Virus record (IMG/VR): IMGVR_UViG_3300011271_000009 | Span: 2,076 to 66,075 of that record | DNA: 64,000 bases | DNA from: a virus | Direction: 5' to 3' (one strand) | Part shown: positions 1 through 64,000 of the stretch, one piece after another | Position numbering within the stretch: position 1 is the first letter of the stretch | Layout of the letters: each line of letters opens with the position of its first letter | Position numbers and translations under genes: made by a program | The notes under the pieces: model-generated | The model's input: the letters and a program-made list of their open reading frames with translations, nothing else | The model's database searches: none | Told to the model about the DNA's origin: nothing

Positions 1-39
1 GCTATTCCACCAGAAGCATGGCGCGATTGGTTGGAGCGT

Positions 40-978
40 ATGAGCCGCATTTTGGTGACGGGGGGCTGCGGCTTCCTGGGGTCACACTTAGCTGAGAGAT
101 TAGTACAGCAAGGCCATGCCGTTTTCACCCTGGACAGGGCCTGTGCAAACCCAACGGGCATTACCAGGATTGACTACACAGCCGACTGCCGCAACTTGGC
201 CGCGTTGGAGACTGCCGCTTATGGCTGCGACTTCATCTACCATCTGGCCGCCACAGTAGGCGTACAACGCGTCCTGGCCGATCCAGCCGAATGTATGGCC
301 AACAACATCGATAGCTTCCGTGCCGTGCTCTCCCTGGGCATCCCAGGGCTGCTGACCAGCACTTCGGAGGTCTATGGCAAGAACCAGGAAGCGCTCAGCG
401 AGGATTCCGCCCTGATCTACAGCAGTAAGAGCCGCTGGAGCTACGCAGCATCGAAGTTGGTCTGCGAGTGGATGGCCCAGCAGGCGGGCTGGAAGACAGT
501 CCGGCTGTTCAATGTGGTTGGGCCTCGGCAGAACTCCGCGTATGGAGCTGTGCTGCCCAACTTCGTAAAGCAGGCGTTGGCCGGAGAGCCGCTTACGGTC
601 CACGGCGACGGCTCCCAAGTGCGCACCTTTATCGATGTGCGGGACTGTGTAGCCATTCTGGATGCGCTGCGTGACAAGCAGTTCGATGTAGTGAACGTGG
701 GCGGCGAGACCATCCGCACCATGCGCCAGCTTGCGGTGGAGGTACAGAGCGCTCTTGGCCCAGCAGCGAGGAACATCGCCTATCGTCCCTACGCGGCAGC
801 CTACGCGGATGGATTCGAGGAGTGCCAGCGCCGCGTCCCCGATCTGGGAAAACTACGCGGCCTGCTTGGCCACATCCCCAGCCGCCCCTTAGAGCAAACA
901 ATCTTAGCGTTGGCAGACAGCCTACGCAGCAAGGAAGAAGGAGAATCACTATGTCCCAGTGGGCAGATGACAGCATGA
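40..978 (+). CDS. NAD-dependent epimerase/dehydratase (extended SDR, NDP-sugar modifying)
   Basis: TGGCGFLG Rossmann motif, YAASK catalytic YxxxK, RLFNVVGP and RTFIDVRD motifs; ATG at 40 preferred to TTG at 31. Confidence 0.9.
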   Translation: MSRILVTGGCGFLGSHLAERLVQQGHAVFTLDRACANPTGITRIDYTADCRNLAALETAAYGCDFIYHLAATVGVQRVLADPAECMANNIDSFRAVLSLGIPGLLTSTSEVYGKNQEALSEDSALIYSSKSRWSYAASKLVCEWMAQQAGWKTVRLFNVVGPRQNSAYGAVLPNFVKQALAGEPLTVHGDGSQVRTFIDVRDCVAILDALRDKQFDVVNVGGETIRTMRQLAVEVQSALGPAARNIAYRPYAAAYADGFEECQRRVPDLGKLRGLLGHIPSRPLEQTILALADSLRSKEEGESLCPSGQMTA

Positions 979-1223
979 CTCCCTCGCCACTCAAGGTGAC
1001 GAAGGACAAATTCGGCAACGAGCTGGCGCAAGACCGGCCAGCACACAATAACACCACGGCAGAGGAAGGCAGCTTCCACTTCGGGGGCAACCAGTACGAC
1101 GACTCGCCCGGCAAAGGCGGCTTCGGCTCCTACGGCGTAGCGGTAGAAGACTATGGCCAGAACCCCAAGGTGGAGCGCAGCTCGGTGGATAACAGCCGCG
1201 CAGATCGCGGCAAGGAGTCGTAA
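951..1223 (+). CDS. hypothetical low-complexity protein
   Basis: ATG 951 after AAGGAGA; stop abuts the next ATG. Confidence 0.65.
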   Translation: MSQWADDSMTPSPLKVTKDKFGNELAQDRPAHNNTTAEEGSFHFGGNQYDDSPGKGGFGSYGVAVEDYGQNPKVERSSVDNSRADRGKES

Positions 1224-1553
1224 ATGAACAAGCCCAACATCCCCACCCAGCTGGCCTCCCAGATGGGCATGGGCCGTCCGGGAGGCATGATGTCCAAGGC
1301 CAGCAGGCCTGTCATGGGCGGCAGCCCAGGTAAGGGCTTCGCCGCCTTGGAGAGCGCGCTGCTCAAAGGCCCCAAGCCCAACCCCAAGAGCGTTGCCAAG
1401 GGCAAAGCCGGACGGCAGTTCTTCACCAAGGCTGCAGGCGGCGATGAGACCGACAGCGTGATGAAGGTGCCAGGGACCGTGACTGCGAATCCCTCGGCGC
1501 TACGCATGACGCAGCAGCGCACAGGAATGCCGTATGGAAAGATCACCCGATAA
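1224..1553 (+). CDS. hypothetical basic Gly/Met/Lys-rich protein
   Basis: TAAATG junction with the upstream gene, phage-like codon usage. Confidence 0.65.
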   Translation: MNKPNIPTQLASQMGMGRPGGMMSKASRPVMGGSPGKGFAALESALLKGPKPNPKSVAKGKAGRQFFTKAAGGDETDSVMKVPGTVTANPSALRMTQQRTGMPYGKITR

Positions 1554-1752
1554 CGGCCACGCTACAACCGACGCTGCCACTGCCTTGAATGACCGGCTCT
1601 CCAGCCTCGAAGCCCAGATCGGAGAACTGCGTAAGCTGTGTGAGCAGTATCGCCGGGATTTGGCGTTCTTCCGCACCGCCAACGCCAGTGCCTATGCGGA
1701 GCGCCGTCTGGATGAGCTGACCACTGAGCTAGCCAGAATCGAGAGGACCTAA
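1534..1752 (+). CDS. hypothetical coiled-coil protein
   Basis: heptad pattern LNDRLSSLEAQIGELRKL; tiles between neighbours. Confidence 0.6.
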   Translation: MERSPDNGHATTDAATALNDRLSSLEAQIGELRKLCEQYRRDLAFFRTANASAYAERRLDELTTELARIERT

Positions 1753-1754
1753 CC

Positions 1755-2255
1755 ATGTCCCAAGTCAACACCCGAGATATCGTACTGCTGGGGCCGACAA
1801 CGGCCACCACGAACAGCACCGGCCCGGACTGCAACCTGATCCAGGGCTGGCAGGCAGCCATCGTAATTCTCAACATCAGCGCGGCGTCGGGCACCTCGCC
1901 GACACTGGACGTGAAGGTGCAGGATAAGCTACCGCAGCCAGCGGCCACGGATACTTCTGCCCTGCTGCCCACCGGCACTGCCATCTACGACGATTTGCTG
2001 GCTTATACGCAGCAGACCACAACAGGAACGAGGATCATCAGGGCTGTAACCTCGCCCTTGGCCGCAGGTACACCGAGCACAAGTGGGTCACTGGCTGTTG
2101 GTGCTGACTACGCTCAACTGGATGGCACGCTAACCGCTGGTAACTACCGGCTCGGCCCAATCGGTGGCCAGTGGCGTGTGAAGTTTGTAGTCGGTGGCAC
2201 CAGCCCATCGTTCACCTTCAGCGTGACCGCTCAGCTGATTCCGTTCTCGACCTAA
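1755..2255 (+). CDS. putative virion structural beta-rich protein (paralog of 13645..14127)
   Basis: Thr/Gly/Ala-rich; SGTSPTLDV and GGTSPSFTF motifs shared with 13645..14127. Confidence 0.65.
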   Translation: MSQVNTRDIVLLGPTTATTNSTGPDCNLIQGWQAAIVILNISAASGTSPTLDVKVQDKLPQPAATDTSALLPTGTAIYDDLLAYTQQTTTGTRIIRAVTSPLAAGTPSTSGSLAVGADYAQLDGTLTAGNYRLGPIGGQWRVKFVVGGTSPSFTFSVTAQLIPFST

Positions 2256-2536
2256 TGGCATCCTCCATCGTACTGATCCGCCGCGTAGAGGTGCTCAAGC
2301 CTAAGGTCAGCTCTGAGAGTGCTGCGTCTAAGGACACAGATGAGGCGACCAAGGTCAGTGGCTATATCGAGTCGCCCATCGCCAAGATGTGCGGCACCTG
2401 CGAATACCTCACTAGCCCTAACCGGTGCCGTAACAAGACTGTGCTATCAGACCCGAAGCTTAAAAAGACTGAGGATGGAACGCTGGCGATTGTGGATTCG
2501 GTTCTTGGTTGCTGCAATTTCTGGCTGCCTAAGTGA
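2255..2536 (+). CDS. small Cys-rich protein, HiPIP-like cysteine pattern
   Basis: CGTCEY...C...GCCNFW; ATG overlaps the upstream TAA. Confidence 0.5.
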   Translation: MASSIVLIRRVEVLKPKVSSESAASKDTDEATKVSGYIESPIAKMCGTCEYLTSPNRCRNKTVLSDPKLKKTEDGTLAIVDSVLGCCNFWLPK

Positions 2537-2537
2537 A

Positions 2538-2957
2538 ATGCCAGCAAAGGTGATTTTGGATCAGACCTACATCAGGCAGCGCGTGACGGTGACGCCATCC
2601 GGGTGCTGGGAATGGGTAGGCGCGACTCTGATGCATGGTTATGGCCATTGTGGTGTGCGCATCAATGGGAAGCTTACGATGCTTCTTCCTCATCGACTTG
2701 CTTATGAGTTCTGGAAGGGCACCATCGCGTCTGGTCTCCAGATAGATCATCTTTGCAAGAACCGCTTGTGTGCTAACCCTGAACATCTAGAAGCGGTGAC
2801 ACCCAAGGAAAATCAGCAACGTGGCCCGAGAGCCATGCAAACTGCCTGCATCCACGGCCATGCGTTCACGGCTGGTAACACATACGTTGCCAGCAATGGC
2901 ACGCGCCACTGTAAAGCCTGCAGCCGAAACCGGGCTGCGCTGCGTAAAGCAGGATGA
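2538..2957 (+). CDS. HNH homing endonuclease
   Basis: GCWEWVG, HRLAYEFWKG, IDHLCKNRLCANPEHLEAVTPKEN, C-terminal CIHGH...CKAC. Confidence 0.88.
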   Translation: MPAKVILDQTYIRQRVTVTPSGCWEWVGATLMHGYGHCGVRINGKLTMLLPHRLAYEFWKGTIASGLQIDHLCKNRLCANPEHLEAVTPKENQQRGPRAMQTACIHGHAFTAGNTYVASNGTRHCKACSRNRAALRKAG

Positions 2958-5404
2958 ACCAGAAACAGATTGAAGCCGCGATGCGCGGCAGGAATACCCT
3001 GCGTCAGGCCTGCAGGACAGACCTGTTCTTCCTATGCAAGGTGCTGGGCTATCCTGACGTCTGCTGGCGCGTCCACGGCCCGATCCTCGACGTCCTGCAG
3101 AAGTTCCCAGGCGGCGAGGACCACCAGAACAAGAAAACTGGCCTGCTGGAGTATCGTCCCTACAAGGAAATCTGGCAGCTTCAGGGCCGCCGCGAGAAGC
3201 TGATCCTCTACCCACGCGGCCATCTGAAGACCACAGTAGTCTCGCAGGCCCATGCCATCCAGTGGATCATTAACTACCCGGACATCCGCATCCTGCTCTC
3301 CTGCGCGACCGGCGACCAGGTGGAGAAGGTCATCCGTGCTATCAAGGGAGTCTTCCAGTACAGCGACGCGTTCCGTGCTGTTTTTCCTGATTTCTGCCCA
3401 CCGCGAGAGAAGGCCAGCGACTTTGGCAGCAAGGATCAGTTCATCGTCCCGGCCCGCAGGACCCCACGCGGCGAGCCTACGATGTTCGCTGTGACCGTGG
3501 GCAAGACCATCGCTGGCTACCACCCCGACGTGATCTTCCACTCCGACCTGGTGGACAAGGAGAACGTGAAGACGCCGGGCGGCATCCGCGACGTGATCGA
3601 GCACTTTCAATACATGGCACCCCTGCTGGAGCGCTATTCAGCCCGTGATGGTTATCCGGCCAGCCGGGGCTTCACTTTTGTCGAGGGCACACCCTACGAC
3701 TTCGGCGATCTGCATAACATGCTGATGAAGAACCCAGACTGGCATCCTGTAGTTAAGCCCGCTGCTAATCCCTATCCTCCGCGTACAGCTGCGGACATCC
3801 TGTGGCCGGAGCGCTTCCCGGCAGAGGAATTAGAACGCCTACGCCGCGAGATGGGCGACTGGATGTTTTGTACGCCTCACGAGACACCGATTCTAATGGC
3901 AGATGCCTCATTCAAACCCATCGGTGATGTAGCTATCGGCGATGTCGTTCTTGGGTGGGATGACAACGAAAGCAAGCCGCGACTGCGCAAGTCTAGGGTG
4001 TTAGATAAGGGCTTTATTGAAGCCGCCGATGTGCAGGAAATTACGATGGCGTCTGGCAGAAAGTTGACTGCGACCCCCGAGCACCTATGGCTGTCGGGTT
4101 GGCAGAGGAGAAAGGGCCACCATAGGCGGTATGCACAAGTCGGTGGTAAGTACCGCTCGGTTAATATGCTGTCTTTTGTTGACCACCCTGGCAATGAGGA
4201 GATGACTGCTGACCAGCAAAAAATGGCCCATAGGCTCTCAGGTCTTTTTGATGGCGAGGGATCGTTGACAGCTAAGGTAACGCTGAATTTCACCCAAGGC
4301 AACGTGAAGAACGCCGTTGTATGTGCCCGTATCGCGGATCACCTAACCGCTCTGGGGTTTTCTTATCAGCCATTCCATCGCAAATGTGCGAAGGCGCATT
4401 GGCAGCCGACAACTCTCTTTCAACTTCATGGAGGTTATCGGACTGTATTTCGCTTTATGCGGATGTGCGATCCAGCGAGACGCCAAGAGATCGTTGATCG
4501 GCTGCTGCCACACACAAGTCGGTTCACGCAACGCGACAAGGTTGTAAGTGTTAAGCCTGCAGGTAAGCGAAAGGTTTACTGGCTGACCACAGAAACTGGC
4601 AACTATGTTGCGTGGGGGTATGCCAGCAAGAACAGTGCCCAGTACCTGATGAAGTGCGTAGCCCAAGGCGATGGGCTCTGCGACCCCAAAGAGATCAAGT
4701 TCCTGTCGCACTCCATTGTGCGCGAGCTGCTGCCGCGTCTACGCCTACAGTGCATCATCGACCTTGCTGGAATGGAGAAGACCAGGGACGGAGATGACAC
4801 TGTGCTCACCGTCGCAGGCTTCGACCGCGATGGCCGGGCCATTGTGCCCGAAATCCACTGCGGCCAGTTCGCCCCCGAAGAGGTGATCGGGCTGATGTTC
4901 GATATCAAGCGGCGCTACCCCAGCCTGATCTGCTTCAAGATTGAGAAGGACTCCCATGCGCGTGTGCTGCTTCCATTCCTACAGCGGGAAATGTCGAAGC
5001 GGAATATCTACCTCAGCATCATCGAAATTAAGCGGGACACGCACACCTCGAAGCAGCAGCGCATTCGCGGCCTGCGCCCCTGGCTGAAGAACTCGCTTAT
5101 CACCTTCAGCGATGCCATTCCACTGACCACCAAGCAGAAGCTGCTGGACCAGGTCGCACAATTTCCTTCGCAATCGTCTGGAGTTCACGATGACATTCTC
5201 GATACGCTGGCCGACGCCATGCAGGACGGCGAGGGCGGTGTGACCGTGGACGTGGTCGCCGATCCGCCCGATATGAAGTTCGGGCAGTTTGGCGTTCAGC
5301 GCCCCCCAGACCGCTTCCTGGGCTTCGGCGAGGCAGGCGTCTCACGTTGGCTCTACGGCGAGGATGGCAAGCAGGACGTGCGCTCTATGACAGGACTCCT
5401 ATGA
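2954..5404 (+). CDS. terL: terminase large subunit with intein
   Basis: Walker A-like PRGHLKTT, Walker B-like [14 protein letters not shown] coupling motif, nuclease IIDLAG and [10 protein letters not shown]; directly upstream of portal. Confidence 0.92.
3869..4633 (+). mobile_element. intein (255 aa) with LAGLIDADG domain in terL
   Basis: N-terminal [23 protein letters not shown]-terminal [20 protein letters not shown] followed by Ser +1. Confidence 0.9.
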
Positions 5405-5910
5405 AAATCACCAATCTGACTGGCCAAGTATTTGGAAGGCTGACTGTCATGGGCCTTCATGGGCGGACTCGTGCGCACAAAGCGATCTGGCTATGTCTCT
5501 GCTCTTGCGGAACTGCGAAACCGGTACTCGCTACTAACCTCGTGCGGAGCCTGACGAAGAGTTGTGGATGTTGGTCCAAGGAGGCTACAACGCTTCGCAA
5601 CACGAAACATGGCCATCACGGCAAAGACAACGGCAGCAGAAGCTCTGAATACCGAAGTTGGGATGGGATGCTTCAGCGCTGTATGAACCAGAACAATGCT
5701 GATTACAAAAATTATGGGGGACGTGGCATATCAGTCTGCGAACCTTGGCGAGACTTCTCCGGCTTCCTCTTCGATATGGGCTACAAGCCTTCATGTGCAC
5801 TCACCATTGAACGGATCGACAACAACGGGAACTACGAGCCAGGAAACTGCCGCTGGGCAACTCAATTAGAACAAGCAAGAAATAGACGATCTAGTAGGCG
5901 TTCCGCGTGA
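5401..5910 (+). CDS. HNH-type homing endonuclease
   Basis: [51 protein letters not shown]. Confidence 0.88.
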
Positions 5911-8030
5911 GCATCCCCGATAGCGTTGTTCCTATAGCCGAGCCGCTTTCTCAGGCGGATCAGCGGCAAATCAAGCTAGCATCCGACCCTTGGTCAGATG
6001 ACTATGCCCTGGACATCGTCAAGAGCGACTGGGCCTACGCGGAGAGCTACCGCACCAACGCCCACGACTGGCGCTATCGCAACGCGGATGAACTCTACCT
6101 AGCTTGGGTAGGTCAACGCTACTGGGATGGCACTCGCGTGCCGCGCTCCAGCATCGGCGTGCCGGTAGTCTACTCGCAGATCGAGGCTCTGCTTCCCAAA
6201 ACAGTCCCCGCGGTCACCAACCCGGACGGCTACTTCTTCTACTCCGAGACCGACCTGGGCGATGACGAAGAGCTGATCGTGATGGCCTGGAAGGAGATGG
6301 TCGTCAAGCAGCTGGAGGAGACCCGCTTCCGGGTGCAGGTGGCCCGCGCCCTGAAGTGCATGAAGCAGCACGGCAATGGCGTGCTGGAAGCTGGCGTCGA
6401 GGACTACGAGGAAGAGTTCATCCAGTTCAAGCGTAGTACGCGGCCCACGGGTATGCGCATGATGAACCACCCCTTGGCCGGGCCGGTGCCCGTTCCCACA
6501 GGGACCTCTGAGGACTACAGCCGCAGCATCAAGCGTGAGAAGAAGCAGCGCCCCTACGTGCGCTACGTCTCGCTGAAGGACTTCTACGTGGACCCCAGCT
6601 GCGAATCCACCGTGCTGCAGGAAGGCGCTGGCTACGTGATGAAGCGGGTCTACATGACCGCTGGCCAGATCAAGGCGCTGAGGAGCAGCAAGGACTTCAA
6701 GATTCCCGATGACGAATATCTGACCAACCTGAGCAAGGCCAAGGCGACCGCCAACCAGGATGTGACCAAGCTATCTTCTGAGCTGTTCCGCTACAACATG
6801 TGGAACCCGGCGCAGGACTACAGTGTAGACCCGGCACAGAAGCGCATCGCGGTCATCGAGTACACCACCAACGCCCGCAAGATTTGGTGGCTGCAAGGCG
6901 GCCTCGACACGCAGTCGGTCATCTACAACAAGTCGAACCGCTATGGCGAGATCAATTACTACTCTGTGCCCTACGCTGATGTGCTCGACCGCTGGCACGC
7001 TATGTCGCTCTGCGATGTGGCCGAGGGCGAGCAGCGCCTGCAGCAGGCCATCATCAACTCCCGCATTGACGAGCTGGCCCTGGGCCTACACCGGCCCCTG
7101 ATGAAGCGGCGTGGAGTAACAATCCCTGCTTATCAGCTCAAGGTGCGCCCCGGCGTAGTGATCGAGACCGAGCAGCCCGAGGATGTGAAGCAGATGGAGG
7201 TACTGAACATCACGCAGAATGCCTTCGTGGAAGTCCAGGCTTCGGAGCTGCGCGTGCAGAAGATGGTGGGGCTCTCTGACCTGGCGGGGCAGGGCGTACC
7301 TACGGCAGGCGGCAACTCAGCCAATCGCACAGCCACGGGTGTGAATACTCAAGCAGGTGCCCAGGAAAGCCGCATCAACTACCTGATCGAAACCATCGAG
7401 GACATGCTGATTGAGCCCGTGGTCACCGCCGTGATCCGCTACAACAAGAAGTTCATGGACCCCAAGCAGGCGGCCAATTGGCTGAAGCTGGACAAGCGCT
7501 TCCAGAAGCTCAACCCGGAGAACGTGATGAACGCCCGGATCGCCTGTGAGTGCAGGGCTTCGGTGAAGATGAGGGCGCGGATGAACTTCCTGCAGATATT
7601 CCCGCAGCTGTCGCAGACCTACCTTAACCCAGAGGTGCTGCAGCTGCTGGGCAAGGTGGGCAAGAAGTTCAACATCGAAGAGTGGTTGCACATGTCCATG
7701 GACGCACTGAACTATGCGCCGCGTAAAGCCCTGATCCAGGACATGACCAAGGAAGAGCAGGCAGCGATGAACCAGCCGCCTGCCGAGGCCAAGCTCAAGA
7801 TGCAGGCAGCCCAGCAGCAGCAGCAAAGCCAGGAGGGAATCAATGATAAGCGGCTCATTGCAAAGCTGCTGGAAACAGTTATCAAAATGGGGTTCCAGAA
7901 TCATGCCAAGTTTGCCGAACTGGATGACAAGCACCAGCTGGGGATCGCGGACCTCCTACTCGGAGCAACAGGAGCAGGAGATCAGGGCGATTCAGCAGGA
8001 GCAACAGACGATAGTGGAGAGGGCCAATAA
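5907..8030 (+). CDS. portal protein (P22-like)
   Basis: 707 aa after terL; DFYVDP, TATGV and LIEP motifs typical of P22-type portals. Confidence 0.85.
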
Positions 8031-8301
8031 GTTCGACCAGCTCTCGCTGGCCGGTTACGACGAGATCATGCGGGTGATGGCCGCCCGCGTGAACGACGAG
8101 ATCATAGCTGCCCGCACCAAGCCCGACCTTACGCAGGAACAGCAGGTCCACGTAGTGCGCTGGAATGCCATGCAGGACGTGCTGGACGCTGGTATCAACT
8201 TTGTGAATGACACCATGAAACGCCGCGACGAGATTCGACGGGCCGAGCAAGAGGCACTGCTCGATGCCGCCCGTCAGATGCGAGGAGAGGACTATGCCTG
8301 A
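7843..8301 (+). CDS. hypothetical helical protein between portal and scaffold (start uncertain, GTG 8014 possible)
   Basis: open frame with phage codon usage; overlaps the portal end. Confidence 0.55.
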   Translation: MISGSLQSCWKQLSKWGSRIMPSLPNWMTSTSWGSRTSYSEQQEQEIRAIQQEQQTIVERANKFDQLSLAGYDEIMRVMAARVNDEIIAARTKPDLTQEQQVHVVRWNAMQDVLDAGINFVNDTMKRRDEIRRAEQEALLDAARQMRGEDYA

Positions 8302-9061
8302 AACGACAACTGCGCCCACGGGCGCGACAACCACAACGCCTACACCCTACGAGCTGACCTTGGCCGATGGCACCGTCATCAAGGCGGCCAACCAAGACGA
8401 GGCCATCAAGGTGATGGCCAAGATGAAGGTGGACACTGCCAATGCGCTGCGGGAAGCCAAGGAGAATGCCGAACAGTTGCGGCAGCAGAATGCTAACCTG
8501 ACAGCCCAGATCAACGCTGCACCCAAGCCACAGCCTGCCAAGCCGCAGGAAAAGAATGGATTCGACAACGACCGCTACTGGACGTTGCTCAACAGCGACC
8601 CGATGGAAGCCCAGAACTACCTGGACGCCCACCGCTTTGGCATCGAGGACCCCAAGCAGGTGCCGCAGCAGTTCGCGCAGATGCGTCAGGAAGTTTCCGA
8701 GATGCGGCAGCAGGCCATTGCGGCCCAGTTCTATCAGCACCGCGCTGAGGAATTTCCGGCTGAGCCACAGGCTGTGCGGTCGGTCTCGCAGCGCTTCCAG
8801 GAGCTGGTGAACCAGGGCTTCCCGGCTAACGCGCTTACGCTGGACTTCGGCTATACGCAGCTGGTCAATGAGGGGGCGATCAAGCCGCTGGAGAAGAAGC
8901 CTGCTGCTACGGGCACCACGGCTGAGCCTGAGCAGCAGCCCAATCCAGCACTCACTGGCGCGGGCGGGACTCCTCCAGCAGATTCTGAGCTGGATAAGTT
9001 CTCGAAGATGAACAGCACAGAAATGGAAGCTTGGCTGCGCGACAAGGGGATGTTCAAATAG
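8294..9061 (+). CDS. putative capsid scaffolding protein
   Basis: ATG after GGAGAGG; coiled coil with Pro-rich linkers; lies between portal and MCP. Confidence 0.65.
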   Translation: MPETTTAPTGATTTTPTPYELTLADGTVIKAANQDEAIKVMAKMKVDTANALREAKENAEQLRQQNANLTAQINAAPKPQPAKPQEKNGFDNDRYWTLLNSDPMEAQNYLDAHRFGIEDPKQVPQQFAQMRQEVSEMRQQAIAAQFYQHRAEEFPAEPQAVRSVSQRFQELVNQGFPANALTLDFGYTQLVNEGAIKPLEKKPAATGTTAEPEQQPNPALTGAGGTPPADSELDKFSKMNSTEMEAWLRDKGMFK

Positions 9062-9063
9062 CT

Positions 9064-9112
9064 TTCCTGAATCCCTTGCCCACTCTGAGGGGAGAGCTAG
9101 GGGGTTCAGGAA
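9064..9112 (+). repeat. intergenic stem-loop after scaffold
   Basis: TTCCTGAATCCC / GGGGTTCAGGAA inverted repeat with a G-U pair. Confidence 0.5.
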
Positions 9113-9170
9113 CCGCCGAGGGGCTGCGCCGGGCTGGCACGGCCCCTCATAAAGAAAGCTGGAGGAGCTT

Positions 9171-9356
9171 ATGGTTAGCTATAGGCAACGCTGGGATGAA
9201 GTCGCCAAGGCCTACGTCATCCACCTTTACGAGTATGGGCTCTTTACGCAGGCCACCAAGCTAGAGGATGTCCCAAGGGCCGCAGAGTCGTGTGTGAGCC
9301 TCTATCTACAGTCCTGTGCTCGTAAGGGTATCGAGCCACGCAAAGGCAGCTCCTAG
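9171..9356 (+). CDS. HicB-like antitoxin N-terminal domain protein
   Basis: YVIHLYEYGLFTQATKLEDVPRAAESCVSLYL...KGIEP matches the HicB N-domain pattern; GGAG RBS. Confidence 0.55.
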   Translation: MVSYRQRWDEVAKAYVIHLYEYGLFTQATKLEDVPRAAESCVSLYLQSCARKGIEPRKGSS

Positions 9357-9371
9357 AGCCACAGGACGCGA

Positions 9372-9842
9372 ATGAGAGTATTCCTAGCTTACGATGGCAA
9401 CCTCGCCGCTGTGCCCTTCCTGGAGAAGGCACTGGACGCTTGGGCGGAGGTGCGCTTTGCTGAGCCCTCGGTCATGGAGCTGGAGTCCGGCGAGAAGTTC
9501 GAGATTCAGCGTCGGGTCGTGGCAGACGGCTTAGCCAAAGATGATTTCTACATCCTCGCTGATATCGACGCTGTGCCGGAAGAGCCCTATGTGATCTCCG
9601 CCATCCACAAGATGCTGCCTACGCGGCCCGATATGGGAATGGCCTTGATTCGTCCTGTCTTCAGCGTGGGTGGGCGCGTCCGCGTGATTCGCAAGGGCCT
9701 GGTCGAGAAGTGGCCTGCGCAGCGCACAATGACCTATGACCAGGAACACGGCGAGGCCATCATCAAGGCAGGCAAGCAAGTGGAGATGTGGGATGACATC
9801 CACTACCGGCTGCTGCCCTCGCCCATTGCGCTGGTGAACTGA
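9372..9842 (+). CDS. putative glycosyltransferase (GT-A-like, DxD)
   Basis: YILADIDAVP; YDQEHG acceptor-like motif. Confidence 0.45.
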   Translation: MRVFLAYDGNLAAVPFLEKALDAWAEVRFAEPSVMELESGEKFEIQRRVVADGLAKDDFYILADIDAVPEEPYVISAIHKMLPTRPDMGMALIRPVFSVGGRVRVIRKGLVEKWPAQRTMTYDQEHGEAIIKAGKQVEMWDDIHYRLLPSPIALVN

Positions 9843-10489
9843 TGCCGCGCTTCCTGGTGGACATCGAGCCGGGGCTGCTGCTGATCCTGATCCGGCATGG
9901 GGCAACCCAGCTGAATGACCCAGCTGCACCTCGGGTACGCGGCTGGGACGATACTGAGCTATCCGACTCCGGTAAGTTGGAAGTGCAGATGGCAGCAGAG
10001 AAGCTCAAGCAGTATGACCTGAAGCAGCTGTATCACTCCGATTTTATGCGGGACTCACAGACAGCCCAGATCATCGGCAACAAGCTCAACATCAATGCTG
10101 ACACGGAGTGGGATGCCCGTACATGGGACACTGGGCTGTTCTCCGGGCAGCTTGAGAGTGTTGCCAATCCGGCGATCTTCGAGATCTACAAGCGGCCCTG
10201 GCAGTCAGCCCCTGGCGGGTCTGAGTCTATGAACGAGTTCCTGGCACGCTGGCAGCGGCTGCTGGACTCCAAGATCGATCTAGCCAGCCGGGTGCCAGTC
10301 CTGCGTCCTCTGGGGATCGTGAGCCACGGGCGTCCCATTGCCGCCACAGATTCTTACGTCAACGACAAGCCACTGCTGGAGGGCTACATGCCCTATCCAG
10401 CCGGCTTCGCACTGCTCTCGGTTGGGCTGGACCGGAAGCTGAACTTTGAGATCGTGCCACCCCAGGAGCCTATTACACAGGATGTCTGA
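9842..10489 (+). CDS. histidine phosphatase (phosphoglycerate mutase family)
   Basis: LIRHGAT, HSDFMRDSQTA, PGGSES, IVSHG. Confidence 0.85.
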   Translation: MPRFLVDIEPGLLLILIRHGATQLNDPAAPRVRGWDDTELSDSGKLEVQMAAEKLKQYDLKQLYHSDFMRDSQTAQIIGNKLNINADTEWDARTWDTGLFSGQLESVANPAIFEIYKRPWQSAPGGSESMNEFLARWQRLLDSKIDLASRVPVLRPLGIVSHGRPIAATDSYVNDKPLLEGYMPYPAGFALLSVGLDRKLNFEIVPPQEPITQDV

Positions 10490-11375
10490 CTCTACACCTA
10501 TCATCGAATTCGACGCACAGCACATTCCTGAAGCCGTGCCCCGCATCCTGATCTTTGTGCTGACCACCTATGAACGTACGGGCTGGGTGCAGAAGGACCT
10601 GGCGCAGTTCCTCATTGGCCTGCGGGAGAACATGGCCTATGCAACCCAGATCATGTTCATCCACAACTCGATCCCTGCAGCCGGAGCCCGGAACTACATT
10701 GGGCGGCTCATGTGTAGCGCCAAGGGCACGCTGCCTGACTGGGTCTGCATGATCGATAACGACATGGCCCCGCCAGCCAACTTGCTGGACACGATCAAAG
10801 CGGCACCAGCAGACGCTGCCGTGGCCGTCCCTGCATTCCATCTGTGGGATGGAGACGAGCGGCGGACCAAGCTGTGCTGGGGCATGGATGACCGCCAGGT
10901 CGCGGCCATTCGGGGCTGTATAGACCCTGGCAAGTTCTATCCGTTGACCAAGTGCGGCACCGGCGTGATCTTCATCCGGCCCAAGTTGTTCCGGAAGGTG
11001 CCTGCGCCGTGGTTCTGGTACACCTACAACGAAGACATGCACATGACCTCGACCGAGGATATCAACTTCGCCCTCAAGGCGCGGGAGCATGGTCTCAAGC
11101 TCTACGGCAAGGGCGGCATCGTTGTGGGTCACCATCATACTGTCGATCTGGCGCTGGTCGATAAGATTCAGCAGCAGGTGCGGAAGGCCCAGCGTGAACT
11201 GGACGAGGCCCGCGCCGAAATCGCATACCTGAAGAAAGCAGCCCCCGCAGAATATTTGCGGCAGGGGCTTGACAATGGAAGTTTCGCAGGTTCAGACTTA
11301 GCACGATCACAGGACCCCTCTGAGAGTCCCTCCAGTTGTCCTGTACTGGCAGCAGCAGTGAGTCCCACCGAATAG
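10482..11375 (+). CDS. glycosyltransferase family 2-like protein
   Basis: AGARN, CMIDNDM (DxD), CGTGVIFI, STEDINF, VGHH. Confidence 0.72.
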   Translation: MSDSTPIIEFDAQHIPEAVPRILIFVLTTYERTGWVQKDLAQFLIGLRENMAYATQIMFIHNSIPAAGARNYIGRLMCSAKGTLPDWVCMIDNDMAPPANLLDTIKAAPADAAVAVPAFHLWDGDERRTKLCWGMDDRQVAAIRGCIDPGKFYPLTKCGTGVIFIRPKLFRKVPAPWFWYTYNEDMHMTSTEDINFALKAREHGLKLYGKGGIVVGHHHTVDLALVDKIQQQVRKAQRELDEARAEIAYLKKAAPAEYLRQGLDNGSFAGSDLARSQDPSESPSSCPVLAAAVSPTE

Positions 11376-11447
11376 CTGCCCAAGATGCTCCGCGTGTCCC
11401 GCAGGGGTAGTAGAACCAAACCAATACAGAGGGAAGGATGACACGAA

Positions 11448-13040
11448 ATGGCTTATACCCCAGCTAAATTACTTGGCTGGTAACTGAGCTGTATCCGTCA
11501 AAGGCTGTTAAACAGCAGAGACGGAGGAAAGACGCACTTGAGACAGAAATCGTTTGCTTACATGGCCGGGATTATCGACGGAGAAGGGCACATCACCATA
11601 ACTGGTGCGCGGCCCTGCAAGTACGTCCGGCCTGGGCGGCTGAACCCCGACAAGAGCTGGCGGTTTCAAATCAATATCGGCGTGACGTCCACCGACAAGC
11701 GGCTTATTGATTGGATTGTAGGCCACTTTGGTGGGACGTTTTACGCTGACAAGCGGCAGCAACAGAACTGGAAGCCTGCTTACCGTTGGAGGCTTCTGGG
11801 ACGAAATGCTCAGGAACAGTTCTTGCTAGGAGTTCTTCCGTATCTCGTTCTGAAACAGGAGCAGGCAAATCTGATGCTCCAGTTCATCAGGATGGGAGAT
11901 ATTGAAGACCAGGAAGCAAGACGGTTCTTCTATGAGCAGTTCATGGAGTTGAATCGCCGTGGCGTATCCCCAGAGACTAATACGCTCAGCGCACCTGACG
12001 GTGCGAAGATAGAGTCCGTACTCATGGGCGACCATGAGAGTGTAATCACAGTGATGTGACTTACCTAAACGCGATAGGGTAACACTACAGTAACGCCGGG
12101 CCTAAACCACTTTGCGACGGTGTGGTACAACCGCCGAGCGCTGGACCAGTTGAAGCGGCGCTTCCGGTTCTACAACGCCACCGAGCCCGATATGATTCCT
12201 CGGCGCTCCGGCAAAACGGTTCAGTGGTTCCGGTACACGCTGCTTGGTGCCAACACCACACCAGCAGCTGAGGGCGCGGTTGGCAACTCCAACACGCTTG
12301 CTACCACGACCGTATCCGGCACAGTCGCCGAATACGCAGATTTCATCACCGTCTCCACCCTGGCCGACGAGACCGCAATCGATCCGATTGTTCAGAATGC
12401 TGCGGAACAGCTGGGCTATGCGGCTGGCCTGTCGGTAGACACCATCATCAAGGCTGAGTTTGATACCAACTCCACGGCTGTGCTGACACCGGGCACACTG
12501 GGCACCTATGCCACAGTGGACGACCTGCGGCGCTGCAAGGCGCTGCTGGAAGGCATCGACGTCCGCCCCAAGGATGAGAAGTTCTACTATGCCGTGGTCC
12601 ACCCGTACATCATCTACGACATCAAGTCGGATTCCACCGCTGGCGGCTTTATCGACCTGATGAAGTGGGCGAACCCGAAGGAGTTCATCGAAACCAACAA
12701 CCCGTTCGATGAGCCCGTGGGCATGGTGGAGAACATCAAAATTTGGGCGACCACCAATGTCACCACCAGTGGCACTGCTCCCAACGTCCTGTACTCGACC
12801 TATGTAGTTGGGCGTGGGGCTGTAGGCGCGGTTGATCTGCAGGGTTCTGGGCCTTCCAAAGTAGAGGACCCGTCCAAGCAGCAGTTCCGCATCAACGTGA
12901 TTCGCGGTGGACCGCAGATCGCCGACCCGGCTGGCATGATCGGCGCGGCGGTCAGCTACCGTTATGTCTTCCTGGCGAAGACGCTGGATTCCACCAACCT
13001 GCGTTACCGGATTTTCAAGCCGGACGCGAGCTTGGTCTAA
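11448..13040 (+). CDS. major capsid protein, spliced: join(11448..11465,12078..13040), 326 aa
   Basis: ATG after GGAAGG RBS gives MAYTPA; the frame resumes as GNTTVTPGLNHFATVWYNRRALDQLK...IPRRSGKTVQWFRY; N4-gp56-like MCP motifs. Confidence 0.88.
11466..12077 (+). mobile_element. group I intron in major capsid gene
   Basis: exon ends in U and intron ends in G; P1 CCAGCU/GGCUGG, P10 UUACU/GGUAA, P3 GAGCUGUAU/AUACGCUC, P4 CCGUC/GACGG, P7 GAGACU...AGAGUCC, P9 CUCAUGG-GCGA-CCAUGAG. Confidence 0.9.
11538..12059 (+). CDS. intron-encoded LAGLIDADG homing endonuclease
   Basis: AYMAGIIDGEGHI; LLGVLPYLVLKQEQA; ORF runs through the intron 3' core. Confidence 0.9.
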   Translation: MRQKSFAYMAGIIDGEGHITITGARPCKYVRPGRLNPDKSWRFQINIGVTSTDKRLIDWIVGHFGGTFYADKRQQQNWKPAYRWRLLGRNAQEQFLLGVLPYLVLKQEQANLMLQFIRMGDIEDQEARRFFYEQFMELNRRGVSPETNTLSAPDGAKIESVLMGDHESVITVM

Positions 13041-13052
13041 GGAGAGCACACC

Positions 13053-13643
13053 ATGCCTAATGCAAACACAATTCAGCGCCTGGTAGGCGCTCCCAGCCCG
13101 GCACAGGGGGCCAATGCTATCCCTTCGTATTCGCCCACGGGGACCAGCGCTACCGTGATTACCAACCAGGTCAGCAGCACGACCGCTGCGGTGCTTACGC
13201 TGGCGGGAGCTGGCCAGATATCCAGCGCCACCACGGCCCCCAGCTATGGGATCAACTTTGACGGCCTGCCGTTTAAGCTGCGGCTGGTCGGCAAGGTAAC
13301 TACCAAGGCTGCCTGCAACGTCACGGTCGGCATCATGCAGGGGAACACCACGACCTACACGTCCGGCAACTTGATTGCGACCACATCGGCGCGTTCTGTG
13401 GGCACCACGTCGGCGACGTTCTTCCTGGAAGCCATCTGCATGTGGGACAACGTGAAGCAGACCATCACCGGTCTGCAGTATGGGTTCATCAACAACGTGG
13501 CCGATCCGACCATTGCGATCATCAGCAATGCGGTTTCGGTTACCGCTCAGTCCTCGCTGTTTTTCGTGCCTGTCCTCACCTTTTCGGACACCACGACCGG
13601 GACCACAGCGGTTATCACTGAATTCGTAGCGGAGACCCTCTAA
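13053..13643 (+). CDS. putative virion structural/decoration protein
   Basis: Thr/Ala/Ser-rich beta protein directly after MCP with strong RBS. Confidence 0.65.
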   Translation: MPNANTIQRLVGAPSPAQGANAIPSYSPTGTSATVITNQVSSTTAAVLTLAGAGQISSATTAPSYGINFDGLPFKLRLVGKVTTKAACNVTVGIMQGNTTTYTSGNLIATTSARSVGTTSATFFLEAICMWDNVKQTITGLQYGFINNVADPTIAIISNAVSVTAQSSLFFVPVLTFSDTTTGTTAVITEFVAETL

Positions 13644-13644
13644 T

Positions 13645-14127
13645 ATGCCGCAGTTTGGAATGCTCGTTAACCCGCAGACTTTGCTGGCCCTGGCCACGCA
13701 GACGACCACTGGCACCAGCGCTAACCTGACCATCATGGCCCCGGCAGCCGCCTACCGCTTCTTCGTCAAGCTGAAGACGGTCAGCGGCACCACGCCTACG
13801 CTGGATGTTTTCCTGTCCACCAGCTATGACGCCACCGCAGCGGCAGGCACCGACTACGTAAACTTTCTGCACTTCGCCCAGATGACCACTTCGGGGCTTG
13901 GGCGGCAGATGTCATTCCGGCCCTATCTGAGTTCGGGCGACGTGGCTATTGAATCCCAGGCAGCATTCTTTGCCACCGCTGACGGGGCAACCGGCGCAAC
14001 CGCGATTGCAGTCAACGGCCCCATCAACAACAGCGCTATTAAAGTGCGCTGGGTGCTTTCCGGCACCTCGCCGAGCTTTGCATTTGAAATCGGTGTGATC
14101 TCGGTCGCACAGGACTTGTCAGACTAA
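13645..14127 (+). CDS. putative virion structural protein (paralog of 1755..2255)
   Basis: SGTTPTLDV and SGTSPSFAF motifs. Confidence 0.65.
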   Translation: MPQFGMLVNPQTLLALATQTTTGTSANLTIMAPAAAYRFFVKLKTVSGTTPTLDVFLSTSYDATAAAGTDYVNFLHFAQMTTSGLGRQMSFRPYLSSGDVAIESQAAFFATADGATGATAIAVNGPINNSAIKVRWVLSGTSPSFAFEIGVISVAQDLSD

Positions 14128-14149
14128 GCTCCTAACCTTTTGCAGCACT

Positions 14150-14170
14150 GGGCGGGATCGAGTCCCGCCC
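14150..14170 (+). terminator. GC-rich hairpin after capsid cluster, possible terminator
   Basis: GGGCGGGA-TCGAG-TCCCGCCC followed by TTGCTATTT; weak U tract. Confidence 0.4.
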
Positions 14171-14184
14171 TTGCTATTTCAGCC

Positions 14185-14787
14185 ATGCTCGGACTCGACA
14201 CAGAGAAGCAACAGAATTGGCAGCGGCAGACGGCCAGGGAAGGCGCTGAGGAAGCGCGCCAGAAGGCCCTGATCCACGATCTGCAGTCGAACACGGTGAC
14301 CGTGGCCCCGGACAATGGCCGCGATGTATCCGACCTGATGGCCCAGATCGGGCGTCCTCTGACCGCACAGCAGGTCATCGAGCGGCTGAAGAAATGCAAC
14401 TCACGGCTGGTCTTCCTTCCTGCTAGGGGCTATCCGCTGTACGGCATCTACCTGCTCGATCCCACGGGGCGGGTGCATGTGACCCCTGAGGGCCAGGTCA
14501 TGACCATCCGGCATATCTGCGGTATGGAGTCAGGGATCATGCCTGAGTTCTCTGTGTTGCATAAGACAAAGGCGCGAGTGCCAGACCAGGAATTATTCAG
14601 CCGGGCTAAGCCCAGTAGGGAGGTCGCCTGGAAGGAAGTCGAGACCTTCGGCAGCGAGACCCGTGGCTGGCGCACTGTGCTAGTACGGCTGCTGCACGCT
14701 GGGCTGATTACCCGCCTGCAGGTCGAGCAGTACTTCGGCTGGCAGCCCTCATACGATTCCCAGAAGTGGAAGACACAAACCCAATAG
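14185..14787 (+). CDS. hypothetical protein
   Basis: long ORF, ATG after the hairpin. Confidence 0.65.
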   Translation: MLGLDTEKQQNWQRQTAREGAEEARQKALIHDLQSNTVTVAPDNGRDVSDLMAQIGRPLTAQQVIERLKKCNSRLVFLPARGYPLYGIYLLDPTGRVHVTPEGQVMTIRHICGMESGIMPEFSVLHKTKARVPDQELFSRAKPSREVAWKEVETFGSETRGWRTVLVRLLHAGLITRLQVEQYFGWQPSYDSQKWKTQTQ

Positions 14788-14796
14788 GAGGCTTAT

Positions 14797-15273
14797 ATGA
14801 GCCAGATGCAGACAGTCAATCTCACATTCGAGCAGCTGCAGGAGCTGATGTCCAAAGTCGTTGCAGCGGCTGTCTCGGAGAGCAAGAAGCTCAATCCCAT
14901 CGAGGAGCGCAAGCTGAAAGAGCAGCTGGAGGCAGACCGGCGCAGGGCGCTGCTGGCCATCCAGTTGGCCAAGGACGAGAGCAGCGCTATGCAGCGCAAG
15001 AAGATGGGCTGCTCCCACATGGCAGATATCAAGAGCGGACAGCCCGTGCCCAAGGGATCGTTCGGAGGTAACTGGACGACCGGGGGGCAGGTCCACTCCA
15101 ACGGCACTATCACACTAGTCTGCCTTCGCTGCAACTGGGAGTGGCGCTTCAAGGCTACCGATGCGGAGAAGCAGTATGCGCAGGACGCCGAGCATGGACT
15201 GCTCTACTTTCCGCCTCCGGGTGACGAGCGTCTACTGAAGGACGAAGAGCAGCCCGCAATAGTAGCTGCCTAG
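14797..15273 (+). CDS. hypothetical protein with coiled coil and CxH...CxxC motif
   Basis: GGAGG RBS; GCSH and CLRC. Confidence 0.7.
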   Translation: MSQMQTVNLTFEQLQELMSKVVAAAVSESKKLNPIEERKLKEQLEADRRRALLAIQLAKDESSAMQRKKMGCSHMADIKSGQPVPKGSFGGNWTTGGQVHSNGTITLVCLRCNWEWRFKATDAEKQYAQDAEHGLLYFPPPGDERLLKDEEQPAIVAA

Positions 15274-15283
15274 AACTTACAGG

Positions 15284-15363
15284 TTTGCCCCAGGAGCCTT
15301 AGCAGACCCTGACCCTCGCGGGGAAAAGCCTCCTATAGCTCCTGCAAGGCCTCCTGGGGCAAA
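15284..15363 (+). repeat. long intergenic stem-loop
   Basis: TTTGCCCCAGGAG-CCTT-AGCAG pairs with CTGC-AAGG-CCTCCTGGGGCAAA. Confidence 0.6.
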
Positions 15364-15376
15364 GTAACGCATTTAA

Positions 15377-15562
15377 ATGTGTACGTACAGCACGTTTAGC
15401 CTACCGCCAGAGTTGCTGGGCAGGGTCGAGCAGGAAGCCTTCCTCGATCACTTGGATGAAGCTATCGCTGGCGCACCGACACCAGCCGCAAAGCTTGTGC
15501 TGATCCGGGCCAAGCAGAAGATCAACAGCCTACTCAACCAGACCAGAGGCCACTCGAACTAA
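15377..15562 (+). CDS. small hypothetical protein
   Basis: ORF tiles between the hairpin and the adaptor gene. Confidence 0.55.
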   Translation: MCTYSTFSLPPELLGRVEQEAFLDHLDEAIAGAPTPAAKLVLIRAKQKINSLLNQTRGHSN

Positions 15563-15565
15563 GCC

Positions 15566-16315
15566 ATGGCACAAGCCAGTCCGACCTACACACCGCAGGA
15601 CGCGCTGAGCCTGAACCAGAACCTGATCCACGGGTCGCCGACTGCTGCGATCCAGGCGATGGCCTGCGATATCGCCAATTCGATGATCTGGACCTTCTAC
15701 CCGTGGTCATGGACGCTGAAGTCGCTGACGGCCATCGCCCTTGTGGACGGAACCCAGGACTACACGCCCACGGACACAGATATCCTGCGGCCCATCCGCA
15801 TCCAGCTGGTGCGCACCGATACCACGCCAGCGGAGACCCGCGAGCTGGGCTTCCTGGCGAACCTGTCTCCTGAGCTGAGCCGCAAGGGCGGGCTGGAGTC
15901 GAACACTAACGCAGGCTGGTATGCTGCCAATAACTTCATCCGCCTCATGTACGCAGCCAGCATCGGCACCGGGCAGACGCTGCAGCTGCAGGGTATCTAC
16001 CAGAAGGTGCCCAGCAGAATCCGGGATGGCGACCTGAAGACCACCCTCGCCGCTCCCGACCGCTACTTCAACGTGTTTGCTGAGGGCGTGCTGTGGCAGC
16101 TGTACCGGCTCACAGATGATCCCAGGGCAGGGGGCACGCAGTACCGCAAGAATGGTGGTATGGACCGTGTCTACACCGGGCAGCTGGCCGTCTTCATGGA
16201 CTTCCTGCTGGGTATGGCGCGCACCGAAGACTTGGCCACCGGCGATCAGTTCATGTGGCCGGAAAGTCCCCTCGGTGTTGGGCGTTCGTACTGGCCAGGT
16301 TTGTATGGGCTGTAG
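15566..16315 (+). CDS. putative head-tail adaptor/connector protein
   Basis: WTFYPWSW, LVDGTQDYT and position after capsid genes. Confidence 0.6.
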   Translation: MAQASPTYTPQDALSLNQNLIHGSPTAAIQAMACDIANSMIWTFYPWSWTLKSLTAIALVDGTQDYTPTDTDILRPIRIQLVRTDTTPAETRELGFLANLSPELSRKGGLESNTNAGWYAANNFIRLMYAASIGTGQTLQLQGIYQKVPSRIRDGDLKTTLAAPDRYFNVFAEGVLWQLYRLTDDPRAGGTQYRKNGGMDRVYTGQLAVFMDFLLGMARTEDLATGDQFMWPESPLGVGRSYWPGLYGL

Positions 16316-16333
16316 ACCAAGAGGAGAGCATAC

Positions 16334-17710
16334 ATGGCAGGCGCAGTAACAGTCAGCGGAAATACACAGGATCAGACCGGCGCGAATGTCCAAGGCTACG
16401 CTGTCTTCACGCTGCTTAATTTCAGCGCGGGCACGCTGCCGCGTGTGCTGGGCACAACTACGATTGTGGAGCGCATCCATCGCTTCCAAGCCAACGCATC
16501 CGGTGTGATATCGGGCACCTTGTTCGGCAACGATCAGATCGACCCGGCTGGGACGGTCTACCTCGTATCGATCTTGGATGCCAGTGGCAACGAGATATCC
16601 GAGGCACTGTTCAACATCACGGGCTCGACCTTCAACATCAACTCAGCTACGCCGATCACCGTGTCTCCCGTGGTCACGCCGCCCATCGGCGATACCACGT
16701 ATCAGCGGCTGGACGGCGGGAACAACGCCACAGGCAGTTATGTCCCGGCTACGAACAACGCGAGTGATCTTGGGTCAGCAAGTTCAGGGTGGCGGACGGG
16801 ATATTTCAGTACGTCAGTTCTCTCCAGGACGAACAACACGGCAGACCTCGGGACCGCGGCGATTGGTTGGAGAACTGGCTACTTCGCTACTTCAGCCATA
16901 AGTGCGGCCTTCGTTTCCAAGACAGTGAACCCTGCTGCCCTTGGAGCCGTGCGCTTGGCGAATGGCGACTTTTTAAATTTCCGCAATTCCGGCAACAGCG
17001 CTGATCTGAATATCCTCAGCATGAACGGAAACACCACCGTCTTAGGTGACGTTTCGGGCGGAGGCGGCATTCAAGCCAATGGACTGTTCCTGCAAGATAT
17101 AGGTAACGCCGGAACGGCTGCTGGGTCGGGTTGGCTGCGCCTGCAAAATTCTGACAAGGTAAAATCCCGCAACAATGCCAACAGCGCTGATATCAACATC
17201 ATTGGGACGACAGCCAGCGACATCGTAGATGTGGGCGACACGTCCGGTATCGGGCTCGCGGGCGTGATCCAAAATCAAGCGCATACCGTGACCATGGGCA
17301 TCACCCAGAAGAAAGGCTCCGGCGCTGGTAACTATACCTCAGCTTCTGCCACCTACGTGCGGGTGGATAGTACCAACCTGAAGTTCACTACCGTGATCCC
17401 CACGGGATGGAAATTGTCCGCAAACTGCAGCGGAGCTATCAGCAGCCTGACGGCGGCGGTTAATGTCCTATTCGCATTGGCGGATGGCACTGCTGACAAC
17501 ACGGGAATCATCTCAGCAAGTATTGCCACCCCGGCACTTGCTGGGGGCTGGGCCTCGTTTTCGATCAATACCGTGGTAACTGGAGATGGAGCGTCACACA
17601 CCATTAATCTGCAGTACGCCACAACCAATGCCCTTGATTCGGTGACCATACAAAACACCGATACGATTAACACCGTAGTTATGGCCTTCACACTGATGCC
17701 CTCGAACTAA
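16334..17710 (+). CDS. tail fiber/spike-like protein
   Basis: Ser/Thr/Asn/Gly-rich; tandem repeats NNxxDLGxxxxGWRTGYF and RNxxNSADxNI. Confidence 0.7.
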   Translation: MAGAVTVSGNTQDQTGANVQGYAVFTLLNFSAGTLPRVLGTTTIVERIHRFQANASGVISGTLFGNDQIDPAGTVYLVSILDASGNEISEALFNITGSTFNINSATPITVSPVVTPPIGDTTYQRLDGGNNATGSYVPATNNASDLGSASSGWRTGYFSTSVLSRTNNTADLGTAAIGWRTGYFATSAISAAFVSKTVNPAALGAVRLANGDFLNFRNSGNSADLNILSMNGNTTVLGDVSGGGGIQANGLFLQDIGNAGTAAGSGWLRLQNSDKVKSRNNANSADINIIGTTASDIVDVGDTSGIGLAGVIQNQAHTVTMGITQKKGSGAGNYTSASATYVRVDSTNLKFTTVIPTGWKLSANCSGAISSLTAAVNVLFALADGTADNTGIISASIATPALAGGWASFSINTVVTGDGASHTINLQYATTNALDSVTIQNTDTINTVVMAFTLMPSN

Positions 17711-17996
17711 ACATGCGTGGTTTGTAGGTGCTGAGCCGCCCATGATAGGCAGCATCCCGGAGCAGGGACTTCGGAGCGCACGTGCTGCAGAGTGCCCTCT
17801 TGGGCCGATCACATATCCGGCTGCATCTGACGCAGCGCCCATCTATTTTGAGCGTCTTATACCGGGCTTCTCTGTATGCCTTGCGGCAGTCTTTGCATTC
17901 ATAGCTCAGGCCATCGGCTGTGCCGCTGTTCTTGTTGAACATGCACTTAGGGCCGGAATTGGCAAGGTGACGGGTGCAGCGGCAGCAAATCTTCAT
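17688..17996 (-). CDS. Cys-rich zinc-finger protein, antisense to tail module
   Basis: MKICCRC...DGLSYECKDC...GRCVRCS...CSTC; lower GC. Confidence 0.55.
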   Translation of the reverse strand: MKICCRCTRHLANSGPKCMFNKNSGTADGLSYECKDCRKAYREARYKTLKIDGRCVRCSRICDRPKRALCSTCAPKSLLRDAAYHGRLSTYKPRMFSSRASV

Positions 17997-18051
17997 GTGG
18001 ATTAAACCAGCTGGGCAGCAATTGTAGCACTGAAAGGCGTTCCGAAAAACC

Positions 18052-18360
18052 ATGAACTTCTTAGCACCCTTCGGATGGGCGGGCTTCGTAGTCCTGGCCC
18101 TGATTCTGCTTCTACGCGAGCTGTCGCCTATCTTGACGCGCCGTAACGGCAACGGCAAGAACGGCCTGCGCATGGCAGGCCAGATGCCGAAGGAGTACTG
18201 GCAGCTGGAAATGCGCGAGGCATTCGCCGAGGGTATGAAGGCCACCAATGAGCTGCTCGCCCGGATGGTCTGCGTACAGGAGGAGATGCGCGATCTCCAT
18301 CGCGAGTACATCCCCGAACTCAAGGCGCTGAAGGAAGAAGTCAGCCGTCACAAGCCATGA
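18052..18360 (+). CDS. membrane protein, possible holin-like
   Basis: N-terminal TM FGWAGFVVLALILLL with helical C-terminus. Confidence 0.45.
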   Translation: MNFLAPFGWAGFVVLALILLLRELSPILTRRNGNGKNGLRMAGQMPKEYWQLEMREAFAEGMKATNELLARMVCVQEEMRDLHREYIPELKALKEEVSRHKP

Positions 18361-18376
18361 CAGCCAGCTTAATTTT

Positions 18377-20260
18377 ATGCCTGACCCAAAGCAGTTAGCG
18401 CACCGCCACATCAGCGCGACTAATCTGCCCTACATCTCGAACCTGAACCCGACGCAAACCGATCCCTGCTACGTGGCGGGATCGCAGGACGTGCTGACCA
18501 CCATCGCGGGCTACGCGGAGCGGCGGCTGGGCTTTGCCGATAACGTCGAGGTGACGCCTACGACGTTCGTCAACGCCAAGCGCATCTTCTCGTGGGACCG
18601 CACCGATGGCACCTTCATCCAGATGGCGTGTGATATCAACGGGTCCAGCCAGGCGGTCGTCTACAAGCGGGTCATCGGCACCGATAACAGCTTCGTCTCC
18701 ATCTTCACGGACACAGGCAGCTCCACAGCATTCGACTTCGTAGTCTCGAACAACACCATCTACTTCAGCAATGGCAGCACAGCCCGCAAGTGGGACCCGA
18801 CCAATGGGCTGTCGAATTGGGGGATTACAGCTCCAGCTGCGGCACCTGTGGTGGCCACGGTGGCAGGAACCCTGGTGGCCAACATCGGTTATCAGTATGT
18901 GGTCTGCTATCACAATTCCGCCTCTGGGCATGTGAGTTCGCCCAGCCCCAAGTCGGCTGTGATCGTGCCCGCAACCCAAGGCGTGCAGGTAACCCTTGTG
19001 GCCGCGGCTGACGCGCAGGTCACGGGCATCAAAGTCTTCCGTACCACCGATAGCGTAGCCACGGGAACTAACGGCGCCACGTTCTTGGAGATCACCAGCT
19101 CGCCCTTCACCAACACCAACCAGAACATCACGGACAACACCGCAGACACAGCGCTCAACATCTCCTCGATTGCGCCCACGCCGACGTTCAACGATCCACC
19201 CCCGGCGATGCAGGCGCTGGTGTACTTCTCCGGCAGAGTCTGGGGCTTCAGCGGGAGCAAGGTTTTCTTCTCCGGGCTGGAGGAGATCATCACCGGCACC
19301 CCAGAAGAGGCGTTTCCTTCCGGTACGGCGGGGAACTTCTGGCGGTTCGATCAGCCGGTGCAGGCCCTGGCCGTTGCTGGGGATGTGCCCAACCAGACCT
19401 TGGTGATTTTCTGCGGAGGCAGAATCTACGGCATCACTGGTAACACGCTGGACACCTTCCGCCGCTTCCTGCTGACCAAGCGCAGGGGCTGCAGGGCCGT
19501 CACCTGTATCAGCGAGCTGGGCGGCATGGTGGCCTGGCTGGACTCTTCCAATACCATCTGGGGGACCGATGGCGGCTCACTCAAGGACCTCTCCACTGAT
19601 ATCCGGCCTGATCTGGCCAGCGTCACGCCCGCCAACTGCAGCATGACCTTCCACGTTGCGGGCAGGTTTCACTGGCTGGTTTTCTCCACCGGCGCGAAGC
19701 TCTTCGTCTATGACATGGATACCGAGCAGTGGATGCCGCCCTGGACCTTTGTTTGCCAATACGTCTACAGCGGCGAGGTATCGGCTGGAGCCTACAAGCT
19801 GATGGCTATGACAGCGACCAAAGCACTGCAGCTTTCCGCCACAGCCCACAACGATAACGGAGCCAGCTATACGCTCATTGCCCAGACCAACTTATTCAGC
19901 GTAGTCCCGGACTTCGGGCGCAGGTTCTCGACTGTGGGAGTCGGCTCCTACGATGAGCCCACACGCACGGGAACACCCTATTTCTTCCAGGTGGATAGCA
20001 ACAGCGTTACGCTACAGGACGTTGGCTTCGCGGCGGATGAGGACCCCACGCTAGCCACAACCATCTACACTTCGATCTTTGCTCAGCGCACCGGCCCTGA
20101 GACCGCCTTCAACCGCAGCAATGGAATCAATCTAGTGCAGAGCATCTTTGCCATGACCCGGCCCAACGCACGCTGGATCAGCTTCCAGATCAAGGGACAG
20201 GCTGCAGATGACGCGCTGAAAATCTATGGATTCTTCCTCGCCTACCGACAATTCCGCTAA
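18377..20260 (+). CDS. tail stabilisation / tubular protein B-like beta-propeller
   Basis: 627 aa, YFSNG and GRVWGF beta-repeat motifs; podovirus tail position. Confidence 0.7.
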   Translation: MPDPKQLAHRHISATNLPYISNLNPTQTDPCYVAGSQDVLTTIAGYAERRLGFADNVEVTPTTFVNAKRIFSWDRTDGTFIQMACDINGSSQAVVYKRVIGTDNSFVSIFTDTGSSTAFDFVVSNNTIYFSNGSTARKWDPTNGLSNWGITAPAAAPVVATVAGTLVANIGYQYVVCYHNSASGHVSSPSPKSAVIVPATQGVQVTLVAAADAQVTGIKVFRTTDSVATGTNGATFLEITSSPFTNTNQNITDNTADTALNISSIAPTPTFNDPPPAMQALVYFSGRVWGFSGSKVFFSGLEEIITGTPEEAFPSGTAGNFWRFDQPVQALAVAGDVPNQTLVIFCGGRIYGITGNTLDTFRRFLLTKRRGCRAVTCISELGGMVAWLDSSNTIWGTDGGSLKDLSTDIRPDLASVTPANCSMTFHVAGRFHWLVFSTGAKLFVYDMDTEQWMPPWTFVCQYVYSGEVSAGAYKLMAMTATKALQLSATAHNDNGASYTLIAQTNLFSVVPDFGRRFSTVGVGSYDEPTRTGTPYFFQVDSNSVTLQDVGFAADEDPTLATTIYTSIFAQRTGPETAFNRSNGINLVQSIFAMTRPNARWISFQIKGQAADDALKIYGFFLAYRQFR

Positions 20261-20909
20261 TCTGCTGATCCTGGCACAGGCGTCCACGGCACCTAGGCCG
20301 TCTGCCGCCAAGGACATGGCCTATAGCCCTGGCGATGGCCCAGATGCAGTAAGCAGCGACTACGCCTACCGCAGCGAGCGCGGCCAGCCCTTCCTGCGCG
20401 CTGGCAGCTTGGTGGTGGCTACACCCCAGTTCAAGGGGTTGACGCTGTACTCGCCAACCGGGCAGACGCAGCAGATTAATGTCCCTATACCGACAAATTC
20501 CGCTGTTGGGGCGACCAGCAGCCCCACAACGACCAGCGGCGCATACGCCGTGATCCCCGAGATGAAGGTCAGCATCACGACCTCGGGCGGAAAGATTCTC
20601 ATCCTATTTTCGTCAGTCATATCGACCGACACCAACGCTACGGGCTCAAACTACGCGATCTTCCGCGACGGCGTGCAGGTTGCAACCTTTGCGAATGCTT
20701 GGCCTACAGCCAACATCGGGCAGATGATCGCTTTCAGCTTTCTTGATAACCCACCACTCGGCGTACATACCTATGACATTCGTTGGAACAACACGGGTGG
20801 GGCCAACAAGCTGACAGCCAGTGGTACGCAAAGGACAATCCAGGCGTCAGAAATTCAGACGGGCAGCAGCCCTTCCACGTCCATCACGATCCCCACCAAG
20901 TCACGATGA
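20226..20909 (+). CDS. putative tail protein
   Basis: Ser/Thr-rich C-terminal beta domain (PPLGVHTYDIRW) like tail fiber tips. Confidence 0.55.
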   Translation: MDSSSPTDNSANLLILAQASTAPRPSAAKDMAYSPGDGPDAVSSDYAYRSERGQPFLRAGSLVVATPQFKGLTLYSPTGQTQQINVPIPTNSAVGATSSPTTTSGAYAVIPEMKVSITTSGGKILILFSSVISTDTNATGSNYAIFRDGVQVATFANAWPTANIGQMIAFSFLDNPPLGVHTYDIRWNNTGGANKLTASGTQRTIQASEIQTGSSPSTSITIPTKSR

Positions 20910-21298
20910 AACAGCTCAACACGCGGATGGCCAGGCCCGAGGATGCGCCCCAGATACTGGAGTGGCTGCAGGCCAACCCGGCTAATGAGTTCGATCCCGG
21001 CATCCTGAGCTATCCCACGCTGCAGGTGCTGTGCTCCTACAACGCTGAGCCGGTCTGCTATCTGCCTACGCAGAAGGCCCTGATTCTTGAATCCACGGCT
21101 ATACGCCCAGGGCTCAGCGAACTGGACTCGGCACAAGCCCTGCGGGACCTGGTCAAGGCAGCCCAGCTGCTGGCCTCGCAGAGCGGCCTGCGTGAGGTGT
21201 ATTACTTCGGGACCGACCCAAGGCTCAATGCTATGGCGGAGCGGCACAATTTCACGCTAAGAAGGGGCTGGAAGGTCCTGCAGATGCGGCTAGGCTAA
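20906..21298 (+). CDS. GNAT-fold-like protein
   Basis: TRMARPEDAPQILEW start and LNAMAERHNF end; sits between tail and ejection genes, where GNAT-like genes commonly occur. Confidence 0.45.
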   Translation: MKQLNTRMARPEDAPQILEWLQANPANEFDPGILSYPTLQVLCSYNAEPVCYLPTQKALILESTAIRPGLSELDSAQALRDLVKAAQLLASQSGLREVYYFGTDPRLNAMAERHNFTLRRGWKVLQMRLG

Positions 21299-21380
21299 GC
21301 CTCCAGCGCCCCTCACGGACGCGCTATAGGGCCGCTGGACGCCAGCCAAACGATATTCTACGAAGCAACTGGACCAACTT

Positions 21381-22337
21381 ATGCGAATCACCTATCGGGC
21401 AGTTTACGACATCGAAACCTGGGAGCTACTGGAGTGGGAGGGCGACCTCAGCTACAGCGGGCCTATTGAATACGTGAAGGGGTCGCACTCCAGCGCAGAG
21501 CAGGCGGCAGCGGATGCGCAGCGAACGCAGGAAAACGCTAATGCACAGCGCCAGCTGGAGATGCAGCAGCGGCAGATCGACATGGTCAACCCGACCCTGC
21601 AGAAGATCATTCAAGCAGGAGGCATGTTGCCGGAGCAGCAGTCGGCACTGATCTCCCAGCTCATGAATGGCATCGCCCAGCAGCAGGGGAACGTTGTAGG
21701 GCAGATCAATCAGTCCCTGGCCTCGCGTGGAATCAGCGGCGGAGACATGGCGGGCTCAGGAGACATTGCGCGAGACTTCGGTGGTCTTGGAGCGGCGATG
21801 TCTGGGCTGCAGCAGCAGGGAAGCCTCGGCATCCAGCAGATGAAAATGTCAGGGCTGGAACAGGCCATGAATACCGCCCTGGGGATCGGCGGCATGTACG
21901 GGCAGAACTTCGGCAGCTTCAACCAGGGAGCAGGCAACGCGCTCAATGCTGGAGTGCAGGCAGGTTACAACGCCGATCAGGCGTCCACCAGCCTGCTCGG
22001 CCCACTGCTGGGCGGAGCGCTGGGCATGGGTACGGCATTTGCCACAGGCGGAATGAGTAAAGCTGGAGGCGGCGGTGGGGGCGGTGGCGGAGGCTTCTTC
22101 CCGCCATTTGCGAGCTTCGGTTGCTGGGTAGCTGCAGCCATCTACGGAGATGCCTCGCCGGAATTCCTTGCAGCCCGGCGCTTCGTGTTCGAGCGCTGGC
22201 AGGGTTGGCTGGCTGATGCGTCTCGTTGGCTCTATCTGCGTATCGGCCCTTGGCTGGGCCAGAAGGTACGGAAGCACGCACTGCTCCGCAGGGCTCTGCG
22301 TCCACTGTTTGATATCGCGGTGAGAAGGGGGCGCTAA
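21381..22337 (+). CDS. internal virion/ejection protein with C-terminal CFI-box-CTERM-like domain
   Basis: YSGPIEYVKG N-terminus, Gln/Gly-rich body, poly-Gly then GCWVAAAIYG...WLYLRIGP. Confidence 0.65.
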   Translation: MRITYRAVYDIETWELLEWEGDLSYSGPIEYVKGSHSSAEQAAADAQRTQENANAQRQLEMQQRQIDMVNPTLQKIIQAGGMLPEQQSALISQLMNGIAQQQGNVVGQINQSLASRGISGGDMAGSGDIARDFGGLGAAMSGLQQQGSLGIQQMKMSGLEQAMNTALGIGGMYGQNFGSFNQGAGNALNAGVQAGYNADQASTSLLGPLLGGALGMGTAFATGGMSKAGGGGGGGGGGFFPPFASFGCWVAAAIYGDASPEFLAARRFVFERWQGWLADASRWLYLRIGPWLGQKVRKHALLRRALRPLFDIAVRRGR

Positions 22338-23924
22338 ATGGCAAGAGCTATCGCAGTACCGACCAGGGCCGCAGCGCCTCCTAGCGTGGATACCTCCGCC
22401 ATGCAGCAGGCGCTTATGACACAGATGCCTACACCTCCCGATCCGCCTGTGCCGCCACCAGCACAGGCCATGCCAGACCCTAATGCCCAGCAGCCGCAGC
22501 CCCCTCCAGCGCTGCAGCAGTCTGCCCAGGCCCCAGGGATAGGCGCTCCCAACCTCATCCGCATGATCGCCGGAATGATTAATCCGCAGTCCCGCATGGC
22601 GGGCATGGGAACCGGCGCGGGCCGGGCTGAGGTCTTCGAGCACTTCATGGGTAACCTCATCACGGGATTGGGCTCTGGTCTGCAGGCAGCGCATGGCCCT
22701 GGAGCCTTCGGTAAGGGCTTCGGGGCTGCCGTACAGGCCCCCTACCAGCAAGGTATGCAGCAGTTCCAGATGCAGCAGCAGGCACAGGCTAACCAGGCAC
22801 AGATTCAAGGCGGGCAGGCCCGTACAGCCCAGACGCAGGCGCAGACGCAATTCTACCCGCAAGAGCAGAGGGCACGGCTGGACGCCATGACCATGGCTCC
22901 GCGTGTTGACCCCAAGACGGGACAGCCCATCGGCCCGATGACCAATGCCGGATATGCCAACTACGTCACCAAGATGGGGGTGGCACGGGAAACCTCAGCA
23001 GGCAAGATCGGCGCTGCGGAGGTCACGCAGGGAATTGACCCAAGCAATGGGAAGAGCATCAGCGGCAAGACCATGGGAGACTTCGGGGCCACAGGAGCCC
23101 TGGCTGACCAGCCGCCTACGAAGCAGAACATCGCACTGTGGAATGCGCAGCAGCGGGCTGCCGGAAAGACATCCACCCGGCAGGTCGTGGTGAACACGAT
23201 AGACGGCCCGCAGGTCCTCAACCTCTCCAGCAGCTCGAAGCCGAATCTGCCTATGGGCAAGGGTGGAGCGGGTAGTACGCCAACTGCAGTTCAGTCTGGA
23301 GTCGGCAAGGGTATGCCCAGGCCAGGCAGCCCGAATGCCCGCCCAGACGGTCCAGTCGCAAGACCGATCTACGACACTCAGGGCATTCCCATCTCCAGCC
23401 CTCAGTCGGTGAACTTCATCGATAGGACCTATGTGCAGCCCGCCAACGGTGTAGAGAAATCGTGGAAGATGATGGACACGGCTTACCAGGAATACCAGGC
23501 AGCCAAGGCGCAAGGTAAGGAGCTGCCCACAGGCGCTCAGAGCATGCTGGCCCTCTCGACGCACCTGTCCAACACGTTTGGGGGCGTCAAAGGAGCCCGC
23601 GTTACGAAGGACATGATCGCAGAACACCTTCATGCGCGCAGCGTATCGGATGATGCCCTGGTTGCTGTCCAGCGGCTGACCAATGGTGATGTGCTATCCC
23701 CCGCTCAATGGGAAGCATTCCACGGTCTCATCAAAAACTCACGGGACATCTCCTGGCAGATCGCCGCCAAGGAATCCAGCCGCAGGCACGTCGATATTTC
23801 ACAATCCATCCCATCCGATGTGAACCTGCAGGTGCAGATTCCGGGGCAGCAGCCGGGTCCGATCACCGCAGGCAGGCTCCACGACTTTATGCAGAAGTAC
23901 CCCACAGCCCGCGTGGTCCAGTAA
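22338..23924 (+). CDS. internal virion/ejection protein
   Basis: Gln/Pro/Gly-rich 528 aa following the first ejection gene. Confidence 0.6.
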   Translation: MARAIAVPTRAAAPPSVDTSAMQQALMTQMPTPPDPPVPPPAQAMPDPNAQQPQPPPALQQSAQAPGIGAPNLIRMIAGMINPQSRMAGMGTGAGRAEVFEHFMGNLITGLGSGLQAAHGPGAFGKGFGAAVQAPYQQGMQQFQMQQQAQANQAQIQGGQARTAQTQAQTQFYPQEQRARLDAMTMAPRVDPKTGQPIGPMTNAGYANYVTKMGVARETSAGKIGAAEVTQGIDPSNGKSISGKTMGDFGATGALADQPPTKQNIALWNAQQRAAGKTSTRQVVVNTIDGPQVLNLSSSSKPNLPMGKGGAGSTPTAVQSGVGKGMPRPGSPNARPDGPVARPIYDTQGIPISSPQSVNFIDRTYVQPANGVEKSWKMMDTAYQEYQAAKAQGKELPTGAQSMLALSTHLSNTFGGVKGARVTKDMIAEHLHARSVSDDALVAVQRLTNGDVLSPAQWEAFHGLIKNSRDISWQIAAKESSRRHVDISQSIPSDVNLQVQIPGQQPGPITAGRLHDFMQKYPTARVVQ

Positions 23925-23927
23925 CCT

Positions 23928-26093
23928 ATGCCTCCACAAGACCCATACGCAGAGTTCCGGGGAGCTGCCCAGCAGGCGCAACCGGCGCAGCCGATGCAGC
24001 AGGCACAGCCAGCCCAGCAGGCCCAGGACCCCTACGCGGAGTTTCGCCAAGGCACACAGGCAGCAGCTCCCACGCCTGCCAAGCAACCGCCCACCAGCGC
24101 CAAGGACATCCGCAGGTTCGCTCTGAAAGGTGCCATCAACACCCTGCCTGGCATGGATATGCCCGCTGGTCCAGTGACTGCTGGGAATCTCATTCGCGGC
24201 AGATGGCAGGGAGCCAAGGAAGAGTTAACCGGCATGGGACAAGAGGCAGCAGGCATGGTTGGCAGTCTGCTGCCGCACAGCTGGTCGGACTACGCACAGG
24301 ACATGATACTTCCGGGGTTCCGCCAAGACAAGGCGGCTGTGCAGAGCCACGTCCAGTCCTACCAAGCAGCAAAGCAGTCCGCGCAGCAAGGCGATGTGCC
24401 GGGAGCGGTCCTGCAGTCTGTAGCTACGGGCGTCCCTCTGGTTGGTCCCATGGCCACGAACATCTACCAGAAGGCATCAACGGCAAAGACCCCAGCCCAA
24501 GCCAACCAAGCTGAAGGCGCAGCGGGAGCAGACGTAGCCGCACTGACGCTGCCCGAGGCTGCCGGGCCGGTTTTAGCGGGCGCTAAGGGCCTCGTCAAGG
24601 CAGCTGATCCTGTAGCCGCAATGCGCTCTGCCTTACCAGGCAGCAGCTTATTGGATGCGTCCATCGACCATCTGTGGGGGACTGCCAATGAGATGGGGCT
24701 GAAGCCAGCTGACTTCGCAAAGAGTAATCCGCAGGCCGCCGCCAACCTGGCCAAGGTCGTCGATACAGCCCAGACCAAGCTGCAGCAGAACGATGCAGCC
24801 CTGGCGCAGCCTATAGTCCAGGTGCCGCAGCAGATGCCGTCGCTCATTGAAGGAGTGCGTAACAAGTTCGCGCAAGCGTTCGACAATGCAAATCCTGAGC
24901 TGGCAGCCCACATCCGCAGCGGTCAGGGTACAGTCGGTGACTTACTCACCATCCGCAACGAACTCAACCGCGTATTTGACGAGGGCGTTTACAGCAGCCC
25001 GGAGAAGACTGCTCTCCAGCAGTGGGGCAAGCAGGTGCGCAGTCAACTCTACGACGAGATCGCAAAGTTCCACCAGCTGCCTGACGAGGCGGTGCGCACC
25101 ATGAAGCAGATTCAGGGGAACTTCCTCGAAGCCAAGACAGCGCTCGGAAGGGCCGTCTCCAGGCTCCAGCTGCAGTCTGATGTCGCGGCTGGAAGCACGG
25201 TAGGGCGGCGCATAGGAGCCAAGGTGGGTGGCGCTGCGGACTTGGCGACCGCTCCTATACGTGCCAGCCTCAAGGCAAAGATGGGCGTACCAGGCTTGGC
25301 GGAGCGGCTAGAGGTCGGGATGCGTGGCATGAAAGACACGAAGCCCTACAGTGTTCCGGTCAGCAACGCTCTGCCCAATGTGTGGAATGGGCCTACAGGG
25401 CCTTCAGCACCGACTGCAGAGCCTCAACTGCCCTGGGCCGGGGGTACGCCGCCTGTAAGCACAGGAGGGGCTCCTATAGGCCGTCCAGGGCTTCCTGCAC
25501 CTCAGGGCGAGTTCCCCGGAATGCAGACTCCAGCGGCGGCTCCTGCCAGAGTACCGTTACGGCCAGAATTCCCGGTGCAGCGTCCAGCAGCGCCCGTAGC
25601 TGGGCTCGGCGGAGAGCAGCCCATTCCGGGCCGGTCCAAGCTGCCCACAGCGACTCCGGCAGCGCCTGAATTGCTAGCACCGAGCGAACCTGCCCTGGGC
25701 AAACCTGCAGCGGGTCCGGCCAAGGGAGGAGCGCCGACTTACACGCCTTCGGGCTTCCCTAAGCCAGCCACGCAGCAAGGCATCACTTTGGGAGCAGGTA
25801 CGCCTAACGATCTCTACGGATCGAAGCTGGGAGCTATCACACACGACATCATGGAGAACGGCAAGAAGCTGGGGGAAGTCAACATATCCATCGAAGGCAG
25901 GCACGCAGAGGTGAATTGGGTGGGCGGCGGAATGGAGAGCGGCGTGAACCTTACCAACAAGCTGGGCGTGCGGGAGATGCTCAAGCTCCGAAACCAGCTC
26001 AAAGAGCGGTATGGGGTGGATACCGTAGGCGGTCTGCGCCCCGGCAAGGGCGGGGCGGACATGACCGCAACCAGGCAAGCAGTACGAAAATAG
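23928..26093 (+). CDS. large internal virion/ejection protein
   Basis: QDPYAEFR repeated twice at the N-terminus; last gene of the + strand module. Confidence 0.6.
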   Translation: MPPQDPYAEFRGAAQQAQPAQPMQQAQPAQQAQDPYAEFRQGTQAAAPTPAKQPPTSAKDIRRFALKGAINTLPGMDMPAGPVTAGNLIRGRWQGAKEELTGMGQEAAGMVGSLLPHSWSDYAQDMILPGFRQDKAAVQSHVQSYQAAKQSAQQGDVPGAVLQSVATGVPLVGPMATNIYQKASTAKTPAQANQAEGAAGADVAALTLPEAAGPVLAGAKGLVKAADPVAAMRSALPGSSLLDASIDHLWGTANEMGLKPADFAKSNPQAAANLAKVVDTAQTKLQQNDAALAQPIVQVPQQMPSLIEGVRNKFAQAFDNANPELAAHIRSGQGTVGDLLTIRNELNRVFDEGVYSSPEKTALQQWGKQVRSQLYDEIAKFHQLPDEAVRTMKQIQGNFLEAKTALGRAVSRLQLQSDVAAGSTVGRRIGAKVGGAADLATAPIRASLKAKMGVPGLAERLEVGMRGMKDTKPYSVPVSNALPNVWNGPTGPSAPTAEPQLPWAGGTPPVSTGGAPIGRPGLPAPQGEFPGMQTPAAAPARVPLRPEFPVQRPAAPVAGLGGEQPIPGRSKLPTATPAAPELLAPSEPALGKPAAGPAKGGAPTYTPSGFPKPATQQGITLGAGTPNDLYGSKLGAITHDIMENGKKLGEVNISIEGRHAEVNWVGGGMESGVNLTNKLGVREMLKLRNQLKERYGVDTVGGLRPGKGGADMTATRQAVRK

Positions 26094-26094
26094 G

Positions 26095-26256
26095 CTACTT
26101 CGCCAGCTGGATATCTTCGATGATGATCGGCTCACCCGCCAGTTCGATTGCTCGCCTCTTCGCCAGTTCGACCGTGGCCTTGTTGACGCGGAATCCCTTT
26201 CTGGTGCCGTCCTTCAGCCGTATCCAAACATTGTAATCCGGTGTTGAATCTGCCAT
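26095..26256 (-). CDS. small hypothetical protein (53 aa)
   Basis: manual translation MADSTPDYNVWIRLKDG...; AAGGGAAG RBS. Confidence 0.55.
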   Translation of the reverse strand: MADSTPDYNVWIRLKDGTRKGFRVNKATVELAKRRAIELAGEPIIIEDIQLAK

Positions 26257-26280
26257 AAGAATCTTCCCTTCCGGGCTGCC

Positions 26281-26511
26281 TCACAGCCCATGTTTGTCTA
26301 ACAACTCTTCAACCCTTCTCTGCTCATATTCCTTCTGCCAGCGCCGGTGTTCAGGCGATGGTGGCGTTGGGTGCGGCCTAATCGCATCAGCAACTAAGCG
26401 CCACAGCCCCACAACGCCTCCCACTAGCACCCCAAACGCCACCGGCAGCAACACAATCAGCAGCAATATTCTCAACATCGAAGCCTCCACCCAGCCTGCC
26501 AATCTAATCAC
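26281..26511 (-). CDS. small membrane protein
   Basis: hydrophobic LRILLLIVLLPVAFGVLVGGVVGLW. Confidence 0.5.
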   Translation of the reverse strand: MIRLAGWVEASMLRILLLIVLLPVAFGVLVGGVVGLWRLVADAIRPHPTPPSPEHRRWQKEYEQRRVEELLDKHGL

Positions 26512-26532
26512 AGCCGCCGCAGCTCAGCAAGG

Positions 26533-26700
26533 TTACGAAGGGGCTACCCAGTCAGCTGGAATCGCCGCAACATCTCCCACAGCCACCCATACCTTCCCCC
26601 GCATCGGGTGCTGCACCCGTGCCCACTTGCGGCCCTGCTGGAGCAGGATGCCGAAGTGCCAGCCCTCATCCCAGTACCTCACCAGGTCACCAATCCTCAT
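26533..26700 (-). CDS. small SH3-like beta protein
   Basis: MRIGDLVRYWD...GKVWV; SD-loop hairpin upstream. Confidence 0.6.
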   Translation of the reverse strand: MRIGDLVRYWDEGWHFGILLQQGRKWARVQHPMRGKVWVAVGDVAAIPADWVAPS

Positions 26701-26853
26701 CGGGTAGCGCCTCCCTAGCGCTACCACTATGGTATCACTCCCATTTTGGGAAGCAGCGCGTTCTGCGCAATCTTCAGTGACTTAGCGGGAATGCCGCGTT
26801 GGCAGCAAAGGAGAAATAATTTGCTTGACAGCCCGAAACGGGAATCGAGGATA

Positions 26854-27024
26854 TCACTCCGCCGAGCGGCGAAGCGCAGCCGCACCCCAACCGCACCAGA
26901 ACCCACCCACTAAGCCACTCAGCACTCCCAGCCACGTCCGATTCGTCTGCGCCGATGTCAGCATCCCAGCAGCCCACAGAAACAGTCCAAAGGCGATCCG
27001 TGCGTAGGCACCAGCACGTTTCAT
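26854..27024 (-). CDS. small membrane protein
   Basis: ATGA overlap with the upstream gene; two hydrophobic segments. Confidence 0.5.
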   Translation of the reverse strand: MKRAGAYARIAFGLFLWAAGMLTSAQTNRTWLGVLSGLVGGFWCGWGAAALRRSAE

Positions 27025-27254
27025 GAGTCTAAGCCCGCAGGCTCCGGGCCGATCCCCAGCTCCGCGTAGAAACAAGCACGGTGGTAGTCGAGGACCAACA
27101 CCGTGCCGTCGTAAGCTAACCCCGGAATCTCAAAGCCCTGGTCATTGGGCCGAATGCTGCGGGTGCAGTAGGGGCAGACTTCGCCGTCTGGCACCTCCAT
27201 CCGCGCACACGTCTGGTTGACCGGAGCGCCCCACGGCTCACCGAACCATTTCAT
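27021..27254 (-). CDS. Cys/His-rich protein, tandem paralog A
   Basis: MKWFGEPWGAP...CPYC...HRACF. Confidence 0.7.
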   Translation of the reverse strand: MKWFGEPWGAPVNQTCARMEVPDGEVCPYCTRSIRPNDQGFEIPGLAYDGTVLVLDYHRACFYAELGIGPEPAGLDS

Positions 27255-27610
27255 TGCAGGGGCCTACGCATCGCTGAGCTGTATTGCACAACGCGGAACA
27301 TGCGCTCCGCGTCAATGGCGGCCTGACGCTTAGTTACGCCAGGCGGGTCCGAAGCCAGGCTGCCTGGGACGTAGCAAGAGCACTGCATGGTGATGTGCGC
27401 CACCGACCCCACGATCTGCCGGATGAAGCATTCGTAGTGCTCCGGCTTCTCGGCGAAGTGGCCATGCGCATCACCTGCTGGCATGACCACCCCCGCTTGG
27501 TTAGCTTCGATGGGTTCCTCACAGTAGACGCATAGCTCACCCACGGGTGTGCTCACGTGCTCACACTCCCCGCAGAGCGGAGCGCCCCAAGATTCGCCGA
27601 ACCATTTCAT
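27251..27610 (-). CDS. Cys/His-rich protein, tandem paralog B
   Basis: MKWFGESWGAP...CVYC...HYECF. Confidence 0.72.
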   Translation of the reverse strand: MKWFGESWGAPLCGECEHVSTPVGELCVYCEEPIEANQAGVVMPAGDAHGHFAEKPEHYECFIRQIVGSVAHITMQCSCYVPGSLASDPPGVTKRQAAIDAERMFRVVQYSSAMRRPLQ

Positions 27611-30291
27611 GGCGTTAGCGGTGGCCCGGCGCAGCCCTCGAATTCAAGCTGACCATTGATGTCGGCTGATGAATTCTGGTTGATATACATCAACCGGTCT
27701 TCATCCAGCAGGATGCGCAATTCGCCGTCATCGGTATGGGTCAGGTTATGCAACGCCTCATGCAGCAAGGTCGATGGGACGATACCCGGCAGAGCGTAGT
27801 CGTTGAAGTACGCATCCGTAGCTGGCGGCACTGCCTGGGTTACAGCAACGATCTGCTCAGTCGGTTTCTTCGGGTTCGGCTTCGCCATTTTGCAGCTCAC
27901 CCACAAGGTCTTCATATAATCTGTGAGTGCTGGAACGAGCTTTGCCTTGGTGGGGCTGTACAGCCCAGCATCAAAGAAGTTGATGACCGACAAAGAGCCA
28001 TTGAACCGCTGCTGTCCAGTTACCGCCTGCGCCAACCCGGCACCTGCCAGGCCGTAGAACTGGGCTCGTTTAGGGTCAGCGAAGTACGCTGCGCAGGTCT
28101 TTGAGGCGAGGGTGTTGCTGTCGATGAGCTTTTTCTGCATATCGTTAAGCTGCTGCAACAGCTTCGGGTCACTATTGGCATCGGTGACAGGCTCCTTCGC
28201 AGGCAGTGTGGTTCCGTTGATTGTGATCGGCTGAAGACAACGCATCTGCAGAGGTGGAATTATTATCGGGGCATTAGCTCCCCATTGCGGTATGCTTTCG
28301 ATGGTTGCCATGACCGGACTGCGGTTGCCTACGGGATTGCCTCCCGGCATGGGCCAGGGGCCGAAGTCAGGCAAGAGAAGTCCAGTCTTCTGCACGCTTT
28401 GATAGGTGCCTGCCGTGCTATACCAGTCACCATCGCCCGGATGCAGCCCCGCCGTCGAACCCCCGGAGTTATAGGCCAGATTTCCGGCTGCGTCGAAGTA
28501 GTCTGTCACTGGGCCGCTGGGTCCACCACTATCGGTCACAGCCACCCAGCCTCTCCATAGGGCGGCGATCAAGGCAAACGTGTGACCGGCAGGCGCTGGC
28601 TGGTTGAAGTTCACCGCACCCGCATTCACGTCGAAGGAAACCACCGCGCTGCTATCCGTGATGAACGCTGTCGTGCCCTCACCTAAGATGAGCGAAGAGG
28701 GCCGGTTGCCGTAGTCCTGCAGCGGAAGCACGAAATCAGCGACCTGCGCACCCGTATTGTCGATGTGGGCCACATGGGCGGCTGTGGGCGGAGTGAGGAT
28801 GTCAGGCACATAGGACAGCAAAGAGCCACCCTGCCCATCTGGTATCACCTCCGCAGGCCGGAATCCCCAAACACCTTGGGGACAAGGCCATTGGGGCAGG
28901 TTGCCTGTCGCCTGCTGCCGCACAGTCGTTGAGGTGGTGCCGTTGGGCAACAGCGTAATCGAGTAGAGACTGTTGGTGTAAGCACAGTTGCCGAGCCCAG
29001 TGTAGACGGTATCTGTAGCTAAGTCATCGTTCGTGGCCACCTCAAAAGCGACAGACCCATCGGGCAGGACCGAAATGGGACCGGCAGTGCTGCCGCCATA
29101 GTATTCGTCAGCCACTGTGCCGGTGAAAGCCACTGAGCGCACATGCGTAACCGGCAGCGGTATGTTGGCCAGCATGGCTCCTGTGGCTATGTCCAGAGCG
29201 ACCAGGAAGCCGTGGGCGCTGAAGTTCGGGCCGTAGACACCATTGATCGTGCCGGGGGCATCAAAGAGGTTCTGGACCGCATAGACGACGCCGGATTGGG
29301 TTGCCATGCCAAACCGGAAGAACCTGCCCACAGGGGCTTGGGGGTTATTCTGCCAGCTCAAGTTGCCCGCACCATCGATGCGGCTCAGGGAAGCGGCCCC
29401 CCAGTCCAGCATAAGCAGGCCCCCATCGCCGTCTGCCAAGACCGAACTGATGGAGCTGGCAGGTAGCGGCGAGGCCATCCGCCATACATCTTGTCCACCC
29501 CCGCCAACGCCGTGCAGAATGGTGTTGCCTGCGCTGTCGGCTTCAACGCCAACGAATGCGACTGATCCCGCACCAGGGGTTAGCCCCGTGACACTCCGCA
29601 GGGTGAAGCCTGGTGTTGGGGGCGTAGACCAGAGCACTGTGCCCGTAGGGGGGGTATGGCCACGACCGTAAGGAATTACAGTGATCGCAGCCGTCGCGCT
29701 GAGTCCAGCAATAGACGCTATCACGTTGGCTGTCCCTACCCCGATCTCAGTGATTTGGGGTGGATCGCTGCTTGGGTCAAGGGTCAGCACAGACGGGTTA
29801 TCGCTGGTCCAGGCCGCCCCTGTGACCGGGTTGGAATTCTGGTCGGTAAGCCCCAGGCTGCCCTGCCCATCGCCAGCCATCATGGTCAGCGTAGCCGGGC
29901 TGAGCTGCAGCGCGGTGATGGGCCGGGTCACAGTCACGGATGTGGCTATCGAGCCGACGATGCTGCTGTCTATAGCTGAAGTCGTGTATGCGGTCACGGT
30001 GTAGCTGCCAATGGCCATAAACGTATGAGTCGCTGGGTTGGTCGTGGCTGTAGTCCCGTCACCGAAGTCGATATAGGAGAAGCTCGGTGGGAGGAGATTG
30101 GCCTCGGTTACAGGCGGGCTCCAGGTCACCGTGACTGTGAGCGGGACATTCCCCGTCGCTGGTGCCGCAGTGACCTGTTGAGGTTGGTTGCACATACCTA
30201 CCATAACTTGGCGAGGAGTGCAGGTTGCGCTGAGCGTTTGCGTCAGCAGTAGATAAGAGCAGAGCAGCAAAGCTGTTGCTAGTCGGTTCAT
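27607..30291 (-). CDS. large secreted protein: signal peptide, PKD, Ig-like, beta-propeller, C-terminal HExxH domain
   Basis: MNRLATALLLCSYLLL; IDFGDGT...HTF PKD motif; LSPATLTM...WTSDNPSV Ig motif; TLLHEALHNL; AAGGAG RBS. Confidence 0.75.
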   Translation of the reverse strand: MNRLATALLLCSYLLLTQTLSATCTPRQVMVGMCNQPQQVTAAPATGNVPLTVTVTWSPPVTEANLLPPSFSYIDFGDGTTATTNPATHTFMAIGSYTVTAYTTSAIDSSIVGSIATSVTVTRPITALQLSPATLTMMAGDGQGSLGLTDQNSNPVTGAAWTSDNPSVLTLDPSSDPPQITEIGVGTANVIASIAGLSATAAITVIPYGRGHTPPTGTVLWSTPPTPGFTLRSVTGLTPGAGSVAFVGVEADSAGNTILHGVGGGGQDVWRMASPLPASSISSVLADGDGGLLMLDWGAASLSRIDGAGNLSWQNNPQAPVGRFFRFGMATQSGVVYAVQNLFDAPGTINGVYGPNFSAHGFLVALDIATGAMLANIPLPVTHVRSVAFTGTVADEYYGGSTAGPISVLPDGSVAFEVATNDDLATDTVYTGLGNCAYTNSLYSITLLPNGTTSTTVRQQATGNLPQWPCPQGVWGFRPAEVIPDGQGGSLLSYVPDILTPPTAAHVAHIDNTGAQVADFVLPLQDYGNRPSSLILGEGTTAFITDSSAVVSFDVNAGAVNFNQPAPAGHTFALIAALWRGWVAVTDSGGPSGPVTDYFDAAGNLAYNSGGSTAGLHPGDGDWYSTAGTYQSVQKTGLLLPDFGPWPMPGGNPVGNRSPVMATIESIPQWGANAPIIIPPLQMRCLQPITINGTTLPAKEPVTDANSDPKLLQQLNDMQKKLIDSNTLASKTCAAYFADPKRAQFYGLAGAGLAQAVTGQQRFNGSLSVINFFDAGLYSPTKAKLVPALTDYMKTLWVSCKMAKPNPKKPTEQIVAVTQAVPPATDAYFNDYALPGIVPSTLLHEALHNLTHTDDGELRILLDEDRLMYINQNSSADINGQLEFEGCAGPPLTP

Positions 30292-30304
30292 TCGGGTACT
30301 CCTT

Positions 30305-30586
30305 TCAAAAGTACGTGTGCTCTTTGGTTGCATCCCCACCCGGCCTGCGTCTTCCCGTTCTGGGATTGCGCATCCAGCCGGATGGTTCTTTGTCCCTTAC
30401 GGGATCAAACTCGAATAGGGCTGCGACCGCCGCCTCATGGGTGTCATATCACCAGCCGTCTTCCACGCGCCACCAGTCGTAGTGGACGATGATCCGCGCC
30501 CGGCCAAAGGTCAGCGCGCACACCTGCATGATTCGGCCATCGGCCAGCAGCCGTCCTGTGTAGAAGCCAGAATGTCCCCGCTTCAT
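30305..30586 (-). CDS. 93-codon ORF with one in-frame UGA (30449..30451): candidate selenoprotein or nonsense-mutated gene
   Basis: ATGA-coupled start; reads ...VEDGW*YDTHEAAVAAL...EPSGWMRNPRTGRRRPGG...; ends just before the next gene's RBS. Confidence 0.6.
30419..30434 (-). promoter_or_regulatory. candidate bacterial SECIS hairpin
   Basis: GGCGGC-GGUC-GCAGCC begins 14 nt after the UGA; apical loop GGUC. Confidence 0.4.
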
Positions 30587-30846
30587 ACCATCCTCACCAC
30601 CCGCAGGTTCTTACTGCCAACTGCGATCACACGTCCGCAGTCATCGCAGCTGCTCTTAGTGGAATCCACCGCTTGATTGCGGTCTGCCCAATCTGGGCAG
30701 ACCAGCACACAGTCATCTGAGGGCAGCCTCCCTACAATGCGGCCCTGCTCCATGATCCCGCCGAAGTGCATTTCCTCGGTGATGGACATCTCCAGTGAGC
30801 AGCCGTAGCAGAGGACTCTCCACTTGGGCTTCATAGCCGTACCCAC
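30583..30846 (-). CDS. Cys-rich hypothetical protein
   Basis: CYGC and CDDC; coupled overlaps. Confidence 0.6.
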   Translation of the reverse strand: MGTAMKPKWRVLCYGCSLEMSITEEMHFGGIMEQGRIVGRLPSDDCVLVCPDWADRNQAVDSTKSSCDDCGRVIAVGSKNLRVVRMV

Positions 30847-31100
30847 TCCTTCTTGTCGTAACGCTTCAGCAGCCGCTCCCCAGCAGCCTTGCTGGGCTCG
30901 CCACAGTCACGGTGCCCGCAGAGGCCATGGTTTGCCAGGATGTGGTTGAGTGCCATAGCTATCTCATCCTCTGTCGGGCCGCGCTCCCAGCCGCTGCGCC
31001 TCATAGCGATATAGCTGCGCAGGAGCCAGTACAGGAGCCGCTGGTTCTCCTGGCGCAGCTCTTGTAGCTCGGCTATTAGCTGCTTGGCTGGCCGCTTCAC
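30831..31100 (-). CDS. hypothetical protein
   Basis: GTGA overlap start; coiled coil LIAELQELRQENQRL. Confidence 0.55.
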   Translation of the reverse strand: MKRPAKQLIAELQELRQENQRLLYWLLRSYIAMRRSGWERGPTEDEIAMALNHILANHGLCGHRDCGEPSKAAGERLLKRYDKKEWVRL

Positions 31101-31546
31101 ACATGTTCCATGCGGAGGTGGGCCATGACCCAGCGCCACTTGTTCCAGTCAGGAGTGCCTACCTCCGGCCTGGCTTGGCAGACTGGACACTCCCGAGGAA
31201 GCGCCCAGTATTTACCTGCGCGTCTTACGTCGAAGAAGCTCTGCCACCCGCTCGGTAAGCTCAGTTGCAGACGCTCCCGTGCCTTCCGCGATGGCCCCAA
31301 TCCAGCCCTCGACGCGTCCCGCAATATAGTAGGCTTGCCGGACGACTGCTTCCTGTGCCTGATGAGTACTGGCCTCAATTGTGCTGCTGATCCCATTGGT
31401 TTGCTCCTTTCCCTTGTTTCCTTGTTGTGCTTGTCTGGCCCGCTTCTGCTGTGCCCAACTAACACCATGCCTCTTGGCACGGTGCTCACCGAGAAGCGAC
31501 TTGACCACAAAGCCCTCGCTGCATTCTGGGCAGTGCCATAAGCCAT
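31097..31546 (-). CDS. possible small C2H2-like zinc-finger protein (start unknown, only the 3' ~120 nt convincing)
   Basis: CPVC...AHLRMEH at the C-terminus; overlaps 31212..31913. Confidence 0.35.
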   Translation of the reverse strand: MAYGTAQNAARALWSSRFSVSTVPRGMVLVGHSRSGPDKHNKETRERSKPMGSAAQLRPVLIRHRKQSSGKPTILRDASRAGLGPSRKARERLQLSLPSGWQSFFDVRRAGKYWALPRECPVCQARPEVGTPDWNKWRWVMAHLRMEHV

Positions 31547-31913
31547 CGGAGCCTCGGTCAGTTACAACCTGCACAGGCCCGACGACTGTGCGTTGTATGG
31601 CTTGCAGATTGGCTTGATTGGCCCATTTGTCCGCCATGTCCTGCTGCCATGGGCTGATCCTGTGAACTTTCTTCCGGTGCGGCACGAGCAGGCCCTTGCG
31701 CTCGAAAGTCTCACCACAGTCTGGACAGTGCCACAAGCCATCTGCACCTCGTTGTGTTGCAGGTTTCACCGGACCAATCAGGTGCGGACGTGGGTTGGCT
31801 GCCGAAGAAACTGTGCTATCGCTGACTCCGTGTACTTTCAGGCGATGGGCATAGATGCTTGTGCGACTGAACGACTGCTTGCATTCGGGGCAAACCACTT
31901 TCTTGCTAGGCAT
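31212..31913 (-). CDS. protein with three C2H2 zinc fingers
   Basis: CPECKQSFSRTSIYAHRLKVH; CPDCGETFERKGLLVPHRKKVH; CPECSEGFVVKSLLGEHRAKRH. Confidence 0.8.
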   Translation of the reverse strand: MPSKKVVCPECKQSFSRTSIYAHRLKVHGVSDSTVSSAANPRPHLIGPVKPATQRGADGLWHCPDCGETFERKGLLVPHRKKVHRISPWQQDMADKWANQANLQAIQRTVVGPVQVVTDRGSDGLWHCPECSEGFVVKSLLGEHRAKRHGVSWAQQKRARQAQQGNKGKEQTNGISSTIEASTHQAQEAVVRQAYYIAGRVEGWIGAIAEGTGASATELTERVAELLRRKTRR

Positions 31914-31933
31914 ACGTCGCTATTTCCTCCGTT

Positions 31934-33118
31934 TTAACGCAGCACTGCTGCGTGATGTGTGTAGCCGTTGGTTTGTGATTCTTTGAGGCTGACTCCCGCA
32001 CTGCGGACAGCTGCGCGGCCTGCCTCAGTGATGGCCCACCAGCATATCTTGCCTTCCTTGCGAACGCGCTCGATGCGGCCTTTCCCACGCTCACTGGCTT
32101 CGTTCGCCACCGCAGCGCCAACCTTCTTCTCGTCTGTGCTGCCCAGGGCCTGTACGACTTCCCGCGTGGTGAAGGTTGCGCCGGGCGGCTGATTGCTCAA
32201 CCAGACCAGGACAGCGTTCAGGCCACTGGCCGAGCCGGCTCTATACTGACGTGGCTTCTTTGCGCCAGTTGCGGAGGTTCGCTTAGGCTGCAAACTGAAA
32301 CCCTTACCCGCCCGCATGAGACTCGCGCCCTTCTGCAGCGGCTCCAGCGCTAATTTTGCGGCGTCTAACATTTCGTGGAGTTGGTCCTTCTCGGCCTTTG
32401 CGGTGTCAGCGGCGGCGATGATTCGGTCCCGTTCTCCGATCTCTTCCTCGATGCGTAGTATTTCGCTTTCCAGTTCCTTCAGGGCGGTCACATGGTCCTC
32501 CAGATGGGGTAGCACAACCCAAAGGCGATAGGCCTCGGGGCCGCATAGGTTGTACACCATATCAGCGAAGCGAATCTCAGCCTCGGTCCAAGCTTTGCGA
32601 CCGGCCCACTTGTCAAGCTGAGAATCGCGTTCTGCTATGGTGGGGTGGGTGGGATGCCAGAGTGGCGGCCAAGAGCGCGTGGGCATGGGCTGTGGTTCTG
32701 GCGGAGTGGTGTAGACGAGAGTCTCGTCTATACGTCGAGTGAAGCTTGAGACGACTCCCTTGAACTGCGGGATCGCTGAGACACCCAATGCGCTGATGAC
32801 TTTCTGCGTCATGGTCTTGGGCGGCGTCTCCAACTGTTCGTAGGTGAGTCCGGGCGAGGCTTTGACGCGTAGTTTGTGTCGCTTTGTGGCGCGGGCGGTA
32901 GGAGTGGATTCATCGGCAGTCTTGCTATGGGTTTGGCCTAGAATGCGGCGCAGCTTGGTCAACCGATTCTTCCAACCCACAACTCTGCCGTGGCCCTTGG
33001 TTGGGGTGAGGAACACATGTCGGTTGGAGAGCTTCCATCGGATGTATCCTCCTCGCTCGGTGTCGGCTGTAGCGCCGTCCTCGTGGAGCAGATGCATACA
33101 GAGTTCTTTTGCGTCCAT
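31934..33118 (-). CDS. multidomain protein: HicA-like N-terminus, coiled coil, C-terminal winged helix
   Basis: ELCMHLLHEDG...RGGYIRWKL...KNRLTKLRR; FTTREVVQAL...WAITEAG. Confidence 0.6.
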   Translation of the reverse strand: MDAKELCMHLLHEDGATADTERGGYIRWKLSNRHVFLTPTKGHGRVVGWKNRLTKLRRILGQTHSKTADESTPTARATKRHKLRVKASPGLTYEQLETPPKTMTQKVISALGVSAIPQFKGVVSSFTRRIDETLVYTTPPEPQPMPTRSWPPLWHPTHPTIAERDSQLDKWAGRKAWTEAEIRFADMVYNLCGPEAYRLWVVLPHLEDHVTALKELESEILRIEEEIGERDRIIAAADTAKAEKDQLHEMLDAAKLALEPLQKGASLMRAGKGFSLQPKRTSATGAKKPRQYRAGSASGLNAVLVWLSNQPPGATFTTREVVQALGSTDEKKVGAAVANEASERGKGRIERVRKEGKICWWAITEAGRAAVRSAGVSLKESQTNGYTHHAAVLR

Positions 33119-33174
33119 GTGGCTGGTATTCTCCTCGTCGCTCGTTCTACCGGGAAGAACCACGGAACGAAGCC

Positions 33175-33204
33175 AAGATATTCATCCTAGCTGCTGCTTG
33201 TCAA
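33175..33204 (-). promoter_or_regulatory. sigma70-like promoter
   Basis: TTGACA-N18-TATCTT in an intergenic gap. Confidence 0.6.
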
Positions 33205-33236
33205 CAGAATTCGTACTTAGTTGCCGGTGACCAGTT

Positions 33237-33509
33237 TCATTTTGGAACTGGGTGGGGGTTGAGGTTAGGGCCACCGTGGAACCAAGGGAGCTGTTCCCAG
33301 GCGGCAACTTGTTCGGGGTTACGGCCCCATGCGTCGATCAGCACATTCTGCTTATGGCAGTTGCTGCAGGTGCCCGAGGTGATGACAGCCCGTAGGGGCT
33401 CCTGCCCCGGATGCTTCCTCGACCATACATTGAGCCGGAAGACTGGCGCGGCGTCAGGCATTATCACGCCCTTGTCACAGTCGTCGCATTCAACGGGCTC
33501 AACGATCAT
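33237..33509 (-). CDS. zinc-ribbon protein
   Basis: CDDC...CSNC; ATGA overlap. Confidence 0.6.
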   Translation of the reverse strand: MIVEPVECDDCDKGVIMPDAAPVFRLNVWSRKHPGQEPLRAVITSGTCSNCHKQNVLIDAWGRNPEQVAAWEQLPWFHGGPNLNPHPVPK

Positions 33510-33574
33510 CGGCGTTTCCCCCGCAGCCAGCCAAGCCAGTACGCGATCCGGCACTTCAGCCCTTGCCAGCTCAT
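33506..33574 (-). CDS. 22-aa micropeptide MSWQGLKCRIAYWLGWLRGKRR
   Basis: ATGA overlaps at both ends. Confidence 0.45.
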   Translation of the reverse strand: MSWQGLKCRIAYWLGWLRGKRR

Positions 33575-33729
33575 CGATGCTCCTTCCGGTCCCGCACAGT
33601 CATCACCCATTGGTGGCGGCAGCTGACGCGACGGGCGATCTCTCTGATGCGGACTCCCTTCGCCAGCAGACGAATAATCTGCTTGGTGCGGGCTGACGTC
33701 CTGCCATGGTTCCAAGCGATACGGATCAT
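33571..33729 (-). CDS. small helix-turn-helix protein (52 aa)
   Basis: manual translation QIIRLLAKGVRIREIARRVSCRHQWVMTV; ATGA overlap. Confidence 0.65.
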   Translation of the reverse strand: MIRIAWNHGRTSARTKQIIRLLAKGVRIREIARRVSCRHQWVMTVRDRKEHR

Positions 33730-34046
33730 TTCGTAGGTGCGGGTTGCGGTGCGCCGCTTTCCTTCTCTTCTCGGAGCACCCGATTAAGGTCCTCCTCGGA
33801 GATGACGTAGACCTTTAGCACGGCGCAGGGATGATTGCTGCTTGCGGATTCTCGGATGCACCCCCGGTTCTCTTCGCAATTTTCTGCGGATGGGTAGACG
33901 ACGTTGCCGCCGTTGGCTTGGCCGAGTTCGCAGTCGTAGTCGGTGCTGTCCATCCAGCCCTCTTTCTTCTTTAGCTGCTCAATTAATGTCTGCATTTCCG
34001 CCTCCCGGAGGCCTGCCACTTTACCATCGAACCAGCCGCTTGTCAC
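33726..34046 (-). CDS. hypothetical protein
   Basis: open frame in the coupled chain. Confidence 0.55.
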   Translation of the reverse strand: MTSGWFDGKVAGLREAEMQTLIEQLKKKEGWMDSTDYDCELGQANGGNVVYPSAENCEENRGCIRESASSNHPCAVLKVYVISEEDLNRVLREEKESGAPQPAPTK

Positions 34047-34086
34047 GCTTCTGCGTTATAGCTGTGGCACGCTGAGCGGCGCTTTT

Positions 34087-34314
34087 TTACTTGGGAGCTT
34101 GGTCCTCCCCACTTAAACCCAGCAGGTCTACAACACGCTCCCGCAGCCGCTTGATCTCCTTCCCACGCTTCAGGATCACCTTGACCAGGCGCTCGATGCG
34201 GGCGCGCTGCTCCAGGATGTAGCGCTCGCGGTTGCGCATGTTGCCCTGCAGCCGCTCTATTTCAGCGTAGGCAGCTTCAGCCAGCTGCATCCATTGCGCG
34301 GGCGTCCTATGCAT
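34087..34314 (-). CDS. coiled-coil hypothetical protein
   Basis: AEIERLQ...RIERL heptads. Confidence 0.55.
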   Translation of the reverse strand: MHRTPAQWMQLAEAAYAEIERLQGNMRNRERYILEQRARIERLVKVILKRGKEIKRLRERVVDLLGLSGEDQAPK

Positions 34315-34483
34315 GGGAGACCAGCTCCAGCGTGCCACCCCTGCGGCAGACCCACCTGCCGAACTCGATGATGGGCTTGCCGATGGCCCAGCGCACGATG
34401 GGTGGTGCGTCTGTGATGATGCCCTTGAGGTCGGTCTCAACCCCTACGCAGAAGTAGCGCGTCTTGGCTTGGTACAGGCTCAT
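34307..34483 (-). CDS. small hypothetical protein (58 aa)
   Basis: manual translation MSLYQAKTRYFCVG...APPIVRWAIGK; ATGA overlap. Confidence 0.55.
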   Translation of the reverse strand: MSLYQAKTRYFCVGVETDLKGIITDAPPIVRWAIGKPIIEFGRWVCRRGGTLELVSHA

Positions 34484-34701
34484 AAGTAGCGATCCTTGAT
34501 GTCCCGCAGCCAGAACAGCTGACGCGGTGACACGGAGGTACGCGAACCGTACTGCTCAACCGCCTCCCGCATCTTCTGCAAGAAGCCGATGTCGTTAGAC
34601 CGCATGATGGCCTCGTCAGCATCCTCCAGCATCTCTACGATCCGCAGCGCCTCGTCCGTCCGATCTTGTGGGCTTGCGCCGGATTCCTGCCAAGTACTCA
34701 T
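34480..34701 (-). CDS. hypothetical protein
   Basis: coupled ORF, SPRQLFWLRDI. Confidence 0.6.
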   Translation of the reverse strand: MSTWQESGASPQDRTDEALRIVEMLEDADEAIMRSNDIGFLQKMREAVEQYGSRTSVSPRQLFWLRDIKDRYL

Positions 34702-34937
34702 GGAATCGGGTCAATGGGCTGGACGCTGGCCTCATCAATGGGCTGCCCGACGTGGGCCTCGTACGCGGCCCTGGCCTTCTGATAGATGCGCAGAATTGCA
34801 GCCGCGATAGCTGCGTCAGCAGCGACCGCGCCGGGACCGAAGAAGCTGGCGACGATAGCTGCGGCCTCTTGCAGGATTTCAAGCAGCAGCGTACCTGCGC
34901 CGCTGCTGGGCTGTGGTGTAACTGTAGTGGCCATCAC
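34698..34937 (-). CDS. small hydrophobic protein
   Basis: amphipathic LLLEILQEAAAIVASFFGPG; coupled to the lipoprotein gene. Confidence 0.6.
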   Translation of the reverse strand: MMATTVTPQPSSGAGTLLLEILQEAAAIVASFFGPGAVAADAAIAAAILRIYQKARAAYEAHVGQPIDEASVQPIDPIP

Positions 34938-35326
34938 TTCACCCCCGATACGCTCTTGAAGGCACTGAGCGCGATTGCCAGGGCATCGAGTGCGTTCTGC
35001 ACCTTGTCCTGAGTTACGGTCGGCGTGCAGCTGGTAGCCAGCACGCAGTCACGCCAGGCTTTCCAGGCGCTCTGTGCCAAGTCGTAGTCGTGGATCGCCG
35101 CATTCAGCGGCTTCTTAGCTGCTGCCGGCAATGTGCCGTCATGCAGCTCCTGCTTGCCTTGGTTGATAGCGCCCTGGGCAGTCTGCAAGGCGTCGTAGGC
35201 AGCGCCATCGAATGGGTTGATCTGGTTGGGGTGGGGAAGTGGTTTCTGGACGAGTCCGCAGCCGCTGGCCATCAGGACGATAAACAGGATGGCCAGCCAG
35301 CCGCGTGGACGACGAATCTGGGGCAT
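34934..35326 (-). CDS. lipoprotein
   Basis: basic N-terminus, hydrophobic core, lipobox ASGC; helical mature part. Confidence 0.72.
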   Translation of the reverse strand: MPQIRRPRGWLAILFIVLMASGCGLVQKPLPHPNQINPFDGAAYDALQTAQGAINQGKQELHDGTLPAAAKKPLNAAIHDYDLAQSAWKAWRDCVLATSCTPTVTQDKVQNALDALAIALSAFKSVSGVK

Positions 35327-35329
35327 TGC

Positions 35330-35761
35330 TCAGCTCCTTAAGGCTGAGACCTCACTCGCAGGGGCAGAAGGCCGGGGCAGGCCATACTTGCCTGCATCAA
35401 CCTTGACGATACGCGGCGTCGGCTTCCTGGATTCGTTCAGCAACGAACTCTCCAGGGAAGGCCGGGTCGTGGCTACGAAGCCCTTCTGCGCTTTCAGGTG
35501 TCTCAGTATATCTGCGACCTTGGCCTCGCCGTGCTGCTGCAGGTAGGGCACAGATGCCTCGATGTATCCTTTGGGCGATGTGTCCTTCTTGGTCTTAGTT
35601 TTCGGCTTGGGCTTGGCTGGGGTCTTGGTTGGTGGTTTACGCTCGGGAACCTGGCCTGTGGCTGACAGTGCGGATTTCAGGTGAGTGATAATCCTGTCGA
35701 TCCGCTCCCGTTCCACTTCGTAGGTTCTGATCGCGCTCACGATCTGTGCATTGCTACTCAT
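35330..35761 (-). CDS. winged-helix (HARE-HTH-like) protein
   Basis: coiled coil, Lys/Pro linker, C-terminal RIVKVDAGKYGL wing. Confidence 0.6.
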   Translation of the reverse strand: MSSNAQIVSAIRTYEVERERIDRIITHLKSALSATGQVPERKPPTKTPAKPKPKTKTKKDTSPKGYIEASVPYLQQHGEAKVADILRHLKAQKGFVATTRPSLESSLLNESRKPTPRIVKVDAGKYGLPRPSAPASEVSALRS

Positions 35762-35836
35762 TGGGTGAAGCCTCCTGCAGCACAGTCTCCCACAGTGTGC
35801 TGGGTTCGTCAACACGAATCTGCGCTAGGCTCAGTA

Positions 35837-36019
35837 TCACGCTTGCCCCCGCTTGGTGATGTGCCACTGACCGCAATACTTACAGTGGTAGGCGTACAGA
35901 CGCCAGAACGGCTTACCCCGCTTCGCTTTCCGCGCTATGTAGGCGCCTGCTGCCAGCAAGGCGTCAACCTCGGTGGGGAAACGCCGCTTGGTCAGGCAGG
36001 ACCTGTCTTCGGGCTTCAT
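35837..36019 (-). CDS. small zinc-binding protein
   Basis: CLTKRRF...YHCKYCGQWHIT. Confidence 0.65.
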   Translation of the reverse strand: MKPEDRSCLTKRRFPTEVDALLAAGAYIARKAKRGKPFWRLYAYHCKYCGQWHITKRGQA

Positions 36020-36210
36020 GGGCGTCTCCGCTTCCAGTTGTGGGCTAACCTCTTAGCCGTGCGCGGGCACATATCGTGCAGGCCGTGGCAGGTGCCGCAG
36101 TTCAGGCAGAGCTGCAGAATGCCCAGGCAGTTGGGGCACAGCCAGGCGGTCGCACGTCGGCTTATATAGGCGATAGTGCGCATCCGCAGATCGCAGGCAG
36201 GGCATCTCAT
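36016..36210 (-). CDS. Cys-rich zinc-finger protein
   Basis: CPAC, CPNC, CLNCGTC. Confidence 0.6.
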   Translation of the reverse strand: MRCPACDLRMRTIAYISRRATAWLCPNCLGILQLCLNCGTCHGLHDMCPRTAKRLAHNWKRRRP

Positions 36211-38216
36211 GCAGCCGCCTTGATCTCCAGCTCGCTGGTGTCCTGCAGGTTCTCGCCGATCTTCACCTCGACGCCGATGCTCAGCCCTCCCAGCTCCGGC
36301 CTGGGTCGGGACATGACTGTGCCCATCAGCTGGCCTACCCAGTCGGCCTCCGCCTTGGGCACCTCCAGCACGAAGCTGTCATGGATGATAAGGCGCATCC
36401 AGCTCATCACCTCGGGGGGCACCTCAGGACTATAGCCGATATGCAGCAGGTCCTCGGTCTGGATGGCACTGTTGTGCGAGAACATTCCATCAGAGATGTA
36501 AGTAGCTGTCGTTGTCTTGATGGCAATAACCTCCCCAACGCCATCAGACACGACTGCAGTAACTGCTGCAAAATCAGCGCCTGCCTTGCCGCCAGTTCTG
36601 CGATTTTCCCACAGCTGACGCGCTTTAGGCAGCAAGCGTGCAGGGCGGATCGTGCCCAGAAAGCGCAGTGCTTCGCGCATGGTACGCAACTCTCCACGCA
36701 TCTGGGTCCATGCTGGACGTATACGTCTCGCCCCCGGCGGGCAGGACTGTGACAGATTAAAATTGAAGCCACGTGCTTGAAGAAGATCGCACACATGGTC
36801 TAGCGTAGCTCCTCGGTTCTGCCCGAAGCCAACCCGAGTCTTCTGGCACCAGCCCTCCCCATCAAAGAAGCCTGCCAAGTAGCCACCATCCCGCGAATAA
36901 TCTCCATCCCATGGTTGGGATAAGTATGAAATGCGCGCTCCTGGCTTCAAATCTTGCGCCTTTGTCCAGTAGCGTCCCTTATAAGTTGGCCGTTCAGCCA
37001 AAAAAGGGTGTAACGCGCTGACGATAACAGTGCCACGTGTAGTATGCACACGCACACGCGGCAGGCGTAGCCGGTGCACCTCCAAGACAGAAGAAGCGCG
37101 AAATCTGCGGCCTGGAGTCCCCGCAGCATCCTCATCGAATCCGATGAGTTCATCTCCCACATTCACCGCATCGGCACGTGTCCAAGTCAGATCAGCCAAC
37201 AAGATTCGGCTATGAGGAGCCACACAGGCGTCAGATTGCGGTATAAACGCGATGCAGCGCTTGGCATCATTACCCAGCACCCAGGCCTTGCTCTCCGCTG
37301 CAGCAGGCCCCAGGCCCCGGCGCAGGGCATTCTGGTAGCGCTTCTGCTCCCAGCTGAACACGTCGTAGAAGCGGTGCCGGTACTGGTAATGATTATCGAG
37401 GAAGGTCTCCTTGTGGGCACGCATCCGCAGGTTGTTGGTGGCGCGCTCCACGCTGGGGAACAAATCCAGATAAGCCCGCTGCTGCTTAGTGGCCACAGCT
37501 ATAGTGGGGAACTCTTCCTGATACTCGTCGTGCATCCCGTAGGGGGTGAGCCCATAATTCGAAGCGTGGATCGTGCGCTTACAGCGGTCGTACAACTCAG
37601 GGTCCCGCTTCTTCCAGGCCTTGCACTGGCGCTGCAGCTCGGGGAAGGGCAGCTTGGAATCGATAGGCTGTCCGGCCACGTGGCTGGCGAAGAATCCATG
37701 CACCCCTGCCTTGGCCAGGCGGATCAGCTCCTGGTCCCCGCAGAGGAAGCCCATGAGCACAGCCTCGATGGCTGCGCTGTCAGCTTCCAGCAGCACACAG
37801 CCAGGAGAGGCGATCAGGGTGCGGCGGAACATGGCAGCTAGTTCTACCTTGTGAGGAATGGTCTGGAGGTTGACGTCCCTGGACCCTTTTCTCCAAGTCG
37901 AAGGCCACCATCCGTAAGTGGTATGGACACGCCCAGCAGCATCTAGTGGCCAGTTCAGATAGGTGCTGATGATCTTGCGGCGCTCACGGGCACGCCAGAC
38001 AGTCTCGAACACCGGCTGCTTCTTGCCGTAGCGCTTCAGGTACTTCGACTCGGTGGTCTCTCTATCGCTGCCCCGCTTCTTAGGTGGCTTCATGCCGAAG
38101 TGCTTGAACAAGGACAGCACCTGCAGCGGGCTGTGCGGATTGAAGGGCTCAGTGCGCTCGTAGGTGGAGACTACACCTGTATCCTTGCACTCCCGGCAGG
38201 CGTACTTGCTGGTCAT
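36207..38216 (-). CDS. DNA polymerase family A, polymerase-domain half, with intein
   Basis: PFNPHS, NLQTIP, motif A LLEADSAAIE, motif B KRTIHASNYG, motif C LIIHDSFVLE; ATGA-coupled start at 38216. Confidence 0.88.
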   Translation of the reverse strand: MTSKYACRECKDTGVVSTYERTEPFNPHSPLQVLSLFKHFGMKPPKKRGSDRETTESKYLKRYGKKQPVFETVWRARERRKIISTYLNWPLDAAGRVHTTYGWWPSTWRKGSRDVNLQTIPHKVELAAMFRRTLIASPGCVLLEADSAAIEAVLMGFLCGDQELIRLAKAGVHGFFASHVAGQPIDSKLPFPELQRQCKAWKKRDPELYDRCKRTIHASNYGLTPYGMHDEYQEEFPTIAVATKQQRAYLDLFPSVERATNNLRMRAHKETFLDNHYQYRHRFYDVFSWEQKRYQNALRRGLGPAAAESKAWVLGNDAKRCIAFIPQSDACVAPHSRILLADLTWTRADAVNVGDELIGFDEDAAGTPGRRFRASSVLEVHRLRLPRVRVHTTRGTVIVSALHPFLAERPTYKGRYWTKAQDLKPGARISYLSQPWDGDYSRDGGYLAGFFDGEGWCQKTRVGFGQNRGATLDHVCDLLQARGFNFNLSQSCPPGARRIRPAWTQMRGELRTMREALRFLGTIRPARLLPKARQLWENRRTGGKAGADFAAVTAVVSDGVGEVIAIKTTTATYISDGMFSHNSAIQTEDLLHIGYSPEVPPEVMSWMRLIIHDSFVLEVPKAEADWVGQLMGTVMSRPRPELGGLSIGVEVKIGENLQDTSELEIKAAA
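36471..37226 (-). mobile_element. intein (252 aa) with LAGLIDADG domain in DNA polymerase
   Basis: CVAPHSRILLAD start, YLAGFFDGEG, TYISDGMFSHN followed by Ser. Confidence 0.9.
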
Positions 38217-38905
38217 CCAGCTGTCCTGATAGGCACGTTGTAGATGCGCCCTAACTCCTCCAGCGAAGGATCGACCAGCCACAGCTCGGCGGGGTATGCG
38301 TACTGCGCCCGGTAGCCCAGCTTGCAGTCTTGCATGCGCCCCCACAGGTAGACTCTGCCGAAGACACGCAGATCGCCGAACTCGCTAACCACAGCCAAGA
38401 GGTCCTCCATGGCTTTGAAGCCCCAGAAGCCACAGAAGCAATGTTTCCGAGGCGGATCATTGCAAGGGTAATGGGTATCGCTTACCCCATAGAAGCTGTT
38501 TATAGGGGTAACGGCGGATGCTCCACTGATGCAGCGCGCTTCATTGCGCTTCTTCGGTTCCCAGGCATAAACAGGACGACCTACGCCCCGCAGCACCAGG
38601 GGAGACTCATTACGCACGAGCCAAGCCCGCCAGCCCATGATGGGCTCCATGTAATCGGGCGTCTTCTCCAGCACGCGGCGGGGCTCTGCCTTCTTCAACG
38701 CCTCCAGCAACTCAGGGCTGATTGCGGGAGGTAGCTGCGGCATCTGCAACCCTGCAGGGTTTGTTATCGAGGGCTGTGCTGAGGGCACTATATGCCAGGG
38801 AGACATGGCTTGTGGCTGTGGCGGCATAAGCCCACCCTGCGACATGGCTCCGCCGATCAGGCTCGACCAAAATCCACTGCTGAAGCTGTTCCTAGGGAGC
38901 GACAT
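38213..38905 (-). CDS. conserved phage hypothetical protein
   Basis: IMGWRAW...HCFCGFWGF...GRVYLWG...GYRAQYA. Confidence 0.7.
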   Translation of the reverse strand: MSLPRNSFSSGFWSSLIGGAMSQGGLMPPQPQAMSPWHIVPSAQPSITNPAGLQMPQLPPAISPELLEALKKAEPRRVLEKTPDYMEPIMGWRAWLVRNESPLVLRGVGRPVYAWEPKKRNEARCISGASAVTPINSFYGVSDTHYPCNDPPRKHCFCGFWGFKAMEDLLAVVSEFGDLRVFGRVYLWGRMQDCKLGYRAQYAYPAELWLVDPSLEELGRIYNVPIRTAG

Positions 38906-39050
38906 GGTCAGGCTCCTTTTCAGGCTCCAGCTGGGGCTGCTCTTGAGGCTTCTCAGCAGGCAGATCGCGCAGGGGTTCGGGTAACTCCAGCGGCTCGACG
39001 GTGATCTCGCGCAGCGGCTCGCCGATGGCTACGTTCAGGGGTGTGTTCAT
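38892..39050 (-). CDS. 52-aa Pro/Glu-rich peptide
   Basis: manual translation MNTPLNVAIGEPLREITVEPLELPEP...; GGAGG RBS. Confidence 0.6.
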   Translation of the reverse strand: MNTPLNVAIGEPLREITVEPLELPEPLRDLPAEKPQEQPQLEPEKEPDHVAP

Positions 39051-39060
39051 TTGGTGCCTC

Positions 39061-39282
39061 CTATTCGTCAGATGTTTCTGGTGGGTTGACTACGTCCTGC
39101 TGCGCAGCATTCCAACGCTCTATGGCGCAGTGTGTTGCGCACAAGCTGTAGCTGCCCATGTAGCAGCTTCGTCTACAGCGTGCGCCTGCCACCGTAAGCG
39201 CCTTGCAGCGATGCTTGTGGCATTTGCTGCAGATATCGGTGCCCAGGTCCCAGTCATGTGTGTTACCTCGGCAACTACTCAT
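39061..39282 (-). CDS. Cys/His-rich small protein
   Basis: CSKC, RCKA...RCRR...CATH. Confidence 0.55.
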   Translation of the reverse strand: MSSCRGNTHDWDLGTDICSKCHKHRCKALTVAGARCRRSCYMGSYSLCATHCAIERWNAAQQDVVNPPETSDE

Positions 39283-39601
39283 CGAGTTTCCTCCGCAGCT
39301 CCTCCAGCCCATCCTGCCAGCCGCACATATATGCGTGCCTCTGCGTATTGCGGATGAACTTGGCGATCAGGAAGCACTGCACAAGGCTGAAACCGCCGTA
39401 GACAGCCGCGCCTGCCCAAGCCCGTGCGTGGACGTCGAGGATGGTGATGGCGACGGTGAACGCAAGCATGACGAGCAGCACTCGCCCAGTCCGCACGGGT
39501 TTGATGCCCTCCTCGATTTGGTCATCGAGTTGTTTGCGGCGACCTGCCCAGATAACATCATCCGCCATGAGTTTGCGTCGTCTGAAGATTCGACCTAGCA
39601 T
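39275..39601 (-). CDS. membrane protein (2 TM)
   Basis: two hydrophobic segments; TAGGAGG RBS. Confidence 0.65.
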   Translation of the reverse strand: MLGRIFRRRKLMADDVIWAGRRKQLDDQIEEGIKPVRTGRVLLVMLAFTVAITILDVHARAWAGAAVYGGFSLVQCFLIAKFIRNTQRHAYMCGWQDGLEELRRKLDE

Positions 39602-39613
39602 GAATTTTGCCTC

Positions 39614-41113
39614 CTATGTAACCAGTGTGGTATCACGGCAGGCGCAGGGTTCCTCGATCCTGCGCACGCCGGTCATATCCTTGGGTTCCCGCTTCCAGTG
39701 CTTGCGGGGCTTTACTTCGTCCGGGACCTGGCCCTGCAGCTTGAGCAGGTAGGCCTCGTACTCTGCCTGCAGGCTGCTGGTCAGGGCTGTCCTGGCTACC
39801 TGATCGATGAGGATGCCTGCCTTCCCCATACGCTGCAGCAGCGGATCAGTCTTAGCGCAGTGGGCCACCCAGCGCTCCCAGCGTCCCTCGCGGATGAGCC
39901 CTTCCCTGATCCCGAGGTAGCAGCGGATTGTAGCATCGGAGTCAACCGCGGAGTACCAGGCAGGCTCCCCGGCAGCCAGGTGCTTCCAGGGCGGGCCATC
40001 GTAGTAGAAGGGAGCCACGAAGCCCAGCCCTTTGGGCAGGTCACTCTGCAGGAAGTGCCAGGCCCACATGGCATCATGAATCTCGCCTACCAGGCAGCCC
40101 GCAGCGATGAGCCTAGGCACGTCGTAGTGCGCATTCCAGAACACGGTGAGCTGAGCCGCAGCCAAGACTGCCCTCGTCAGCGAAATATACGGCTCCATCC
40201 AAGGCATCGTGACCGCAGTGCCCGGCGTATGGCTCAGGCTGATGCGCACGATGGTGTAGCTCTCGTCGTGCAGCTCATCGGCATCCTCTTCGAGGTAGGA
40301 GCTAGTAGGCGTCTCGATATCGGCGATCAGCAGCGGGATGGGCCGGGTGAGGCGGATGCTGACAGGTGCGGCTGGCGGCTGGGAATCCGCGTATGCGTCA
40401 AACCATGCTTGAGTTGGGCTGGCGGCTGGGCCGATCCCGGCTGGGGGTGTGGGATTCGCCGCCTTAACGGCGCTTTCTGTGAGACCTGTTGGTCTCACCT
40501 CAGCGCCTAAATACGCGCAGGCCTGCTCGAAGTTGTCGCAGACGTAGGAGACTGGCAACACCCGATGCTCGCCACGTGCCACCTCCTGCGCCCTGCGGAA
40601 GGCGAAGAAGATGGCGGCGCTGTATTTCTGATTGCCCTGCATCACGAAGCTGGGGTGGAAGGTGGGCACCACCGGGATGCCGTATTCGCTCTCATGCACA
40701 TAGGCGTGGCGGGCCTGCAGTCCGCTGACGCCGCACACCCGCTGCAGGGCCACGTTGCCCAAGGTGATGATGACCCTGGGCTGCATGGCTGATATCGCGT
40801 GGTCCAGGTAGGGACGGCAGTGCCGCAGCGCTTCGTAGGCTGCTGGGCTATCTGTCCAGCCCAGCTCTACGGGCTTGCACCACATCGAGTTTGCGATCAG
40901 GAAGGACTCGCGCTCACAACCCAAGCGGCGCAGGGTGCGATCCAGGTAAGCCCCGGCAGCCCCTGCAAAGGGCTTGCCCACGGCTACTTCCTCACGCCAA
41001 GGGCTGTCCCCAACGATAAGTATACCGTTGCTGCCGGTGCCGTCTGTGCCCACCAGACGCACACCACGTGCGTCCTGCGGGCAACCTGCGCAATGTGGGC
41101 CGCCTACCCTCAT
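39614..41113 (-). CDS. uracil-DNA glycosylase (family 4-like) fused to 3'-5' exonuclease: N-terminal half of split DNA polymerase A
   Basis: CAGC, IVGDSP, WCKP, HPSF (UDG); ADIET, NAHYD, YSAVD (Exo I-III); PLLQRMGKAGILID. Confidence 0.85.
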   Translation of the reverse strand: MRVGGPHCAGCPQDARGVRLVGTDGTGSNGILIVGDSPWREEVAVGKPFAGAAGAYLDRTLRRLGCERESFLIANSMWCKPVELGWTDSPAAYEALRHCRPYLDHAISAMQPRVIITLGNVALQRVCGVSGLQARHAYVHESEYGIPVVPTFHPSFVMQGNQKYSAAIFFAFRRAQEVARGEHRVLPVSYVCDNFEQACAYLGAEVRPTGLTESAVKAANPTPPAGIGPAASPTQAWFDAYADSQPPAAPVSIRLTRPIPLLIADIETPTSSYLEEDADELHDESYTIVRISLSHTPGTAVTMPWMEPYISLTRAVLAAAQLTVFWNAHYDVPRLIAAGCLVGEIHDAMWAWHFLQSDLPKGLGFVAPFYYDGPPWKHLAAGEPAWYSAVDSDATIRCYLGIREGLIREGRWERWVAHCAKTDPLLQRMGKAGILIDQVARTALTSSLQAEYEAYLLKLQGQVPDEVKPRKHWKREPKDMTGVRRIEEPCACRDTTLVT

Positions 41114-41427
41114 CCCAGGCTCCCTTCGGCAAGCGGCTGGAACATGCCGAGGATTTCTTCCTCACGCATGATGAGGTAAGTCTCGCCGTCGATGCTGATC
41201 TCCGAGCCAGCGTACTTGTTGAAGGCCACATGGTCGCCGGGCTTCACGGTCAGAGGCTCAAGTGCGCCTGACTCCCAGCGGTGGCCGGGACCGGCTTCAA
41301 GTATGATGCCGGTCTGGGCCTCCTTCTGGGCGGTGGTAGGCACGAGCAGCCCGCTGGCCGTAATTTCCTCCGCGTGGTCACGTTTGACCAGTACGCGGTC
41401 GTGCAGTGGTTTGAATCGTCCGTTCAT
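41110..41427 (-). CDS. groES: co-chaperonin GroES
   Basis: FKPLHDRVLVKR, SGLLVP, VKPGDHV, KYAGSEI, YLIMREEEILG. Confidence 0.92.
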   Translation of the reverse strand: MNGRFKPLHDRVLVKRDHAEEITASGLLVPTTAQKEAQTGIILEAGPGHRWESGALEPLTVKPGDHVAFNKYAGSEISIDGETYLIMREEEILGMFQPLAEGSLG

Positions 41428-41657
41428 GCTTTGCTCCCTGACATCACCGACGAGGCGGTGTAGGTGTTGGACAGCGACTTCGGCCCGGTGGTGTAGCTGA
41501 TGTTGCTGCTGCCGCTGCTGGGTGCCGCTTGGGCTAGGCCCACGAAACTCACAGCGTCCGTGGCAGACATCATGTTGCGGGCTGCGGGGTCGGCGATACC
41601 GCCGCCCCATGACCGCATCGGGTCTGAGACGTTCTCGCCACCAGGCCTCACCCGCAT
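41424..41657 (-). CDS. hypothetical low-complexity protein
   Basis: ORF in the coupled chain. Confidence 0.45.
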   Translation of the reverse strand: MRVRPGGENVSDPMRSWGGGIADPAARNMMSATDAVSFVGLAQAAPSSGSSNISYTTGPKSLSNTYTASSVMSGSKA

Positions 41658-41725
41658 TCCCTGCAGCGCCAGCGCCAGTCCTGTATCCCTTACAGCCCTC
41701 TCCTTTGCCTTCGGCTTAGGAGGGG

Positions 41726-41965
41726 CTAGAAAGGGCGGACGATCAGCTCCATATCATCCAGCCGGTCAGCGTAATCAGTTGGAATGCTACGGGCTGCGAT
41801 CATGCCAGCCTCGCTATCGGCTCCTGTGACCATTACGGTCGTGGGCTCGGTTACGACCACGGATTTAGGGCTCTCGCCGCGATCCGACTGTTCCTTGGTC
41901 TGTTTGGGGTGATAGACAACTGCGTATTCGTACAGCTTTCCTCGGGTGATTCCGTTGCTGCTCAT
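41726..41965 (-). CDS. hypothetical protein
   Basis: LYEYAVVYHP...LIVRPF; GGAGG RBS. Confidence 0.7.
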   Translation of the reverse strand: MSSNGITRGKLYEYAVVYHPKQTKEQSDRGESPKSVVVTEPTTVMVTGADSEAGMIAARSIPTDYADRLDDMELIVRPF

Positions 41966-42237
41966 CGTTTGCCTCCTAAGGCATAGGTGCCGTGGGCCAC
42001 GCGGCGGAATCGACTTCCTGACCGCGCTATGGCCACATGCACTGAGTTGGCATTGCTGTTGGGGAAGCCCTTCTTGCGGAGCCTCCGTACTAGTTCCCGC
42101 ACCCGCAGCGGCTTGCGCTCATGGGCCAGGATGATCTCCAGCTCATCAGCAATGGTGCGGCTGCAGCTTCGTTCCAGGGCCGCTACCGTCCGCCTGAGCC
42201 GCTGTAGCTGCAGGCCTATCGGCGTTCTGCGGGTCAC
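41962..42237 (-). CDS. winged-helix (HARE-HTH-like) protein
   Basis: KPLRVRELV...RFRRVAHGTYAL. Confidence 0.65.
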   Translation of the reverse strand: MTRRTPIGLQLQRLRRTVAALERSCSRTIADELEIILAHERKPLRVRELVRRLRKKGFPNSNANSVHVAIARSGSRFRRVAHGTYALGGKR

Positions 42238-42491
42238 ACCTGCGGCTGCTCCTTCTCAGGGAATAGCCCTTGCTGGCGCTTATCGGGCTTCTGGGGCTTG
42301 GCTGGAGCTTCAGGAGGCTTGGGGGCAGCCTTCTTAGGGGCAGCCTTCCTGCGGGGCGGGGCCTTCTTGAGGGGCTGTGCCCTGCGGCGCATCTCGGACT
42401 GGACGACCAGGTAGACGCTGCGGGCGTTCTGGTAAGGGGTGTGGCGGAACCACTCTACGATCATGGCTTCCTTGGATTGGCGGTTAGACAT
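42234..42491 (-). CDS. basic hypothetical protein
   Basis: GGAGG RBS; Lys/Pro/Ala-rich tail. Confidence 0.6.
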   Translation of the reverse strand: MSNRQSKEAMIVEWFRHTPYQNARSVYLVVQSEMRRRAQPLKKAPPRRKAAPKKAAPKPPEAPAKPQKPDKRQQGLFPEKEQPQV

Positions 42492-43152
42492 TGAGACCTC
42501 CTGTGGTCGGCCCAGCAGCGGCTGGAGCCGGTGAATTGGTTGTGCCTTGGGCACCCTGGGGCAGCCGGAACTGCATGATCTCGCACTGCCCGAAGCCGAC
42601 CTTGCCGCACTTGGGGCACTTCACCTGCTGCACCAGGCTCTTATCGGCGTTGCGCGGCCAGGGCATCTCCTGCTTCTTGCGGCGGGGATGGGTGCTGATG
42701 GTGAGGTCATCCAGCTTGCAGTAGAAGCGCCAGCCGACATCTCCGCCGAAGTGCTTGCCGGTGTTCTCGGCTTCCTCGAAGAGCGCCTTGACCGCCTGCC
42801 GGGTGAGCGGGCCGCTGGTGCGCACGTTCAGGGAGCGGATCAGGTCGCCCCCCATGGAGTTGGGCATCTTATCGGACTTGTAGAAGCTGGCCCGCTGGAA
42901 GGTCAGCGCAGGCTGCTCCACACCATTGATGAGGGGCACGGGGTTGAAGATGACCTGGAAGTACTTCTTGCCCTGCACCTCGATCTCACCGAAGGCGGAG
43001 TCAGGATGCAGCTTGAAGATCATGTCGTACTCGCCGGGCGGCACCTGGGGAGGAAATGAGCCAGGCTCTGGCGCGTTGTAATCCACCTCGCCTACGACGA
43101 GATCGTCGCTGATGGGTTCGGCAGACAGTTCTGGGTTGTTGACATCGGGCAT
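42484..43152 (-). CDS. putative single-stranded DNA-binding-like protein
   Basis: PPGEYD beta start; next to the ATPase and nuclease genes; Zn ribbon near the C-terminus. Confidence 0.4.
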   Translation of the reverse strand: MPDVNNPELSAEPISDDLVVGEVDYNAPEPGSFPPQVPPGEYDMIFKLHPDSAFGEIEVQGKKYFQVIFNPVPLINGVEQPALTFQRASFYKSDKMPNSMGGDLIRSLNVRTSGPLTRQAVKALFEEAENTGKHFGGDVGWRFYCKLDDLTISTHPRRKKQEMPWPRNADKSLVQQVKCPKCGKVGFGQCEIMQFRLPQGAQGTTNSPAPAAAGPTTGGLNV

Positions 43153-43154
43153 GG

Positions 43155-43466
43155 TTAGGCTCCTTTGATGGTTGTGGGCATTTCATCATCCCGCAGCTGG
43201 TGCAGATGAAAGCAGTTAGGGTGGATATTCACGTACTCGGACTTGGGCGGCAGGATGATTGCCACGTTGATGCGGTCTGGCAGCAGGTCGTAGCGGGCAG
43301 TGTAGATTTCATCCCAGGTCGGGTAGCGGTAAGGGTGTGACATGGAGGGGTGCCAGCGGCCTTCTTCCAAGGCCACGCACACAGCCAAGTCGCCCCACCT
43401 GTACCAGTCTCCACCCAGCGGATGGTTGAATTTCTGCCAGTTCGCCTTGGGCCGCAGCGTAATCAT
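43155..43466 (-). CDS. conserved phage protein
   Basis: WHPSMSH...RYPTWDE...EYVNIHPNCFHL. Confidence 0.7.
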   Translation of the reverse strand: MITLRPKANWQKFNHPLGGDWYRWGDLAVCVALEEGRWHPSMSHPYRYPTWDEIYTARYDLLPDRINVAIILPPKSEYVNIHPNCFHLHQLRDDEMPTTIKGA

Positions 43467-44395
43467 TGCGCTCCTTTGGCTGCTTGTGTTGTCTGTGCTG
43501 GTTTGGGCTGGTTGGCTGCGGAGGCCCGCTCGCGCAGTTTGTTCAGGTACTCGTAGAGCTTGGCTAAGTCGGGCTCCATCTTGCTGGGCACCTCGGTGGC
43601 GTACTGGAAGGGAGCGCGGACCTTGGCCGGGAAGACGATCTTGCTTACCGGGTCAGCATGGGGGCGCAGATACATCCACACCTTGGTGGCGATCTCCAGC
43701 TGCTTGGTGACCTCATCCTGCTTGGCCTCGGTGACAACCACCTCCATGTGCAGCAGATTGCAGACCCACTGCCCTACTTTGGAGATTGCTTTCTTACCGG
43801 CGATAGCAGGGCCGAAGATGGGGATGCGGTCCTCCTCTCCTTTGGCCTCCAAGGCGGTCCACAATACGTAGTCGGAAGGCAGCAAATGCGAATTGGTGAT
43901 GTAGTCGGCGATGCGGCTCTGCACGAAGCTGTAGTAGCTCATGTTGCCGCCTGAATAGGTCGTGCCGCCCTCGGTGTAGCGGTAGCTGGGGTCCTGGCTG
44001 AGGGAGGCCCCACGCTTCTGCAGCGTATCCAGGCAGTAGTCTCCGAAGCTGGTAAGGCCCTCGAAGGCCCACAGGCCGATCTTGCTGGTGGTCTCCTCGT
44101 TGAGCTTTACCAGCCGGGCTGTGGGGTCTTCCACAGCGTTGTTAGCAGGCCAGTAGCCCTGCGAGGCCAGGTCCATGGATTCGATGGGATTCAGCGCCCG
44201 GTGGCGGATCGGCCAGGCAATAACAGTGCCGTCATCGACTAGGCTCTGAATGGGCTGCCAGCCGCCATTCTCAGCGCTGACCAGTAACGTCTTCTTGCCG
44301 AACTTCGTCCGCAGCCAGTCCGCTACTATGCCTATCTGCGTAGTCTTGTAAGTTCCTGTCGCCCCGTAAAGGGCATCAGCCTTAGCTCCGCGCAC
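43463..44395 (-). CDS. AAA/P-loop NTPase (Sak4-like recombinase family)
   Basis: LYGATGTYKTT Walker A; WAFEGLT Walker B-like. Confidence 0.75.
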   Translation of the reverse strand: MRGAKADALYGATGTYKTTQIGIVADWLRTKFGKKTLLVSAENGGWQPIQSLVDDGTVIAWPIRHRALNPIESMDLASQGYWPANNAVEDPTARLVKLNEETTSKIGLWAFEGLTSFGDYCLDTLQKRGASLSQDPSYRYTEGGTTYSGGNMSYYSFVQSRIADYITNSHLLPSDYVLWTALEAKGEEDRIPIFGPAIAGKKAISKVGQWVCNLLHMEVVVTEAKQDEVTKQLEIATKVWMYLRPHADPVSKIVFPAKVRAPFQYATEVPSKMEPDLAKLYEYLNKLRERASAANQPKPAQTTQAAKGAQ

Positions 44396-44468
44396 TCCTT
44401 CCGCGCTTTCTCAGGGATGGCTTGGGTTGGATGGAGCGGGCCGGAGGCGACGGCACCGCTTTGCTGTG

Positions 44469-44699
44469 TCAGTTGTGCTCCGCCAGATAGCGTCTGCGCT
44501 GGACCCTCAGCAGCGGGTATGCAGCCAGAGCGCGTTCGTGCTCCCGCTGCGAGGACTGCCGCAGGTAGAGCCGGGTATCGTTGCATTCGATGACCAACAC
44601 CTTGGCACAGGTTACGCAGGCCGTGACTTCGCCTACCGTGGGCTTCCTTCCCGTCGTGGGAATGAAGCATAGCTTCTGATTGCAGCAAGGGCATCTCAT
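44469..44699 (-). CDS. zinc-ribbon protein
   Basis: CPCC...CVTC; ATGA overlap. Confidence 0.6.
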   Translation of the reverse strand: MRCPCCNQKLCFIPTTGRKPTVGEVTACVTCAKVLVIECNDTRLYLRQSSQREHERALAAYPLLRVQRRRYLAEHN

Positions 44700-44881
44700 C
44701 GGCTTCCTCGTCTGAATCGGGCGATACATTCGTGGGCATCCTCGCAGGCGGAGCAGACCACATAGCCGCAGTTGGCGCACTTGAAGCGGTGGCGGCTGCA
44801 GTAGGACTGGCCGCAGTCTACGCAACACATCTCGTTGGTTTCGTCGGTGAGGCAGTCCGGGCTGTTGCATGGGCAAGCCAT
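44696..44881 (-). CDS. Cys-rich zinc-finger protein
   Basis: multiple CxxC motifs. Confidence 0.6.
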   Translation of the reverse strand: MACPCNSPDCLTDETNEMCCVDCGQSYCSRHRFKCANCGYVVCSACEDAHECIARFRRGSR

Positions 44882-46152
44882 CAGGCAACCTGCTCCAGCT
44901 GGAAGTTACGTAGCTTGGCTTCATCAGGATGGTTGGGAGTGCGCGGCCTGTAGAGTCCGCTCTCTGGTGATGCGCTGCGCCAACAGATATCGAAGAACGG
45001 GCATACGCCAGGCCGCAGACAATTGCCATGGCCGGTCTCCATGCGGAACTCCTTATCTAGCTCACCCTCGATGTAGGCGTCATTGAGCCGTGGCATGGTC
45101 TGAATCTGCTTAGCCAGCTGCAGTGATGTGATATGCGTAGCAGCTGCGGCGATCCGCTGCTCCTGATAGATTGAGCTGCGCTTCCACATCTCGACGTGGT
45201 AGTCACTGCGGATAATAGGCGGCAGGCTCACGAACTGCTTGGCCAGGGTCTCGGGGTAGTTGGACTGCAGATAATTCACCCAAGCACTGATGCCGCCCGG
45301 CTCATTGCTGGCCATGGAGCGCTGCCACCCCTTGCCCAGCCTGTGGTTCCTGCCGTCCGGGCCGGTCCACTCGTAGACACCTGAGTACTGGGTGCTGAAG
45401 GGAGCCCCCTCGTCGTTCTTCCAGCACCAGAACAGTGGGCTGTTGTGATACGAGTCGCCGCTGCCCCTGGGGTACTCCACCTTCCGCGATCCCTTGATGA
45501 GGCCCTCGATGATGACGCCATGGATCTTCACGCCCAGCCGCTCATCGGTGGGAATGACCTCGGTGAGGGTCTGGGGGTCGTACTTCCACTGCTCCCGCCA
45601 CGTGCTGTTGGCATCAGCGGTGGTCTTGAAGTTCAGGATGTAGTATTCGCGGCTGATACGGTGGCGCAGGATGGCGTCGGCCCGTGTCAGCAGCCGCATA
45701 TCATCGGCGATCTCGGTTGCATCCTCCAGCTCGACAGCAACGATCTCGTACTCGGCCATGATCTGAGGCAGCCGCACCAGACACCAGCCCTTCACCAGGC
45801 ATTGGATCATGGTGATCTGCTCTTCGACCTGCCAATTAGGCGCTCCGATGATGACGCCCACGGTCTCATCACAGCCATCGAAGTAGTCAGGCATGACACC
45901 GCGCTCGTTCACCGTACGTGCGAATTCTTCCTGCGCGACCTGGATGGCAGCATCGATGGTGTCAGGCTTCAGCGTGCCCAGCTTGACATGCTCCAAGATT
46001 GTGCCCAGAGGCTGGTGGATCATGCTGCCGGTCAGCAGGGGCAGCGACATGGCAGTACGCTCCAGGCCCCGGCCTTTGTATTCAAAGCCCCAGTAGCGTT
46101 GCCTCATACAGTGGTCAGCGGCCTCGCGGCGGCTTCTATCAACGACGATCAT
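44881..46152 (-). CDS. PD-(D/E)XK Cas4-like exonuclease
   Basis: N-terminal C, RADAIL...LNFKT, C-terminal C...CPFFDIC Fe-S pattern. Confidence 0.75.
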   Translation of the reverse strand: MIVVDRSRREAADHCMRQRYWGFEYKGRGLERTAMSLPLLTGSMIHQPLGTILEHVKLGTLKPDTIDAAIQVAQEEFARTVNERGVMPDYFDGCDETVGVIIGAPNWQVEEQITMIQCLVKGWCLVRLPQIMAEYEIVAVELEDATEIADDMRLLTRADAILRHRISREYYILNFKTTADANSTWREQWKYDPQTLTEVIPTDERLGVKIHGVIIEGLIKGSRKVEYPRGSGDSYHNSPLFWCWKNDEGAPFSTQYSGVYEWTGPDGRNHRLGKGWQRSMASNEPGGISAWVNYLQSNYPETLAKQFVSLPPIIRSDYHVEMWKRSSIYQEQRIAAAATHITSLQLAKQIQTMPRLNDAYIEGELDKEFRMETGHGNCLRPGVCPFFDICWRSASPESGLYRPRTPNHPDEAKLRNFQLEQVA

Positions 46153-46343
46153 TGGATGGGCTCCTTGTGTAGTGCGGCGTGGATGTAGGTCAGCTGTTCG
46201 GTGACCTGAGCAGCAATAGTTTGCAGGGTCTGAAGCTCATTCTGCATAACTTCGATGTGGGCCACCACAGTTACGTGCAGCTTCCCGGCCTCACGCAGCA
46301 GCTTCATCAGCTCCCTCTGCAGGGCTTCCCTGGACATGCTCAT
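46149..46343 (-). CDS. coiled-coil hypothetical protein
   Basis: coupled ORF. Confidence 0.55.
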   Translation of the reverse strand: MSMSREALQRELMKLLREAGKLHVTVVAHIEVMQNELQTLQTIAAQVTEQLTYIHAALHKEPIQ

Positions 46344-46504
46344 AAGCTAGGCCTCCCTTTCACGATGGACTTGCAGAAATTGTAGAGTTCATCCCAGTCG
46401 TCTACGAAGAGCAGACAACCAACCAAGAGGAAGGCTGCCCCGATAATGGCCCGCAGGGGCAGCCCTGCCCAGAACAGGAAGCTGCGGCGAAATTCAGGGG
46501 TCAT
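46340..46504 (-). CDS. small membrane protein
   Basis: ATGA overlap; hydrophobic segment. Confidence 0.55.
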   Translation of the reverse strand: MTPEFRRSFLFWAGLPLRAIIGAAFLLVGCLLFVDDWDELYNFCKSIVKGRPSL

Positions 46505-46674
46505 GCCGCTTCCTTGCATAAGGGGCACAGACCCCCGCTCAACCTGGTCTCGCGGCAGCGCCTGCCGCAGAGGCTGCACTTCGATTCTGGCTCGCGCCGT
46601 TCTGCCTTCTTTTGGAAGGCGCTGCTCCCCCGTTTTATACGCGCAGCGTGGTTATCTCTATGGCCCTTACCCAT
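46501..46674 (-). CDS. small basic zinc-finger protein
   Basis: MGKGHRDNH...CSLC...CPLC; overlaps the TROVE stop. Confidence 0.55.
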   Translation of the reverse strand: MGKGHRDNHAARIKRGSSAFQKKAERREPESKCSLCGRRCRETRLSGGLCPLCKEAA

Positions 46675-48007
46675 TGGAAGTCTCCGCCGCCCGGATGTAT
46701 TCCACGATGGCCTCGCTCCAGCCGTCGATATGGGTCCACTTGCCGTAGCCCACACCATTCTGGTAGCAGGCCACGTTCACCATGTAGCCGTGCTCGGCGA
46801 GGGGGGCACCCACAGAATCATGGGCCTGCTCATCGGTGATGACGATGATGCGGTCATAGTGGATGTTCTGCTGAGCAGCCAGCTGCTTGAGCTGCTGTAG
46901 GCTATGGCCGAGCTGCGTACCGCCGCTGTAGGCTGACCGGATCATGTTGGCCAGGGCAAAGCCGTGCCGGGGCGCAACTTCAGCAAGAGAGTCCGAGAAG
47001 GTGTAGACATCGCACTTCTCCACGATCTCGCGCAGAATGATGGCCAGTCCGCAGGCGGCATCCAGCCGGTCGATCTCGCTCTTGGCGCTGACCTTTGCCC
47101 CCACCATGGAGCCCGAGGTATCAATCACCAGTGCGGTGCGTCCAGGCAATGCTTCTGCGCCCTGCAGAACCCGCAACATAGCAGCGTCCAGCTCTCCCTC
47201 GAATACCGGGGCATGTTTGGCAGCGCTGATGAAGCGGAAGGGCAGAACCTGCCGGAAGGGTGCCAGCTGTAGGCAGCGCTCGATGAGGACACGGTCCACG
47301 CCGCAGTCGTGCATGTTGCGCAGATTGCGGAGCAGGGCCAGGTCGCCGAGCTTGCCTTCCTTGATGAGCCGGGTGAAGGTCTCCTTCTTGTCCTGACCGG
47401 CGCTGAGCGCCACTTCCCAGGTGTCAGGAGCAGGCAGCGTACCCTGCACCAGCTGCTTCCAGACTAGGGCTTGATCGCCATCCTTGGGCTTGGCGTGCGA
47501 CATGAAGAGGGCATCGCGCAGCTTCCAGGCTTCGTCGCGGTTGTACTTGGCCAGCCGGTAGGCGTCGAATTTGGTGAAGGCCTTGGCGATGCCCTTCTTC
47601 ACCTGGGCGCTGAGCGGCTGCCGCTTCTCCTTGTTGTAGATGGCCAGGAATTCGGTGATCTCGTCGGGCCGCTCGATCACCATCTCCAGGATATCGGCCA
47701 CCAGCAGCCGGTGCCCCTGGGGGCCGCGTGCCATCTCCCGTACCAGCAGGAGCGGCACATGGCGCAGGTGCATCTTGTGGCGGCACCAGACTGCCATATC
47801 GCCCACGGCTTTGGCGTCCACATGGGGCACCAGCTGGGCGATGCGTTCCCCGATCTCGACACCGTCCTCGTAGAAGGTGTCCTCCCACAGCAGGCAGGCC
47901 ATAGTGGACCGGCGTAGCTGTTGCTCCTCTGAGATGCGTTTGGCTGGGCCGCCTTCATGGGTGGCCAGGATGGGCGCGGAATGCCGCGCAGTGTTAAGAC
48001 GTGCCAT
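46667..48007 (-). CDS. rsr: Ro60/TROVE RNA-binding protein with vWA domain
   Basis: THEGGPA, LLWEDTFYE, KYNR, TWEVALS, ALLRNLRN, MIDAS IDTSGSM, IVITDEQ. Confidence 0.92.
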   Translation of the reverse strand: MARLNTARHSAPILATHEGGPAKRISEEQQLRRSTMACLLWEDTFYEDGVEIGERIAQLVPHVDAKAVGDMAVWCRHKMHLRHVPLLLVREMARGPQGHRLLVADILEMVIERPDEITEFLAIYNKEKRQPLSAQVKKGIAKAFTKFDAYRLAKYNRDEAWKLRDALFMSHAKPKDGDQALVWKQLVQGTLPAPDTWEVALSAGQDKKETFTRLIKEGKLGDLALLRNLRNMHDCGVDRVLIERCLQLAPFRQVLPFRFISAAKHAPVFEGELDAAMLRVLQGAEALPGRTALVIDTSGSMVGAKVSAKSEIDRLDAACGLAIILREIVEKCDVYTFSDSLAEVAPRHGFALANMIRSAYSGGTQLGHSLQQLKQLAAQQNIHYDRIIVITDEQAHDSVGAPLAEHGYMVNVACYQNGVGYGKWTHIDGWSEAIVEYIRAAETSNG

Positions 48008-48027
48008 GGTTCCCTCCTCGCAGAATT

Positions 48028-48130
48028 TGTGGATATATCACGACTGCACAGCGAGGGGAAGGGTTGGAACCAACTTATCCACAGGGGTATTCCCGAAGTG
48101 GGAAGAAGTTCCCGTTATGGCACCACCACA
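48028..48130 (-). ncRNA. Y-RNA-like module G (degenerate)
   Basis: UGUGG/CCACA closing stem, UGGUGCC, ACUUCU. Confidence 0.5.
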
Positions 48131-48399
48131 CTGATCTTTTTAAGGCTGCACCGTGATGAGTAAGGGCCTTGGGACCCCTGGGCGGGCACGGTGCAGCCTC
48201 TTGTGCCGGTGATCCTCCCCGCCCAACCTTATGCTGCGCAGCTGTGTTTCTCTAGGGAAGCGTAGACAAACCCCGTGCTGCGCTCTCCGCAGCCACCATG
48301 CAACCACGCAACGACTTATTCCGGGATGCTTTGCGCACATTTGAAACTGCTGGGGGACTGCCAGGCCCCACAGCTTTCAGGTACATCCCGGAAACTTGC

Positions 48400-48522
48400 C
48401 TTTGGGAGAACGGTTGAAAGCAGCGTTGTCTTCGACCTCCGGTTTACAAACCCGGCGCTCTGTCTGAGCTATAGCGCCATACAAGCGGCGTTAGAAGTAA
48501 CTGCTTCCTGCACTACCCAAAG
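48400..48522 (-). ncRNA. Y-RNA-like module F with tRNA D arm and Thr(UGU)-like anticodon arm
   Basis: CUUUGGG/CCCAAAG, UAGUGCA, GUUACUUCU, GUUCU; UAGCUC-AGACA-GAGC; CCGG-G-UUUGUAA-A-CCGG-AGGUC. Confidence 0.72.
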
Positions 48523-48712
48523 TGAACTTGGTGAGCGCCAAAGCCTTGTCCGCTGTGCCATCGCTGGTATGGGTCTCTATCTCCCCCAGCAGGGCCTGCT
48601 TGGCTGGTCAGCCACTCGCTACCCACCGCTCACCAAACTTTGATGAGGCAGCGCCCGCGCCTCGCGGGGGAGTCCATCCCTGGATGTCTCCTGCGCTGCC
48701 CCATAACAGTGA

Positions 48713-48811
48713 TCCGAGGAATGGACGGCTGCAGTCTGCTGGGTGCGACCCCAGCCACTTGGATTGTGTCCAAGCTCTAGCCGAGAAGTATCTGCTGCCT
48801 TCACCATCGGA
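48713..48811 (-). ncRNA. Y-RNA-like module E with tRNA-core-like three-hairpin cargo
   Basis: UCCGA/UCGGA, UGGUGAA, AUACUUCU, AUUCC. Confidence 0.65.
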
Positions 48812-48820
48812 ACAGCGTTA

Positions 48821-48894
48821 GCAGCGGGGAACGGACGCCTTCGGAGCTGGTTTCTATTATGAGTAGAAGTAACCGAGGGCTGCACCACCGCAGC
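48821..48894 (-). ncRNA. minimal Y-RNA-like module D with CAU anticodon stem-loop
   Basis: UGGUGCA, GCCCUCGG/CCGAAGGC, UUCUA-CUCAUAA-UAGAA, GUUCC. Confidence 0.72.
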
Positions 48895-49030
48895 AAGGGT
48901 GTTTCTGGCAGCAGGCCGGTACGGTGGCGTTCAGTGACGTAGAGAGAGCTGCAGTCACTCCGTCAGTGTTCTCCGCACCCGCGAATACCGGCACACCGGA
49001 TTTAGAGCGTGCTTTGCTGCCAGAAAGTAT

Positions 49031-49176
49031 TCTGCGAGGAACGGATGCATCGGGGGTTTTCTGGCTCTGCTGCTCTAGCCGACTGAGCTACGCCTCCCAC
49101 TGGGGGCGGCGGCTGGATTTGAACCAGCGACCTACAGCTTTGCTATAGAAGTAACCCGCTGCTGCACCATCGCAGA
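49031..49176 (-). ncRNA. yrlA: YrlA-type Y RNA (module C)
   Basis: Ro-stem scaffold enclosing T arm GCUGG-UUCAAAU-CCAGC, a hairpin-closed acceptor stem, then D arm UAGCUCAG...GAGC (permuted tRNA order). Confidence 0.82.
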
Positions 49177-49184
49177 GATGCTAA

Positions 49185-49264
49185 CTGTGGAGAACAGTTG
49201 CGGTCGGGTGAGCCTTGCGGCCCTTCTTTTCAAGAGAAGTATCCGACTGCTGGCACTACCACAG
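49185..49264 (-). ncRNA. Y-RNA-like module B with UGA(Ser) anticodon stem-loop
   Basis: CUGUGG/CCACAG, UAGUGCCA, CUUCU-CUUGAAA-AGAAG, GNRA hairpin, GUUCU. Confidence 0.72.
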
Positions 49265-49275
49265 CGGTAAAGCTA

Positions 49276-49453
49276 TGCTAGGGAAGATTGCTCGGCGTGG
49301 CCTCCAGTACTCATAGCGCGTGGCTGGCCGTGTCACAGCCCTTTGGACTCGCGGCTACGTCTCCCTTGGCCGACTCTCCCCCCATCGACGCTGGGGGCTG
49401 CCAGCGCCTATGGCGGGGGAGTTTTGAAGTAACGCCTTGCTGCACCACTAGCA
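49276..49453 (-). ncRNA. Y-RNA-like module A with large multi-hairpin cargo
   Basis: UGCUAG/CUAGCA, UGGUGCA, GUUACUUC, UUCC. Confidence 0.68.
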
Positions 49454-49529
49454 GAAATCTTGTGTTGCTGTGCTACGTTGTCCTGCTGAATCAGCAACGC
49501 ACTCAAGCGGCGTCCAGCAAGACTGGAAT

Positions 49530-49558
49530 ACCCTACGCCTGTTTTCTGAAAGCGTCAA
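49530..49558 (-). promoter_or_regulatory. sigma70-like promoter for RNA array and Ro60
   Basis: TTGACG-N17-TAGGGT. Confidence 0.6.
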
Positions 49559-49584
49559 GCAAAAACTGTAGCAGCATGTCATCG

Positions 49585-49614
49585 TTGCGTCCAGTTCCTG
49601 TACTGTGCTAGGTT
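49585..49614 (+). promoter_or_regulatory. divergent sigma70-like promoter
   Basis: TTGCGT-N18 with TGn extended -10 TAGGTT. Confidence 0.45.
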
Positions 49615-50686
49615 GAATGCCCCTATGACATCTCCCGCTGCTGTGCTCCTCGATGAAGTTAGCTCTCTGATCAGCCGCTTCGTAGTCCTCACCCCCGCCC
49701 AGGCAGACACCTGCGCCCTGTTCGTGCTGCATACCCATACCTTTGCTGCGGCTAGGTTTACGCCCTATCTGCATATCACTTCGGCGCAGCCCAGAAGTGG
49801 CAAGAGCCTCTTGCTGCGCGTCCTGAGGGCTGTGGTGGCCAAGCCGTGGCTTACAGGCCGGGTATCTGCGGCGGCCCTAGTCCGCAAGATTGACGAACAG
49901 CGGCCTACGCTGCTGCTGGATGAAGTAGATACTGTGTTCTCCATACGCACTGAGTACTCAGAGACCTTGCGGGGGGTGCTCAACTCGGGATTTGAAGCTG
50001 CAGGGGCATATACGGCTTGTGACAAACTGGCTAAGTCCTGGAAGGCACACGACTTCAGGGTGTTCTCACCGAAGGTGATCGCCGGGATCGGTCAGTTGGA
50101 GCACACGTTGCAAGACAGGACGCTGCCGATCTGGCTGCAGCGGGCACGTAGGGATGAGACACGGGAGCCATTCCGTGAGACGCGCCTCGAAGCCGAGCTG
50201 GCCAACCTCAAGCAGCGTTGTGCGGAGTGGTCGCTGACAGCTACGGATGCGCTGAAATCACTCAATGACCCGGAGACGCCTGTTCAGCTGAACGCACGGC
50301 AAGGCGACACATGCGGCCCGCTGCTGTCAATTGCAGATTACGCCAGAAGCCCCTGGCCGGAGCGCAGCCGGGCGGCGCTGGTCGAGATTTGTGCCGCACG
50401 CCGTGTGCATGACGAGTCGGATGTTGTCCAACTGCTCTATCACATCCGGGACCTGCTTGATGAATTGAAGGCAGAACGTATTGCCAGTGCTGACTTGGTA
50501 GCTCTCCTGAACAGCCGCGAGGAGTGGCCTTGGGCTGACTACGACAACGGACGGCCCCTTACGGCCAACAAACTCGCTAGGCTTCTGCGGCCTCTGCAGA
50601 TAGGCCCCCGTGACCACAAATTCAACGACCAAGTACTCAAAGGGTATCGCCGGGTTGACTTCGAGGACGCTTGGTTGCGCTACTGA
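49613..50686 (+). CDS. DUF3631-family P-loop protein (replication-associated)
   Basis: SAQPRSGKS, PTLLLDE, PKVIAGIG, LNARQGD, LARLLRPLQIGP...KGYRRVDFEDAWLRY; ATG 49625 likely. Confidence 0.75.
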   Translation: MNAPMTSPAAVLLDEVSSLISRFVVLTPAQADTCALFVLHTHTFAAARFTPYLHITSAQPRSGKSLLLRVLRAVVAKPWLTGRVSAAALVRKIDEQRPTLLLDEVDTVFSIRTEYSETLRGVLNSGFEAAGAYTACDKLAKSWKAHDFRVFSPKVIAGIGQLEHTLQDRTLPIWLQRARRDETREPFRETRLEAELANLKQRCAEWSLTATDALKSLNDPETPVQLNARQGDTCGPLLSIADYARSPWPERSRAALVEICAARRVHDESDVVQLLYHIRDLLDELKAERIASADLVALLNSREEWPWADYDNGRPLTANKLARLLRPLQIGPRDHKFNDQVLKGYRRVDFEDAWLRY

Positions 50687-50828
50687 TTTATCAAAAGCTA
50701 CCCATTGCAGCCCGCATAGAAACCCTGCGGTAGCGGGGTTGCCCCTTTTCGACTAGGACCTAAGCGAGTGCCTAATATTTTAGGGGGTAGTTCCGTCCAG
50801 GAACTAGTATTTCTACCGCGCCGCCGCT

Positions 50829-51080
50829 CTAGGTGCGGGGCTGCCTTCCCTTGGGCTGGGCTGCCCTCTTGCGGCACTTCTGGGGGGCACTGGACGCTGC
50901 TGGATGATACTCTGCGGGCTTGGCTGACCCAGCAGCTAGGACGCCCACGCTGCAGGACAGCAACGCCACGCATAGGTGGTTGAGGCTTACGCCCTCTTGC
51001 TTAGCTATCCGGCATAGATTCCTGTGTAGGCTCCTGGGAACCCGCAGGACGAACTTGCCGCTATATTCCAGATCTGTCAT
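50829..51080 (-). CDS. HicB-family ribbon-helix-helix DNA-binding protein
   Basis: YSGKFVLRVPRSLHRNL...EGVSLNHL. Confidence 0.8.
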   Translation of the reverse strand: MTDLEYSGKFVLRVPRSLHRNLCRIAKQEGVSLNHLCVALLSCSVGVLAAGSAKPAEYHPAASSAPQKCRKRAAQPKGRQPRT

Positions 51081-51304
51081 AGCCAAGTCTCCAGAATCAC
51101 AGGATCGTCATGGGGGTGTCGCCGCAAGCAGACAAGTCCTCGGGCAAGGAGCCACAGGCGTGCGGCTTCCAGGTTGTCATAGAGCCACACATCGCTGGTG
51201 GGCTGGTCATAGACGAAGCGCCGCACCACGTACTTGGTGGGGTAGTCCTTGGGATGGTCGTAGACGGTGTAGAGGGACAACGGCTCACCCGGTGATGCGT
51301 TCAC
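51077..51304 (-). CDS. conserved phage small protein
   Basis: YTVYDHPKDYP...YVVRRF...DDPVILETWL. Confidence 0.7.
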   Translation of the reverse strand: MNASPGEPLSLYTVYDHPKDYPTKYVVRRFVYDQPTSDVWLYDNLEAARLWLLARGLVCLRRHPHDDPVILETWL

Positions 51305-51512
51305 GGAGCCTCCGGTCAGCGATCCTCTTGGTTATCTCTTCCACACTGTCTCGCTTGAAATCGATGCCGCACCTGCCGCACTGCAGCTCGCCGTCATCGC
51401 CGTACTTGCCATGACATGGATGCTCAGCCCAGAGCACGAAGCGCAGTGTCGCTAGCTCTGCGTCACGCATGAGGCATGCGTGACAGATACCATCGTTGGG
51501 GGGCTTCTTCAT
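51285..51512 (-). CDS. small Cys-containing protein
   Basis: YGDDGELQCGRC. Confidence 0.6.
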   Translation of the reverse strand: MKKPPNDGICHACLMRDAELATLRFVLWAEHPCHGKYGDDGELQCGRCGIDFKRDSVEEITKRIADRRLRERITG

Positions 51513-51757
51513 ATCTCGATTCCATGCTCCTGCTTCAGGTGGGCCGCAAACTCCTCAGCCGTACGCGGCATCCGGGAGAGCGGTATCAGGGTTGGGCTTG
51601 GGTCTGTACTCAGCGGTCCCTTCACGCCATACATGGCAATGCAGTAAGCACAGGCGTAATCTGTTCCGCCTTGGCCGCTCATCAGGTGAATCCGCTGAGG
51701 CTTGTCCCAGTCGATGATTGGAAAGCTCTCGCGTAGGGTGGCTTCGTCTAAGGCCAT
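51509..51757 (-). CDS. small C2H2-like zinc-finger protein
   Basis: CAYC...FAAHLKQEH. Confidence 0.6.
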   Translation of the reverse strand: MALDEATLRESFPIIDWDKPQRIHLMSGQGGTDYACAYCIAMYGVKGPLSTDPSPTLIPLSRMPRTAEEFAAHLKQEHGIEI

Positions 51758-51984
51758 CAGTTGTTCCCGTGCCGCTGCTCGTCCTTCTCTTGCCGCTCCA
51801 CAGCGCGTTTAGCCAAGGCGGTTGCTGCTGCTTCATAAGCCAGCTGAAAGATGAACACCACTTCGGATGGAACAAGATCGGGCTGCTTCTTAACCAAGTC
51901 ATCCATCAGCTCATGGGCAAGCTTGCTAATAATCTCTTGGCGCTCCAGGTCAGGCATGGGCAGTTGCAATATGCCGATTCTCAT
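51757..51984 (-). CDS. hypothetical protein
   Basis: coupled ORF chain. Confidence 0.6.
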   Translation of the reverse strand: MRIGILQLPMPDLERQEIISKLAHELMDDLVKKQPDLVPSEVVFIFQLAYEAAATALAKRAVERQEKDEQRHGNN

Positions 51985-52214
51985 CCTCGTCCCTTTCGTA
52001 TGCCGTCTCTGCCCTGCAGAACTGCCCCGTATGCGTAGGGAGGTTTGATGCGCTGGAAAATCTCCAGCAGCTCGCTTACGGTCAGTTCGAGGGCGGTGAT
52101 GTCAGCCCGCACAATTGTGTGGGGGAAGTCCTTGTTCTCGAAGTCGCGGACGGTCTGCAGCAGCTCCTGCAGACGCTCCTTGCTGGGTACATCGATGTGC
52201 AGCGTAACTCGCAT
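51981..52214 (-). CDS. hypothetical protein
   Basis: coupled ORF chain. Confidence 0.6.
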   Translation of the reverse strand: MRVTLHIDVPSKERLQELLQTVRDFENKDFPHTIVRADITALELTVSELLEIFQRIKPPYAYGAVLQGRDGIRKGRG

Positions 52215-52448
52215 TCAGCCCTGCTCCTTTCGGTGTTGTATGTCCCTGCGGAAATCCTCGCGCATGATATCGCCACCTAGCGACGTTTCAACGCTTTGCA
52301 GAAGCCGCTGCGCCCCGGCCATCATGAAGCTGCGGAACTGTGCCTCGTCTTCATAGCCCAGCTCATTGACCAGGCCCACGGCGTAAGAGTACAGCTTATC
52401 GGTGAATGCCTGCCGCCGCTGTTCGCGCTCTACCCAAGTCTCGGTCAT
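52215..52448 (-). CDS. hypothetical protein
   Basis: coupled ORF chain. Confidence 0.6.
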   Translation of the reverse strand: MTETWVEREQRRQAFTDKLYSYAVGLVNELGYEDEAQFRSFMMAGAQRLLQSVETSLGGDIMREDFRRDIQHRKEQG

Positions 52449-52660
52449 GGTATCTGCCCCTGACGCAGCTTGCGCTCGATATCGGCGGCGACAGTGCGCA
52501 GAACTTTCGGGAGCTTCAGCATCTCCTCAGCGGGGGCGTGCATGGATATCCCATGGCCGAACTTGCCGCCTGTGATGATTAGGATCACAGAGGTAGCCGC
52601 ACTCTTCTTGCGCACATAGGTGCAGAGATCGTCGTAACGTCCTGGTCCAAAAGGGCTCAC
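52445..52660 (-). CDS. hypothetical protein
   Basis: GPGRYDDLCT...LRTVAADIE. Confidence 0.65.
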   Translation of the reverse strand: MSPFGPGRYDDLCTYVRKKSAATSVILIITGGKFGHGISMHAPAEEMLKLPKVLRTVAADIERKLRQGQIP

Positions 52661-53016
52661 TTGTGGTTTCTCCTGAAGGCGGTCTGCAGGTCACGCACGG
52701 GCGTGCGATCCACGGGGAAGCCTAGCTTGACCGTTAGCTCGATCACAGCGCGGTCTTCCAACTCCTGCCACTTCCCAGCGTCAATCAGCTTCTCGCAGTC
52801 CGCGCAGGCGCAGAATCCGCGCTCGCTATTTAGCAGATGCTTGATCTCGCCGGTATCCTCGTTGAGTGCCAGGCAGGCCATGTCAGGGCAGTCGTAGTAG
52901 CGGAAGAAGGTGCTCTCGGGGCGTGGGGCGCTGCAGAAGTCACACTCGGGGTGACGCTCTTGGGTGAGCCGTTCCTGCAGCATTGCATTGATACGTGTGC
53001 ATTCGCTATCCGGCAT
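52657..53016 (-). CDS. zinc-binding hypothetical protein
   Basis: CDFCS...ACADC. Confidence 0.65.
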   Translation of the reverse strand: MPDSECTRINAMLQERLTQERHPECDFCSAPRPESTFFRYYDCPDMACLALNEDTGEIKHLLNSERGFCACADCEKLIDAGKWQELEDRAVIELTVKLGFPVDRTPVRDLQTAFRRNHK

Positions 53017-53018
53017 CG

Positions 53019-53234
53019 TTATAGCCTCTTCAAGAGCTTCAGATGTTCCCGGATGACTGCATCGCGCTCATCCTCGGCTGCACCGCCTGTGAAGTCGAAG
53101 CTGCAATCCTTGCAATGATGGAACGTGGTCAGGCAGTCGAGCCACACGGCTCCAGCAGCACTAACCCCGTACTGAAATCGATCCACCACCTGTTTAGTTT
53201 CAACCTTGTCGCTGCCGCAGTTCGCGCATTCCAT
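53019..53234 (-). CDS. YgiT/MqsA-type zinc-ribbon protein
   Basis: CANCGS...HHCKDCSFDF. Confidence 0.6.
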   Translation of the reverse strand: MECANCGSDKVETKQVVDRFQYGVSAAGAVWLDCLTTFHHCKDCSFDFTGGAAEDERDAVIREHLKLLKRL

Positions 53235-53244
53235 AAGTCTCCAC

Positions 53245-53329
53245 TCTCAGCCACCCCATGCGGTGAGCGCCGCCTCCGACCTCAGGGAGGTGCTACAACA
53301 GACTGAAGCCAGAGTTGGGGTGGCTGAGA
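53245..53329. repeat. 14-bp inverted repeat enclosing an inner hairpin
   Basis: TCTCAGCCACCCCA / TGGGGTGGCTGAGA. Confidence 0.65.
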
Positions 53330-53412
53330 CTGACGGCTTCAGTGTACGTGCATAAGTTTTCGGGGTGCCCCACTTCTGTCCCATAACAGGGGCTGAAACT
53401 GCTGCGCAACGC

Positions 53413-53441
53413 AGCTTATCAGAGCGCAACGCTGCTTGCAA
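53413..53441 (-). promoter_or_regulatory. sigma70-like promoter overlapped by direct repeats
   Basis: TTGCAA-N17-TAAGCT with TGn; GCGCAACGC at 53404 and 53424. Confidence 0.6.
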
Positions 53442-53595
53442 GAATTCCACGCAAACTATTATGGGTGTGTGAGTTGTGCCCAATGCGGAGCAGCTGAAGC
53501 AAAGTAGGTAGTAGAATCGGGTATTCCCGTAACTTGCTGCGCTGGTAGCTTTGGATTCTAGCACTTGGCGGAATTTGCCCCACGGGTTTGCCCCA

Positions 53596-53829
53596 TTACT
53601 CGGTTTCGGGCTCAATGAGCACTGGCTGCCATTCGATGAGGTCCTTATAGCCCCCCGGCTCAATCTCATCCCAGAGCACCGGCATCGTGCCTACATAGCC
53701 GCCCAGCATGGCTTGGAACGATAGCATCAGAGAGAAGCCATTGTCCGATGCTAGGAACACCACTCCAGGCACCATCCGCCCCTTGTAGGTGATACGCACA
53801 CGGTCACCTTGCTTGAAGCTATGGGTCAT
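53596..53829 (-). CDS. small SH3-like beta protein
   Basis: FKQGDRVRITYKG. Confidence 0.65.
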   Translation of the reverse strand: MTHSFKQGDRVRITYKGRMVPGVVFLASDNGFSLMLSFQAMLGGYVGTMPVLWDEIEPGGYKDLIEWQPVLIEPETE

Positions 53830-54044
53830 TTGGGCTCCTCCAGGTTATTGATGCCACGCGGGTCTATGGGACAGTCAGCAGCAACGCCCTGCCCGGCGCG
53901 TGCCGTGACCCGGTAGCAGACCGGGCAGCAGCGTATGCGGACGTGGAAAGCGTCAGGCTTTTTACCCGGCGATTGTGCGCCGAAGCCGATGTCCTCCTGG
54001 TCCGTGCCCCTGCGCATTCTCTGGAAACTTCGGTGCTTGCCCAT
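53826..54044 (-). CDS. hypothetical protein
   Basis: coupled ORF; CPVC. Confidence 0.5.
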   Translation of the reverse strand: MGKHRSFQRMRRGTDQEDIGFGAQSPGKKPDAFHVRIRCCPVCYRVTARAGQGVAADCPIDPRGINNLEEPK

Positions 54045-54046
54045 CT

Positions 54047-54358
54047 TTATGCCCTCGCTAAGTTAGTAAACATGTGCGTGTGGATGCAGCCGCTCTCCTC
54101 CGGCACTGGCTCGCAGTTAGCGCAGTAGGGGATGTAGAGCTGCAGACACTCTCCGCCGCCTGCACACATGTCACCTTGTGGGCCACCCTGCTCAAACTCG
54201 ATGCTATGGATGCTCAGGGAGGCTATGCGGCCCTTGATTATACTCCCACAATGGGAACAGCGGATGAGACCATTCCCATCCGCTGCTGTGTGCTGCAGGA
54301 ACCACTCCGACATCTGCCGCAGCGCGTCATCGATGTGGACTCGTTGGAAGGTTTTCAT
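54047..54358 (-). CDS. zinc-binding hypothetical protein
   Basis: CSHCG...PYCANCE. Confidence 0.6.
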   Translation of the reverse strand: MKTFQRVHIDDALRQMSEWFLQHTAADGNGLIRCSHCGSIIKGRIASLSIHSIEFEQGGPQGDMCAGGGECLQLYIPYCANCEPVPEESGCIHTHMFTNLARA

Positions 54359-54798
54359 TGGCTCTTCCTTGTCTTCATGGCACCGCCGTGCTGGGACAAG
54401 CCAAAGCGGCGAGGGTCTTCAATCGGCATATAATCCGGCGCTGTTATTGAACGATAGCCTGAATCTGCGGTGCCTCGTTTTAGCAGCGCCACAAGCGATC
54501 CGCATCTCAACCCGGTAGGCCCAATTGTGGTGTAGTAATCCGGCAGCCCCTTATAGCGCCTGAATCCTTTGAAGCAAGAGCCGCACATCAGATACAGGCG
54601 TGAGAAGTAGTGCAGCACAGATGGGCGGCTGTAGATAGCAACAGCGTCTTCGCCACCGACCAACTTGCCGCAATAATTCACTCCTCGCTGCTCTTGTGCC
54701 CATCCTGACGCACAATCGCAGAAAGACCACCGCCCATCCCGCAGCAGTAGCAAGCCGCTATCTAGGCAGTTCTTGCAAGGTACTAGAATATGCGTCAT
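54355..54798 (-). CDS. Cys-rich hypothetical protein
   Basis: CKNCLDSG...FCDCASG; ATGA overlap. Confidence 0.55.
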   Translation of the reverse strand: MTHILVPCKNCLDSGLLLLRDGRWSFCDCASGWAQEQRGVNYCGKLVGGEDAVAIYSRPSVLHYFSRLYLMCGSCFKGFRRYKGLPDYYTTIGPTGLRCGSLVALLKRGTADSGYRSITAPDYMPIEDPRRFGLSQHGGAMKTRKSQ

Positions 54799-54972
54799 GG
54801 GCGCTCCCCAGGCAGCATGTTCATCAGCTTGTACCAGCCCTTCTGCAGGCCCACATAGACCCAGACCTGCCCCTGCTGATCGAGGCCGTAGCAGACCGGG
54901 ATGGTGATCCTGGTGATTGCATCCGTCAGGTTCGTGGTGCTGATTTGCTCGAAATGGGGGTGTGCGTTTCAT
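54795..54972 (-). pseudogene. small gene needing a +1 shift at a C5 run (frameshifted or recoded)
   Basis: ATG AAA CGC ACA CCC (C) CAT TTC GAG...; 178 nt = 59 codons + 1; ATGA overlaps at both ends. Confidence 0.5.
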
Positions 54973-55193
54973 ACAGCCTCCTTCAAATCGCGCTCCGCGA
55001 GGTCCTGCACCAGTTTGAACTGCACGGCGGTGATGATCCGCAGAGCCACTGCGTTCATGTAGAAGGCCCACTCTTCAGTGGTCAGCGGGCCTTCCTTGGC
55101 CAGCAGCCCGCAGGCGTGCTGAAATACGGCGATGCAGAACTCCTCCCGCCGCTGCTGACGCTGCGCCTGTTTGCTGATAGGTGTGTTGTTCAT
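54969..55193 (-). CDS. hypothetical protein
   Basis: ATGA overlap with the integrase stop. Confidence 0.6.
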   Translation of the reverse strand: MNNTPISKQAQRQQRREEFCIAVFQHACGLLAKEGPLTTEEWAFYMNAVALRIITAVQFKLVQDLAERDLKEAV

Positions 55194-56335
55194 GGCCGCA
55201 CCTCCTCGACTACGGGCTCAGTGACACCCACCATGCGCTCTAATTCAGCGGCCTGCCGCAGGTGGCGCGTGTCTACCGCATCCACCACAGCCATGCGGCG
55301 CTGACGGCGGACATGCGAGTAACGCCGCCAGGTCTCGTCATCCTTCTCGCTGTGCCCGACCAGCTCCTTGCCCGAGGCTTCTGACAGCGTAGGATTCTCA
55401 GCCACATTGGTAATGAAAGTGTGGCGCAGATCGTGGAAACGCAGCTTGGCCAGCTGCGGGAACTCGGCAGCAGCCTTCTTGCGGATAGCGATGAAGACGC
55501 CGCGCCAAGTGCTACGCGGCGCACTGGGCCGTGTGGCCACGCAGAACACATAGTGCCCTGGTGCGCCTCCGCCTAGGCGCTGAGTCAGCTGCAGCTGCTC
55601 TGCCAGAATGCGCTGCGCCGTCTCATTCAGCTCCACGAAACGCTCGCTGTCCTTGGTCTTGGCGCTGCCCTTGAGGACTTCCACCCACTTGACCTCACGG
55701 TCGATGTGGATGTCCTGCCAGCGCAGATACTTCAGCTCACAGGAGCGCATCCCTGTGTTCAGAGCCAGCTCGATGATGGCTGCGATGGGATGCCAGCGTT
55801 CCTCGCTCCATGCGGTTTCGATCAGGTGGACTGTCTCCTCGGATGACATCGCCCAGCCCGTGCGTTCGTTGTTGGGAGGCAGGGCTTTGATGTCCTCGGT
55901 GAATTTGTGCCAGAGCTTGGCCCTCCTCAGAGTCTGGCGAATCGCGCACAGATCAACATTCAGCGTGGAGTTTGCGACCGTCTCCAGCCGCTTGCGCATG
56001 AAGGCCCGCAGGTCATCCACGCTCAGCTTGTGGACGGGCTTGGTTGCCAGCTCTGGGAAGAGCCGCAGGACTGAGACTGACCGCCTGTAGGACATGCGGC
56101 TGGACTCCTTGATGGACCACAGCGGGTCGCTGATGAGCTGCTCCATGGCTTCGATCAGGGGCAGCTTGGCAAAGGGCTGATGACTGGCACTCAGCTTACC
56201 AGCGTGCGCGTCAGCGATCAGCTGCTTTTCCAGGTTGTAGGCTTCTCTTTTATCGCTGGTCTTCAGCGATACCTCGTAACGTTTGCCATGCACGGTGAAT
56301 CGGGCGTGGTATGTGTCTCCTCGTTTGCGTAACAT
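55190..56335 (-). CDS. int: tyrosine recombinase/integrase
   Basis: N-terminal arm-binding YHARF...SLKT; GMRSCEL, K, HDLRH, VGH, RRY catalytic set. Confidence 0.92.
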   Translation of the reverse strand: MLRKRGDTYHARFTVHGKRYEVSLKTSDKREAYNLEKQLIADAHAGKLSASHQPFAKLPLIEAMEQLISDPLWSIKESSRMSYRRSVSVLRLFPELATKPVHKLSVDDLRAFMRKRLETVANSTLNVDLCAIRQTLRRAKLWHKFTEDIKALPPNNERTGWAMSSEETVHLIETAWSEERWHPIAAIIELALNTGMRSCELKYLRWQDIHIDREVKWVEVLKGSAKTKDSERFVELNETAQRILAEQLQLTQRLGGGAPGHYVFCVATRPSAPRSTWRGVFIAIRKKAAAEFPQLAKLRFHDLRHTFITNVAENPTLSEASGKELVGHSEKDDETWRRYSHVRRQRRMAVVDAVDTRHLRQAAELERMVGVTEPVVEEVRP

Positions 56336-56340
56336 AAAAT

Positions 56341-56604
56341 GCACCTCCTATAGTGCGCTCATTGGGGCCAGCAAGCTGGGCACTGTCTCCAGTGCCATGC
56401 GGGTGTATTGGGCAGCCTACTAACCCCAGTGGAGCCATCCAGCGGCGCGTGGGAGGCAGGGGTTGCCGCCGTGACATGTGGGCACGACGCCCCTCTGGGC
56501 TTTTGGCCCAGCCCGTTGAATGGCTCCGTAGGCTCCAGCTCTGCGCTCCGTCAACCCCCCAGGGTCGCTGTTGCTTGGTTGAGCTGGAACCTACGCGGCC
56601 ATTC
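56341..56604 (-). ncRNA. highly structured RNA upstream of integrase
   Basis: 16-bp helix with G-U pairs (56363-78/56413-28), GAGA tetraloop hairpin, long helix 56518-56604. Confidence 0.6.
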
Positions 56605-56623
56605 AGACAGACCGCATCCTCTT

Positions 56624-56842
56624 TCAGTTGTGCTCGAACTTCTGGATGAACTCCCGCATCGCTTCCATCAGCTCCTTGCGTTCTGCATTGCTGGCGTAGA
56701 ACATCGAACCCCCTTTGCCCCAGCTGAAGATCAGCAGGGCAAAGCCGAATCCCTTAGGCATCGTGCTCTGTAACAGGTCCCCGATATACTTCAGCTTCGC
56801 CTCTGCCTCTGCGTGCCTGACTTCAAAGTCCCCTACGTCCAC
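56624..56842 (-). CDS. conserved phage small protein
   Basis: GFALLIF...FYASNAERKELMEAMREFI; GGAGG RBS. Confidence 0.7.
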   Translation of the reverse strand: MDVGDFEVRHAEAEAKLKYIGDLLQSTMPKGFGFALLIFSWGKGGSMFYASNAERKELMEAMREFIQKFEHN

Positions 56843-56948
56843 CTGACATCCTCCGGCCCGTCCTGGGCCATTTCTGTGCGTTCCAGCGATATCCTGCGCA
56901 CTGGGCTAACCGTCCTGTGACCACCCAGAGCACTGTACGCCCGCAGCC

Positions 56949-57223
56949 CTACGGTGCGGAATTGTTTTTGCGCTTGTCCAGACATTCGGTGCAGAATCGA
57001 ATGCTGCGCACATGGTCAATTGGATTGCTGCACCTGACGCATTGTCCGGATAATACCCTGCGGGTTTCAAGCCGACGCCTGACCGCATTGTGCTTCTCAC
57101 GGCATTCCTTGTGCGATTCAGAGAGCGGCCTCCCGCAACGCTCACATTTGCCCGCATCTTTGCGCTTTTGTAGTGCTCGCCTTAAACTGCCGCGTTCCTC
57201 CTTGCTGGGTCTTGGGAGGGCAC
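56949..57223 (-). pseudogene. zinc-finger protein gene with frameshift at a T run near 57184
   Basis: GTG after GGGGAG reads MPSQDPARRNAAV*; the -1 frame continues LRRALQKRKDAGKCERCG...GQCVRCS...CTEC. Confidence 0.5.
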
Positions 57224-57224
57224 G

Positions 57225-57698
57225 CTATGCTCCCCTTTCGCTGGCCACCCAAGCCAGCGAAGCCTCATCGGCATCTGCGTAACGCGTCTGGTCTGCTTGG
57301 CCAGGATTGCGCTGACTGCCGTAAGTAGTCTCATGCCGGTGTGTGCCACAGTGCAGGCACACGGTGTGAAATGTCATCGTCGTACCACCACGGCTCCATA
57401 CGCCGGGATTCTCTTTGACGCCACCGACTACTTCATAGGGCGCTTCCCACTCATGCTCATTACCATCGGCGCACTCTGGGACTTCCGGCTCTGGCCCGGC
57501 CTCTACTTCGTCCCGCTCCTGTTCGCCGGTATAGTCGCCGTCTGCGCCCAGTGCGGCACACCATACTGTGACCATCACACGGCTGTCATAGCTTCCGCTA
57601 GCAGCCCAATCCCGCGCTTGCACCATCGCGGCATCCATACTCTCGGCGTCAATAATTTCCCTTGCGCCACCATCTTCGCGTATCTCGTACTTAGCCAT
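57225..57698 (-). CDS. acidic hypothetical protein
   Basis: HEWEAPYEVVGG...NPGVW...CLHCG. Confidence 0.7.
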   Translation of the reverse strand: MAKYEIREDGGAREIIDAESMDAAMVQARDWAASGSYDSRVMVTVWCAALGADGDYTGEQERDEVEAGPEPEVPECADGNEHEWEAPYEVVGGVKENPGVWSRGGTTMTFHTVCLHCGTHRHETTYGSQRNPGQADQTRYADADEASLAWVASERGA

Positions 57699-57755
57699 AA
57701 GAATCCCCCTCGCCCTCACTGGACGCCCCCGCTTACCTGTGCGTCCTGCCTACAT

Positions 57756-57784
57756 TTGACGCGCCGTGCGCAGCGTATCATACT
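57756..57784 (+). promoter_or_regulatory. sigma70-like promoter, probably giving leaderless mRNA
   Basis: TTGACG-N17-CATACT, ATG 7 nt downstream, no SD. Confidence 0.6.
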
Positions 57785-57791
57785 TCAGCCT

Positions 57792-58253
57792 ATGACCGCA
57801 TCTATTCCCGAACTGCTGGGCGTCCGCGAGCTGGCCCGCCGCTTGAGCATGAGCCAATCCGCCGTGCGCCGCTTTGCCTACAGGGGGCAAATCCCCTTTG
57901 TCAAGATCGGTACCCGCCTGCTCTTCGAGCCTGCCTCTGTCGAAGCGTTCCTCAACCAGCACCGCAAGGTGGCTGACCCCATCAGTGCCTCTGACATCCG
58001 GCAGGCGTTGGGCATCCCTGCAGCAAACCGACCCAGGGGTCTAGCTCGCCCACGCGTCGAACTGGAAGAGCCCACTCAAAGCACCGGGCTCTTTGCGGCA
58101 GCTCCAGCTGAGCTGATAGGCCCAGCCCCTTCGATCCAGCCCAACGAGATCACGCGAGAAGCATCCGAGCAGCCCCAGCCCGATCAACCGCCTGCGGACC
58201 CTGCCCAGCCCTTCCGCGATGCCTTCCGGAAGGCGCTGGGAACACAGCCCTAG
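57792..58253 (+). CDS. excisionase-like HTH_17/MerR-type DNA-binding protein with disordered tail
   Basis: LLGVRELARRLSMSQSAVRRFAYRGQIPFVKIGTRLLF. Confidence 0.8.
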   Translation: MTASIPELLGVRELARRLSMSQSAVRRFAYRGQIPFVKIGTRLLFEPASVEAFLNQHRKVADPISASDIRQALGIPAANRPRGLARPRVELEEPTQSTGLFAAAPAELIGPAPSIQPNEITREASEQPQPDQPPADPAQPFRDAFRKALGTQP

Positions 58254-58254
58254 C

Positions 58255-58312
58255 CATGCGGCGCAGTGACGCCTCCCCTAACAGCTCAGCCCATGCCGCA
58301 CTGCGCCGCATG
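58255..58312. repeat. 14-bp perfect inverted repeat between convergent genes
   Basis: CATGCGGCGCAGTG / CACTGCGCCGCATG. Confidence 0.7.
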
Positions 58313-58329
58313 AGCTGAGGCTCAACCGT

Positions 58330-58545
58330 TTATCGATTCCGCTCCCAGTAGGCCAGTTTTGCGTAGTTCCTATCTTCGACGTGTGTGTTGTCTAAGAGCC
58401 CTAGCAGCCTCTTTGCTGCCCAAGTGACCGGTTGCTTGTCTTCCCGCTCCTGCCGTTCGCTCTCATTGGCAATGCCCAACGAACGCAGGACTGCCCAAGC
58501 TTCAAGCTGTGTGAGTTGCAGTGTTACTACCTTCGGTTGTTCCAT
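58330..58545 (-). CDS. hypothetical protein
   Basis: TGGGAGG RBS. Confidence 0.6.
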   Translation of the reverse strand: MEQPKVVTLQLTQLEAWAVLRSLGIANESERQEREDKQPVTWAAKRLLGLLDNTHVEDRNYAKLAYWERNR

Positions 58546-58605
58546 GTGGTTTCCTCCCATAACTGCTCATCGCAGCCCGCAGCAAGGTGCGGGCTGAGTC
58601 AACAG

Positions 58606-59046
58606 TTACTCGGTTGCAAGCGCTTCCAGCGCTGCCAGCAGTGTGCGCGCAATTTCGTGAATCTGGATTTGCTGTGCTCGCATGAGGAGCTGGAATCCGT
58701 CCGTGATACCTGTGCCTTCCTCAAGAGCTTCCGTGAGGAAGTACACATGGTCAGCACGCGCATGGAGCCATGCTGTTAGGTTGTGTGTGTAAGGGTCGGG
58801 CTCCATTTCGTCAATTGCTTCCTCTGGCTCCTCAGCGTCAGCAATAACATAAGCTGCCCGTTCGCAGAATCCATAGATGGTATCGTCCGGCAGCGTATCA
58901 CCGTGTGCCTTATGGCAAACGTCTGTCATCCATTTAGTGGAGCCATCTTTGAGCACAACGAATTTCTGCCCATCATTGCGCGTCCGTGTCTCGAAGGCGT
59001 CTGCAAGCTCAGACGCCAGTTGCTGTACTGTCTTTGTTTCCGTCAT
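58606..59046 (-). CDS. acidic protein, possibly Ocr-like DNA mimic
   Basis: Asp/Glu-rich helical; EPDPYTHNLTAWL...IHEIA; early position. Confidence 0.45.
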   Translation of the reverse strand: MTETKTVQQLASELADAFETRTRNDGQKFVVLKDGSTKWMTDVCHKAHGDTLPDDTIYGFCERAAYVIADAEEPEEAIDEMEPDPYTHNLTAWLHARADHVYFLTEALEEGTGITDGFQLLMRAQQIQIHEIARTLLAALEALATE

Positions 59047-59146
59047 GTGATAGCGCCTCCCAGCGCTGTAGAACGTGTAACCGTTCAGCGCTGCCCATGT
59101 ATGCTGATTCAACGCTGATTCAGCACACAGTGGGCAGAGTCAGCGG

Positions 59147-59536
59147 TCAGCACTCACCAAAGCGCCGCATCACCTCTACACTCAAAGCCTCCGCATACTG
59201 GTCGCAGAATTCTAGCTGGACGCCTCCGTAATGCGCGAAGTACTTTGGGTCAGTGTCTCCGGGTTTGCAGGTAAGGAAACTCATAACCGCAGAGACGGTT
59301 TCGTCTGAGTCAATCGCGTGCAACGGTGAGCAGTGGAAATCCTCACCTTTGAAGATTGGCCAAGTGTCCCCGTCACAGTGCTCAATCAACTCATAGCTAA
59401 GAATGCTCTTGCCGTCGCTGTCTGTACGGTGCGTGTCGAATAGTCGCAAAGTGAACCATGCGCCGATATACTTGCCCTTCCTCCGAGATCGCCCATAGGG
59501 ATAAAATCGGCATGTCCGAATCAATTCTGGTTTCAT
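59147..59536 (-). CDS. conserved phage hypothetical protein
   Basis: FTLRLFDT...IFKGEDFHCSPLHAIDSDETV. Confidence 0.7.
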   Translation of the reverse strand: MKPELIRTCRFYPYGRSRRKGKYIGAWFTLRLFDTHRTDSDGKSILSYELIEHCDGDTWPIFKGEDFHCSPLHAIDSDETVSAVMSFLTCKPGDTDPKYFAHYGGVQLEFCDQYAEALSVEVMRRFGEC

Positions 59537-59620
59537 GTTGAGGAGTCCTCCCAGACTCCGGTAGAGCGGGTAAGCGCTCAGCTCTGCCCATTTCCCATTA
59601 TGGGCAGAATCAACGCTTAG

Positions 59621-59815
59621 CTATGCGTCCTTCCTTTCCACGCTGCGAAACGCAGCCGCAATCGTCCGTTTGCTGAATCCCAGCGCGTGGAGCTGGTCAC
59701 AGAGCGCGGCTAGTTCCTCCCGCTCCACTTCCTCAAAGTACTTGCCAGCGTCGGATTCAATGCCCCAGAGTCCGCCGGAGGTGATAGTTTGAGTGTTGGT
59801 TTCCGGCGTCATCAC
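59621..59815 (-). CDS. hypothetical protein
   Basis: ITSGGLWGIESD...YFEEVEREEL. Confidence 0.65.
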   Translation of the reverse strand: MMTPETNTQTITSGGLWGIESDAGKYFEEVEREELAALCDQLHALGFSKRTIAAAFRSVERKDA

Positions 59816-60060
59816 CTCACCTCACATTCCGCGATGCGCTCCGCAGCATCGACTAAAGAGAACTGCTGGTCAAGCTGGTACGCCTGATACTCGCGGATTG
59901 CTGCGCTCACCTGGCGCAGGGAATAGAGTCCAGACTGCAGGGCGAAGTGAGTGTGCGCTCGCTCGGGTGAGTCCAGGTATGCGATGTTGTGGAACTGGTG
60001 TAAGGTGAGCGCTGCTTGTGTGATTCGCGCTGCACGTGGTTTGCTGCTGATTCGTTTCAT
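59812..60060 (-). CDS. hypothetical protein
   Basis: ATG after the SD-loop hairpin. Confidence 0.55.
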   Translation of the reverse strand: MKRISSKPRAARITQAALTLHQFHNIAYLDSPERAHTHFALQSGLYSLRQVSAAIREYQAYQLDQQFSLVDAAERIAECEVR

Positions 60061-60140
60061 GTTGTGCACCCTCCCAAGGTGCTTTGACTGCGAAGTGGCC
60101 ACATGGCCACGTTTCGGGTATCAAACCCTCTTCAGGCAGC

Positions 60141-60947
60141 CTAGTTTGGGCAATGGCTGAAATCGTCCGCGCCATTGCTATGCTTGCTTGCAGGTTCGCC
60201 GCATGAGCAGCAAATAGGGTCATCCTCATCTGTGGGCTCTTTCGCCCACACAGAGAATCCGATATCAAACTGGCCAGTAGAATCGAGTACGAAAATCAGC
60301 GGACGTTTCTCCCCTTTGGCGCGGAGTGCTTTGTATATCGCCTTAGGGTCATCGTTTTGCCCCGGATGAAACCCGCTCTCAAATCCGTCTTTGAGTTGCG
60401 TGTAGCCGTGGTCTGCTGGGTCAATGCTGTGAATCGTGACGCAGCTCTGTGGCTTGTCGTGCAGCGAGTCAAGATACGCCTCAGGGTCAATGCACTCAAC
60501 ACAGAACAGCTCACCGGAATCTTCAGGCATCCAAAATGATTGCTGCCACTGGTAGCTATCAGCTTGAGTGCGAACTGCTTTCCCGCAACCGGAACATGTG
60601 CACCACTCGTCTTCCCATTCGAGTGAGTAACCGGCACGCTCTAGGATGCATTGCACGCGTTTGGAAACATTGTTCCAGTTCGCAAGCAAGATGCCCTTTG
60701 GCGTGTCCGTGTAACCTGGCTCAGCATAGCCGTGAGATGAGTTGATATTGTCCATCGGGTATTGTTCAGAGATGCGCATTGTGCGGCCACTCCAGCCAGT
60801 TAGCGCGCAACGCGGCATCTGGTCTGGGTGTACGTGGTCATAGGAATTTAGCTTAGCATTCTCCGCGTCACGTTTCGCCCATTCTGTGAGCTGTGACTCG
60901 GAGGGTTTCGAGTGTAGTGCTGCAAGTAGGATTCTCTCTGCGGTCAT
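60141..60947 (-). CDS. first early gene, hypothetical with CxxC pairs
   Basis: GYAEPGY...LANWN...CSGC...CVEC...GFHPGQND; follows the promoter and SD hairpin. Confidence 0.72.
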   Translation of the reverse strand: MTAERILLAALHSKPSESQLTEWAKRDAENAKLNSYDHVHPDQMPRCALTGWSGRTMRISEQYPMDNINSSHGYAEPGYTDTPKGILLANWNNVSKRVQCILERAGYSLEWEDEWCTCSGCGKAVRTQADSYQWQQSFWMPEDSGELFCVECIDPEAYLDSLHDKPQSCVTIHSIDPADHGYTQLKDGFESGFHPGQNDDPKAIYKALRAKGEKRPLIFVLDSTGQFDIGFSVWAKEPTDEDDPICCSCGEPASKHSNGADDFSHCPN

Positions 60948-60975
60948 GTGCTGTACCCTCCCAAGGTACGTATCC

Positions 60976-61003
60976 AGCATACGCCTAAGCAGGGCAATGT
61001 CAA
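60976..61003 (-). promoter_or_regulatory. strong sigma70-like early promoter
   Basis: TTGACA-N16-TATGCT with AT-rich upstream. Confidence 0.7.
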
Positions 61004-61223
61004 GCAATATTTGCGTAAGTGGGCCTAACGGAGCCCATGTTGGCACACGTCCCAAACTGGCACAGTGGGCAGTCCAGTACGCTCCCAGCGCTGCTATTTT
61101 TCTGCGCTTGGGTGTTGACAAGAATTCGCGGAGTGTGTTTCGCTGAACAGCAGTTCCGCTGCGAGCCCGGTACGCACCACGCGGAAGCTGCTCGCAATCA
61201 ATCTGATGGGAGAGTTGTTTGCA

Positions 61224-61637
61224 ATGGATGGGGAGCTGGCGGAGCAGTCTAGCACGGGTGCGCTCAGCGGCACAGAGGCGCAAGGGACGCAAACAGGCAT
61301 AGCAGTTTCTCAGAGCACTAGGCCCGCACATTGGTGGCAACCTGGCCAGTCCGGTAACCCTGGCGGACGGCCAAAGACTAAGCGCATCACGGATGCGATT
61401 GTCGCGATACTGGAAGAGGACGGCGCAGATGGCCTAGTGCGTGATGCTGTGGACGCTGCAAAGGCGTCTAAGAAGCCACAGGACAAGCTAGAAATGGTCG
61501 CATGGATGGCCGACAGGACCGAAGGCAAACCCGTGCAAGCGCACCTTGTAGAGGCGCATGTGCACGAATCCACGGCACAGCAGATTGTGAGTCTGCTGGA
61601 AGCGCTGCAAGGGCTCAAGTCCGACCACAACACATAA
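61224..61637 (+). CDS. terS: terminase small subunit-like (DUF5681 motif)
   Basis: WQPGQSGNPGGRPK; DRTEGKPVQ. Confidence 0.75.
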   Translation: MDGELAEQSSTGALSGTEAQGTQTGIAVSQSTRPAHWWQPGQSGNPGGRPKTKRITDAIVAILEEDGADGLVRDAVDAAKASKKPQDKLEMVAWMADRTEGKPVQAHLVEAHVHESTAQQIVSLLEALQGLKSDHNT

Positions 61638-62006
61638 TGCACCATTCCACGCAGCGCACATGTAAGCGATTGATTCCGCATCACTTACCCAATCGCTGCG
61701 CCCGTTTGCCCCGCACATTGCCCCATGACATAGCCCTTGATTCGACCAGCCCAGCACCTGTACCTGCGGCTCTTCAGTCTCTCAACTTCGCTGTGCTGCG
61801 TGCTGTGTTGTTTCCGATAAGGTACTGGACTGATTTAGTTGGCCGGGGGCGGAGCACCCCAGGGCCTCGGCGATTCTCCGCCACTGCTAGAACTCCAACC
61901 CAGAAAAAAATCCGCAAATCGGCCCACCCTGCTGCCCGATTTGCCCACTCCATGCGATGGGCATTCCCGCGCCTAGGCTGCCCTACAGCAGCCCCGGAGC
62001 CCTGCC

Positions 62007-62408
62007 ATGGCAGTTAACCCTGCTCGGCGCGATAGGCTCACCCCAGTCTACTTCCAAGGCCAGGACACCTCACTAGACGAACCCGACCACTATGTGGATC
62101 GGGGCGAACGGGAGCGCCTACTGGGCAATGGCACCTGCATCAGCGTGCTACGCGGCAAGGCCCTGCTCCGGCTGGACACCTGCCTGCCACTAGCGCAAGT
62201 GCAGATGGATCAATCGATTCGGGGACGCCAGCGCAATGTACGCGACGAGTCCTGCACGATAGGCGGACCCTGCCCTCAGCATCTCTCCACACCTGAGCGC
62301 CCACGCTATTCCATCATGGAGCGCTACATGCTGGACCGCTTCAACGGGCTCAACTGGACGCGTGCGGTGATGGCAGTGAATGGCTGGAAGCCGCAGCCCA
62401 CACCATGA
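62007..62408 (+). CDS. hypothetical protein
   Basis: ORF with phage codon usage; ATGA overlap downstream. Confidence 0.6.
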   Translation: MAVNPARRDRLTPVYFQGQDTSLDEPDHYVDRGERERLLGNGTCISVLRGKALLRLDTCLPLAQVQMDQSIRGRQRNVRDESCTIGGPCPQHLSTPERPRYSIMERYMLDRFNGLNWTRAVMAVNGWKPQPTP

Positions 62409-62746
62409 GCCGCATCGGTGCTGCTGGCATGTCATTCGCAGCATCGCCGCCCCTTCCGCTATCAGCCGTCCGTGAGATCAAGACTTGTGAGCTATGTGGC
62501 GGCCTCTTTGTACGCCCCGCAGAACTGCCCGACCAGCGCACCTGCCGGGACTGCGGCAAGAAGCAGCAGGCCTCCCGCCAGAAGGCAGCGCTGCTCCGCC
62601 TGGAGATCGCCCAGCTGGCCAGCGAATCAGCCCGTTTCAAGCCTTTCGGCACTCGCGGCGGACATACCCGCGTAGCCAATCAGCGCCAAAGGGACGCTGA
62701 CCGGGCTGCAGCCGGGATCGCACTCATCGATTACTTTGGAGGCTAA
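62405..62746 (+). CDS. zinc-ribbon protein
   Basis: CELCG...CRDC. Confidence 0.6.
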   Translation: MSRIGAAGMSFAASPPLPLSAVREIKTCELCGGLFVRPAELPDQRTCRDCGKKQQASRQKAALLRLEIAQLASESARFKPFGTRGGHTRVANQRQRDADRAAAGIALIDYFGG

Positions 62747-62750
62747 AGTT

Positions 62751-63040
62751 TGTGCCGTGGCCGTGGGCAGCAGACGCATCTCCCGGTGGTGTCAAGCCGG
62801 GACCAAGTCGAAAGTAATCCCACGGGCGTCTAAGCTAAGCCGAGCGTGTCACCGCCAGACCAGGTCTGGGGTGTAGGTGAATTAACACCGCTGCTCGGAC
62901 GGTTCCTGAACGCGGGGACAGCGGCCCAAGAGGTCGAAGTGGAACTAGGCCTCACCTGCTGGCAGGCTTGGCCGGTAGGCATATCGAGGCCGGAAAAGCC
63001 CCTGAGCCGACGTGACCGGGCGGAACTCGTCGGCGGCACA
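62751..63040 (+). ncRNA. candidate ~290-nt structured ncRNA with pseudoknot
   Basis: terminal helix TGTGCC/GGCACA; interleaved CCGTGGG/CCCACGG and AGACGC/GCGTCT; at least six further helices. Confidence 0.6.
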
Positions 63041-63067
63041 GTTTTAATGAGAGGGAGGAACGCACAG

Positions 63068-63328
63068 ATGGTACGAGGAAAGTTCCAAGTCACGAAGGTA
63101 GCTAAGTGTGGATACTGGCAGCCCAGTATGCCCGACACCGAAATCACGCTCACCGCACAGTATGACAGCAGCATCGAGGAAGACCGGCGCTTCGCTGTGG
63201 CCACCCCCAGCGGCCAGATCACCATGTACGTGACCAACCCCGCCGCCATCGAGCAGCTGCAGCTGGGTAAGTTCTTCTACGTGGACTTCAGCGAATGTGT
63301 GGCGACCGTAGAGGCACCGAAGCCGTGA
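63068..63328 (+). CDS. conserved phage hypothetical protein
   Basis: MVRGKFQV...ATPSGQITMYVTNP...FYVDFS; GGGAGG RBS. Confidence 0.75.
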   Translation: MVRGKFQVTKVAKCGYWQPSMPDTEITLTAQYDSSIEEDRRFAVATPSGQITMYVTNPAAIEQLQLGKFFYVDFSECVATVEAPKP

Positions 63329-63564
63329 GCAGACTGCGCCGGGATAAACTCAGCGCTAAGGAGCAGGCCTTGGGGCCACATAATCTCTGGCGACCTGGCC
63401 GTGAGGGGCGTCAAAAGCAGCAGGCCTATTGTTGCCCTGTGTGCTTATTCAGCAGCAAAACCGATGAAGAGTTCAAGGCGCACTGGAAGGCTGCTCACGC
63501 AGGCAATACGCTCCACATGGCCCATGCCTACAAAACTAACCGCTGGATTCGGCTGGGCCGCTGA
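63325..63564 (+). CDS. small C2H2-like zinc-finger protein
   Basis: CPVC...FKAHWKAAH; GTGA overlap. Confidence 0.55.
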   Translation: MSRLRRDKLSAKEQALGPHNLWRPGREGRQKQQAYCCPVCLFSSKTDEEFKAHWKAAHAGNTLHMAHAYKTNRWIRLGR

Positions 63565-64000
63565 TGGCAACTAACGCCTACAGCCATCTCAAGGCATTCC
63601 GCCATCCTGACGTGCTGCACTCCATCCGCGAGGGCAAGCCTGCCCGCCTGCCCCACGTGGAGCTGATCCTCAGCGACTTATGCCAGCAGGGCTGCAAGTT
63701 CTGCGCTTATCGTCTGGAAGGCTATGCCAGCAATCAGCGCTTCGATGAACGGCGGATGATACCCACAGACAAGGCGCTGGAGATTCTGGACGACTGTGCC
63801 GAGATCGGCGTCCAGGCCGTACAGTACACCGGAGGCGGAGAGCCCACGCTGCACCCAGCCTTCGAGCAAGCTATTCGACGCACCCAGGAGCTGGGAATGC
63901 AGTTCTCCTTGGTATCCAACGGTGTGCGCATCACCCCTAAGCTGGCTGAATCAATTGTCCACGCAGCCTGGGTACGCATCTCGCTGGACGCAGCCTCAGA
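63564..64000 (+). CDS. radical SAM protein (5' part, runs off the window)
   Basis: manual translation SDLCQQGCKFCAY (CxxxCxxC), YTGGGEPTLHP, SNG. Confidence 0.88.
   Translation, partial: MATNAYSHLKAFRHPDVLHSIREGKPARLPHVELILSDLCQQGCKFCAYRLEGYASNQRFDERRMIPTDKALEILDDCAEIGVQAVQYTGGGEPTLHPAFEQAIRRTQELGMQFSLVSNGVRITPKLAESIVHAAWVRISLDAAS

Follow-up and report, generated by a model that had tools for sequence, protein, structure and literature searches.

A probable selenocysteine codon and SECIS-like hairpin in a conserved gene of an uncultured soil phage

A 64,000-nucleotide stretch of DNA (hereafter the window; positions 2,076 to 66,075 of the IMG/VR record IMGVR_UViG_3300011271_000009) was analyzed. 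The record represented a complete 67.1-kb phage genome with terminal repeats, and the GC content was 59%. A small gene on the minus strand of the window was found to contain an internal UGA codon. The features of this locus were as follows:

30305..30586, minus strand: a complete gene of 93 codons plus a TGA stop, encoding a small protein of the W-[U/C]-Y ... EP.GW.R.P.TGRRRP.GD..KE family (relatives of PHROG 24748, function unknown).
30583..30586, minus strand: an ATGA overlap of the start codon of this gene with the TGA stop codon of the upstream 87-aa ORF (30846..30583), indicating translational coupling.
30449..30451, minus strand: an in-frame UGA, codon 46, in the context EDGW-UGA-YDT, the proposed selenocysteine codon.
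30419..30434, minus strand: a SECIS-like hairpin composed of the 5' arm GGCGGC (30434-30429), the loop GGUC (30428-30425) and the 3' arm GCAGCC (30424-30419), with one internal G.A mismatch and 20 nt between the UGA and the loop.
30305..30307, minus strand: the true terminator of the gene, also a TGA, located immediately before the AAGGAG RBS and the ATG at 30291 of an 894-aa secreted-protein gene.

The preliminary description, made from the sequence alone, proposed a phage selenoprotein on the basis of the in-frame UGA and a hairpin starting 14 nt downstream of it. Both features were confirmed at the positions given, however the mismatch of G and A at the third pair from the loop had been overlooked. 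The 66-nt region folded no better than shuffled sequence (z = 0.06), and the 24-nt hairpin was the third weakest of 37 distinct TGA-form hairpins (-6.5 kcal/mol against a median of -11.7). Hence, from this one sequence the hairpin was not more than chance, and its significance came only from comparison with related genes.

The TGA codon was the commonest terminator in the genome, as 26 of 55 non-overlapping ORFs of at least 120 aa in the window ended in TGA. A scan of the window for other UGA codons with an open frame on both sides and a hairpin gave only non-coding-looking frames. An independent Logan assembly of two soil runs, which were possibly the source samples, gave contigs identical across the region at about 12x depth. 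A 265-nt contig from a third study covered the UGA with no listed change there, although it ended 4 nt beyond the codon and was weak evidence. A soil metagenome from a different study held short contigs about 93-97% identical to this region (window 30215-30455 and 30841-30937), so that a close relative of this phage occurs in another soil sample.

The window protein itself gave no hit in Pfam, PHROGs or a tblastn search of INPHARED. However, a profile search found 1190 representatives at E<=0.001, and a scan of IMG/VR found 71 related loci. The family with the motifs FGRARI...W-C-Y...P.GW.R...GRRRP, which had been suggested in the preliminary description, was shown to exist, and Cys was its main residue at the UGA column. 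The aligned codon was TGA in 44 viral loci, TGC/TGT in 22, TAG in 1, GAC in 3 and CAT in 2. Among 152 database representatives the column was Cys in 96, Asp/Glu in 29 and Trp in 6. In every TGA locus the frame stayed open past the codon, and nearly invariant residues were found on both sides of it, in both Sec and Cys forms: W45 and Y47 flanking the codon, then A53, W60, P68, G70, W71, R73, G78-R81, G84, D85 and E89. In 25 of the 44 TGA forms the gene itself ended in TGA. Therefore, a private nonsense mutation, a read error and a global code change were all excluded.

Further, the hairpin was compared across the family. It was conserved and covaried in the TGA forms and was largely absent from the Cys forms. 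The same register with a GGUC loop was observed in 34 of 44 TGA forms. On 43 distinct aligned sequences, 77.6% of cells paired, and the covariation score was 0.422 against 0.178+-0.02 in shuffles (0 of 500) and at most 0.194 when partners were slid. One pair showed AU10, GC9, CG6, UA5, UG3 and GU2. An Ala-rich motif in GC-rich DNA makes GC hairpins easy to form by chance, but the peptide across the stem changed (EAAVAAL, AVAVATL, GSAVAEL, LLSAVAGF, GLTVVSL) while pairing was kept, hence the hairpin was not just a by-product of such a motif. The loop U was invariant and the loop G was at least 90% conserved. Synonymous sites were frozen as well: Val54 was GTC in 32 of 40 against a 39% background, and Ala53 was GCG in 32 of 41 against 36% (p about 1e-7), when the third base of Ala55, located in the stem, varied freely together with its partner. 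At the same register, the median hairpin stability was -11.7 kcal/mol in Sec forms and -5.8 in non-Sec forms (p = 2e-7). None of these tests was corrected for shared ancestry.

The geometry of the element was compared with that of bacterial selenoprotein genes, in which an in-ORF SECIS is bound by SelB (the bSECIS consensus of Zhang and Gladyshev 2005, as summarised in PMC10778597 and PMC4607533). The published distance between the UGA and the apical loop is 16-37 nt (PMC10778597), and it was 20 nt here. In E. coli fdhF, read directly from NC_000913.3, the UGA at codon 140 was followed by 18 nt and then by the same GGUC apical loop. The bulged U17 and the loop positions G23 and U24 are conserved in the E. 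coli element, and U17 and G23 contact SelB (PMC8659212). The phage hairpins kept the loop GU, however their stems were continuous helices of 6-8 bp without a bulged U, a feature specific to E. coli SelB that is not part of the general bacterial model. An Rfam search over 30250-30650 at permissive E-values gave only chance lncRNA matches, and no bacterial SECIS model matched. The phage gene also differed from the known bacterial selenoprotein genes in that its protein family was uncharacterised and had a single Sec with no partner Cys.

A tree of 67 distinct family members contained a split with 97% support. One clade held 39 TGA forms, the TAG form and one long-branch His form, and the other held 19 Cys, 3 Asp and 4 TGA forms. 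Of the latter four TGA loci, two (L043 and L061) had their own hairpins with 5-nt loops in the same place, and two (L033 and L038) had none that was clear. A few TGA loci of the first clade (L003, L009 and L022) also had 5-nt CGUGC loops; a minority of TGA forms used CGUGC, CGUGU or AGUUC instead of GGUC. Relatives with a one-step sense codon still carried the GGUC hairpin, namely TGG (L091:3001-3270 and L112:301-618), TTA (L093:1938-2219), CGA (L110:301-627) and GGA (L111:153-464), and one TGC form (L115:301-681) had a perfect hairpin. These looked like relic SECIS elements left after loss of the Sec codon. The loci L110 and L111 also changed the invariant GRRRP motif to GRYRP and NRYRP. Such a pattern is the dynamic Sec/Cys exchange typical of selenoprotein families, and it also suggested that any sense codon is preferred to a stop when the UGA is lost. 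The TAG form (L029:3133-3186, IMGVR_UViG_3300031939_000001) kept an intact GGCCGC-GGUC-GUGGCC hairpin. TAG is two mutational steps from TGA. As SECIS-directed recoding of UAG is known in some bacteria (PMC10778597), this could be Sec at UAG in a host with a CUA-anticodon tRNA-Sec, or a recent knockout.

No tRNA-Sec over the cut-off was found in 45 viral records, where the sub-threshold hits were Ser, Leu or Tyr tRNAs, so that decoding would depend entirely on the host. Three bacterial assemblies carried the TGA form. A Dehalococcoidia MAG (G002) and a genome of the same phylum (G372) both had SelA, SelB, a Sec-containing SelD and tRNA-Sec, together with a perfect GGCCGC-GGUC-GCGGCC hairpin in the gene, and in G002 selD was located on the same 154-kb contig as the gene. 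A proteobacterial MAG (G001) showed none of the four markers, and it may be incomplete or mis-binned. In a sample of 401 genomes of the positive phylum the family was held in only 2, when SelA scored over the curated cut-off in 308 (77%). Hence, the Sec trait is very common in this phylum, and the two positive genomes showed consistency and were not a test. The FDH-alpha genes of G002 and G372 had no in-frame UGA and could not serve as host SECIS comparators, therefore selD was used instead. The selD SECIS elements had a GGU loop in G002 and a CGUGA loop in G372, which resembled the two loop classes of the phage genes, and the loop classes might reflect different SelB specificities. Cys forms occurred in jumbo phages of Caulobacter and Brevundimonas, and Caulobacter vibrioides gave no SelA match in the control set.

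Based on these comparisons, it was concluded that the family very likely represents phage selenoproteins decoded by the host SelB, and each element of the preliminary interpretation that could be tested was supported. We proposed that, in a host possessing SelA, SelB, SelD and tRNA-Sec, the hairpin 14-30 nt downstream of UGA-46 acts as a bacterial SECIS. SelB.GTP.Sec-tRNA(Sec) would bind its GGUC apical loop and deliver selenocysteine to the UGA, resulting in a 93-residue protein with Sec in a W-U-Y motif instead of a 45-residue fragment. The binding of SelB, the incorporation of selenium and the Sec competence of the unknown host of this phage were inferred, with no selenium or proteomic evidence, and since this copy has one of the weakest hairpins, its efficiency may be low.

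It was considered unlikely that UGA-46 is read independently of SelB by a near-cognate tRNA, most likely tRNA-Trp, with the hairpin stimulating readthrough or slowing termination. UGA is probably the leakiest stop codon in bacteria, the relatives with TGG kept the hairpin, and the other one-step sense variants suggested that the identity of residue 46 may be tolerated. Residue 46 may therefore be dispensable, and Trp readthrough cannot be formally excluded. However, the dominant residue in homologs was Cys and not Trp, and the distance, the GGUC loop and its conserved GU matched SelB-type SECIS elements (PMC8659212, PMC10778597). The base after the UGA was always U, which may be an efficient termination context in E. 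coli, and the perfect hairpin of the TGC form was as expected for a Sec-to-Cys switch.

A broken or split gene, in which only the 45-aa N-terminal peptide is made and the hairpin is incidental or has another RNA role, was equally unlikely. The weakened hairpin of this copy and the two TGA forms lacking a clear hairpin were in favor of such a reading. Nevertheless, the UGA was kept in 44 divergent loci at 31-59% protein identity, and the nearly invariant downstream motifs (GW.R.P.TGRRRP.GD) required purifying selection on a translated C-terminal half. No conserved restart codon followed the UGA, and the window copy had no in-frame start codon between codon 47 and Met72. A sequencing artefact or a genome-wide code change (code 4 or 25), for which only the general precedent of stop-codon recoding in some phages could be invoked, was refuted as far as sequence data can show, since the TGA was reproduced by assembly and by 44 other loci from different samples, a single site in a single gene was affected and followed by a local RNA signal, TGA was otherwise a common terminator, and no suppressor tRNA was seen in the tRNA arrays examined.

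Known selenoproteins are cellular with the exception of two poxvirus glutathione peroxidases, the molluscum contagiosum GPx1 homolog and the fowlpox GPx4 homolog (PMC8310308), and a 2021 review of viral recoding lists only two poxvirus GPx genes. No report of a bacteriophage selenoprotein was found in the searchable literature. The poxvirus proteins likewise rely wholly on the Sec machinery of the host, and in fowlpox the SECIS lies inside the coding region, however they use the eukaryotic SECIS/SBP2 system and were captured from a known cellular enzyme family, whereas here the SECIS is of the bacterial SelB type and the family is phage-specific. If confirmed, the finding would show that phages exploit the UGA-recoding machinery of the host, and would bring to light a hidden class of phage genes that gene callers split or truncate. 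It would also offer a compact natural SECIS that tolerates many peptide sequences, and a sequence marker restricting the possible hosts of a phage to Sec-competent bacteria. The many states of one codon (Sec, Cys, Asp/Glu, and the one-step codons Trp, Leu, Arg and Gly with a relic hairpin) make the family a good system for studying why selenium is chosen over sulfur. It is about as likely as not that this is a widespread, previously undescribed family in which the state of codon 46 tracks the Sec competence of the host. In that case the UGA and SECIS would work as a switch, dependent on the host and on selenium, for making the full-length protein, and could serve as a marker for predicting phage hosts.

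PHROG 24748, an unannotated group of hypothetical proteins of Caulobacter (CcrBL9, CcrSC, BL47, C1 and others) and Brevundimonas jumbo phages, appeared to be the same protein family. Although the window protein fell below the threshold of this PHROG, 39 of 148 of its relatives hit it (best E-value 8e-12), and a tblastn search with a Cys-form member gave E-values down to 2e-11. Those members have Cys and not UGA, and BL47 gp271c reads ...DDRWCYETE...GWHRHPKTSRRR... A Pfam search with the 148 relatives gave nothing.

The AlphaFold2 model built with 148 relatives was confident (pLDDT 92.9). It had four strands, a helix at residues 50-59 and an ordered C-terminal segment, with residue 46 at the end of strand 4. 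No known fold or function emerged: the best E-value in a Foldseek search against PDB was 0.6, AFDB clusters gave only uncharacterised homologs, a wide VIA-align search gave a best Z of 5.5, which was at background level, and a PDB profile search gave nothing. The column of residue 46 was C/U/D/E/H in about 84% of representatives, and it was tentatively suggested that the residue is redox-active, nucleophilic or metal-binding. The gene was regarded as a small accessory protein of the early or lysogeny region. Across the 71 loci, no gene neighbours were conserved beyond sub-clade synteny, and the top cluster was the antisense frame of the gene itself. In the window, the upstream, translationally coupled 87-aa ORF (30583-30846, minus strand) had two Cys pairs (CYGC ... 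CDDC) plus further Cys residues and looked like a small zinc-ribbon protein.

What the first reader, a model, noticed from the sequence alone, without database searches (positions are those of the whole stretch)
48028..49453. Array of at least seven Y-RNA-like modules with interchangeable cargo upstream of phage Ro60
From one promoter (49530-58) the minus strand carries modules at 49276-453, 49185-264, 49031-176, 48821-894, 48713-811, 48400-522 and 48028-130. All share a closing stem, U(G/A)GUGCA-like, a second stem, (G/A)UACUUC(U), cargo, and a 3' GUUC(C/U)-like element (degenerate in the last module). Stem sequences differ but pairing is kept. Only module C is a typical YrlA (permuted T, acceptor and D arms); the others carry different domains. 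Bacterial rsr loci typically have one or two Y RNAs, and Y RNAs are known to tether Ro60 to effectors such as PNPase. This looks like a modular Ro60 RNP toolkit in a phage.
Basis: partly seen in the sequence, partly recalled or inferred. Interest (0 to 1): 0.9.

Follow-up and report, generated by a model that had tools for sequence, protein, structure and literature searches.

The report
Y RNA gene array beside phage Ro60
A soil phage carries, just upstream of its Ro60 gene, a row of five to seven small RNA genes that share one Ro60-type docking "handle" but have different bodies. It is a large example of the known Ro60/Y-RNA partnership, and the same cassette turns up in many other phages and in soil Acidobacteria.

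Summary
On the minus strand, 48400-49453, six units (A-F) share one scaffold. It runs: closing helix P1, bulged U, two pairs (RG with CY), internal loop (5' YGNA, 3' GNYURUU), 8-bp helix P2, WUACUUC, variable cargo.

My covariance model scores B-F at 43-64 bits, A at 18 bits, and G at only 7 bits (E 0.31). That gives five solid units, one probable and one degenerate.

The next gene is a true Ro60 (TROVE plus vWA domains; nearest solved structure is the Thermus phage phiLo Ro60).

The scaffold is a diverged form of the YrlA/YrlB Ro60-binding module. Relatives carry GGCGAAG, the published GNCGAAN0-1G motif, and UUAC matches the published YUAY. Only unit C has the YrlA-type tRNA-like body, and it stays below Rfam's threshold.

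The array is not unique and not phage-specific. The model found 526 further units in 186 Ro60 loci, every one on the Ro60 strand:
- Caulobacter phage CcrColossus has 8.
- Xanthomonas phage Tenjo has 5.
- Acidobacteriota chromosomes commonly have 5-6, one of them with RtcB embedded in the array.

Expression and Ro60 binding are untested, and I found no RNA data. I found no paper describing such arrays. This scan has flagged similar handle-RNA arrays on other DNA before.

Verdict: a new variant of a known kind, of moderate interest.

The parts
49530..49558 (-). Putative promoter (TTGACG, 17 nt, TAGGGT) in the divergent intergenic region
   Evidence: Read from the sequence. The consensus scan does not call it. 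Inferred only.
49276..49453 (-). Unit A: handle with a weakened P2 and a 128-nt multi-hairpin cargo
   Evidence: R1 17.9 bits, E 2.7e-4. Fold z-score -2.66. The cargo has no sequence relatives.
49185..49264 (-). Unit B: handle (UAG...UUCU variant) with two small hairpins; YrlB-like short unit
   Evidence: R1 54.8 bits. Descriptor hit. Fold z-score -2.5.
49031..49176 (-). Unit C: handle with a YrlA-type permuted tRNA-like body (V hairpin, T arm, acceptor-like stem-loop, D arm)
   Evidence: R1 44.1 bits. Rfam YrlA 36.2 bits, E 1.2e-5, at 49066-49136, below the gathering score of 69. It is the only cargo with sequence relatives in other loci.
48895..49030 (-). Spacer CD: 136-nt structured RNA closed by a 12-bp stem, without a handle
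   Evidence: Fold z-score -3.31. No Rfam match and no sequence relatives.
48821..48894 (-). Unit D: handle with one small hairpin; YrlB-like
   Evidence: R1 63.9 bits, the best in the window.
48713..48811 (-). Unit E: handle (UGGUGAA loop) with three hairpins
   Evidence: R1 51.0 bits. Fold z-score -2.06.
48523..48712 (-). Spacer EF: two structured domains, without a handle
   Evidence: Fold z-score -3.08. No relatives.
48400..48522 (-). Unit F: handle (UAG...UUCU variant) with a cloverleaf-like cargo of a closed hairpin, a D-arm-like hairpin and an anticodon-arm-like hairpin (loop UUUGUAA), but no T arm
   Evidence: R1 42.8 bits. Weak Rfam tRNA match, 21.9 bits, E 0.21, at 48421-48478. Folds. 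The tRNA reading is tentative.
48134..48399 (-). Spacer FG: three structured domains, without a handle
   Evidence: Fold z-score -2.66. Contains a 66-aa ORF (48140-48340) that I did not test.
48049..48133 (-). Unit G: degenerate handle-like element (UGGUGCCA ... CCCUUCC with a 6-of-7 closing helix)
   Evidence: R1 only 7.4 bits, E 0.31. Fold z-score -1.6. Not established.
46667..48007 (-). Ro60 (TROVE plus vWA) gene, 446 aa
   Evidence: Pfam TROVE 56.2 bits and VWA_2 31.3 bits. PHROG 850 'RNA-binding protein', E 1e-40. PDB 9KOP/9L5Y (phiLo Ro60) E 9e-23 over residues 14-443, and 2NVO (Deinococcus Rsr) E 9e-4.

Best explanation
The 1.5-kb non-coding stretch upstream of the phage Ro60 gene is a tandem array of Y RNA genes of the bacterial YrlA/YrlB type.

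I infer that it is transcribed together with Ro60, or just ahead of it, as one precursor. Host RNases would then cut the precursor at the 8-11-nt linkers into separate RNAs of about 70-180 nt.

Each RNA closes on itself through a common handle: P1, a bulged U, two pairs (RG with CY), a conserved asymmetric internal loop, P2, and a UA kink followed by CUUC. This handle is the docking site for the phage Ro60 ring.

The variable body sticks out from the handle. The bodies are short hairpins (B, D), a permuted tRNA mimic (C), a possible second tRNA-like shape (F), and multi-hairpin bodies (A, E). The body either gates the Ro60 cavity or brings Ro60 to different RNA-handling proteins of the host, as Yrn1 and YrlA do with PNPase.

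Ro60 plus its array behaves as one mobile cassette, shared between phages and Acidobacteriota chromosomes.

Shown here: the handle, its covariation, its exclusive linkage to Ro60 genes, and its kinship with YrlA. Inferred: transcription, processing, Ro60 binding and effector recruitment.
For: 1. Handle and covariation. Five units score 43-64 bits and A scores 18 bits. P1 and P2 pair in 90.9% of cells, against 56% for shuffles and 36-49% for slid controls. The second base of the 5' loop covaries perfectly with the last base of the 3' loop: GC 70, AU 9, no exceptions. The next pair is GC 77, CG 2. Within the window, B and F use A-U where A, C, D and E use G-C.

2. Linkage to Ro60. R1 hits number 77 in the other phage and viral loci, 170 in 80 metagenome loci and 274 in 80 genome loci. 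All are on the Ro60 strand and next to the gene. A stricter descriptor gives 406 hits on the Ro60 strand against 11 on the opposite strand. None of the window's other neighbouring genes is conserved in the 186 loci.

3. Kinship with YrlA.
- The 5' loop in relatives reads GGCGAAG, which is the published GNCGAAN0-1G motif (PMC4201824).
- UUAC directly after P2 matches the conserved YUAY and UA kink (bioRxiv 10.1101/312249).
- The 3' loop GCUUGUUCC resembles cUuGucGcc in the Rfam YrlA consensus.
- Units in several arrays hit Rfam YrlA below threshold: 36.2 bits here, 55.9 and 38.8 in Tenjo, 42.3, 30.5 and 29.9 in CcrColossus.

4. The protein is a real Ro60.

5. Precedent.
- Y RNAs are made from polycistronic precursors next to rsr in Mycobacterium smegmatis and Deinococcus.
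- phiLo Ro60 binds two upstream Y-like RNAs and forms a complex with host PNPase (PMC12135203).
- Three very abundant RNAs lie upstream of an Rsr-like gene in Listeria phage CKA15 (PMC12282133).

6. In L006, L011, L020 and crAss001 the arrays lie downstream of Ro60. That fits separate RNA products better than a leader.
Against: - There is no expression or end-mapping data for this phage. Only soil DNA runs hold it, plus one run of uncertain type.
- No unit reaches Rfam's YrlA gathering score.
- The window's own 5' loop (GGUGCAG or AGUGCAG) does not literally match GNCGAAN0-1G.
- Ro60 binding is inferred from gene linkage and from motif likeness.
- The promoter fails the consensus scan and no terminator was found.
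- The pairing statistics are inflated, because seeds were selected for pairing and the alignments are fitted to the model.
- Three structured spacers (CD, EF, FG) carry no handle and are unexplained.
Confidence: 0.8

Rival explanations
1. The handles are cis-acting Ro60-binding sites in a long, structured 5' leader of the Ro60 mRNA. They would serve autoregulation or mRNA stabilisation, not yield free small RNAs.
For: The array is directly upstream of Ro60 on the same strand. No terminator-like site separates them. Degenerate unit G abuts the ribosome-binding site.
Against: The same handle arrays lie downstream of Ro60 in L006, L011, L020 and crAss001. In one Acidobacteriaceae chromosome an RtcB gene separates them from Ro60. 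Unit C is a YrlA-type tRNA mimic, and characterised YrlA and YrlB are free RNAs cut from precursors.
Confidence: 0.07
2. The handle is recognised by something other than Ro60, for example a host processing or tRNA-handling enzyme. The units would act as tRNA-like decoys or processing substrates that merely travel with Ro60.
For: About half of all units carry T-arm and/or D-arm motifs. Two loci have complete tRNA bodies with the handle in place of the anticodon arm. Ro60 binding is untested.
Against: Across 186 loci, Ro60 is the only gene found constantly beside the handle. The conserved 5'-strand motif is the one implicated in Ro60 and Rsr recognition.
Confidence: 0.08
3. The array is partly decayed baggage. 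The phage picked up a host rsr cassette, and only one or two units (for example C and D) still function.
For: A is weak and G is degenerate. The cargos of A, E and F and all three spacers have no detectable relatives. The nearest Ro60 relatives, at 57-61% identity, include many Acidobacteriota chromosomes.
Against: B-F keep intact, covarying handles. In relatives about 95% identical, unit B and its linkers are unchanged and all differences fall in the V hairpin and T loop of C. Arrays of similar size persist across distant phages.
Confidence: 0.05

Closest known systems
Bacterial YrlA/YrlB Y RNAs of rsr loci (Salmonella rsr-yrlBA-rtcBA, Mycobacterium smegmatis; Chen et al. 2014, PMC4201824; Rfam RF02553)
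   Same: - They are encoded next to Ro60 on the same strand, several per locus, and made from one precursor.
- The 5' and 3' ends pair into a Ro60-binding stem that carries a conserved 5'-strand motif (GNCGAAN0-1G). A second stem follows, then a conserved YUAY.
- One RNA carries a permuted tRNA-like body (T arm, acceptor-like stem-loop, D arm). Others are short hairpins (YrlB type).
- Some cellular relatives of this clade have RtcB in the locus.
   Different: - There are five to seven units here, not two.
- The window's loop reads GGUGCAG or AGUGCAG, not GNCGAAG.
- The region Rfam draws as a full helix is here a bulged U, two pairs and an asymmetric loop, with a further closing helix P1 outside it.
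- No unit reaches the Rfam threshold.
- Bodies A, E and F fit neither the YrlA nor the YrlB type.
Thermus phage phiLo Ro60 with Yrl1 and Yrl2 (PMC12135203; PDB 9KOP, 9L5Y)
   Same: It is a phage-encoded Ro60 with Y-like RNAs upstream of the gene. It is the closest solved structure to this protein (E 9e-23). Binding and a complex with host PNPase have been shown in vitro.
   Different: phiLo has two RNAs, found by their CGAA motif. The proteins are only about 25% identical. I did not test whether the phiLo RNAs have this handle.
Deinococcus radiodurans Rsr with Yrn1 and Yrn2, and the Rsr/Y RNA/PNPase machine
   Same: These are modular Y RNAs in which the handle binds Ro60 and the body binds an effector (the KH and S1 domains of PNPase). 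They are polycistronic with a tRNA.
   Different: It is a separate Y RNA lineage with a metazoan-like bulged helix. The sequence match to Rsr is only weak (2NVO, E 9e-4).
Metazoan Y RNAs (human Y1, Y3, Y4, Y5; nematode stem-bulge RNAs)
   Same: Several paralogous Y RNAs share one Ro60-binding bulged helix and differ in their loop domains, which bind different proteins.
   Different: They are unrelated in sequence, are separate Pol III genes, and have no tRNA-like bodies. This comparison rests on my general knowledge and was not tested here.

Membership tests
Ro60 / TROVE protein | TROVE domain | tested here: met
   PF05731, 56.2 bits against a cut-off of 23. Confirmed again in the genome search.
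Ro60 / TROVE protein | C-terminal vWA domain | tested here: met
   VWA_2, 31.3 bits against a cut-off of 27. The specific vWA_Ro60 model scores 24.3 bits, below its cut-off of 27.7.
Ro60 / TROVE protein | Full-length likeness to a solved Ro60 ring | tested here: met
   phmmer against the PDB: 9KOP/9L5Y, E 9e-23 over residues 14-443. I did not predict the ring fold itself.
Y RNA (general) | Encoded close to Ro60 on the same strand | tested here: met
   The units lie 42-1450 nt upstream on the minus strand. All 526 other family members are also on the Ro60 strand.
Y RNA (general) | 5' and 3' ends pair into a stem that holds a conserved Ro60-binding motif on the 5' strand | tested here: met
   P1 and P2 covary. 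The conserved loop is UGGYGNA. The R-Y pair covaries perfectly.
Y RNA (general) | Bound by Ro60; accumulates as a discrete small RNA | not testable with these tools
   No RNA runs hold this phage. The complex predictor handles protein partners only.
YrlA (Chen et al. 2014; Rfam RF02553) | Score at or above the Rfam gathering threshold (69 bits) | tested here: not met
   No hit at the gathering threshold. Unit C scores 36.2 bits as a local match to model positions 23-87. Relatives also stay below threshold.
YrlA (Chen et al. 2014; Rfam RF02553) | Permuted tRNA-like domain: T arm, acceptor-like stem-loop, D arm | tested here: met
   Met for unit C only (alignment; motifs). Not met for A, B, D, E, F or G.
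YrlA (Chen et al. 2014; Rfam RF02553) | GNCGAAN0-1G motif near the 5' end | tested here: inconclusive
   Window units read GGUGCAG, AGUGCAG or GGUGAAG, so there is no literal match. At the same position many relatives read GGCGAAG, an exact match.
YrlA (Chen et al. 2014; Rfam RF02553) | Conserved YUAY (UA kink) after the anticodon-like stem | tested here: met
   WUAC follows P2 directly. Over 79 units: U 100%, A 87%, C 100%. The feature is described.
YrlB-type short Y RNA | Handle with a long hairpin and a small loop; no tRNA-like domain | tested here: inconclusive
   B and D (74-80 nt) fit the description. No curated model exists to test against.

The most novel reading that the evidence does not exclude
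The Ro60 handle is a portable docking unit that evolution grafts onto tRNA-shaped bodies in at least three topologies:
- at the anticodon-arm position with a closed acceptor (YrlA type, unit C);
- possibly at the T-arm position, leaving an anticodon-like loop exposed (unit F);
- as a closed hairpin replacing the anticodon arm of an otherwise normal tRNA with free acceptor ends (L006, L011).

On this reading, a phage-borne array of such adaptors lets one Ro60 ring be aimed at several different host tRNA-binding or RNA-processing enzymes. It could also decoy tRNA-directed defence nucleases during infection.
Probability: 0.2. Interest if true: 0.8.

Novelty: new variant of a known kind. Interest (0 to 1): 0.5.

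Why it matters
Ro60 and its Y RNAs are conserved from bacteria to humans, yet what the variable part of a Y RNA does is known for very few cases. Arrays of five to eight Y RNAs with one handle and different bodies amount to a natural set of swapped cargos on a constant docking site.

The arrays sit in cultivable phages (CcrColossus on Caulobacter, Xanthomonas phage Tenjo, crAss001), so each body's partner could be found by pull-down. That would make it possible to test directly why phages carry Ro60.

There is also a practical gain. These RNAs fall below Rfam's YrlA threshold and go unannotated, leaving 1-2.5-kb 'empty' gaps beside Ro60 genes in phage and Acidobacteriota genomes. In CcrColossus part of one unit is annotated as a tRNA-Gln. 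The covariance model built here would let them be annotated.

Tried and rejected
- Rfam at gathering thresholds found nothing in the window. It found no YrlA in 18 viral loci or in 20 Acidobacteriota loci.
- ARAGORN finds no tRNA in the window.
- blastn and nhmmer with the cargos of A, E and F, unit B, unit G, the three spacers and the promoter region found no relatives in 106 loci. Only the tRNA-like body of C has relatives.
- tblastn with eight neighbouring proteins of the window against 186 loci found nothing, so no conserved partner gene other than Ro60 emerged.
- Two sequencing-run searches found no RNA run. Laying four runs showed only the likely source samples and short contigs from relatives about 95% identical, which is no evidence of expression.
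- A third helix, CUUC pairing with a downstream GAA(G), appears in the minimum-energy fold of only about half the units that carry the motif (93 of 183). I do not claim it as part of the handle.
- A sigma-54 promoter, as in the Salmonella rsr operon, is not evident by eye upstream of the array.
- The review PMC10870794 is not held, and the supplementary tables of Chen et al. 2014 are not held. I therefore could not check how many RNAs they listed for CcrColossus.
- A weak handle-like hit on the opposite strand (48917-48980, 9.9 bits, E 0.057) is treated as chance.
Full report
THE SETTING

The window is most of a 67.1-kb viral contig with direct terminal repeats, estimated complete. It comes from soil metagenomes. 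It encodes an integrase and a family A DNA polymerase, so it looks like a temperate tailed phage.

The ORF at 46667-48007 (minus strand, 446 aa) is a genuine Ro60:
- Pfam TROVE 56.2 bits and VWA_2 31.3 bits.
- PHROG 850 'RNA-binding protein', E 1e-40.
- Full-length match to the solved Ro60 of Thermus phage phiLo, 9KOP/9L5Y, E 9e-23.

Upstream lie 1.5 kb without a credible gene. Beyond them is a plus-strand DUF3631 gene starting at about 49613.

THE OBSERVATION

On the minus strand, units A-F each begin and end with complementary stretches.

The pattern GTGCA-N5-14-WTACTTC occurs four times in 64 kb, all in the array, against 0.10 expected. Minimum-energy folds give the same closing architecture for A-F, with z-scores from -1.35 to -3.04.

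I wrote a descriptor for the scaffold. I then built covariance model R1 from 22 short units, two from the window and 20 from related loci.

R1 scores in the window:

| Unit | Bits | Note |
|---|---|---|
| D | 63.9 | |
| B | 54.8 | |
| E | 51.0 | |
| C | 44.1 | |
| F | 42.8 | |
| A | 17.9 | E 2.7e-4 in a local search; P2 has two mismatches |
| G | 7.4 | E 0.31; best bounds 48049-48133 |

R1 finds nothing elsewhere in the window. So there are five firm units, one probable and one degenerate.

No terminator-like site lies on the minus strand between the array and Ro60.

THE HANDLE

Over 79 model-aligned units the consensus is:

P1 (7 bp) - U - R - G - Y - G - N - A - P2 (8 bp) - W - U - A - C - U - U - C ... 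P2' - G - N - Y - U - R - U - U - C - Y - P1'.

P1 and P2 pair in 90.9% of cells. Shuffles give 56% and slid controls 36-49%. All 15 pairs show changes on both sides (the seed alignment gave 92.7%). These figures lean high, because seeds were chosen for pairing and the alignment is fitted to the model.

A cleaner signal comes from the 'loop', which was not constrained. Its second base covaries perfectly with the last base of the 3' loop: G-C 70, A-U 9, no exception. The next pair is G-C 77, C-G 2. So P1 continues past a bulged U for two more pairs. In the window, B and F carry A-U (UAG...UUCU) where A, C, D and E carry G-C.

KINSHIP WITH KNOWN Y RNAs

Chen et al. 2014 define YrlA RNAs by three features (PMC4201824):
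- a 5' GNCGAAN0-1G motif thought to contact Ro60;
- a conserved YUAY;
- a permuted tRNA-like domain (V, T, acceptor-like and D arms).

The YrlA crystal study places a conserved UA kink at that YUAY (bioRxiv 10.1101/312249).

In relatives of this phage the 5' loop plus the first base of P2 often reads GGCGAAG, an exact match. The window's GGUGCAG is a diverged version at the same position. UUAC or AUAC follows P2 directly. The 3' loop GCUUGUUCC resembles cUuGucGcc at the corresponding place of the Rfam YrlA consensus.

Unit C matches Rfam YrlA over its T, acceptor-like and D arms: 36.2 bits, E 1.2e-5, against a gathering score of 69. Units in other arrays do likewise: Tenjo 55.9 and 38.8 bits; CcrColossus 42.3, 30.5 and 29.9 bits. 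None passes the threshold, in phages or in Acidobacteriota.

I therefore read the handle as a diverged YrlA/YrlB Ro60-binding module. I do not file the units as Rfam YrlA members.

HOW COMMON IT IS

I collected relatives of this Ro60:
- 21 IMG/VR contigs;
- 83 GenBank phage records, five of which I fetched;
- more than 546 metagenome contigs, of which 80 were kept;
- 138 species genomes, of which 80 were kept, nearly all Acidobacteriota.

Besides the window's five, R1 found 77 units in the phage and viral loci, 170 in the metagenome loci and 274 in the genome loci. Every one is on the Ro60 strand and beside the gene. A stricter descriptor gives 406 hits on the Ro60 strand against 11 on the other strand.

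Units per locus:
- Caulobacter phage CcrColossus: 8.
- IMG/VR contig L003: 6.
- Xanthomonas phage Tenjo: 5.
- Brevundimonas phage Marchewka: 4.
- Many Acidobacteriota loci: 5-6 within 3 kb. Typically there is a cluster, then a gap, then one unit of about 135 nt just before Ro60, much like this window.

In L006, L011, L020 and crAss001 the units lie downstream of Ro60.

The Acidobacteriota loci are cellular. They are flanked by MsrB, an ABC transporter ATPase and an M16 peptidase. In one Acidobacteriaceae chromosome an RtcB ligase gene sits between units, which recalls the Salmonella rsr-yrlBA-rtcBA operon.

None of the window's other neighbouring genes recurs in any of the 186 loci. Ro60 plus array is therefore the conserved, mobile unit. 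The array is a trait of the clade, not a phage invention.

THE BODIES

Among 229 units:
- 107 are short hairpins, median 81 nt, like B and D.
- 60 have T-arm and D-arm motifs, about 135 nt, of the YrlA type like C.
- 50 have a T-arm motif only.
- 12 have a D-arm motif only. Most of these turn out to be YrlA-like with an odd T loop.

Unit F stands apart. CUUC/GAAG closes a cloverleaf of a closed hairpin, a D-like arm and an anticodon-like arm (loop UUUGUAA), with no T arm. The tRNA score is weak (21.9 bits, E 0.21), so this reading is tentative.

The bodies of A and E and the three spacers CD, EF and FG fold better than shuffles (z -2.1 to -3.3). They have no detectable relatives. The spacers carry no handle and remain unexplained.

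MECHANISM

Most likely (0.8), these are Y RNAs that dock on the phage Ro60 through the handle.

By analogy with characterised systems, I infer the following. Those systems are the polycistronic precursors in M. smegmatis and Deinococcus, the Rsr/Y RNA/PNPase machine, and phiLo Ro60 with Yrl1/Yrl2 and host PNPase. The array would be transcribed as a precursor and cut at the short linkers. The different bodies would gate Ro60 or tether it to different host RNA enzymes.

Three very abundant RNAs upstream of an Rsr-like gene in Listeria phage CKA15 show that phages do express such RNAs at high level.

Expression, processing, binding and partners are all untested for this phage. I found no RNA data.

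The rival readings are less likely, mainly because of the arrays found downstream of Ro60, the exclusive linkage to Ro60, and the intact covarying handles. Those rivals are a cis-acting leader, a handle read by another protein, and decayed baggage.

NOVELTY

Known already:
- Ro60 with Y RNAs in bacteria and phages. Chen et al. report YrlA-like RNAs in 22 phages.
- At least two Y RNAs per characterised species.
- Modular handle and effector domains.

I found no paper describing any of the following:
- arrays of five to eight units;
- this handle sub-family, which Rfam misses;
- its spread as a cassette through phages and Acidobacteriota;
- the range of bodies.

The scan itself has flagged similar handle-RNA arrays beside Ro60 or Ro60-like genes on other DNA. 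One is a five-unit bacterial array with the same UGGCG/UUCC signature.

I class this as a new variant of a known kind, interest 0.5.

Noticed in passing
L011:5700-5827 and L006:3953-4075 (a second one starts near L006:4090): These are ordinary-looking tRNA bodies with a free acceptor stem, a D arm and a T arm. Their anticodon arm is replaced by a hairpin-closed copy of the same Ro60 handle (P2', 3' loop, P1 hairpin, 5' loop, P2, WUACUUC). They score 43-45 bits with the Rfam tRNA model and lie inside Y RNA arrays downstream of Ro60. Only these two turned up when I searched the 106 loci held at that point, plus the window.
   Followed up: partly
L183:1548-2777 (Acidobacteriaceae chromosome OY970199.1): An RtcB RNA ligase gene (Pfam E 1e-129) sits between handle units and Ro60. 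The locus is flanked by ordinary cellular genes. This links the clade to the rsr/RtcB RNA-repair operons.
   Followed up: partly
L025:3173-3240 (Caulobacter phage CcrColossus, NC_019406): The record's 'tRNA-Gln' overlaps the 5' half of a handle unit (R1 hit 3167-3335, sub-threshold YrlA hit 3208-3304). ARAGORN does not call a tRNA there. It is probably a Y RNA body annotated as a tRNA. The 1.4-kb gap upstream of gp139 holds eight handle units.
   Followed up: partly
window 48895-49030, 48523-48712, 48134-48399 (minus strand): Three strongly structured stretches lie between the handle units (fold z-scores -3.3, -3.1, -2.7). They have no handle, no Rfam match and no relatives. They may be further RNAs of unknown kind. 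A 66-aa ORF (48140-48340) lies in the last one.
   Followed up: partly
window 48917-48980 (plus strand): A weak handle-like match lies antisense to the array (9.9 bits, E 0.057): UGGCG..., ...UGUUCU, and a 6-of-7 closing helix. It lacks UACUUC. Probably chance.
   Followed up: no
window 49085-49285: Short contigs in two other runs (one soil run, one of uncertain type) are about 95% identical to this stretch. Unit B and its linkers are unchanged. All differences fall in the V hairpin and T loop of unit C (UUCAAAU becomes UUCGAGU).
   Followed up: partly
L028:7791-8048 (Brevundimonas phage Marchewka): A permuted tmRNA (Rfam RF04321, 57.2 bits, above threshold) lies about 2.4 kb downstream of the phage's Ro60, among tRNA genes. 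It is not annotated in the record.
   Followed up: no
window 36207-41113 (minus strand): The family A DNA polymerase seems split over two ORFs. The 499-aa upstream ORF has a UDG-superfamily domain and a DNA polymerase PHROG match. The 712-aa ORF carries the DNA_pol_A domain.
   Followed up: no

What the first reader, a model, noticed from the sequence alone, without database searches (positions are those of the whole stretch)
48439..49239. Y-like RNAs display perfect tRNA anticodon stem-loops: possible decoys for anticodon nucleases
Module D has UUCUA-CUCAUAA-UAGAA (48852-68), a 5-bp stem with the Met CAU loop. Module B has CUUCU-CUUGAAA-AGAAG (49223-39), the Ser UGA loop. Module F has a D arm and a UUUGUAA Thr UGU loop (48439-55). 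Both perfect cases use the conserved ACUUCU as the 5' stem strand. Host defences and toxins (PrrC, RloC, VapC, PARIS) cut anticodon loops, and the Salmonella rsr-yrl-rtcB operon responds to tRNA damage. Hypothesis: Ro60-protected anticodon decoys or sensors form an anti-defence system.
Basis: partly seen in the sequence, partly recalled or inferred. Interest (0 to 1): 0.88.

Follow-up and report, generated by a model that had tools for sequence, protein, structure and literature searches.

The report
Anticodon-like hairpins on phage Y RNAs
Small RNAs encoded beside a soil phage's Ro60 gene carry hairpins that obey the sequence rules of tRNA anticodon arms. I find the same feature in several hundred related RNAs of phages and bacteria, so it is real and selected, but the proposed role as a decoy for tRNA-cutting defence enzymes is untested.

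Summary
The three hairpins exist as described, on the minus strand. They lie in an array of six (perhaps seven) Y-RNA-like modules upstream of a phage Ro60 (TROVE+vWA) gene. Each hairpin follows the conserved linker YUAC-UUC, where published YrlA work places a "less conserved variable (V) stem-loop".

In 131 phage and 125 bacterial YrlA-type modules, chosen without regard to the loop, the hairpin sits at exact tRNA spacing from the T arm. It has a covarying 5-bp stem and a 7-nt loop: U33 about 90%, purine-37 80-92%, A38 81-85%, positions 34-36 free.

The loops also follow finer tRNA rules. U36 goes with A37, G36 with G37, A34 is avoided, and the triplets track real phage tRNA anticodons.

Modules B and D are minimal units, a Ro60 handle plus this hairpin. 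About a third of 120 such short modules are anticodon-like, against about 6% in shuffles. F is a unique permutation.

The anticodon mimicry is therefore supported and apparently undescribed. The nuclease-decoy function stays speculative, was partly anticipated for Salmonella YrlA (Hughes 2020), and must also fit chromosomal bacterial copies.

This scan noted phage Ro60 with Y-like RNAs before on other DNA.

The parts
46667..48007 (-). Ro60/Rsr ortholog gene, 446 aa, with TROVE and vWA domains
   Evidence: Pfam TROVE E 4.5e-15, VWA_2 and vWA_Ro60. PHROG 850 RNA-binding protein, E 1e-40. 43-58% identical to Ro60 genes on other phage contigs.
49275..49453 (-). Module A: Y-like handle with a large, unclassified G+C-rich apical domain
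   Evidence: 5' motif at 49426-49447 and 3' strand at 49277-49290. Fold. No apical-helix partner was found by my script, so the boundaries are approximate.
49185..49264 (-). Module B: short module made of a handle, the anticodon-like hairpin and a GCAA-capped hairpin
   Evidence: nhmmer motif hit. Apical helix GCAGUCGG/CCGACCGC. Minimum-free-energy fold. Homolog L004-84 has the same layout with loop GCUGAAA.
49223..49239 (-). B hairpin CUUCU-CUUGAAA-AGAAG: 5 bp, 7-nt loop, U33, 'anticodon' UGA, A37, A38
49211..49222 (-). B second hairpin GGCC-GCAA-GGCU, capped by a GNRA tetraloop
   Evidence: A tetraloop-capped second hairpin recurs in L004, L003, L017, L023 and L036.
49032..49175 (-). Module C: full YrlA-type module in the order hairpin, T arm, closed acceptor-like hairpin, UA, D arm
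   Evidence: Rfam YrlA partial match at 49066-49136, 36.2 bits, E 1.3e-5, below the gathering score of 69. Fold z-score -3.4.
49131..49149 (-). C hairpin at the anticodon-like position: 8 bp with an AAA triloop, not anticodon-like
49111..49129 (-). C T arm with loop UUCAAAU
49072..49110 (-). C closed acceptor-like hairpin (49091-49110) and D arm (49072-49088)
48821..48894 (-). Module D: minimal module made of a handle and the anticodon-like hairpin only
   Evidence: nhmmer hit at 17.8 bits. Apical helix GCCCUCGG/CCGAAGGC. The minimum-free-energy and centroid folds are identical.
48852..48868 (-). D hairpin UUCUA-CUCAUAA-UAGAA: 5 bp, 7-nt loop, U33, 'anticodon' CAU, A37, A38
   Evidence: The same loop occurs in short module L243-68 and in several YrlA-type modules.
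48713..48811 (-). Module E: handle with a degenerate tRNA-like apical domain. The hairpin at 48758-48774 has 6 bp and a 5-nt loop.
48400..48522 (-). Module F: handle with the helix CUUC/GAAG closing three hairpins, namely an acceptor-like hairpin, a D arm and an anticodon-like arm followed by AGGUC
   Evidence: No module with this layout was found among 235.
48439..48455 (-). F anticodon-like arm CCGGG-UUUGUAA-ACCGG: 4 bp plus a G.A mismatch, U33, 'anticodon' UGU, A37, A38
48457..48490 (-). F D-arm-like hairpin (48457-48469) and acceptor-like hairpin (48475-48490)

Best explanation
The flagged hairpins are the anticodon-arm-like element of Ro60-associated Y-like RNAs.

**Anatomy of a module.** Each module has a 'handle', the presumed Ro60-binding part. 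The handle is a basal stem, a conserved internal loop (5' GGYGNAG opposite 3' YGUUCC), and an apical helix. After the handle comes the conserved linker YUAC, then a hairpin whose 5' strand starts with an invariant UUC.

**Full-length (YrlA-type) modules.** Here the hairpin lies 4-5 nt upstream of the T arm. This is the exact position of an anticodon arm followed by a class-I variable loop (usually AGGUC). The loop keeps the generic anticodon-loop signature (Y32, U33, R37, A38) while the triplet varies. The RNA is in effect a whole tRNA body, closed at the acceptor end and joined to the Ro60 handle at the hinge between the D and anticodon arms.

**The window's modules.** B and D are stripped-down modules that keep only the handle and this hairpin. 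F is a one-off rearrangement that shows a D arm plus an anticodon arm.

**Most likely mechanism (inferred).** The modules are made as one precursor upstream of Ro60, processed, and bound by Ro60 through the handle. The free end presents a non-chargeable tRNA or anticodon-arm mimic to proteins that read tRNA anticodon arms. It either competes with real tRNAs for those proteins or tethers them to Ro60.

**Shown versus inferred.** Shown: the anatomy, the conservation, the covariation and the tRNA-like loop rules. Inferred: transcription, Ro60 binding and the existence of a protein partner. Unknown: the partner's identity.
For: **Context.** A TROVE+vWA Ro60 gene lies directly downstream on the same strand. 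Six modules share the 5' motif. The apical handle helix has a complementary partner in 83 of 88 homologous modules, each with a different sequence.

**Survey near Ro60.** Of 88 modules, 38 carry a hairpin of at least 3 bp with a 7-nt loop, U33 and R37 at this site, against 7.2 +/- 2.5 in dinucleotide shuffles. In 235 unique modules from 98 loci the counts are:

| Class | Observed | Shuffled expectation |
|---|---|---|
| Short modules | 41 of 120 | 6.6 +/- 2.5 |
| YrlA-type modules | 70 of 115 | 9.4 |

**Loop-blind sample.** The pattern was GGTTACTTC, 18-26 free bases, then GGTTCGANTCC, so the loop sequence played no part in selection.

| Measure | Phage contigs | Bacterial genomes |
|---|---|---|
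| Unique spacers | 131 | 125 |
| Spacer length 21-22 nt | 92 | 87 |
| At least 4 of 5 stem pairs at tRNA spacing | 110 | 97 |
| U33 | 102/110 | 86/97 |
| R37 | 101/110 | 78/97 |
| A38 | 93/110 | 79/97 |
| Y32 | 83/110 | 91/97 |

Among the 110 phage hairpins there are 72 distinct loops and 63 distinct stems, and 36 different triplets among the 97 loops that have both U33 and R37.

**Register control.** 97 of 110 phage loops have U33 and R37 at the true register, against 9-35 when the window is shifted by 1-3 nt. In that sample 92 of 123 loci hold Ro60, and 100 of 101 modules lie on its strand.

**Covariation** (alignment A1, 44 sequences). The hairpin helix is 90.9% paired. Its two inner pairs show compensatory changes in 12 and 21 sequences. 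The covariation score is 0.567 against 0.181 in shuffles, 0 of 500 shuffles reaching it.

**Finer tRNA rules.**
- U36 is followed by A37 in 53 of 56 loops, and G36 by G37 in 24 of 26.
- A34 occurs in 4 of 97 loops (p 1.5e-7 against composition). Real tRNAs nearby have A34 in 18 of 484.
- Triplet counts correlate with those 484 real tRNA genes: rho 0.64 over all 64 triplets and 0.58 over the 52 that occur in them.

**Gene finders are fooled.** ARAGORN calls tRNA-Thr and tRNA-Met on modules of L075. GenBank annotates a CcrColossus module as tRNA-Gln.

**Literature.** YrlA is a crystallographically proven tRNA mimic that carries tRNA modifications.
Against: - No transcript, processing or binding data exist for this uncultured phage.
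- The hairpin loop is not anticodon-like in many modules. These include the window's own full-length module C (AAA triloop) and module E (5-nt loop).
- In short modules like B and D only about a third are anticodon-like, and many stems are 3 bp, which RNAfold leaves unfolded.
- In the Salmonella YrlA crystal structure the handle itself occupies the anticodon-stem position, and that RNA has no such hairpin. In three dimensions the phage hairpin could therefore project as a variable arm rather than stack under the D stem.
- The three outer stem pairs rest on the invariant UUC and are often U.G pairs.
- The modules are evolutionarily related, so counts overstate the number of independent events.
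Confidence: 0.6

Rival explanations
1. The anticodon-like hairpins are Ro60-held decoys, competitive inhibitors or tripwires for anticodon-loop nucleases (the PrrC, RloC, VapC, colicin or PARIS type). A multi-module array would give a phage protection against several such defences. This is a specific case of the best explanation.
For: - The generic anticodon-loop signature is conserved while the triplet is free, and arrays carry different triplets: UGA, CAU and UGU in this window.
- The triplets are drawn from the real anticodon repertoire, with A34 avoided.
- The closed acceptor end excludes any role in translation.
- Hughes et al. 2020 proposed that the YrlA tRNA-like domain, which the Salmonella SOS-induced anticodon nuclease does not cut, may competitively inhibit that nuclease.
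- Bas63 gp130, a Ro60-fold phage protein, counters the Ppl defence (preprint).
- The Thermus phage phiLo authors propose that Ro60 with its Yrl RNAs captures host PNPase as a way to escape host defences.
- This genome has no tRNA genes and no RtcB of its own.
Against: - There is no direct test.
- The same hairpin is common in chromosomal bacterial loci across many phyla.
- Loops are replaced by tetraloops or triloops in many modules.
- Lys-UUU, the best-known nuclease target, is rare (2 of 97) and Tyr-GUA is absent.
- Stems are generic (UUC...) and do not copy the cognate tRNA stems.
- gp130 rescued T7 on the Ppl strain without any phage Y RNA being supplied, and Ppl is not known to cut tRNA.
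- Salmonella YrlA, the RNA for which the idea was first raised, has no anticodon loop at all.
Confidence: 0.15
2. The loops are handles or substrates for anticodon-loop modification enzymes: TrmD (m1G37), the t6A37 machinery, or MiaA. The modification could stabilise the RNA, or the RNA could sequester or recruit these enzymes.
For: - The 36-37-38 combinations are almost only UAA, GGA, AAA and CAA. These include the known determinants U36-A37 for t6A, G36-G37 for TrmD and A36-A37-A38 for MiaA (the determinants are from established tRNA knowledge; the counts are).
- G36 is followed by G37 even in His-like and Gln-like triplets, which fits an enzyme rule better than copying of those tRNAs.
- YrlA is already known to receive tRNA modifications from TruB and DusA.
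Against: - The same pattern would arise from simple descent from, or copying of, tRNA loops.
- No modification data exist for this hairpin.
- Many modules lack the loop.
Confidence: 0.12
3. Vestige or structural cap. The hairpin is what remains of the anticodon arm of the upstream tRNA in a dimeric-tRNA ancestor of YrlA. It is kept only as a stable cap or spacer, with no partner that reads the loop.
For: - The dimeric-tRNA origin model is in the literature.
- The loop can be replaced by UUCG, a triloop or other sizes.
- Some modules hold nearly whole tRNAs. The L075 cargo is 86% identical to E. coli tRNA-Met genes.
- A module's triplet matches a tRNA gene on the same contig slightly more often than chance, 13 of 50 against 8.0 +/- 2.2, which hints at local copying.
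Against: - U33, R37 and A38 are retained at 80-93% across phages and many bacterial phyla, while stems and triplets have turned over (72 loops, 63 stems).
- A cap has no need for the U36-A37 and G36-G37 rules or for avoiding A34.
- 7-nt loops are energetically poorer caps than the tetraloops these RNAs use elsewhere.
Confidence: 0.12
4. The hairpins are chance stem-loops with no significance.
For: Within the window alone the excess is modest: 3 observed against about 0.4 expected in the array strand, one of the three being a T arm. The B and D stems are A-U rich and weak.
Against: Recurrence at the same position in hundreds of homologs, with covariation and register specificity.
Confidence: 0.01

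Closest known systems
YrlA (Y RNA-like A; Rfam RF02553; S. Typhimurium, M. smegmatis, mycobacteriophages; Chen et al. 2014 PMC4201824; Wang et al. 2018, 10.1101/312249)
   Same: - Encoded just upstream of Ro60/Rsr on the same strand.
- A terminal stem serves as the Ro60-binding part.
- The YUAY linker is conserved.
- The tRNA-like domain is permuted: T arm, closed acceptor-like hairpin, D arm. Module C matches the model core.
- The flagged hairpin lies where Chen et al. place the optional 'V' stem-loop.
   Different: - Published descriptions call that stem-loop a less conserved variable arm and state that YrlA lacks the anticodon loop.
- Here, and in about 200 further modules, it follows anticodon-arm spacing and loop rules.
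- Module C scores 36 bits, below the Rfam gathering score of 69.
- The 5' motif reads CGAUGG or GGUGNAG, not a clean GNCGAA.
YrlB / Yrn2-type Y RNAs (Salmonella, M. smegmatis, D. radiodurans; Chen et al. 2014)
   Same: These are second, shorter Ro60-bound RNAs encoded next to YrlA. They are long hairpins with a small loop and no T or D arms, like modules B and D.
   Different: The published examples are described as having a small pyrimidine-rich loop. B and D end in a 5-bp stem with a 7-nt anticodon-like loop after the YUAC linker. No sequence similarity was tested.
D. radiodurans Yrn1
   Same: Chen et al. model it with T and D features and a potential 'anticodon arm' with a 5-bp stem. A Y RNA showing an anticodon-like arm therefore has a precedent. 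Module F and modules such as L075-148 share the normal D-anticodon order.
   Different: The Yrn1 loop has 6 nt and no conserved anticodon-loop signature was reported. Its known partner is PNPase.
Thermus phage phiLo Ro60 with Yrl1/Yrl2 (NAR 2025, PMC12135203)
   Same: A phage Ro60 with two Y-like RNAs encoded upstream. Binding was shown in vitro, and an anti-defence idea (capture of PNPase) was proposed.
   Different: No tRNA-like or anticodon-like element is described there: the word 'anticodon' does not occur in the text.
Bas63 gp130, a Ro60-fold anti-Ppl counter-defence protein (PhageMaP preprint 10.1101/2024.10.10.617714)
   Same: A phage Ro60-like protein next to tRNA or Y-like genes, with an experimentally shown counter-defence effect.
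   Different: It is a distant protein, not found by tblastn with this window's Ro60. The effect needed no phage RNA. The substrate of Ppl is unknown and no link to anticodon nucleases is shown.
Phage-encoded tRNAs that resist or replace tRNAs cut by host nucleases
   Same: tRNA-shaped phage RNAs proposed to blunt tRNA-targeting defences (mentioned; otherwise from my own knowledge). Ro60 cassettes often lie within phage tRNA clusters: 89 of 254 fetched loci carry at least one ARAGORN tRNA call.
   Different: Those are functional, chargeable tRNAs. The Y-like modules have a closed acceptor end or no acceptor at all, and they carry a Ro60 handle.

Membership tests
YrlA / bacterial-type Y RNA (RF02553) | Encoded within a few kb of Ro60/Rsr on the same strand | tested here: met
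   The modules lie 390-1450 nt upstream of the Ro60 start on the minus strand. In relatives, 100 of 101 modules are on the Ro60 strand.
YrlA / bacterial-type Y RNA (RF02553) | Permuted tRNA-like domain: T arm, closed acceptor-like hairpin, UA, D arm | tested here: met
   Met by module C only (49072-49129). B and D lack it. E and F have other arrangements.
YrlA / bacterial-type Y RNA (RF02553) | Score at or above the Rfam gathering threshold | tested here: not met
   36.2 bits against 69, with only model positions 23-87 matched.
YrlA / bacterial-type Y RNA (RF02553) | Conserved YUAY linker and a 5' Ro-binding motif (GNCGAAN0-1G) in a stem formed by the two ends | tested here: inconclusive
   YUAC or AUAC is present in all six modules. 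The terminal stems and the covarying apical helix are present. The 5' motif is only CGAUGG-like in C and E and differs in the others.
YrlA / bacterial-type Y RNA (RF02553) | Physical binding to Ro60, and dependence on Ro60 for accumulation | not testable with these tools
   Uncultured soil phage.
tRNA (RF00005) | Cloverleaf with a free acceptor stem that gene finders detect | tested here: not met
   ARAGORN finds none in the window. The best tRNA-model scores in the whole genome are 21.9 bits (F) and 16.2 bits (C), below 29.
tRNA anticodon stem-loop (as a structural mimic) | 5-bp stem, 7-nt loop, U33, purine 37 (usually with Y32 and A38) | tested here: met
   B and D meet all of these. F has 4 bp plus a G.A mismatch.
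tRNA anticodon stem-loop (as a structural mimic) | Position relative to the other tRNA arms: a 4-5 nt variable loop, then the T arm | tested here: met
   Met in homologous YrlA-type modules, where the spacer peaks at 21-22 nt, and in F relative to its D arm and AGGUC. It does not apply to B and D, which have no other arms.
tRNA anticodon stem-loop (as a structural mimic) | Stacks under the D stem and forms a U-turn loop in three dimensions | not testable with these tools
   In Salmonella YrlA the handle occupies that place. No structure exists of a module with the hairpin.
Anticodon-nuclease decoy / phage anti-defence RNA | Is cut by, binds or inhibits an anticodon nuclease, or protects the phage on hosts that carry one | not testable with these tools
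   Literature leads only.
YrlB / Yrn2-type short Y RNA | Long hairpin with a small apical loop, Ro60-bound, next to a YrlA | tested here: inconclusive
   B and D have that overall shape and lie next to module C. Binding was not tested. The loop type differs from the published description.

The most novel reading that the evidence does not exclude
Ro60 holds a set of non-chargeable anticodon-arm mimics, each with a different 'anticodon'. These act as competitive inhibitors, or as cleavage-sensing tripwires, for nucleases that attack tRNA anticodon loops. In infected cells the targets would be host defence nucleases. In bacteria that carry the same RNAs chromosomally, the targets would be toxin or SOS-induced nucleases. 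Tandem arrays such as this six-module one would then be multi-specific shields.
Probability: 0.15. Interest if true: 0.9.

Novelty: new variant of a known kind. Interest (0 to 1): 0.62.

Why it matters
The partner of the tRNA-like end of bacterial and phage Y RNAs has been an open question since 2014. Published work treats this hairpin as a poorly conserved variable arm and states that YrlA has no anticodon loop.

The hairpin in fact keeps U33, R37 and A38. It obeys the U36-A37 and G36-G37 rules, avoids A34 and uses real anticodon triplets, in both phages and many bacterial phyla. This points the search at proteins that read anticodon loops: nucleases, modification enzymes and perhaps others. 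It also yields simple tests, such as loop mutants, modification mapping and nuclease assays.

The result also bears on the proposed origin of these RNAs from a tRNA dimer, because it shows the upstream tRNA's anticodon arm still in place. Finally, it explains why tRNA finders and GenBank records mislabel some of these modules as tRNA genes.

Tried and rejected
- **Rfam at gathering thresholds.** Nothing in the window.
- **ARAGORN.** No tRNA in the window.
- **Consensus promoter and terminator scan of the array.** None found, so transcript ends are unknown.
- **First collection scan** (14 specified bases). Mostly chance hits: only about 19 of 117 loci held Ro60. I replaced it with a 19-base, loop-blind pattern.
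- **Neighbouring genes of Ro60 in this window.** None is conserved beside Ro60 in the other fetched loci, so no candidate protein partner came from synteny. The 423-aa protein just downstream has no Pfam or PHROG match.
- **RtcB in the genome.** None.
- **Homologs of module F's layout.** None among 235 modules, so F cannot be checked comparatively.
- **In-silico 'un-permutation'.** I excised the handle and opened the acceptor-like loop. My parser handled only 59 of 115 modules. ARAGORN called a tRNA in 40 of them, and the called anticodon was the hairpin's triplet in 22. This is weakly supportive and too crude to lean on.
- **Public sequencing runs.** Two soil metagenomes hold the DNA and may be its source. 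No RNA holder is listed.
- **D-arm reading of the 5' motif.** I considered that GNAG...GGUUAC-UUC folds as a D arm, as ARAGORN assumes in L075. I rejected this because the N5-GG segment covaries with the 3' strand of the handle in 83 of 88 modules.
- **Seventh module next to Ro60** (about 48050-48135). Its fold did not reproduce the module architecture.
- **Literature searches for Y RNA with anticodon-nuclease decoy.** No paper describes anticodon-like loops in Y RNAs.
Full report
**What is there**

The window comes from a complete 67.1-kb phage genome with direct terminal repeats. Two soil metagenome runs hold this DNA and may be its source. The phage carries an integrase and an excisionase-like gene.

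At 46667-48007 on the minus strand lies a 446-aa Ro60/Rsr ortholog with TROVE and vWA domains. The 1.6 kb upstream of it on the same strand (48008-49612) has no convincing ORF. It holds six modules, which I call A-F. Each begins with a shared motif of the form GGUG(N)AG, about five free bases, then G(U/A)UAC-UUC.

All features in the finding read correctly only on the minus strand. Hairpins B (49223-49239) and D (48852-48868) are perfect 5-bp Watson-Crick stems with 7-nt loops, CUUGAAA and CUCAUAA. F (48439-48455) has four pairs plus a G.A mismatch around the loop UUUGUAA. It is flanked by a D-arm-like hairpin and by AGGUC.

**Module anatomy**

Minimum-free-energy folds give every module the same plan:
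- a basal stem formed by the two ends;
- a conserved internal loop, 5' UGGUGNA opposite 3' CCGUUCC-like;
- an apical helix;
- a variable apical domain that starts with YUAC-UUC.

The apical helix is well supported by comparison. In 83 of 88 homologous modules the segment G-N5-GG has a complementary partner downstream, and the sequence differs from module to module.

Module C is a YrlA-type RNA. The Rfam YrlA model matches its T arm, closed acceptor-like hairpin and D arm at 36.2 bits (E 1.3e-5), below the gathering score of 69.

B and D have no tRNA arms. After YUAC they carry only the flagged hairpin, and B adds a GCAA-capped second hairpin. E has a degenerate tRNA-like domain with a 5-nt loop.

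F is closed by the helix CUUC/GAAG and holds an acceptor-like hairpin, a D arm and the anticodon-like arm. The tRNA model gives it 21.9 bits, the best tRNA-like score in the whole genome.

**Is it more than chance?**

Inside the window the excess is modest. Perfect hairpins of this kind occur at 0.24 per kb of strand. The array strand holds three, one of which is C's T arm.

The real test is comparative. Ro60 relatives were fetched from viral contigs and from named phages. A profile of the 5' motif finds 1-6 modules (mode 2) upstream of Ro60 in 98 loci, 238 modules in all. Arrays of six occur here, in L003 and in Caulobacter phage CcrColossus.

At the site right after YUAC, hairpins with at least 3 bp, a 7-nt loop, U33 and R37 occur as follows:

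| Sample | Observed | Shuffled expectation |
|---|---|---|
| First 88 modules | 38 | 7.2 +/- 2.5 |
| 120 unique short modules | 41 | 6.6 +/- 2.5 |
| 115 unique YrlA-type modules | 70 | 9.4 |

**A loop-blind sample**

To avoid choosing by the loop, I scanned collections with a pattern that specifies only GGTTACTTC, 18-26 free bases, and the T-arm core GGTTCGANTCC.

Of the 123 loci found to carry the pattern, 92 hold Ro60 in the fetched stretch. 100 of 101 modules lie on its strand, at a median of 334 nt upstream.

Spacer length peaks sharply at 21-22 nt (92 of 131). That is exactly what a 5-bp stem, a 7-nt loop, a 4-5-nt variable loop and the first three T-stem bases require.

I then counted back from the T stem as in a tRNA. 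The results for phage contigs and for the same scan of bacterial genomes are:

| Measure | Phage contigs | Bacterial genomes |
|---|---|---|
| At least 4 of 5 stem pairs | 110 of 131 | 97 of 125 |
| U at position 33 | 102/110 | 86/97 |
| Purine at position 37 | 101/110 | 78/97 |
| A at position 38 | 93/110 | 79/97 |
| Pyrimidine at position 32 | 83/110 | 91/97 |

Positions 34-36 vary: 36 triplets occur among the 97 phage loops with U33 and R37, and the 110 phage hairpins hold 72 distinct loops and 63 distinct stems. Shifting the window by 1-3 nt drops the U33+R37 count from 97 to 9-35.

On a gap-free alignment of 44 sequences the hairpin helix is 90.9% paired. Its two inner pairs change on both sides in 12 and 21 sequences. 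The covariation score is 0.567 against 0.181 in shuffles.

They come from Actinomycetes, Acidobacteriota, Clostridia, Paenibacillus, Bacteroidota, Verrucomicrobia, Myxococcota and Alphaproteobacteria.

**Finer tRNA rules**

- The loops follow the coupling seen in real tRNAs. U36 is followed by A37 in 53 of 56 loops and G36 by G37 in 24 of 26. G37 is almost absent otherwise.
- A34 is avoided: 4 of 97 loops, p 1.5e-7 against local composition. The 484 real tRNA genes in the flanks of the fetched loci have A34 in 18 cases.
- 95 of 97 triplets are ones used by those real tRNAs. Triplet frequencies correlate, rho 0.64 over all 64 triplets and 0.58 among the triplets present.
- Gene finders are fooled. 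ARAGORN calls tRNA-Thr(UGU) and tRNA-Met(CAU) on two L075 modules, and GenBank annotates a CcrColossus module as tRNA-Gln.
- One L075 module carries a whole cloverleaf 86% identical to E. coli tRNA-Met genes inside a handle.

**Relation to what is known**

Chen et al. 2014 described YrlA as follows: a 5' strand, the conserved YUAY, an optional 'less conserved' stem-loop V taken as the variable arm, the T arm, a closed acceptor-like stem, the D arm and the 3' strand. They also noted that each studied species has a second, short hairpin-type Y RNA.

[quoted passage not shown] The flagged hairpin is therefore, by connectivity, the 'V' stem-loop. By spacing, loop signature and triplet usage it behaves as an anticodon arm followed by a normal class-I variable loop. 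That fits the retained anticodon arm of the upstream tRNA in the dimer model.

I found no paper that says this. Absence from the searchable library is not proof.

The family shows several ways of joining a Ro60 handle to tRNA parts:
- at the anticodon loop (Salmonella);
- at the D/anticodon hinge (the common type here);
- at the acceptor end (L075-148, L108-121, L025-165);
- in place of the T arm (window F, unique);
- to a bare anticodon-like hairpin (B, D and about a third of short modules).

**Limits for the window's own hairpins**

- B and D belong to the heterogeneous short class. Seven nucleotides is the most common loop length there, but loops of 3-11 nt occur in my scan and many stems are only UUC/GAA.
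- B's closest homolog (L004-84) has C at position 33.
- The window's full-length module C has a triloop, and E has a 5-nt loop.
- The loop is thus frequently but not universally kept. Any function must tolerate its loss in individual modules.

**Function**

Nothing here tests function. My best inference is this:
- The modules are cut from one precursor. No internal terminators were predicted.
- Ro60 binds them through the handle.
- The free end presents a non-chargeable tRNA or anticodon-arm mimic to proteins that read anticodon arms, either competing with tRNAs or tethering the protein to Ro60.

The decoy idea is one specific case, and it has partial precedent:
- Hughes et al. 2020 suggested YrlA might competitively inhibit the SOS-induced anticodon nuclease of Salmonella.
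- A preprint shows that a distant Ro60-fold phage protein counters the Ppl defence, though without needing phage RNAs.
- The phiLo authors propose that Ro60 with its Yrl RNAs captures host PNPase as a way to escape host defences.

Against a phage-specific shield:
- The same hairpin is widespread in bacterial chromosomes.
- Lys-UUU is rare and Tyr-GUA absent among the triplets.
- Loops are lost in many modules.

The 36-37 rules equally fit recognition by TrmD, the t6A machinery or MiaA. I put the decoy reading at about 15%.

**Verdict**

- The structural interpretation (Y-like RNAs display anticodon stem-loops) is supported and generalised.
- The functional interpretation is untested.
- The RNAs belong to the known Ro60/Y-RNA system. 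The anticodon-arm character of the 'V' hairpin, the minimal handle-plus-hairpin modules and F's layout make this a new variant of a known kind.
- Earlier notes of this scan had already flagged phage Ro60 with Y-like RNAs on other genomes and led me to the Ppl preprint.

Noticed in passing
window 48902-49026 (-) and 48528-48705 (-): Between modules C and D lies a 125-nt element closed by a perfect 12-bp stem, with fold z-score -3.3. The 180 nt between E and F also fold strongly, -82 kcal/mol over 191 nt. Neither has the Y-like 5' motif. They may be a second class of RNAs in the same transcript.
   Followed up: partly
window about 48050-48135 (-): A possible degenerate seventh module lies directly upstream of the Ro60 start. 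It has GGUGGUGCC...GGGAAC-UUC (GAAC instead of UUAC) and a 3' GUUGGUUCC. The predicted fold did not reproduce the module plan.
   Followed up: partly
window 48143-48199: A perfect 13-bp inverted repeat with a 31-nt loop lies between module F and Ro60. It is not followed by a U-tract.
   Followed up: no
L143:1673-1740 (Caulobacter phage CcrColossus); L075:8726-8795 and 8982-9055: A GenBank 'tRNA-Gln' and two ARAGORN calls (tRNA-Thr, tRNA-Met) sit on Y-like modules upstream of Ro60. Some annotated phage tRNAs next to Ro60 are therefore probably Y-like RNAs.
   Followed up: partly
L075:8982-9055: One module holds an entire cloverleaf 86% identical to E. coli tRNA-Met genes, with anticodon arm UCGGG-UUCAUAC-CCCGA, enclosed by a perfectly paired 8-bp handle helix.
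   Followed up: partly
all fetched Ro60 loci: Ro60 plus its Y-like RNAs travels as a cassette. None of this window's neighbouring genes recurs beside Ro60 elsewhere. 89 of the 254 fetched loci (not all of which hold Ro60) carry ARAGORN tRNA calls, 484 presumed real tRNA genes in all.
   Followed up: partly
L259-L338 and further genome loci: The motif YUAC-UUC, hairpin, T arm is common in bacterial chromosomes of many phyla (Streptomyces, Amycolatopsis, Acidobacteriota, Clostridia, Paenibacillus, Flavobacterium, Sorangium, Caulobacter). I did not check whether these sit in prophages or beside chromosomal rsr genes.
   Followed up: partly
whole genome (G000): The phage has no tRNA gene above threshold and no RtcB. 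It is probably temperate, given the integrase and excisionase-like genes at 55190-56344 and 57297-58253.
   Followed up: partly
window 44881-46152 (-): The 423-aa ORF immediately downstream of Ro60 has no Pfam or PHROG match and no relative beside Ro60 in other loci.
   Followed up: partly
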